A DNA stretch of 9,662 nt. It comes from a virus. Lineage: Duplodnaviria; Heunggongvirae; Uroviricota; Caudoviricetes. Where the stretch lies: IMG/VR virus record IMGVR_UViG_2826321507_000003; one strand, given 5' to 3'. The position numbers were made by a program, and so were the translations under genes. How positions within the stretch are numbered: position 1 is the first letter of the stretch; each line of letters starts with the position of its first letter. The notes beneath the pieces were generated by a model. That model was not told the DNA's origin. It made no database searches and saw only the letters and a program-made list of their open reading frames with translations. Shown here in pieces: positions 1 to 9,662 of the stretch.

Positions 1-396
1 CATTACCGTGATAACGCCATTACCTACAAAGCCCAGCGCGACAAAAATGTCAGAGAACTGAAGCTGGCGAACGCGGCAATTACTGACATGCAGATGCGTC
101 AGCGTGATGTTGCTGCGCTCGATGCAAAATACTCGAGGGAATTAGCCGATGCGAGAGCTGAAAATGAAACTCTTCGCGCTGACGTTGCCGCTGGTCGTAA
201 GCGCCTGCGTATCAACGCCACCTGTCCAGGTCCCGTGCGTGAAGCCACCGGCACCGCCCGCGTGGATAATGCAACCGGCCCCCGACTGGCAGACACCGTT
301 ACACGGGATTATTTCACCCTCAGAGAGCGGCTGATGACGATGCAGAAGCAACTGGAAGGGGCGCAGGAATATATCCGTACTCAGTGCCTGAAATAA
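1..396 (+). CDS. Rz: Rz-like i-spanin (inner-membrane spanin subunit), 5'-truncated by window edge
   Basis: Frame 1 is open from position 1 to the TAA at 394-396. The translation ([16 protein letters not shown]...[16 protein letters not shown]...[19 protein letters not shown]) is collinear with lambda Rz as I recall it, with high identity. Position immediately upstream of cos matches the lambda lysis-cassette layout. Confidence 0.9.
149..334 (+). CDS. Rz1: Rz1-like o-spanin (outer-membrane lipoprotein), embedded in the +1 frame of Rz
   Basis: 61-aa ORF wholly inside Rz in a different frame. It has a lipoprotein signal with lipobox LVVSAC and a proline-rich mature part ([30 protein letters not shown]) nearly identical to lambda Rz1 as recalled. 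The true start may be the second Met (KMKLF...). Confidence 0.85.
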
Positions 397-477
397 GTTT
401 TGTTGATGCGCCGTATCGTCGCTGTATTCCCTCATTAACAGAGACCGCAGCCCGACAGGGAGACTCCTCTGCGCGAG

Positions 478-492
478 NNNNNNNNNNNNNNN
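478..492. other. Run of 15 ambiguous bases (N): assembly gap or masked sequence of unknown true length
   Basis: Directly visible in the sequence. Reading frames cannot be trusted across it. Confidence 0.99.
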
Positions 493-517
493 GCGATGGT
501 GGAAGAAACCGGGATGT

Positions 518-712
518 TTATTCATCATCACTTTGGATTGATGTATATGCTCTCTTTTCTGACGTTAGTCTCCGACGGCAGGCTTCAATGACCCAGGCTG
601 AGAAATTCCCGGACCCTTTTTGCTCAAGAGCGATGTTAATTTGTTCAATCATTTGGTTAGGAAAGCGGATGTTGCGGGTTGTTGTTCTGCGGGTTCTGTT
701 CTTCGTTGACAT
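518..712 (-). CDS. Small ribbon-helix-helix (Arc/MetJ/CopG-like) putative DNA-binding protein, 64 aa
   Basis: Minus-strand ORF with ATG at 712-710 and TAA at 520-518. It has a basic N-terminus (KNRTRRTTTR) followed by RNIRFPNQMIEQINIALEQKGSGNFSAWVIEACRRRL, which fits a beta-strand/helix/helix RHH pattern. Small genes of this kind (possibly the DUF3950/YlcI type, which I cannot verify) occur between the lysis cassette and cos in lambdoid prophages. The ribosome-binding site is weak. Confidence 0.55.
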   Translation of the reverse strand: MSTKNRTRRTTTRNIRFPNQMIEQINIALEQKGSGNFSAWVIEACRRRLTSEKRAYTSIQSDDE

Positions 713-911
713 GAGGTTGCCCCGTATTCAGTGTCGCTGATTTGTATTGTCTGAAGTTGTTTTTACGTTAAGTTGATGCAGATCAATTAATACGATACCT
801 GCGTCATAATTGATTATTTGACGTAGTTTGATGGCGTAGATGCACGTTGTGACATGTAGATGATAATTATTATCATTTTGCGGGTCCTTTCCGGCGATCC
901 GACAGGTTACG

Positions 912-923
912 GGGCGGCGACCT
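912..923 (+). other. cosN: 12-nt cohesive-end sequence GGGCGGCGACCT, terminase nicking site
   Basis: The 12-mer is an exact match to the lambda cohesive end. The flanks (...GTCCTTTCCGG[C]GATCCGACAGGTTACG upstream and CGCGG(T)TTTTC(A)CTATTTATGAAAATTTT downstream) are nearly identical to the lambda right and left genome ends as I recall them. Confidence 0.85.
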
Positions 924-956
924 CGCGGTTTTTCACTATTTATGAAAATTTTTCAG

Positions 957-1073
957 GGAAAATCGTGTCGGTACTTCTCGAATATAACTTTTTGTTTTTT
1001 TTAATATTGCATCCGTAAAGGTCCGACATGAAAGTGTCCGAAAATGCCTTTTTCTGGCGTTTTCATGTCGGGC
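957..1073 (+). promoter_or_regulatory. cosB-like terminase small-subunit binding region with three R-site-like repeats (R3-like about 961-973, R2-like 1021-1033 inverted, R1-like 1061-1073) and an AT-rich bendable spacer
   Basis: Three copies of a shared core occur here: aaTCGTGTCGGta, the inverted GTCCGACATGAAA (reverse complement TTTCATGTCGGAC), and tTTCATGTCGGgc. They lie at about +49, +109 and +149 from cosN, with nu1 starting at +188. This mirrors lambda R3-I1-R2-R1 spacing and orientation. A T-rich tract at 990-1010 sits where the IHF site I1 would be. Confidence 0.6.
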
Positions 1074-1099
1074 CTTGTATTTGATAATGGGTTGTTTTC

Positions 1100-1648
1100 A
1101 TGAAGGTTAATAAAAAGAGGCTTGCCGAAATTTTCAACGTGGACCCGCGGACGATTGAACGCTGGCAGTCTCAGGGACTCCCTTGCGCCTCCAAAGGTAG
1201 TAAGGGCATTGAATCTGTATTTGATACTGCCATGGCAATTCAGTGGTATGCGCAGAGGGAAACTGATATCGAAAACGAAAAGCTCCGCAAAGAACTGGAC
1301 GATTTGCGTGCGGCAGCGGAGTCAGATTTACAACCCGGCACCATTGACTATGAACGCTACCGGCTCACAAAAGTGCAGGCAGATGCGCAGGAACTGAAAA
1401 ATGCCCGTGAAGACGGAGTAGTGCTGGAAACTGAACTGTTTACCTTCATTCTGCAACGTGTGGCACAGGAGATTTCGGGGATACTTGTGCGTGTGCCGTT
1501 GACATTACAGCGTAAATATCCGGACATTTCACCATCACACCTTGATGTGGTGAAAACTGAAATCGCGAAAGCCTCCAATGTTTCAGCTAAGGCCGGTGAA
1601 AACGTGGGCGGATGGATCGATGATTTCAGACGCGCAGAAGGCAGCTAA
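1100..1648 (+). CDS. nu1: Terminase small subunit (gpNu1-like), 182 aa
   Basis: The N-terminus [23 protein letters not shown] (winged-HTH region) and the run ENEKLRKEL...[14 protein letters not shown]...AQELKNARE are collinear with lambda Nu1 (181 aa). Position right after cos is as expected. Confidence 0.95.
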
Positions 1649-3548
1649 TGCAGCCGGTGCGATAGCTACAGGGCTTTTATCTCTCATTATTCCTGTTCCA
1701 CTGACGACAGTTCAGTGGGCCAATAAACATTATTACCTTCCTAAAGAGTCGTCTTATACCCCGGGGCGGTGGGAAACACTGCCGTTTCAGGTTGGCATCA
1801 TGAACTGTATGGGCAACGATCTGATTCGCACGGTTAACCTGATTAAATCTGCCCGTGTTGGTTATACAAAGATGTTGCTGGGAGTGGAGGCTTATTTTAT
1901 TGAGCATAAATCACGCAACAGCCTTCTTTTTCAGCCCACGGACTCAGCTGCTGAAGATTTTATGAAATCTCATGTTGAGCCAACGATAAGGGATGTTCCT
2001 GCATTGCTGGAGCTGGCTCCATGGTTCGGAAGAAAACACCGCGATAATACGCTCACCCTGAAGCGTTTTTCCTCCGGTGTGGGGTTCTGGTGTCTGGGTG
2101 GTGCGGCAGCAAAAAACTACCGTGAAAAATCCGTGGATGTGGTCTGTTATGACGAGCTTTCCTCGTTCGAACCGGATGTTGAAAAAGAGGGTTCGCCAAC
2201 CCTGCTGGGGGATAAACGTATTGAGGGCTCTGTATGGCCAAAATCCATTCGCGGCTCGACGCCTAAAATCAAAGGCTCCTGCCAGATCGAAAAAGCCGCT
2301 AACGAGTCGGCACACTTCATGCGTTTTTATGTGCCCTGTCCGCACTGTGGGGAGGAGCAGTATCTGAAATTTGGCGATGATGCCTCGCCTTTCGGTCTTA
2401 AGTGGGAGAAGAATAAGCCAGAAAGTGTTTTCTACCTTTGTGAGCATCATGGCTGTGTGATCCATCAGTCTGAGCTTGACCAGAGTAACGGGCGGTGGAT
2501 CTGTGAAAACACGGGCATGTGGACCCGTGACGGCCTGATGTTTTTCAGCGCCCGGGGTGATGAAATTCCGCCGCCGCGCTCCATCACTTTCCATATCTGG
2601 ACGGCGTACAGTCCGTTCACCACCTGGGTACAGATTGTCTATGACTGGCTGGATGCACTGAAAGATCCCAACGGCCTGAAAACCTTTGTGAACACCACGC
2701 TGGGCGAGACCTGGGAAGAGGCCGTGGGCGAAAAACTCGATCACCAGGTACTGATGGATAAGGTTGTGCGTTACACGACGGCGGTGCCTGCCCGGGTGGT
2801 TTATCTGACGGCGGGCATTGACTCGCAGCGAAACCGTTTTGAGATGTATGTCTGGGGATGGGCTCCGGGAGAGGAAGCCTTTCTGGTGGATAAAATCATC
2901 ATTATGGGGCGTCCCGATGAGGAAGAGACGCTATTACGTGTGGATGCGGCGATCAACAAAAAATACCGCCATGCAGACGGAACCGAAATGACTATTTCCC
3001 GTGTCTGCTGGGACATCGGGGGGATTGATGGCGAAATCGTTTATCAGAGGTCAAAAAAACACGGTGTTTTCCGGGTGCTGCCGGTAAAAGGCGCATCTGT
3101 CTATGGCAAGCCGGTGATCACCATGCCAAAAACCCGCAATCAGCGGGGCGTGTATCTGTGTGAAGTGGGGACGGACACCGCAAAAGAAATTCTCTATGCC
3201 CGTATGAAAGCCGATCCCACGCCTGTGGATGAAGCCACGTCGTATGCCATCCGTTTTCCTGATGATCCGGAGATTTTTTCGCAGACAGAGGCGCAGCAAC
3301 TGGTGGCGGAAGAGCTTGTGGAGAAGTGGGAAAAAGGAAAGATGCGTCTGCTGTGGGATAACAAAAAGCGGCGTAACGAAGCGCTGGACTGCCTGGTGTA
3401 TGCCTACGCGGCATTACGTGTGTCCGTGCAACGCTGGCAGCTTGATCTGGCTGTACTGGCAAAATCCCGGGAAGAAGAGACGACCCGGCCAACCCTTAAA
3501 GAACTGGCAGCGAAGCTGTCCGGAGGAGTGAATGGTTACAGTCGCTGA
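1620..3548 (+). CDS. A: Terminase large subunit (gpA-like: ATPase/translocase plus nuclease), about 642 aa
   Basis: Collinear with lambda gpA (641 aa) over its full length. Shared motifs include [22 protein letters not shown](T)[48 protein letters not shown] and [11 protein letters not shown] chose the ATG at 1620 over the ORF-track start at 1578 because it gives a lambda-like length and an overlap of about 29 nt with nu1. Confidence 0.93.
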
Positions 3549-3738
3549 ACTGCAGGCGCTGCGTCAGGCGCGCCTTGATTTATTAACCGGTAAACGGGTG
3601 GTGTCTGTCCAGAAAGATGGTCGCAGAATTGAATATACGGCAGCTTCTCTGGATGAGCTTAACCGGGCGATCAATGATGCGGAGTCGGTACTGGGGACAA
3701 CCCGCCGTCGCCGTCGTCCGCTGGGAGTGAGGTTATGA
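3532..3738 (+). CDS. W: Head completion / DNA-stabilisation protein (gpW-like), 68 aa
   Basis: Same 68-aa length as lambda W, with the conserved TGKRVVSVQKDGRRIEYTAAS and RRRR core. GGAGG lies 5 nt upstream of the ATG. The gene overlaps the 3' end of A. Confidence 0.9.
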   Translation: MVTVAELQALRQARLDLLTGKRVVSVQKDGRRIEYTAASLDELNRAINDAESVLGTTRRRRRPLGVRL

Positions 3739-5327
3739 AACGAACGCCTGTCCTGATTGATGTGAACGGCGTTCCGCTTCGGGAGAGCCTCAGCTACACC
3801 GGTGGCGGTGCAGGATTTGGCGGGCAAATGGCAGAGTGGTTGCCACCCTCGCAGAGTGCCGATGCGGCCCTGCTGCCCGCGTTGCGTCTGGGGAATGCCC
3901 GTGCAGATGATCTGGTGCGCAATAACGGAATAGCGGCCAATGCGGTGGCACTGCATAAGGATCACATTGTCGGGCATATGTTTCTGATTAGCTACCGTCC
4001 GAACTGGCGCTGGCTGGGGATGCGGGAGACCGCGGCAAAAAGTTTTGTCGATGAGGTGGAGGCGGCCTGGTCAGAATACGCAGAAGGGATGTTTGGTGAG
4101 ATCGACGTGGAAGGGAAACGCACGTTTACGGAATTTATCCGTGAAGGTGTGGGCGTTCATGCGTTTAACGGCGAAATCTTTGTGCAGCCGGTCTGGGATA
4201 CGGAGAGTACGCAACTGTTTCGTACGCGTTTTAAAGCCGTGAGTCCGAAACGGGTGGACACGCCAGGACACGGTATGGGGAACCGTTTTCTGCGGGCTGG
4301 TGTGGAGGTTGATCGATATGGCCGTGCCGTTGCGTACCATATCTGTGAGGATGATTTTCCTCGCTCCGGGAGTGGACGATGGGAACGGATCCCGCGTGAA
4401 CTACCCACCGGGCGTCCGGCCATGCTGCATATTTTCGAGCCGGTGGAGGACGGGCAGACCCGTGGAGCCAATCAGTTTTACAGCGTTATGGAACGGCTGA
4501 AGATGCTGGATTCCCTGCAGGCAACACAGCTTCAGTCGGCCATAGTGAAGGCGATGTATGCAGCGACGATTGAAAGTGACCTTGATACCGAAAAGGCCTT
4601 TGAATATATCGCCGGTGCGCCGCAGGGGCAGAAGGATAATCCGCTTATTAATATTCTGGATAAGTTCTCCACCTGGTATGACACGAATAGCGTGACGCTG
4701 GGCGGTGTCAAAATTCCGCACCTTTTCCCCGGTGATGATCTGAAACTTCAGACCGCGCAGGATTCAGACAATGGATTTTCGGCGCTTGAACAGGCGCTGC
4801 TGCGGTATATCGCCGCCGGTCTTGGCGTTTCCTACGAACAGTTGTCCCGTGATTACTCGAAGGTCAGTTATTCAAGTGCCCGCGCATCCGCCAATGAGTC
4901 GTGGCGCTATTTTATGGGGCGGCGAAAATTTATTGCGTCCCGGCTGGCCACGCAGATGTTTTCCTGCTGGCTGGAAGAGGCACTTCTTCGGGGGATTATT
5001 CGTCCGCCACGGGCACGTTTTGATTTTTATCAGGCGCGATCAGCCTGGTCACGGGCTGAGTGGATTGGAGCCGGAAGAATGGCCATTGACGGGCTCAAGG
5101 AGGTTCAGGAATCAGTGATGCGCATTGAGGCCGGACTGAGCACGTATGAGAAAGAGCTGGCGCTGATGGGCGAGGATTATCAGGACATTTTCCGCCAGCA
5201 GGTCAGGGAATCTGCAGAGCGGGAAAAAGCCGGACTCTCACGTCCGGTGTGGATAGCGCAGGCGTATCAGCAGCAGATAGCGGAGAGTCGCAGGCCGGAA
5301 GAGGAGACAACACCACGTGAGACGTAA
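3735..5327 (+). CDS. B: Portal protein (gpB-like), 530 aa
   Basis: Collinear with lambda gpB (533 aa). Shared motifs include GNARADDLVRNNG, HAFNGE(I/L)FVQ, FEPVEDGQTRGAN, LQSAIVKAMYAATIES, LLRYIAAGLGVSYEQLSR and GRMAIDGLKEVQE. There is an ATGA start/stop overlap with W. Confidence 0.95.
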   Translation: MKRTPVLIDVNGVPLRESLSYTGGGAGFGGQMAEWLPPSQSADAALLPALRLGNARADDLVRNNGIAANAVALHKDHIVGHMFLISYRPNWRWLGMRETAAKSFVDEVEAAWSEYAEGMFGEIDVEGKRTFTEFIREGVGVHAFNGEIFVQPVWDTESTQLFRTRFKAVSPKRVDTPGHGMGNRFLRAGVEVDRYGRAVAYHICEDDFPRSGSGRWERIPRELPTGRPAMLHIFEPVEDGQTRGANQFYSVMERLKMLDSLQATQLQSAIVKAMYAATIESDLDTEKAFEYIAGAPQGQKDNPLINILDKFSTWYDTNSVTLGGVKIPHLFPGDDLKLQTAQDSDNGFSALEQALLRYIAAGLGVSYEQLSRDYSKVSYSSARASANESWRYFMGRRKFIASRLATQMFSCWLEEALLRGIIRPPRARFDFYQARSAWSRAEWIGAGRMAIDGLKEVQESVMRIEAGLSTYEKELALMGEDYQDIFRQQVRESAEREKAGLSRPVWIAQAYQQQIAESRRPEEETTPRET

Positions 5328-6822
5328 TCTTTCACACATTATTGCCGCAGCATTCAATGAACCGCTGCTTCTGGAGCCCGCCTATGCGCGGGTTTTCTTT
5401 TGCGCGCTCGGGCGCGAGATGGGCGCAGCAAGTCTTTCGGTACCACAACAGCAGGTACAGCTTGATGCTCCCGGAATGCTGGCTGAAACGGACGAGTACA
5501 TGGCCGGAGGTAAACGACCGGCCCGTGTTTACCGGGTGGTGAACGGTATTGCGGTACTGCCGGTGACCGGCACGCTGGTGCACCGGCTGGGGGGGATGCG
5601 GCCATTTTCCGGAATGACTGGCTATGACGGCATTGTCGCCTGTCTTCAGCAGGCAATGGCAGATAGCCAGGTGCGGGGCATACTGCTGGACATTGACAGT
5701 CCGGGTGGGCAGGCCGCCGGCGCGTTTGACTGCGCTGACATGATTTACCGCCTCCGTCAGCAGAAGCCGGTCTGGGCACTGTGCAATGACACGGCCTGTT
5801 CTGCAGCCATGCTGCTGGCGTCGGCCTGCTCCCGACGGCTGGTTACCCAGACATCCCGTATCGGCTCCATTGGCGTGATGATGAGCCATGTCAGCTATGC
5901 CGGTCATCTGGCGCAGGCCGGTGTGGATATCACGCTGATTTATGCCGGGGCGCACAAGGTGGATGGCAATCAGTTTGAAGCGTTGCCGGCAGAGGTTCGC
6001 CAGGATATGCAGCAGCGGATTGATGCGGCGCACCGGATGTTTGCCGAAAAAGTGGCGATGTATACCGGGTTGTCTGTGGATGCGGTCACGGGAACAGAGG
6101 CCGCCGTTTTTGAAGGTCAGTCCGGCATTGAGGCCGGGCTGGCGGATGAATTAATCAATGCGTCGGATGCCATCAGTGTGATGGCCACGGCGCTGAACAG
6201 TAATGTCAGAGGAGGCACTATGCCGCAATTAACTGCAACGGAAGCCGCCGTGCAGGAGAACCAGCGAGTGATGGGGATCCTGACATGCCAGGAAGCGAAA
6301 GGACGTGAACAGCTTGCCACGATGCTGGCAGGGCAACAGGGCATGAGCGTTGAACAGGCCCGGGCGATTCTGGCCGCGGCGGCACCGCAGCAGCCGGTGG
6401 CATCCGCGCAGAGTGAAGCCGATCGCATTATGGCGTGTGAAGAAGCGAACGGTCGTGAACAACTGGCAGCAACGCTGGCGGCGATGCCGGAGATGACGGT
6501 GGAAAAAGCCCGCCCGATCCTGGCTGCTTCACCGCAGGCGAATGCCGGACCATCACTCCGTGATCAGATCATGGCACTGGATGAGGCAAAAGGGGCTGAG
6601 GCGCAGGCTGAACAGCTGGCTGCCTGCCCGGGAATGACCGTGGAGAGCGCCCGGGCTGTGCTGGCTGCGGGATCAGGTAAGGCAGAACCGGTCTCTGCAT
6701 CCACAACCGCCCTGTTTGAACATTTCATGGCGAATCATTCACCGGCAGCGGTGCGGGGTGGCGTGTCACAGACGTCAGCAGACGGTGATGCGGACGTGAA
6801 AATGCTCATGGCCATGCCATGA
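5317..6822 (+). CDS. C: Head maturation protease / scaffold fusion (gpC-like, S49 peptidase family), 501 aa, GTG start
   Basis: The N-terminal two-thirds is collinear with lambda gpC (AFNEPLLLEPAYARVFFCAL, GMTGY, GAFDCAD, KPVWAL, RRLVTQT, GSIGVMM, ITLIYAG, HKVDGN, GLADEL). GTG at 5317 is preceded by GAGGAG. It is longer than lambda C (439 aa) because of an expanded C-terminal repeat region. Confidence 0.9.
   Translation: MRRNLSHIIAAAFNEPLLLEPAYARVFFCALGREMGAASLSVPQQQVQLDAPGMLAETDEYMAGGKRPARVYRVVNGIAVLPVTGTLVHRLGGMRPFSGMTGYDGIVACLQQAMADSQVRGILLDIDSPGGQAAGAFDCADMIYRLRQQKPVWALCNDTACSAAMLLASACSRRLVTQTSRIGSIGVMMSHVSYAGHLAQAGVDITLIYAGAHKVDGNQFEALPAEVRQDMQQRIDAAHRMFAEKVAMYTGLSVDAVTGTEAAVFEGQSGIEAGLADELINASDAISVMATALNSNVRGGTMPQLTATEAAVQENQRVMGILTCQEAKGREQLATMLAGQQGMSVEQARAILAAAAPQQPVASAQSEADRIMACEEANGREQLAATLAAMPEMTVEKARPILAASPQANAGPSLRDQIMALDEAKGAEAQAEQLAACPGMTVESARAVLAAGSGKAEPVSASTTALFEHFMANHSPAAVRGGVSQTSADGDADVKMLMAMP
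6220..6822 (+). CDS. nu3: Nu3-like scaffolding protein from an in-frame internal start within C (nested gene), about 200 aa
   Basis: An internal ATG at 6220 is in the C frame and preceded by GAGGAGG (6209-6215). It lies at the position equivalent to the recalled lambda segment GGRMTKETQ. The downstream sequence carries the Nu3-type motif IMGIL.C.EA.GRE. The start assignment is inferred, not proven. Confidence 0.55.
   Translation: MPQLTATEAAVQENQRVMGILTCQEAKGREQLATMLAGQQGMSVEQARAILAAAAPQQPVASAQSEADRIMACEEANGREQLAATLAAMPEMTVEKARPILAASPQANAGPSLRDQIMALDEAKGAEAQAEQLAACPGMTVESARAVLAAGSGKAEPVSASTTALFEHFMANHSPAAVRGGVSQTSADGDADVKMLMAMP
6262..6678 (+). repeat. Three tandem, diverged copies (each about 40-45 codons) of the scaffold motif within the C/nu3 C-terminus
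   Basis: Unit 1 is about 6262-6390 (QRVMGILTCQEAKGREQLATMLAGQQGMSVEQARAILAAAAPQ). Unit 2 is about 6421-6537 (DRIMACEEANGREQLAATLAAMPEMTVEKARPILAASPQ). Unit 3 is about 6559-6678 (DQIMALDEAKGAEAQAEQLAACPGMTVESARAVLAAGSG). DNA similarity between units is partial (for example ATGAGCGTTGAACAGGCCCGGGCGATTCTGGC versus ATGACGGTGGAAAAAGCCCGCCCGATCCTGGC versus ATGACCGTGGAGAGCGCCCGGGCTGTGCTGGC). Confidence 0.7.
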
Positions 6823-6858
6823 AGTCAGTGCTGAACATCAATACGAGGTTTTAACAAT

Positions 6859-7206
6859 ATGGTGACGAAAACCATCACTGAACAGCGTGCGGAAGTACGT
6901 ATTTTTGCCGGTAATGATCCGGCTCACACCGCCACAGGCAGCAGCGGGATTTCCTCGGCAACACCGGCACTGACACCCCTGATGCTGGATGGGGCCACCG
7001 GGAAACTGGTGGTCTGGGATGGACAGAAAGCCGGTAGTGCGGTTGGCATACTGGTACTGCCGCTTGAAGGCACAGAGGCGGTGCTGACGTATTACAAGTC
7101 GGGGACCTTTGCGACGGAGGCAATCCGCTGGCCTGACAGTGTGGATGAACACAAAAAGGCAAATGCCTTTGCCGGCACCGCCCTGAGTCACGCGGCGCTG
7201 CCGTAA
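6859..7206 (+). CDS. D: Head decoration protein (gpD-like), 115 aa
   Basis: Shared motifs with lambda gpD (110 aa): DPAHTAT, TPLMLD, KLV(A/V)WDG, AVGIL, YKSGTF and AFAGTA. Confidence 0.92.
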   Translation: MVTKTITEQRAEVRIFAGNDPAHTATGSSGISSATPALTPLMLDGATGKLVVWDGQKAGSAVGILVLPLEGTEAVLTYYKSGTFATEAIRWPDSVDEHKKANAFAGTALSHAALP

Positions 7207-7213
7207 CACGTTA

Positions 7214-7235
7214 TCAGGCCACCGCGTTGGCCTGA
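7214..7235 (+). terminator. Stem-loop between D and E (8-bp stem TCAGGCCA/TGGCCTGA, 6-nt loop) with a weak T-rich tail; possible partial terminator or mRNA-stability hairpin
   Basis: Perfect inverted repeat seen at 7214-7221 and 7228-7235. The downstream tract (CTGATTTCTT) is only moderately U-rich. I recall a hairpin in the equivalent D-E intergenic position in lambda. Confidence 0.4.
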
Positions 7236-7263
7236 CTGATTTCTTAATGAAAGGAACTGATTT

Positions 7264-8292
7264 ATGGGATTGTTTACGACCCGCCAGTTACTCGGTTATA
7301 CCGAACAAAAAGTTAAATTCCGTGCGCTGTTTCTGGAGCTGTTTTTCCGCCGTACGGTGAATTTCCACACCGAAGAGGTGATGCTGGACAAAATTACCGG
7401 AAAAACGCCGGTGGCGGCCTATGTCTCCCCGATCGTTGAAGGAAAAGTGCTTCGCCATCGCGGTGGTGAAACCCGCGTGTTACGTCCGGGCTACGTCAAG
7501 CCCAAACACGAATTTAATTACCAGCAGGCGGTTGAGCGCCTTCCTGGTGAAGATCCGGCTCAGCTGAACGACCCGGCCTACCGTCGTCTGCGTATCATTA
7601 CCGATAACCTCAAACAGGAAGAGCACGCCATTGTCCAGGTGGAAGAAATGCAGGCGGTGAATGCCGTGCTGTATGGCAAATACACCATGGAAGGGGATCA
7701 GTTTGATACTGTCGAGGTGGATTTCGGGCGCTCTGAAGGAAATAACATTGAGCTGGCTGACGGTAAAAAATGGTCTGAGCAGGACCGTGATACGTTTGAT
7801 CCGACGCATGATATTGACCTCTACTGCGATCAGGCCAGCGGCCTTGTGAATATCGCCATTATGGACGGTACGGTCTGGCGTCTGCTGAATGGCTTTAAGC
7901 TGTTCCGCGAAAAACTGGATACCCGTCGCGGCTCAAATTCACAACTCGAAACGGCAGTGAAAGACCTGGGGGCGGTGGTGTCCTTCAAGGGGTATTACGG
8001 CGATCTGGCCATTGTGGTGGCGAAAACGTCTTATGTGGCAGAGGACGGTACCGAAAAACGTTATCTGCCGGAGGGCACACTGGTCCTGGGGAATACGGCA
8101 GCAGAGGGCATTCGTTGCTATGGTGCCATTCAGGATGCGCAGGCGTTGTCCGAAGGTGTGGTGGCCTCTTCCCGTTATCCGAAACACTGGCTGACTGTGG
8201 GCGATCCGGCCCGTGAATTCACCATGACGCAGTCCGCACCGCTGATGGTGCTGCCGGATCCGGATGAGTTTGTGGTGGTACAGGTGAAATAA
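7264..8292 (+). CDS. E: Major capsid protein (gpE-like, HK97-fold), 342 aa
   Basis: Collinear with lambda gpE (341 aa). Shared motifs include YVSPIV.G.V.R.RGG, PGYVKPKHE, DPAYRR.RII, VEEMQAV.AVL.GKYTM, KLDTRRGSNS.LETAVKDLG, VLGNT, RYPK.W and GDPAREFTM.QSAPLM.L.DPDEFV.VQ. AAGGA lies 9 nt upstream of the ATG. Confidence 0.95.
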   Translation: MGLFTTRQLLGYTEQKVKFRALFLELFFRRTVNFHTEEVMLDKITGKTPVAAYVSPIVEGKVLRHRGGETRVLRPGYVKPKHEFNYQQAVERLPGEDPAQLNDPAYRRLRIITDNLKQEEHAIVQVEEMQAVNAVLYGKYTMEGDQFDTVEVDFGRSEGNNIELADGKKWSEQDRDTFDPTHDIDLYCDQASGLVNIAIMDGTVWRLLNGFKLFREKLDTRRGSNSQLETAVKDLGAVVSFKGYYGDLAIVVAKTSYVAEDGTEKRYLPEGTLVLGNTAAEGIRCYGAIQDAQALSEGVVASSRYPKHWLTVGDPAREFTMTQSAPLMVLPDPDEFVVVQVK

Positions 8293-8300
8293 TCCGTGAG

Positions 8301-8330
8301 CGGGGGCGAAATGCCCCCGTGTCTTTTTTC
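8301..8330 (+). terminator. Intrinsic-terminator-like hairpin after E (7-bp GC stem CGGGGGC/GCCCCCG, 5-nt loop GAAAT, followed by TGTCTTTTTTC)
   Basis: Perfect GC-rich inverted repeat at 8301-8307 and 8313-8319, followed by a run of 6 T. It sits between the E stop (8292) and the FI ribosome-binding site (AGGAGG, 8333-8338). Confidence 0.6.
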
Positions 8331-8343
8331 ACAGGAGGCTGAG

Positions 8344-8727
8344 ATGGCAACAAAAGAAGAAAATCTGAATCGTCTTCGTCAACTGGCTGGCCTGCTGGGG
8401 CGCGAGGCGGATATGTCGGGGAGTGCTGCGGATATTGCTCAACGTGTGTCTGAGTGGGAAGAGGAGCTTGCTGTTTCCCCGGAGGGCATTATGCACTCTG
8501 ATGAGAGCGGGGCTGATCAAAATCACACAGACGATGGTGAGCAGTTGAACAACACGGATGCTACGGATGATGTTAAAGCGGTCCGTGTGCGGAAATGCCT
8601 GCATGTGATGGGGTATTGCCCGGAGACAGGCCGTCCCGTTGAACTGACGTACCGGGGCATGCGTGTTATGGTGCCATCACCACTGGCGACAGCCATGATA
8701 CAGCACGGAACGGCTGAGCATGCGTGA
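8344..8727 (+). CDS. FI: DNA-packaging accessory protein (gpFI-like), about 127 aa
   Basis: Position between E and FII. ATG at 8344 with AGGAGG 5 nt upstream. The N-terminal helical segment (NLNRLRQLAGLLGRE...AADIAQRVSEWEEEL) resembles the lambda FI N-terminus, followed by an acidic linker and a C-terminal domain. The ORF-track start at 8296 is a GTG inside the terminator hairpin and is rejected. Confidence 0.75.
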   Translation: MATKEENLNRLRQLAGLLGREADMSGSAADIAQRVSEWEEELAVSPEGIMHSDESGADQNHTDDGEQLNNTDATDDVKAVRVRKCLHVMGYCPETGRPVELTYRGMRVMVPSPLATAMIQHGTAEHA

Positions 8728-9073
8728 TTTTCAGAATGCCTTTGATGCTGCCCTTGCCGGGGTGGACAGCACGATTGTTGAAGTGATGGGGCTCTGTGCG
8801 CAGTTCACCTCGGGAGCACAGCGTGGAAGCGAAGTTCAGGGGGTTTTTGACGATCCGGAGTCGCTGGGTTTTGCCGGTGGCGGGGGCCGTATTGAAGGAA
8901 GCAGCCCGTCATTATTTGTGCGGACGGATACGGTGCGTGCCGTGCGGCGTGGTGACACGCTGACCATTAACGGCGAGATGTTCTGGGTGGATCGTATTTC
9001 TCCGGATGACGGGGGCAGCTGTTATCTCTGGCTCAACCGTGGTCAACCACCCGCAGTTAACCGGCGACGATAA
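8720..9073 (+). CDS. FII: Head-tail joining protein (gpFII-like), 117 aa
   Basis: Same length as lambda FII. Shared motifs: FDAA, GVFDDPE, GSSPSLFVRTD.VR..RRGDTLTI, FWVDR.SPDDGGSC.LWL.RG.PPAVNRRR. Overlaps the FI stop by 8 nt. Confidence 0.92.
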   Translation: MRDFQNAFDAALAGVDSTIVEVMGLCAQFTSGAQRGSEVQGVFDDPESLGFAGGGGRIEGSSPSLFVRTDTVRAVRRGDTLTINGEMFWVDRISPDDGGSCYLWLNRGQPPAVNRRR

Positions 9074-9088
9074 ACGCAGGGTGAAATT

Positions 9089-9622
9089 ATGGCGATAAAA
9101 GGGCTTGATCAGGCGATTGACAATCTGAGCCGGGTTCGTAAAAACGCCATTCCGGCGGCTTCAGCAATGGCCATTAACCGCGTGGCCACAACGGCGATTA
9201 ATCAGTCTTCATCACAGGTTGCCCGGGAGACAAAGGTTCGCCGGAAACTGGTTAAGGAACGGTCCAGACTGAAACGGGCGACGGTCAGAAATCCGAATGC
9301 CAGAATTATCGTTAACCGCGGTGATCTCCCTGTGATTAAGCTGGGGATCAGGATGCTGGGGCGTCGCCCGAACAGCATACTTAAAGCCGGTCAGCATCGG
9401 TATCAGCGGGCATTTATTCAGCGATTAAAAAATGGTCGCTGGCATGTCATGCAGCGTGTGGCCGGGAAAAACCGTTACCCCATTGATGTGGTGAAAATCC
9501 CGATGGCGGCCCCACTGAAACAGGCATTTGATGAGAATGTTGACCGTATCCGGCGTGAACGCCTGCCTAAAGAACTGGCATACGCGCTGAAACAACAACT
9601 GAGGATTGCAATAAAACGATGA
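9089..9622 (+). CDS. Z: Tail completion protein (gpZ-like), 177 aa
   Basis: The N-terminus MAIKGLDQAIDNLSRV...AMAINRVA...SQVARETKVRRKLVKER.RLKRATV.NP.ARI.VNRGDLPVIKLG and the C-terminus AFIQ.LKNGRWHVMQRVAGKNRYPIDVVKIPMA.PL...RIRRERLPKEL.YAL..QLR..IKR match lambda Z as recalled. Confidence 0.9.
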   Translation: MAIKGLDQAIDNLSRVRKNAIPAASAMAINRVATTAINQSSSQVARETKVRRKLVKERSRLKRATVRNPNARIIVNRGDLPVIKLGIRMLGRRPNSILKAGQHRYQRAFIQRLKNGRWHVMQRVAGKNRYPIDVVKIPMAAPLKQAFDENVDRIRRERLPKELAYALKQQLRIAIKR

Positions 9623-9662
9623 AACACACTGACATTCGTGCCGCAGTGCTGGATGCACTCGA
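9619..9662 (+). CDS. U: Tail terminator protein (gpU-like), 5' end only, truncated by window edge
   Basis: ATG at 9619 overlaps the Z stop (ATGA). The translation MKHTDIRAAVLDAL matches the lambda U N-terminus (MKHTELRAAVLDAL). Confidence 0.8.
   Translation, partial: MKHTDIRAAVLDAL

Follow-up and report, generated by a model that had tools for sequence, protein, structure and literature searches.

The run of 15 N between the lysis cassette and cos was best explained as a repeat-induced scaffold gap over approximately 87 bp of non-coding sequence (range seen, 71 to 90 bp) without cargo, a reading to which a probability of about 0.8 was assigned. The window (the whole stretch of 9,662 nucleotides analysed here) spans, as judged from its sequence, the lysis-to-head region of a lambda-like prophage. 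In its relatives, the 87 bp form the core of an element of approximately 180 nt, which occupies window positions 407-514 once the gap is filled.

The features of the window and the element copies located elsewhere are listed in Table 1. The N run comprised exactly 15 letters, and no other N was present anywhere in the window; such a run is an assembler's statement and never a chance feature. An earlier note on this DNA had described an unresolved 15-N gap between the lysis cassette and cos, and its placement was reproduced, with N at 478-492, the Rz stop at 396 and cos at 912-923. Window 501-911 was matched by blastn to lambda 48092-48502, the last 411 bp of lambda DNA (96.1% over 411 nt), and is followed by the lambda-type 12-nt cohesive end GGGCGGCGACCT, a single exact match. 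Downstream of Nu1, gpA, W, portal B, protease C, D, E and FI were assigned with Pfam. The mechanical ORF of the large terminase (1578-3548) comprised 656 aa, while relatives call a protein of 642 aa (window 1620-3548; L005 3521-5449). The ATG at 1578, further upstream, is unlikely to be the true start.

Table 1. Coordinates of features in the window and of element copies in other records. Positions are those of the window unless another record is named.
Feature	Coordinates	Strand	Basis or context
Rz i-spanin gene, 3' part (end of lysis cassette)	1..396	+	Pfam PF03245 Phage_lysis, E = 2e-50; stop at 396
Element, first 71 nt: 5' strands of P1-P3 and complete P4-P5	407..477	+	A1, A2, model R1
Scaffold gap of 15 N, probably ~87 bp: 3' strands of P1-P3, variable middle hairpin, 5' strand of P7	478..492		
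Element, last 22 nt: conserved 15-nt loop and 3' strand of P7	493..514	+	
Homologue of the lambda right end, then cohesive end (cos region)	501..923	+	blastn and exact match
ylcI/ynfO-family gene (DUF3950), 64 aa	518..712	-	Pfam PF13132, E = 2e-20; RefSeq annotation in relatives
Nu1 small terminase, start of packaging/head module	1100..1648	+	Pfam PF07471, E = 2e-80
Element copy, lambda	lambda 46868-47033		between bor and lambdap78; covariance model R1, full length
Element copy, K-12 DLP12	NC_000913 579009-579175		between borD and ybcV; covariance model R1, full length
Further element copies	L135 1511-1691; L138 1495-1674		

Relatives that span the gap were retrieved by an exact-protein look-up of the window's Nu1. 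This yielded six contiguous records (L005-L010), five of which come from contigs of 4.3 to 4.8 Mb. Window 1-477 was 99.8 to 100% identical to these records and window 493-4600 was 98.7 to 99.98% identical. On the right flank the closest were L005, L006 and L009 (99.95 to 99.98%), and L007, L008 and L010 stood at 98.7%. For L005, window 1-477 corresponds to positions 1830-2306 (99.8% identity), window 407-477 is identical or near-identical to 2236-2306, window 493 corresponds to 2394 and the element ends at 2415. The two flanks were collinear and on the same strand in all six records, separated by a spacer of exactly 87 bp in each; the scaffold therefore joins the flanks correctly and understates the distance between them by 72 bp. 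The 87-bp fill was the same in L005, L006, L008 and L009 and differed by one base in L007 and L010. In the closest closed relatives it reads TGTGCGGGGATAATCAAAAACGATACACACCGGGGTTTACCGCGTTAACGGAGCGCGGCGTTGTCCCCTCATAGTCGCCTGTCCGGT. We infer from these relatives that the window's own genome carries the same 87 bp. A gap-closing product is expected to contain TGTGCGGGGATAATC...CCTGTCCGGT and to exceed the length given by the window coordinates by 72 bp. The caution raised earlier over the true length of the N run was borne out by the 87 bp of the relatives.

Both flanks together were found in no record among 5426 complete E. coli genomes, and the left-to-right join was present only in the six records of the Nu1 look-up. 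The best complete E. coli relatives (L001-L004) had one side only in common with the window, or contained extra inserts. The left flank was of the L002/L003 mosaic type and the right flank of the type seen in L001 and in L004, which carries a DLP12-like prophage. Between the two flank positions, L001-L004 had 84 to 87 bp of conserved sequence.

Spacer lengths in other collections were scanned with anchors of 14 and 15 nt taken from the window's flanks. Anchors 70 to 100 bp apart were found in at least 120 IMG/VR contigs (viral_contigs): the spacer was 87 bp in approximately 110 contigs, 71 or 72 bp in seven, 86 bp in one and 90 bp in one. Unlike viral_contigs, genome_contigs gave no match at 70 to 100 bp. 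A spacer of 5 to 35 bp occurred in no contig of either collection, and one of 36 to 66 bp in no contig of viral_contigs.

The coding content of the gap was assessed in the gap-free relatives. Two mechanical ORFs cross the N run, 142..531(-) of 129 aa and 384..740(+) of 118 aa. Neither was kept as a conserved ORF in the gap-free relatives, and both are artefacts of reading through N. Distrust of every ORF crossing 478-492, already advised in the earlier note, was accordingly justified. In L005, the ORFs of at least 20 aa overlapping the 87 bp were mechanical ones of 55, 41 and 29 aa, plus one of 121 aa antisense to Rz. RefSeq had no annotation over the 87 bp. A minus-strand TAA at 437-435 had been proposed as the end of a gene with its body in the gap. 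The stop itself was present (TTA at 435-437 on the plus strand), but the proposed gene body was not supported: in a gap-free relative the frame that ends there is open for 28 codons, and its sole start, a TTG, leaves 18. A bor-like moron in the gap was also considered and rejected, as no conserved ORF of plausible length and no coding signal were present. It had further been anticipated that a gap free of cargo would close with about 15 bp and no additional ORF. The relatives' fill held no such ORF, but its size was 87 bp and not 15.

The slot between Rz and cos had been described as a hot spot for accessory genes, and its contents in relatives agree with this description. They comprised bor/iss and an IS3 (L004), a 478-bp insert with a 46-aa ORF (L002/L003), ybcV-ybcW (DLP12), several genes (phage 21), and a TonB-C-terminal gene or rha. 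The position is that of the bor/moron slot of lambda, in which relatives hold bor/iss and other accessory DNA; this prophage differs in having no bor, and its slot consists of the non-coding element and ylcI only. The ylcI/ynfO gene, which the earlier note had missed, is the only protein gene of the Rz-cos slot in this prophage. An intact homologue of 64 aa was also observed in lambda just left of cos, at complement(48109..48303), equivalent to L139 2710-2904. It is identical to the window protein at 61 of 64 residues and has no entry in the feature table of NC_001416.1.

A sequence of events that would produce the gap can be proposed as follows. The element of approximately 180 nt, non-coding, would sit straight after Rz in this lambda-like prophage, and other lambdoid prophages of the same host would carry copies of it with different flanks. 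The assembly graph would then branch at the common sequence, short-read contigs would end inside the element, and the scaffolder would join two contigs in the right order across a short N run of arbitrary length. Three Logan short-read contigs (L011-L013) begin 38 to 45 nt before window 493, within the hidden 87 bp. Among 5426 complete E. coli genomes, 2482 contained the element, which occupied 6074 places in total and up to 10 in one genome. Because short-read contigs end inside the 87 bp and the element is multi-copy in E. coli, a contig break induced by a repeat is the best reading of the gap. The longest contig with this Nu1 was shorter than 10 kb in 201 of 217 collection blocks, and several IMG genomes had two prophage contigs each, both with the element. 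The same properties are shown by scaffold gaps that arise in short-read assemblies of enterobacteria where a prophage repeat is multi-copy: the flanks are collinear, the segment is found in closed genomes, the missing sequence is multi-copy and independent contigs end there. The sole difference here is the stated length of 15 against a likely true length of 87. An estimate of 15 by the scaffolder would fall somewhat wide of a true 87, which speaks against the scaffold-gap reading, as does the absence of the left-to-right join from the 5426 complete E. coli genomes.

Three other explanations of the N run were weighed against a repeat-induced break. The number of N on record, 15, could be the true spacer if a 72-bp deletion had removed the element core in this genome, and natural variants shortened to 71 or 72 bp do exist. 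This is nevertheless very unlikely, since the anchors were 5 to 35 bp apart in no contig of genome_contigs or viral_contigs and 36 to 66 bp apart in no contig of viral_contigs, and known sequence would not be given as N. An insertion sequence within the element of this genome, like the IS3 inside the element in L004, might have broken the contig instead; contigs classically end at IS copies, and IS1 fragments lie near the site in the closest relatives. An insertion of this kind does not explain 87 missing bases, however, because after a simple insertion the flanks would be expected to abut in the relatives (bar the target duplication), where 87 bp in fact lie between them. None of the six contiguous relatives had an IS at the site, and the insertion was judged as improbable as the short spacer. 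A moron or accessory gene concealed by the gap, for example a minus-strand gene ending at the TAA at 437-435, would suit a slot into which relatives (L004, L002/L003, DLP12, phage 21) have taken up cargo. That possibility, raised in the earlier note, is contradicted by the six contiguous assemblies of the same prophage, all of which had only 87 non-coding bp, and by a frame that stays open for 28 codons only. The relatives' cargo moreover lies to the left (bor) or to the right (ybcV-ybcW, the 478-bp insert) of the element and outside its 87-bp core, the IS3 being the one exception. Hidden cargo was rated highly improbable, slightly more so than the deletion or the insertion. With a repeat-induced break as the preferred reading, the suspected hidden gene is removed and little else is at stake for the gap itself. 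For annotators, ORFs across 478-492 are artefacts and approximately 72 bp are absent from the coordinates; the element would be a recurrent source of contig breaks in prophage-rich genomes.

The distribution of the element was examined by blastn, which detected it in 398 phage records. Its hosts were lambdoid phages of Escherichia, Shigella and Salmonella. Carriers included Stx1 and Stx2 phages (VT2-Sakai, Stx2 II, phiON-2011), phages 21 and 434, mEp460 and lambda-like isolates, and the Salmonella phages ES18, SPN3UB and S137. The copies in lambda and in K-12 DLP12 scored 110.9 and 116.9 bits with R1, had the same orientation to Rz as the window's copy and were unannotated in their records. 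They differed from it in the sequences of the middle hairpin and the P7 loop, and in coming after bor, whereas the window's copy comes directly after Rz.

The element always separated the lysis cassette from the packaging module, and its orientation relative to the Rz and terminase genes was constant across the loci checked for it. Its 5' neighbours were Rz, bor, rha or other genes. On the 3' side it was followed by terS after 105 to 115 nt (Stx phages examined), by cosQ directly, or by minus-strand morons (ylcI, ybcV/p78) and then cos. Its edges were sharp, with at least eight different sequences on each side. In six records (L104, L055, L065, L077, L041 and L018, the last at 6007-6185), cosQ/cosN was observed within approximately 40 to 60 nt of the element with no ylcI between, so no other feature need follow the element at the right end of virion DNA.

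Several observations were made at the edges of individual copies. The lambda p78-p79 and DLP12 ybcV-ybcW inserts were bracketed by GGAAGAAACCGG, the 3' end of the element, and by GGAAGAACGCGG, a degenerate repeat of this end (L139 1620-1634 and 2690-2706; L179 3662-3676 and 4732-4748), which suggests that morons enter via recombination at the element's edge. The IMG/VR contig L018 contained two copies (5030-5267 and 6007-6185) approximately 950 bp apart, the first with an 18-nt palindrome, GTGCGACCGTGGTCGCAC, on both sides. In L004 (DLP12-like prophage, E. coli E2865), an IS3-family element with an ALIL frameshift pseudoknot split the element in two (1034-1209, 1195-2408, 2429-2522).

Conservation of secondary structure was evaluated on two alignments. 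A1 was a structure-blind MAFFT alignment of 26 distinct copies, and A2 contained 46 distinct copies and was fitted to the model. The model comprised seven helices with 42 base pairs: P1-P5 form a long irregular hairpin, the middle hairpin is always present although its sequence varies, and P7 is a hairpin with a conserved loop of 15 nt. Standard pairs filled 96.6% of cells in A1 and 97.0% in A2; after the partners were slid, 34 to 62% and 34 to 60% of cells, respectively, were paired. Pairs changed on both sides numbered 10 in A1 and 14 in A2, compensatory events that were limited to perhaps six to eight lineages. With slid partners, the corresponding numbers were at most 5 in A1 and 2 to 5 in A2, with the exception of 10 at an offset of +3. 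The observed covariation score was reached by 0 of 500 shuffles in each alignment. In P7, CCGG/CCGG was replaced by CCUG/CAGG or CUCGA/UCGAG, and in the inner stem of the middle hairpin CCGCG/CGCGG was replaced by CUGUG/CGCAG, CAGC/GCUG or UCUC/GAGA. One pair of P2 had C-G, A-U, U-A and U-G variants.

The strand of the structure was addressed through wobble pairs. Read on the plus strand, G.U pairs outnumbered A.C by 98 to 10 in A1 and by 180 to 27 in A2, and canonical pairing was 97% of cells on the plus strand against 88 to 89% on the minus strand. This asymmetry favours the plus strand. The lambda pR' late transcript passes S, R and Rz and then runs across cos into Nu1; the plus strand is the strand of this transcript.

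Single-sequence folding energies were unremarkable relative to shuffled sequence (z = -0.49 on the plus strand and +0.56 on the minus strand). This counts against the RNA reading, as do the small number of lineages with compensatory change and the fitting of A2 to the model. A search of Rfam 15 returned no family match over the element at the gathering threshold; at E ≤ 10 there was a chance-level match only, to a snoRNA family (E = 8.8), and four diverse element copies gave none at E ≤ 1. Two candidate structures were rejected. A long-range helix proposed by RNAalifold (A1 columns 100-106 with 159-165) is broken by the CCUG/CAGG and CUCGA/UCGAG variants, which preserve the local P7. The idea of an intrinsic terminator serving ylcI or the late strand was discarded, as a consensus scan gave no terminator-like site in the element and the P7 loop is 15 nt long. 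Overall, the odds lean slightly towards the element being a functional, structured RNA in the late transcript. The fuller proposal, that the element is a structured late-operon RNA, cis-acting or processed, and hitherto undescribed, is put forward tentatively and at somewhat under even odds. A literature search found no description of the element, which does not prove that none exists.

Two other readings of the element were compared with that of a structured RNA. The element might act at the level of DNA, as a module junction for homologous recombination, or belong to the minus strand as a 3' UTR or promoter of ylcI, ybcV or bor, and not be an RNA element at all. Its sharp boundaries with at least eight contexts per side fit a junction, as do the window's own mosaic, in which a left side of the L003 type meets a right side of the DLP12 type at the element, and the p78-p79 / ybcV-ybcW insert, on whose flank the 3' end of the element is repeated. 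To the right of the element, the minus-strand genes ylcI, lambda p78 and ybcV end at a distance of 4 to 9 nt from its edge; to the left, bor starts at 116 to 180 nt. However, double compensatory changes within helices would not be expected of a recombination linker, and a minus-strand role is disfavoured by the wobble pattern (88 to 89% canonical cells, against 97% on the plus strand) and by the Sepvirinae loci examined (VT2-Sakai, phiON-2011), which had no annotated minus-strand gene beside the element. These readings together form the main alternative and were considered unlikely, though not negligible. That the element is a small-protein gene was considered extremely improbable. Depositors have annotated ORFs over it (VT2-Sakai orf48, Stx2 II ORF C87, mEp460 gp59) and L003/L005 contain a GTG ORF of 55 aa, but these annotated ORFs disagree in frame, strand and extent. 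None of the frames stayed open in every one of the 46 distinct copies. The copies were 164 to 183 nt long, 16 of the 46 not being a multiple of 3, with length differences that break the frame, and variability was flat over codon positions (0.130, 0.137 and 0.141). With no coding signal in 46 distinct copies, the small-protein reading was rejected.

Mutually inconsistent hypothetical proteins were annotated over the element in several deposited phage records (L135 1488-1748; L140 1493-1738; L142 1595-1843; L136 1488-1601), and one such ORF bears the label 'Rz-like spanin'. The hypothetical-protein annotations are probably spurious.

If the element is a structured RNA, our best guess is a putative role in cis on the late mRNA at the border between lysis and packaging, where it may affect processing, stability or the translation of its neighbours, perhaps by providing a translational context for the module downstream. 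The HK022 put RNA is a cis-acting structured RNA of phage operons. The predicted element would, like it, act on the coding strand as part of a long phage transcript, but it differs in position and architecture and matches no Rfam family at E ≤ 1 to 10. A second comparison is offered by AgvB and AsxR, anti-sRNAs of EHEC prophages that are 51 to 60 nt long, lie 3' of pR' in the moron site between Q and S, and bind Hfq (PMC4104026). These non-coding RNAs share with the element a conserved place in lambdoid prophages, but the element, of approximately 180 nt, follows the lysis cassette and matches no Rfam family.

The element is the one item of this region worth following up. It is a cheap and testable lead for the biology of late-operon RNA. 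It could matter more than the gap itself: lambda is among the best-studied genomes, and this conserved element with RNA-type covariation, unannotated in RefSeq and absent from Rfam, is present in lambda, in K-12, in Stx phages and in almost half of the complete E. coli genomes.

What the first reader, a model, noticed from the sequence alone, without database searches (positions are those of the whole stretch)
957..1073. cosB with three R-site-like repeats of altered sequence: predicted change in terminase DNA-binding specificity
Three copies of a core (T)CRTGTCGG occur at lambda-like positions and orientations (R3-like direct, R2-like inverted, R1-like direct, with an AT-rich spacer where IHF site I1 would be). 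The core differs from the lambda R-site core (CGTTTCC-type as I recall). Together with the diverged Nu1 N-terminal HTH, this suggests a packaging specificity distinct from lambda despite the identical cosN, as with phage 21 versus lambda.
Basis: partly seen in the sequence, partly recalled or inferred. Interest (0 to 1): 0.5.

Follow-up and report, generated by a model that had tools for sequence, protein, structure and literature searches.

The report
Phage 21 cosB packaging site
The three repeats are real, but they are the known terminase-binding sites (cosB R3, R2, R1) of the classic lambdoid phage 21, base-for-base identical here, so the "predicted" change in packaging specificity was shown experimentally decades ago.

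Summary
CRTGTCGG occurs three times in the 9.7-kb window, at 964 (+), 1023 (-) and 1064 (+), and nowhere else. In 20,000 simulated sequences, only 2 had three copies within 110 bp.

Window 912-1099, from cosN to the terminase small-subunit start codon, is 100% identical to phage 21 (M81255, OL657228). Those records already annotate R3 (961-976), IHF site I1 (985-997), inverted R2 (1018-1033) and R1 (1061-1077).

The downstream protein is 180/182 identical to phage 21 gp1. Its DNA-binding domain is 54/54 identical to solved structure 7LWR, and the whole protein is 52% identical to lambda Nu1.

R3 differs from lambda's at bp 51, 52, 56, 59 and 62. Published genetics (PMC4669245) names bp 56 and 59, with TerS residues 20 and 24, as the determinants of lambda/21 discrimination of more than 1000-fold despite identical cosQ and cosN.

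The cores persist in diverged relatives. About 600 of 5,426 complete E. coli genomes carry this cosB type.

Verdict: already known, low interest.

The parts
882..888 (+). cosQ (GGGTCCT), the packaging-termination subsite, 30 bp upstream of the first base of the cohesive end.
   Evidence: Read directly from the sequence. It lies inside the 'R4' terminase site annotated in M81255 at 136-147, which maps to window 881-892. The exact 7-bp lambda cosQ coordinates are from my own knowledge. [quoted passage not shown]
912..923 (+). cosN, the 12-nt cohesive-end sequence GGGCGGCGACCT where terminase makes its staggered nicks.
   Evidence: Identical to lambda bp 1-12 and phage 21 bp 1-12. Annotated in OL657228 at 1-12.
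941..955 (+). I2, an IHF-like site in the cosN-cosB spacer.
   Evidence: Annotated in M81255 at 196-210; the offset to window coordinates is +745. The sequence here is identical to phage 21.
961..976 (+). R3 (AATCGTGTCGGTACTT), the critical TerS-binding site, at bp 50-65 of the phage chromosome.
   Evidence: Annotated in OL657228 at 50-65 and in M81255 at 216-231. The core was found at 964-971. Across 22 other distinct variants of this region from related phages and prophages, only 1 of the 8 core columns varies, a G/A change.
985..997 (-). [quoted passage not shown]
   Evidence: It matches 12 of 13 positions of WATCAANNNNTTR. It is annotated as cosB I1 in OL657228 at 74-86. It aligns with lambda's I1.
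1018..1033 (-). R2 (TTTCATGTCGGACCTT on the minus strand), a TerS-binding site inverted relative to R3 and R1.
   Evidence: Found by the motif searches. Annotated in OL657228 at 107-122 and in M81255 at 273-288.
1061..1077 (+). R1 (TTTCATGTCGGGCCTT), a TerS-binding site.
   Evidence: Found by the motif searches. Annotated in OL657228 at 150-166 and in M81255 at 316-331.
1083..1097 (+). I0, an IHF-like site overlapping the ribosome-binding site of gene 1 (RBS at 1089-1092).
   Evidence: Annotated in M81255 at 338-352. A 12/13 consensus match lies at 1085-1097 on the minus strand. The RBS is annotated in OL657228 at 178-181.
1100..1648 (+). Gene 1, the terminase small subunit (TerS, a Nu1 homolog of 182 aa). 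[quoted passage not shown]
   Evidence: It is 180/182 identical to phage 21 gp1 and 52% identical to lambda Nu1. It matches Pfam Phage_Nu1 at E = 1.8e-80. Residues 1-54 are 100% identical to PDB 7LWR, and the protein is homologous to the lambda Nu1 DNA-binding domain 1J9I.
1620..3548 (+). Gene 2, the terminase large subunit (TerL, a gpA homolog). It overlaps the end of gene 1.
   Evidence: It matches Pfam GpA_ATPase and GpA_nuclease. It is annotated in OL657228 at 709-2637.

Best explanation
Window 957-1077 is cosB of a phage 21-type lambdoid prophage, the site where DNA packaging starts.

Mechanism, established for phage 21 and lambda and inferred here from sequence identity:
- IHF bends the DNA at I1 so that R3 and the inverted R2 face each other and can be bridged by a TerS dimer.
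- The bound TerS anchors the large subunit (gene 2) on the adjacent cosN (912-923). The large subunit then makes the staggered nicks and starts translocating DNA into the prohead.

The R cores read C(G/A)TGTCGG where lambda has CGTTTCC, that is G rather than T at bp 56 and G rather than C at bp 59. The recognition helix has E20/S24 where lambda has Q20/E24. Terminase of this element should therefore package its own DNA and 21-specific DNA but not lambda DNA, and lambda terminase should not package this DNA, even though cosQ and cosN are shared.
For: Identity with phage 21 (shown here):
- Window 912-1099 is 100% identical to the phage 21 records.
- Those records annotate R3, I1, R2 and R1 at the corresponding positions.
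- TerS is 180/182 identical to 21 gp1, and both substitutions (A93V, A162S) lie outside the DNA-binding domain.
- The DNA-binding domain is 54/54 identical to PDB 7LWR, and the protein matches Pfam Phage_Nu1.

The repeats (shown here):
- The three cores are clustered and non-random.
- The alignment with lambda puts R3 at the same bp 50-65, with differences at bp 51, 52, 56, 59 and 62.

Conservation (shown here):
- The R cores are kept while the spacers diverge in phage IdasGreatGrand (about 84% identical over the aligned part of the query) and in a prophage of E. coli P393-F10 (about 80% identical); both are aligned.
- Among 22 other distinct cosN-to-start-codon variants, taken from IMG/VR loci plus those two relatives, variation falls mainly in the spacers.
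- R core type tracks the recognition helix. Lambda and phi80 have CGTTTCC with RTIQNWQE; 21-type elements have CATGTCGG with RTIERWQS/T.

Literature:
- R3 bp 56 and 59 and TerS residues 20 and 24 are the recognition and discrimination determinants (PMC4669245).
- The cosB architecture R3-I1-R2-R1 and the IHF hairpin model are described in PMC9026076.
Against: Nothing found here contradicts this explanation. The limits are these:
- Binding and packaging were not tested for this particular element. Function is inferred from identity to phage 21.
- The IHF consensus match is not statistically significant on its own.
- The rest of the element is mosaic relative to phage 21: 96.6% identical up to 8465, then diverged. 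The window also carries a run of N at 478-492. Whether the prophage is active is therefore unknown.
Confidence: 0.97

Rival explanations
1. The R2/R1 inverted repeat is primarily an RNA element. It would form a long hairpin in the late transcript upstream of gene 1, acting on transcript stability, termination or TerS translation, rather than serving as protein-binding DNA sites.
For: Window 1018-1076 folds as RNA into a 26-pair hairpin of -35.5 kcal/mol, with z = -7.6 against shuffles. The dyad extends beyond the 16-bp R sites to 27-nt arms. A weak terminator-like match lies at 1053-1072.
Against: A consensus fold of seven cosB sequences (21-type variants, lambda, phi80) gives a covariation term of 0.08. 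Many pairs in the spacer part of the stem are broken. The 'both sides changed' pairs sit in the R cores and simply reflect the concerted lambda/21 core switch. R3 carries the same motif with no partner arm. The hairpin ends 13 nt before the RBS and does not sequester it. No U-run follows the stem. The genetics cited assign the R sites to TerS binding.
Confidence: 0.03
2. The site is an intact sequence relic in a defective or cryptic prophage. The repeats would then no longer serve any packaging function in this genome.
For: The window comes from an integrated or mosaic lambdoid element, not from phage 21 itself. The best complete E. coli genome match is 97.5% identical, and identity to phage 21 drops after 8465. 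A run of N at 478-492 interrupts the lysis region. Lambdoid prophage remnants are very common: 5158 of 5426 genomes match some part of the window.
Against: All head and terminase ORFs in the window are full length and in the phage 21 order. cosQ, cosN and cosB carry no mutation relative to a viable phage. An identical TerS occurs on a 52.7-kb IMG/VR viral contig. This reading concerns the activity of the element, not the identity of the site.
Confidence: 0.1
3. The three 8-mers are a chance cluster.
For: The degenerate 8-mer is expected about 0.8 times per window, and 6 of 200 shuffles gave three or more matches somewhere in the window.
Against: Only 2 of 20,000 simulations put three matches within 110 bp. 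The repeats extend to 16-28 bp. They are conserved in diverged relatives. They coincide with annotated, genetically studied sites.
Confidence: 0

Closest known systems
cosB of Escherichia phage 21 (cosB-21), with gp1 TerS
   Same: It is the same thing. The nucleotide sequence from cosN to the gene 1 start is 100% identical. R3, I1, R2 and R1 lie at the same coordinates. The TerS DNA-binding domain is identical.
   Different: TerS has two substitutions outside the DNA-binding domain, A93V and A162S. There are a few substitutions upstream of cosN. The downstream head genes are 96.6% identical, and the FI/FII/Z region is mosaic.
cosB of phage lambda, with Nu1
   Same: The architecture and spacing match: R3 at bp 50-65, an IHF site I1, inverted R2, R1, then the TerS gene at about bp 190. 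cosQ and cosN are identical. TerS is homologous, 52% identical.
   Different: The R core is CGTTTCC in lambda and C(G/A)TGTCGG here, with R3 differences at bp 51, 52, 56, 59 and 62. The recognition helix has Q20/E24 in lambda and E20/S24 here. The published mutual discrimination is more than 10^3-fold.
cosB of phage phi80
   Same: It has a complex cosB with three R-type sequences and the same overall layout.
   Different: phi80 carries lambda-type cores (CGTTTCC) and a lambda-type helix (RTIQNWQ), so it falls in the lambda class, not the 21 class.
Simple cosB of phage N15, and the cos sites of Gram-negative PICIs (Rpp-redirected)
   Same: The critical R3-type site is at a similar distance from cosN and is read by a winged-HTH protein of the Nu1 type.
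   Different: Those sites have a single R sequence with no I1, R2 or R1. The window has the full tripartite site.

Membership tests
Lambda-like complex cosB (R3-I1-R2-R1) | Three related R sequences, with R2 inverted relative to R3 and R1. | tested here: met
   The cores lie at 964 (+), 1023 (-) and 1064 (+). The R2 and R1 16-mers match at 15 of 16 positions.
Lambda-like complex cosB (R3-I1-R2-R1) | [quoted passage not shown] | tested here: met
   cosN is at 912-923 and is identical to lambda's. R3 at 961-976 corresponds to bp 50-65.
Lambda-like complex cosB (R3-I1-R2-R1) | An IHF binding site (I1) lies between R3 and R2. | tested here: inconclusive
   A 12/13 consensus match lies at 985-997 (-), at the position homologous to lambda's I1, and is annotated as I1 in phage 21. 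The pattern match alone is at chance level. IHF binding cannot be tested with these tools.
Lambda-like complex cosB (R3-I1-R2-R1) | It lies immediately upstream of a Nu1-family TerS gene with an N-terminal winged HTH, followed by a gpA-family TerL gene. | tested here: met
   Pfam Phage_Nu1 at E = 1.8e-80, plus GpA_ATPase and GpA_nuclease. PDB matches 1J9I and 7LWR.
Phage 21 packaging-specificity class (cosB-21 / TerS-21) | R3 has G-C at bp 56 and at bp 59; lambda has T-A at bp 56 and C-G at bp 59. | tested here: met
   Window 967 is G and window 970 is G. Lambda has T and C at those positions. Their role as determinants is stated in PMC4669245.
Phage 21 packaging-specificity class (cosB-21 / TerS-21) | The TerS recognition helix is of the 21 type at residues 20 and 24. 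| tested here: met
   The helix reads RTIERWQS, with E20 and S24. Residues 1-92 are identical to 21 gp1. Residues 1-54 are identical to 7LWR. Lambda has Q20 and E24.
Phage 21 packaging-specificity class (cosB-21 / TerS-21) | Functional discrimination: packaged by 21-specific terminase and not by lambda-specific terminase. | not testable with these tools
   Published for the identical sequence (PMC4669245). Not measured for this element.
Lambda packaging-specificity class (cosB-lambda) | The R cores read CGTTTCC. | tested here: not met
   The window has CGTGTCG and CATGTCG at all three sites.
N15-type simple cosB | A single R3 with no IHF site and no R2 or R1 between cosN and the TerS gene. | tested here: not met
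   Three R sites and the I1 spacer are present.

The most novel reading that the evidence does not exclude
The TerS recognition unit may be larger than the annotated 16-bp R box.

All three R elements here share a distal TTTTC tract 9 bp upstream of the TC.TGTCGG core. Taken as 28-mers, they are invariant at 17 of 28 positions. Lambda's R elements carry an equivalent T-rich distal part.

This tract could be the unmapped minor-groove or wing (Lys35) contact, or a bendability element. Alternatively, the 27-nt-arm R2-R1 dyad could have a second role as an RNA hairpin in the gene 1 leader.

Either reading would refine the model of a classic system. Neither would reveal a new one.
Probability: 0.12. 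Interest if true: 0.25.

Novelty: already known. Interest (0 to 1): 0.06.

Why it matters
It matters little as a discovery. The lambda/21 cosB-TerS pair is the textbook example of how two phages with identical cutting sites keep separate packaging specificities, and this window simply carries the phage 21 allele.

It has three practical uses:
- It identifies the window as the cos-terminase-head region of a 21-type lambdoid prophage.
- It fixes the virion chromosome end at 912.
- It shows that the 21 specificity class is common, present in about 11% of complete E. coli genomes. That bears on which helper phages could mobilise cos-carrying islands or cosmids.

Tried and rejected
RNA hairpin reading of the R2-R1 dyad:
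- The single-sequence fold is strong.
- The seven-sequence consensus fold shows no covariation support, so I rejected it as the primary function.

Terminator or promoter reading:
- Only weak consensus matches were found, close to the number seen in shuffles.

IHF consensus scan:
- It finds the expected I1 and I0 positions, but the number of matches in the window equals chance. It is supportive only through positional homology.

- It returned almost only lambda itself, much of it contaminant lambda DNA in unrelated assemblies.
- It returned one Providencia relative with too little upstream sequence.
- It therefore added little comparative depth.

The viral-contig scan:
- It returned only relatives with at least 92% identical TerS.
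- Conservation evidence across deeper divergence rests on two sequences, IdasGreatGrand and the P393-F10 prophage.

Other dead ends:
- A literature search for PDB 7LWR found no describing paper in the library. Its identity with phage 21 gp1 rests on sequence alone.
- Three scripts failed: one on time, one on the N run in the window, one on a missing file. Searches printed their first results before failing, and those are cited. The significance simulation, which failed, was rerun successfully.

Full report
**Observation.**
- The window around the finding reads as a lambdoid cos region.
- The degenerate core CRTGTCGG occurs exactly three times in the 9662-bp window: 964-971 (+), 1023-1030 (-) and 1064-1071 (+). 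It occurs nowhere else.
- Chance expectation is about 0.8 copies per window. Only 2 of 20,000 first-order Markov simulations placed three copies within 110 bp.
R2 and R1 are 16-mers, TTTCATGTCGG(A/G)CCTT, identical at 15 of 16 positions. They lie within a dyad with 27-nt arms.
- The AT-rich spacer holds a 12/13 match to the IHF consensus at 985-997 (-). The pattern by itself is at chance frequency in the window.
The stated range clips the last 3-4 bp of R1.

**Identity.**
- A megablast of 860-1660 against phage records hits Escherichia phage 21 at 99-99.6% (M81255, X02501, OL657228).
- From the first base of the cohesive end (912) to the start codon of the small terminase gene (1100), the window is 100% identical to both phage 21 records.
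- Phage 21 bp n corresponds to window n+911.
- The phage 21 records already annotate cosN 1-12, R3 50-65, I1 74-86, R2 107-122 (inverted) and R1 150-166. They also annotate gene 1 at 189-737 and gene 2 at 709-2637.
- In window coordinates these are cosN 912-923, R3 961-976, I1 985-997, R2 1018-1033 and R1 1061-1077. Gene 1 is at 1100-1648 and gene 2 at 1620-3548.
- M81255 adds I2 (941-955), I0 (1083-1097) and an upstream 'R4' (881-892). 'R4' contains GGGTCCT, which I recognise from my own knowledge as cosQ.

**The protein.**
- ORF 1100-1648 is 180/182 identical to phage 21 gp1. Both substitutions (A93V, A162S) lie outside the N-terminal domain.
- It is 52% identical to lambda Nu1.
- It matches Pfam Phage_Nu1 at E = 1.8e-80. 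The next ORF has the gpA ATPase and nuclease domains.
- Residues 1-54 are 100% identical to a solved structure, 7LWR, named 'Terminase, small subunit'. The domain is homologous to the lambda Nu1 DNA-binding domain 1J9I.
- The recognition helix reads RTIERWQS here and RTIQNWQE in lambda. It differs at residues 20, 21 and 24.

**Comparison with lambda.**
- In a gap-free stretch of the alignment, R3 sits at bp 50-65 in both phages.
- It reads AATCGTGTCGGTACTT here and AGGCGTTTCCGTTCTT in lambda. The differences are at bp 51, 52, 56, 59 and 62.
- The same paper states that bp 56 and 59 of R3 and TerS residues 20 and 24 are the recognition and discrimination determinants. It adds that Glu24 of lambda TerS clashes with the G-C pair at bp 56 of R3-21.
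- PMC9026076 summarises the R3-I1-R2-R1 architecture. It also gives the model in which IHF bends I1 so that a TerS dimer bridges R3 and R2 and anchors TerL on cosN.
- The 'predicted change in specificity' is thus an established experimental result for this exact sequence.

**Conservation.**
- The 21-type cosB is common. The 188-bp cosN-cosB segment is found at 80% coverage or more in 602 of 5,426 complete E. coli genomes, mostly at 99% identity or higher.
- 74 of 80 IMG/VR loci that encode a TerS at least 92% identical carry the 12-nt cohesive-end sequence upstream of the TerS gene.
- Among 22 other distinct cosN-to-start-codon variants, the R3 core varies only by the G/A already allowed in the motif. 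Variable columns concentrate in the R3-R2 spacer, the R2-R1 spacer and the R1-to-ATG segment.
- Two relatives are more diverged: phage IdasGreatGrand (about 84% identical over the aligned part of the query) and a prophage of E. coli P393-F10 (about 80% identical). In both, CATGTCGG is retained at R3 and R1 while the flanks drift. R2 is retained in IdasGreatGrand and partly degraded in P393-F10. Both keep the RTIERWQ(S/T) helix.
- phi80 has CGTTTCC cores and a lambda-type helix. Core type and helix type therefore track each other across these few lineages.

**Rival readings.**
- The R2-R1 dyad folds strongly as RNA: -35.5 kcal/mol, z = -7.6.
- A seven-sequence consensus fold gives essentially no covariation term (0.08), with many broken pairs in the spacer part. 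The double changes lie in the R cores, as expected if binding sites switch in concert.
- The hairpin does not cover the RBS and no U-run follows it. Promoter and terminator scans give only weak matches, close to the number seen in shuffles.
- I therefore treat the dyad as a consequence of two inverted, extended R elements.
- Whether this particular prophage is active cannot be decided here. That question does not bear on what the site is.

**Context.**
- The window is the standard lambdoid late-region order: end of a lysis gene, cosQ-cosN-cosB, TerS, TerL, head-tail joining protein, portal, S49 protease/scaffold, decoration protein, major capsid, FI, FII, Z.
- It is not phage 21 itself. Identity is 96.6% over 912-8465. 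There is no alignment over 8466-8706, and identity is 78% over 8707-9659.
- The best complete E. coli genome hit is 97.5% identical.

**Verdict.** The feature is the archetypal phage 21 cosB, already annotated in GenBank and genetically dissected. Novelty is 'already known' and interest is low.

Noticed in passing
window 949-976, 1018-1045 (-), 1049-1076: The three R elements resemble each other beyond the annotated 16-mers. In register, the 28-mers are TTTTTCAGGGAAAATCGTGTCGGTACTT (R3), TTTTTCTGGCGTTTTCATGTCGGGCCTT (R1) and ATTTTCGGACACTTTCATGTCGGACCTT (R2, reverse complement). They are invariant at 17 of 28 positions, including a distal TTTTC. Lambda's R elements have an equivalent T-rich distal part. 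The spacing between tract and core varies by one base either way in the P393-F10 prophage.
   Followed up: partly
window 1018-1076: The R2-R1 dyad has 27-nt arms that are 81% complementary. It folds as RNA at -35.5 kcal/mol (z = -7.6). A seven-sequence consensus fold gives no covariation support.
   Followed up: yes
window 478-492: A run of 15 N (masked bases or an assembly gap) lies inside the region just downstream of the lysis gene, within ORF 384-740.
   Followed up: no
window 8466-9659: There is a mosaic junction relative to phage 21. Identity is 96.6% up to 8465. Nothing aligns over 8466-8706, inside the FI-like ORF 8296-8727. Identity is only 78% over FII and Z (8707-9659).
   Followed up: partly
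window 860-1018: A 52-aa ORF runs across cosQ, cosN and R3. The equivalent stretch is annotated 'hypothetical protein' in several phage and E. coli records. It is probably a spurious gene call over the cos site.
   Followed up: no
loci L010-L017, L020, L024, L025, L027, L029-L031, L035: Genome assemblies of unrelated bacteria contain the left end of phage lambda at 99.3-100% identity. They include Kitasatospora, Bradyrhizobium, Paenibacillus, Shewanella, Pseudomonas, Oceanobacillus, Psychrobacter and Chromatium. Some copies sit on contigs of about 48.4-48.5 kb. This is almost certainly lambda control-DNA contamination.
   Followed up: yes
locus L008 1-296 (Providencia alcalifaciens DSM 30120): A TerS whose DNA-binding domain is 71% identical has a third helix variant (RTITAWQS). 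Its upstream sequence has GAAAGGAAGTGAT and ATCCTTTCT motifs in place of either the lambda or the 21 core. This may be another specificity class. Only 92 bp of upstream sequence was available.
   Followed up: no
window 1620-1648: The TerS stop and the TerL start overlap by 29 nt, the same arrangement as Nu1/A in lambda.
   Followed up: no

Follow-up and report, generated by a model that had tools for sequence, protein, structure and literature searches.

The C-terminal region of the C-like head protein encoded in the 9,662-nt stretch of Caudoviricetes DNA analysed here (the window) carries a threefold tandem repeat, and this repeat is the known "Tri box" triplication of phage 21, present in GenBank entry M81255 since the early 1990s. 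The array is an old duplication whose copy number differs among lambda-type relatives; all three of its units are under purifying selection, and each is predicted to fold as a small three-helix bundle. We read the locus as a phage-21-type lambdoid prophage gene 5/gene 6 pair, the equivalent of lambda C/Nu3, with the triplication lying in the C-terminal region that the two products would share. Since the Tri boxes were annotated about thirty years ago at matching positions in a gene pair 97.9% identical to this one, the finding is a rediscovery, and the novelty implied by a sequence-only reading of this DNA fails. As a discovery it has little value, for it concerns a classic laboratory phage and prophages that roughly one in three complete E. 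coli genomes carry.

The open reading frame list and Pfam matches identify the window as a lambdoid late-operon segment, in which the head genes follow the order Nu1, A, W, portal B, C/Nu3, D, E, FI and FII. The features are:

88-396: Rz/Rz1 (ORF list)
Between Rz/Rz1 and Nu1 as listed: cos region
1100-1648: Nu1 (Pfam Phage_Nu1)
After Nu1: terminase A (ORF list)
3532-3738: W (Pfam gpW)
3735-5327: portal B (ORF list)
5317-6822, plus strand: C-like S49 prohead protease/scaffold fusion, equivalent of phage 21 gene 5, 501 aa (ORF list)
5752-6195, plus strand: S49 peptidase domain, Pfam span aa 146-293
6210-6215, plus strand: Shine-Dalgarno AGGAGG, 4 nt 5' of an internal in-frame ATG (sequence and M81255 RBS 5464-5468)
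6220-6822, plus strand: nested scaffold gene, equivalent of phage 21 gene 6 and lambda Nu3, 200 aa (M81255 CDS 5475-6077, "gp6")
6256-6390, plus strand: repeat unit 1, aa 314-358, ENQRVMGILTCQEAKGREQLATMLAGQQGMSVEQARAILAAAAPQ; phage 21 "Tri1 box" maps to 6287-6390
6415-6537, plus strand: repeat unit 2, aa 367-407, EADRIMACEEANGREQLAATLAAMPEMTVEKARPILAASPQ; phage 21 "Tri box" maps to 6427-6537
6556-6678, plus strand: repeat unit 3, aa 414-454, LRDQIMALDEAKGAEAQAEQLAACPGMTVESARAVLAAGSG; phage 21 "Tri3 box" maps to 6568-6681
6679-6819, plus strand: C-terminal tail, aa 455-501, with two short helices predicted by AF2
6859-7206: D/shp (Pfam HDPD)
7264-8292: E, major capsid protein (Pfam Phage_cap_E)
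3' of E: FI, FII and Z (Pfam Packaging_FI, Phage_attach and Minor_tail_Z)

The C-like gene begins with GTG and overlaps the end of the portal gene. Its product matches Pfam Peptidase_S49 (PF01343) over aa 146-293 (E 1.3e-35, 123 bits against a cut-off of 24.9), aligns end to end with PHROG 53, "head maturation protease" (E 4.8e-229), and in a sequence search of the PDB matches the SppA structures 3rst and 4kwb over aa 77-290. The predicted nucleophile, Ser162 in the motif ACSAA, aligns with Ser166 of lambda gpC in the motif NCSAG, which we take to be the catalytic residue of that protease. Medina et al. reportedly described the lambda gpC protease with Ser166 as its catalytic residue in 2010, and a 2011 study by Medina is said to have dealt with gpNu3.

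A second gene starts in frame inside the first, with its own ribosome-binding site and the same C-terminus; this layout is visible in the sequence and is annotated both in M81255 and in the complete phage 21 genome OL657228, whose "scaffolding protein" CDS also maps onto 6220-6822. The predicted nested product is acidic and rich in alanine (pI 4.7, 23% Ala), and it is the counterpart of lambda Nu3, which is a scaffold. The in-frame start of gene 6 within gene 5 means that the complete set of three repeat units is present in the scaffold as well as in the protease.

The sequence-only reading had placed three tandem copies of a motif at 6262-6678 and taken their divergence in DNA as a sign of an old duplication and not of an assembly artefact, and both statements stand, with the units spanning nt 6256-6678 in the plus frame of the C-like gene, within its C-terminal third. 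Pairwise local BLOSUM62 scores among the units are 101, 82 and 97, against a mean of ~25 and a standard deviation of ~5 for composition-preserving shuffles, so that the three pairs lie 15.2, 11.6 and 15.5 standard deviations above expectation, and none of 2000 shuffles reached an observed score. Circularity was avoided by the use of three detectors free of the window's own repeats. With the single motif of lambda as query, exactly three copies are found in the C-like protein (i-E 1e-14, 4e-12 and 4e-9); the single motif of Xylella phage Sano finds exactly three (i-E 5e-12, 3e-9 and 2e-5), as does an HMM trained on 103 units taken from single-copy homologues (i-E 8e-20, 9e-16 and 5e-13). Only the protein sequence reveals the repeat: the cores of the units share no more than 60-68% nucleotide identity, more than half of the identical residues are specified by differing codons, and Tandem Repeats Finder and DNA repeat seeds, run over 6100-6900, returned short fragments and did not detect the array. 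This combination of diverged DNA cores, differing codons and silence from Tandem Repeats Finder indicates that the duplication is old and is not an assembly artefact.

The alanine content of the segment and the absence of an array from the Tandem Repeats Finder output might be read as signs of chance similarity or of misassembly. However, shuffles that preserve that same composition never attain the observed scores, single-copy queries from other phages recover all three units, and the array recurs in phages sequenced independently and in 1870 E. coli genomes, so that this reading is ruled out and we assign it a practically negligible probability.

The identity of the repeat follows from the comparison with phage 21. 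Over all 1506 nt the C-like gene aligns without gaps to positions 4572-6077 of M81255 at 97.9% nucleotide identity, and the gene in OL657228 is likewise 97.9% identical and ungapped; the window protein and phage 21 gp5 differ at 11 of 501 aa. The M81255 record carries repeat_region features within gene 6, namely Tri1 at 5542-5645, Tri at 5682-5792 and Tri3 at 5823-5936, each labelled "function unknown; putative", and with an offset of +745 these boxes fall inside units 1-3 or within at most 3 nt of them. The phage 21 head (prohead) gene paper associated with this record is said to be that of Smith and Feiss in Gene, 1993. The phage 21 gene pair thus has in common with the window the gene itself, the internal ribosome-binding site and ATG of gene 6, and three boxes at matching coordinates, while it differs by point substitutions only, of which A364T (linker), A373V (unit 2) and N409D (linker) lie in or beside the array. 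The window runs in prophage or circular order and crosses cos, whereas the phage 21 records are in virion order. Three units are likewise present in ev017, PhiR57_1, 4A7, 1W and 3W, whose C gene or Nu3-like segment is ~98% identical.

How widely is the triplication shared? The 603-nt scaffold segment was counted at ≥90% identity across 5426 complete E. coli genomes, and the three-unit segment was found in 1870 (about a third), at up to five places per genome; in 1866 of these 1870 the match covers at least 80% of the segment length. Three units are likewise counted in Salmonella Gifsy-1, but only a single unit in each of lambda, phi80, N15 and Xylella phage Sano. Two units are found in some E. 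coli prophages, and P0022 and P0018 are two-unit forms. For the wider family, searches for homologues of the 200-aa scaffold returned mostly truncated fragments and the unit profile returned 8 short fragments; the architecture survey was instead made with a full-library phmmer search using the whole protein, in which the best 149 representatives at 50% identity were counted. Among these best 149, one unit was found in 101, three in 1 and none detectable in 47, several of which are truncated. The unit was also seen by single-unit tblastn, from which copy counts are unreliable, in phage records from Vibrio, Xylella, Stenotrophomonas, Xanthomonas, Serratia and Clavibacter, and these records, where annotated, mostly name a head maturation or prohead protease or a scaffold. 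By these counts, multi-copy arrays seem to be characteristic of the phage-21-type head-gene clade, whose major capsid proteins are 83-94% identical to that of the window, compared with 62% for lambda E. Within the enterobacteria, however, that clade is very abundant. It had been proposed that three copies would be ordinary if lambda and its relatives carried them; this applies to phage 21, ev017, PhiR57_1, 4A7, 1W, 3W, Gifsy-1 and the 1870 genomes, and it does not apply to lambda and most distant homologues, which have one.

The comparison with lambda agrees with what the sequence-only reading had said of it: lambda C has a single copy, and the window protein is longer by about 60 residues (501 versus 439 aa, ~62 aa). 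The two extra units add ~96 aa, and part of this gain is cancelled because lambda has a longer linker ahead of its single motif. Lambda gpC/gpNu3, phi80 and N15 gp5/gp6 share with the window a nested S49 protease/scaffold gene between the portal and decoration genes, an N-terminal ~340 aa that is ~54% identical, the motif and the pattern of the tail; they differ in having one unit where the window has three. Lambda's homologous internal start (caggaggg-cga-ATG at 5342) gives a product of 131 aa, versus 200 aa in the window, and lambda's single copy is closest to unit 1 (28/44). Gifsy-1 STM2605, a homologue of lambda gpC, has three units that are positional orthologues of those in the window, and its major capsid protein is 88% identical, although its scaffold part is only 56.5% identical to that of the window and its tail is strongly diverged.

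That orthology dates the array. Between the window and Gifsy-1, identities are 34/45 for unit 1 with unit 1, 32/41 for unit 2 with unit 2 and 24/41 for unit 3 with unit 3, compared with ~20/41 in cross-comparisons, and because the units are positional orthologues, the triplication is older than the split between phage 21 and Gifsy-1. All three units are under purifying selection and maintained, with dN/dS of 0.07-0.30 per unit versus 0.13-0.15 in the S49 domain, values drawn from small samples and with dS against Gifsy-1 saturated. These figures bear on the idea that the extra units are near-neutral passengers, that is, a tolerated in-frame expansion or extra substrate for the protease that leaves valency unaffected. 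Copy number does range from 1 to 4 among working phages, and the in-frame deletion variants P0018 and P0009 exist in databases, as that idea would predict. However, the residues that are near-invariant in the family are kept in all three units, their dN/dS is as low as that of the protease domain, the E. coli and Salmonella lineages have both kept three units despite saturated synonymous divergence, and nearly every E. coli genome with the segment retains most of its length, as counted above. For these reasons we judge the passenger idea improbable.

The predicted fold of each ~40-aa unit is a small bundle of three helices, able to form on its own. An AF2 model of a single unit, made from a 104-sequence unit alignment, has pLDDT 85.5 and pTM 0.60, with helices at residues 2-9, 18-25 and 32-41, and the near-invariant positions (I8, A14, G16, R17, A21, A25, A35 and L39) are hydrophobic or small residues of the core type together with a conserved "G-R" loop. 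The model of the 200-aa scaffold, made from a 16-sequence alignment (pLDDT 63, pTM 0.24), contains three modules of three short helices, linkers of pLDDT below 50 and then two tail helices, and it predicts bundles joined by flexible linkers rich in Pro, Gln and Ala, like beads on a string. None of the Pfam and NCBIfam models and solved structures searched covers the unit, the unit profile, searched against PDB sequences, matched nothing but designed repeat proteins and chance hits, and Foldseek, given the complete 200-aa model, returned no PDB structure at E ≤0.001, as expected for modules that lack a fixed relative orientation. Neither sequence nor fold similarity was found between the units and residues 238-303 of the P22 scaffolding protein.

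Small helical units of this kind could also be taken for DNA-binding modules of the helix-turn-helix or helix-hairpin-helix type. Unit 3 alone gives a weak match to Pfam HHH (PF00633; E 0.095), the stretch LA..GMSVEQAK.IL resembles a helix-turn-helix, and there are weak matches to designed repeat proteins of that type. However, the Pfam score of 13.1 bits is below the gathering threshold of 24, units 1-3 have pI values of 6.4, 4.6 and 4.4 and net charges of -0.2, -3.2 and -3.2 within a scaffold of pI 4.7, and scaffolds are eliminated either ahead of DNA entry or in the course of it. The sub-threshold score and the acidic charge lead us to reject DNA binding, which we regard as very unlikely. 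The antisense strand holds no supported gene or signal: three minus-strand open reading frames across the array have no PHROG match, and no promoter-like sites were found at 6000-7000. Two antisense TTGYN6TTGY "CII sites" are annotated in OL657228, and such sites are at chance level here, with 4 found versus 1.9 expected and 24 of 200 shuffles reaching 4.

What would a string of three such bundles contribute to the assembly of a head? We hold with moderate confidence that the phage 21 Tri-box array is a series of ~40-aa interaction modules and that having three of them gives multivalency. Each bundle would act as a protein-protein interaction module that retains both scaffold and protease inside the procapsid as it assembles. 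We infer that its partner is most likely the major capsid protein, the portal or other scaffold chains, and that three copies would most likely produce a trivalent chain, with higher avidity or with one chain bridging several subunits. The suggestion in the sequence-only reading that the repeat could alter scaffold valency is in this sense plausible, and lambda Nu3 may obtain a similar valency through self-association instead. Lambda Nu3 has been reported to interact with E, C, B and itself (PMC3224144). A functional analogy is offered by P22, in which a small C-terminal helical module, the helix-turn-helix "hook" of the scaffold, docks electrostatically on the coat N-arm at the inner capsid surface, and the nested in-frame gene layout recurs in herpesvirus UL26/UL26.5, a protease/scaffold pair that binds the capsid protein via its C-terminus (PMC12005531).

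These systems can also be taken to point elsewhere in the protein. The units could be self-association or core-building modules, or a length ruler, with the tail (aa 455-501) as the part that attaches to the major capsid protein, on the model of P22, UL26.5 and the HK97 protease. The self-association of lambda Nu3 (PMC3224144) and the C-terminal position of the capsid-binding elements in P22 and the herpesviruses (PMC12005531) agree with this alternative. So does the tail itself: in the 200-aa model its helices are ALFEHFMANH (residues 160-173) and DVKMLMAM (residues 190-197), separated by a disordered Gly/acidic stretch, and homologues, lambda, Gifsy-1 and Sano among them, have tails of the same design, with "aLDxxM", then an acidic/Gly linker and lastly a hydrophobic helix at the C-terminus. 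However, comparison of the window with Gifsy-1 shows far weaker conservation in the tail (14/50 aa identical) than in the units (81/111), and no unit-unit packing is seen in the 200-aa model, which as a monomer model of pTM 0.24 cannot show intermolecular contacts. We therefore treat self-association of the units with a capsid-binding tail as unlikely, though a serious contender.

Returning to the Tri-box array as a set of interaction modules, we put forward tentatively, on the strength of the models, that the unit may be a distinct domain, the capsid- or portal-docking module of lambda-type S49 protease/scaffolds, and that variants with one to four copies would tune how many capsid subunits each chain holds. 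If so, the mode of action of lambda Nu3 would be directly testable, and the natural enterobacterial variants with one, two, three and four copies would provide a ready-made valency series. Two points retain some value apart from this proposal: the unit is a well-conserved ~40-aa module, predicted to have three helices and present in most lambda-type S49 protease/scaffolds, for which the searches gave neither a family model nor a solved structure, and its natural range of copy number, from one to four, gives a simple genetic handle on how a lambda-type scaffold engages the shell. The upper end of that range is the E. coli prophage form P0032 (locus L008), present in 106 of the 5426 genomes, which shares the architecture seen here, has a major capsid protein of the phage 21 type (83% identical) and carries four units in place of three. 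Its units 2-4 are nearly identical to one another, which indicates a more recent amplification.

The tandem array in the C-like S49 protease/scaffold gene comprises three units of ~40 aa, and comparison with a related locus, PhiR12_1 (L009), points to exchange of sequence inside it. Synonymous divergence between PhiR12_1 and the window is 0.11–0.15 in the S49 domain and in units 1 and 2, and jumps to 0.86 at window 6565-6669, in unit 3. Such a jump between adjacent units of the same array suggests that a recombination breakpoint separates unit 2 from unit 3.

Copy number also varies among homologous proteins. The same scaffold carries four units in P0032 (L008:350-1043), a variant that 106 of 5426 complete E. 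coli genomes carry, and units 2-4 of this protein are almost identical to one another, a likeness that is attributed to recent amplification or to concerted evolution. Alignment A1 of the homologous proteins also contains shorter forms: in P0018 exactly unit 2 is missing, in frame, and in P0009 an in-frame deletion removes 19 residues within unit 2. Because the P0018 cluster consists of a single sequence and the P0009 cluster of four, with one short contig recorded for each, these proteins may be either real deletion variants or assembly errors.

Most single-copy homologues conserve an ‘aLDxxM’ helix after the last unit (TALDRLM in lambda, SALDAAM in the Xylella phage Sano), and this helix resembles the heads of unit 2 (ADRIM) and unit 3 (RDQIM) as well as ALFEHFM in the tail of the window protein (6694-6735, aa 460-473). 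These motif likenesses may mean that the duplicated segment truly runs in a shifted register, or that a remnant of a partial unit opens the tail.

The start of the nested scaffold gene Nu3 is annotated inconsistently across databases. The lambda record (L003) places the nu3 start at 5132, inside the S49 domain, giving 201 aa. In lambda, the ATG at 5342, preceded by caggaggg, is the one homologous to the gene 6 starts of phage 21 and N15, and its predicted product has 131 aa.

The complete phage 21 genome record (OL657228) labels two TTGYN6TTGY matches as CII binding sites, which lie in the window at:

6225-6238, minus strand, putative CII binding site
6459-6472, minus strand, putative CII binding site

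The motif occurs four times in the window against 1.9 expected, and at least four matches were found in 24 of 200 shuffles, such that its count is at chance level and the sites were rejected.

Three features lie between the lysis genes and Nu1:

478-492, 15 consecutive N, flanked by Rz (ending at 396) and the DUF3950 ORF
518-712, minus strand, 64-aa ORF matching Pfam DUF3950 (E 2e-20), between the lysis genes and cos
912-923 (context 880-1100), GGGCGGCGACCT, between Rz/Rz1 and Nu1

GGGCGGCGACCT is the 12-nt cohesive end of lambda type, and the cosB, IHF and R-box annotations of the phage 21 head-gene record (M81255) fall on the stretch around it. Since this end separates Rz/Rz1 from Nu1, the window spans cos and follows prophage or circular order, not virion order. 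The run of N is a gap or masked stretch of the source sequence.
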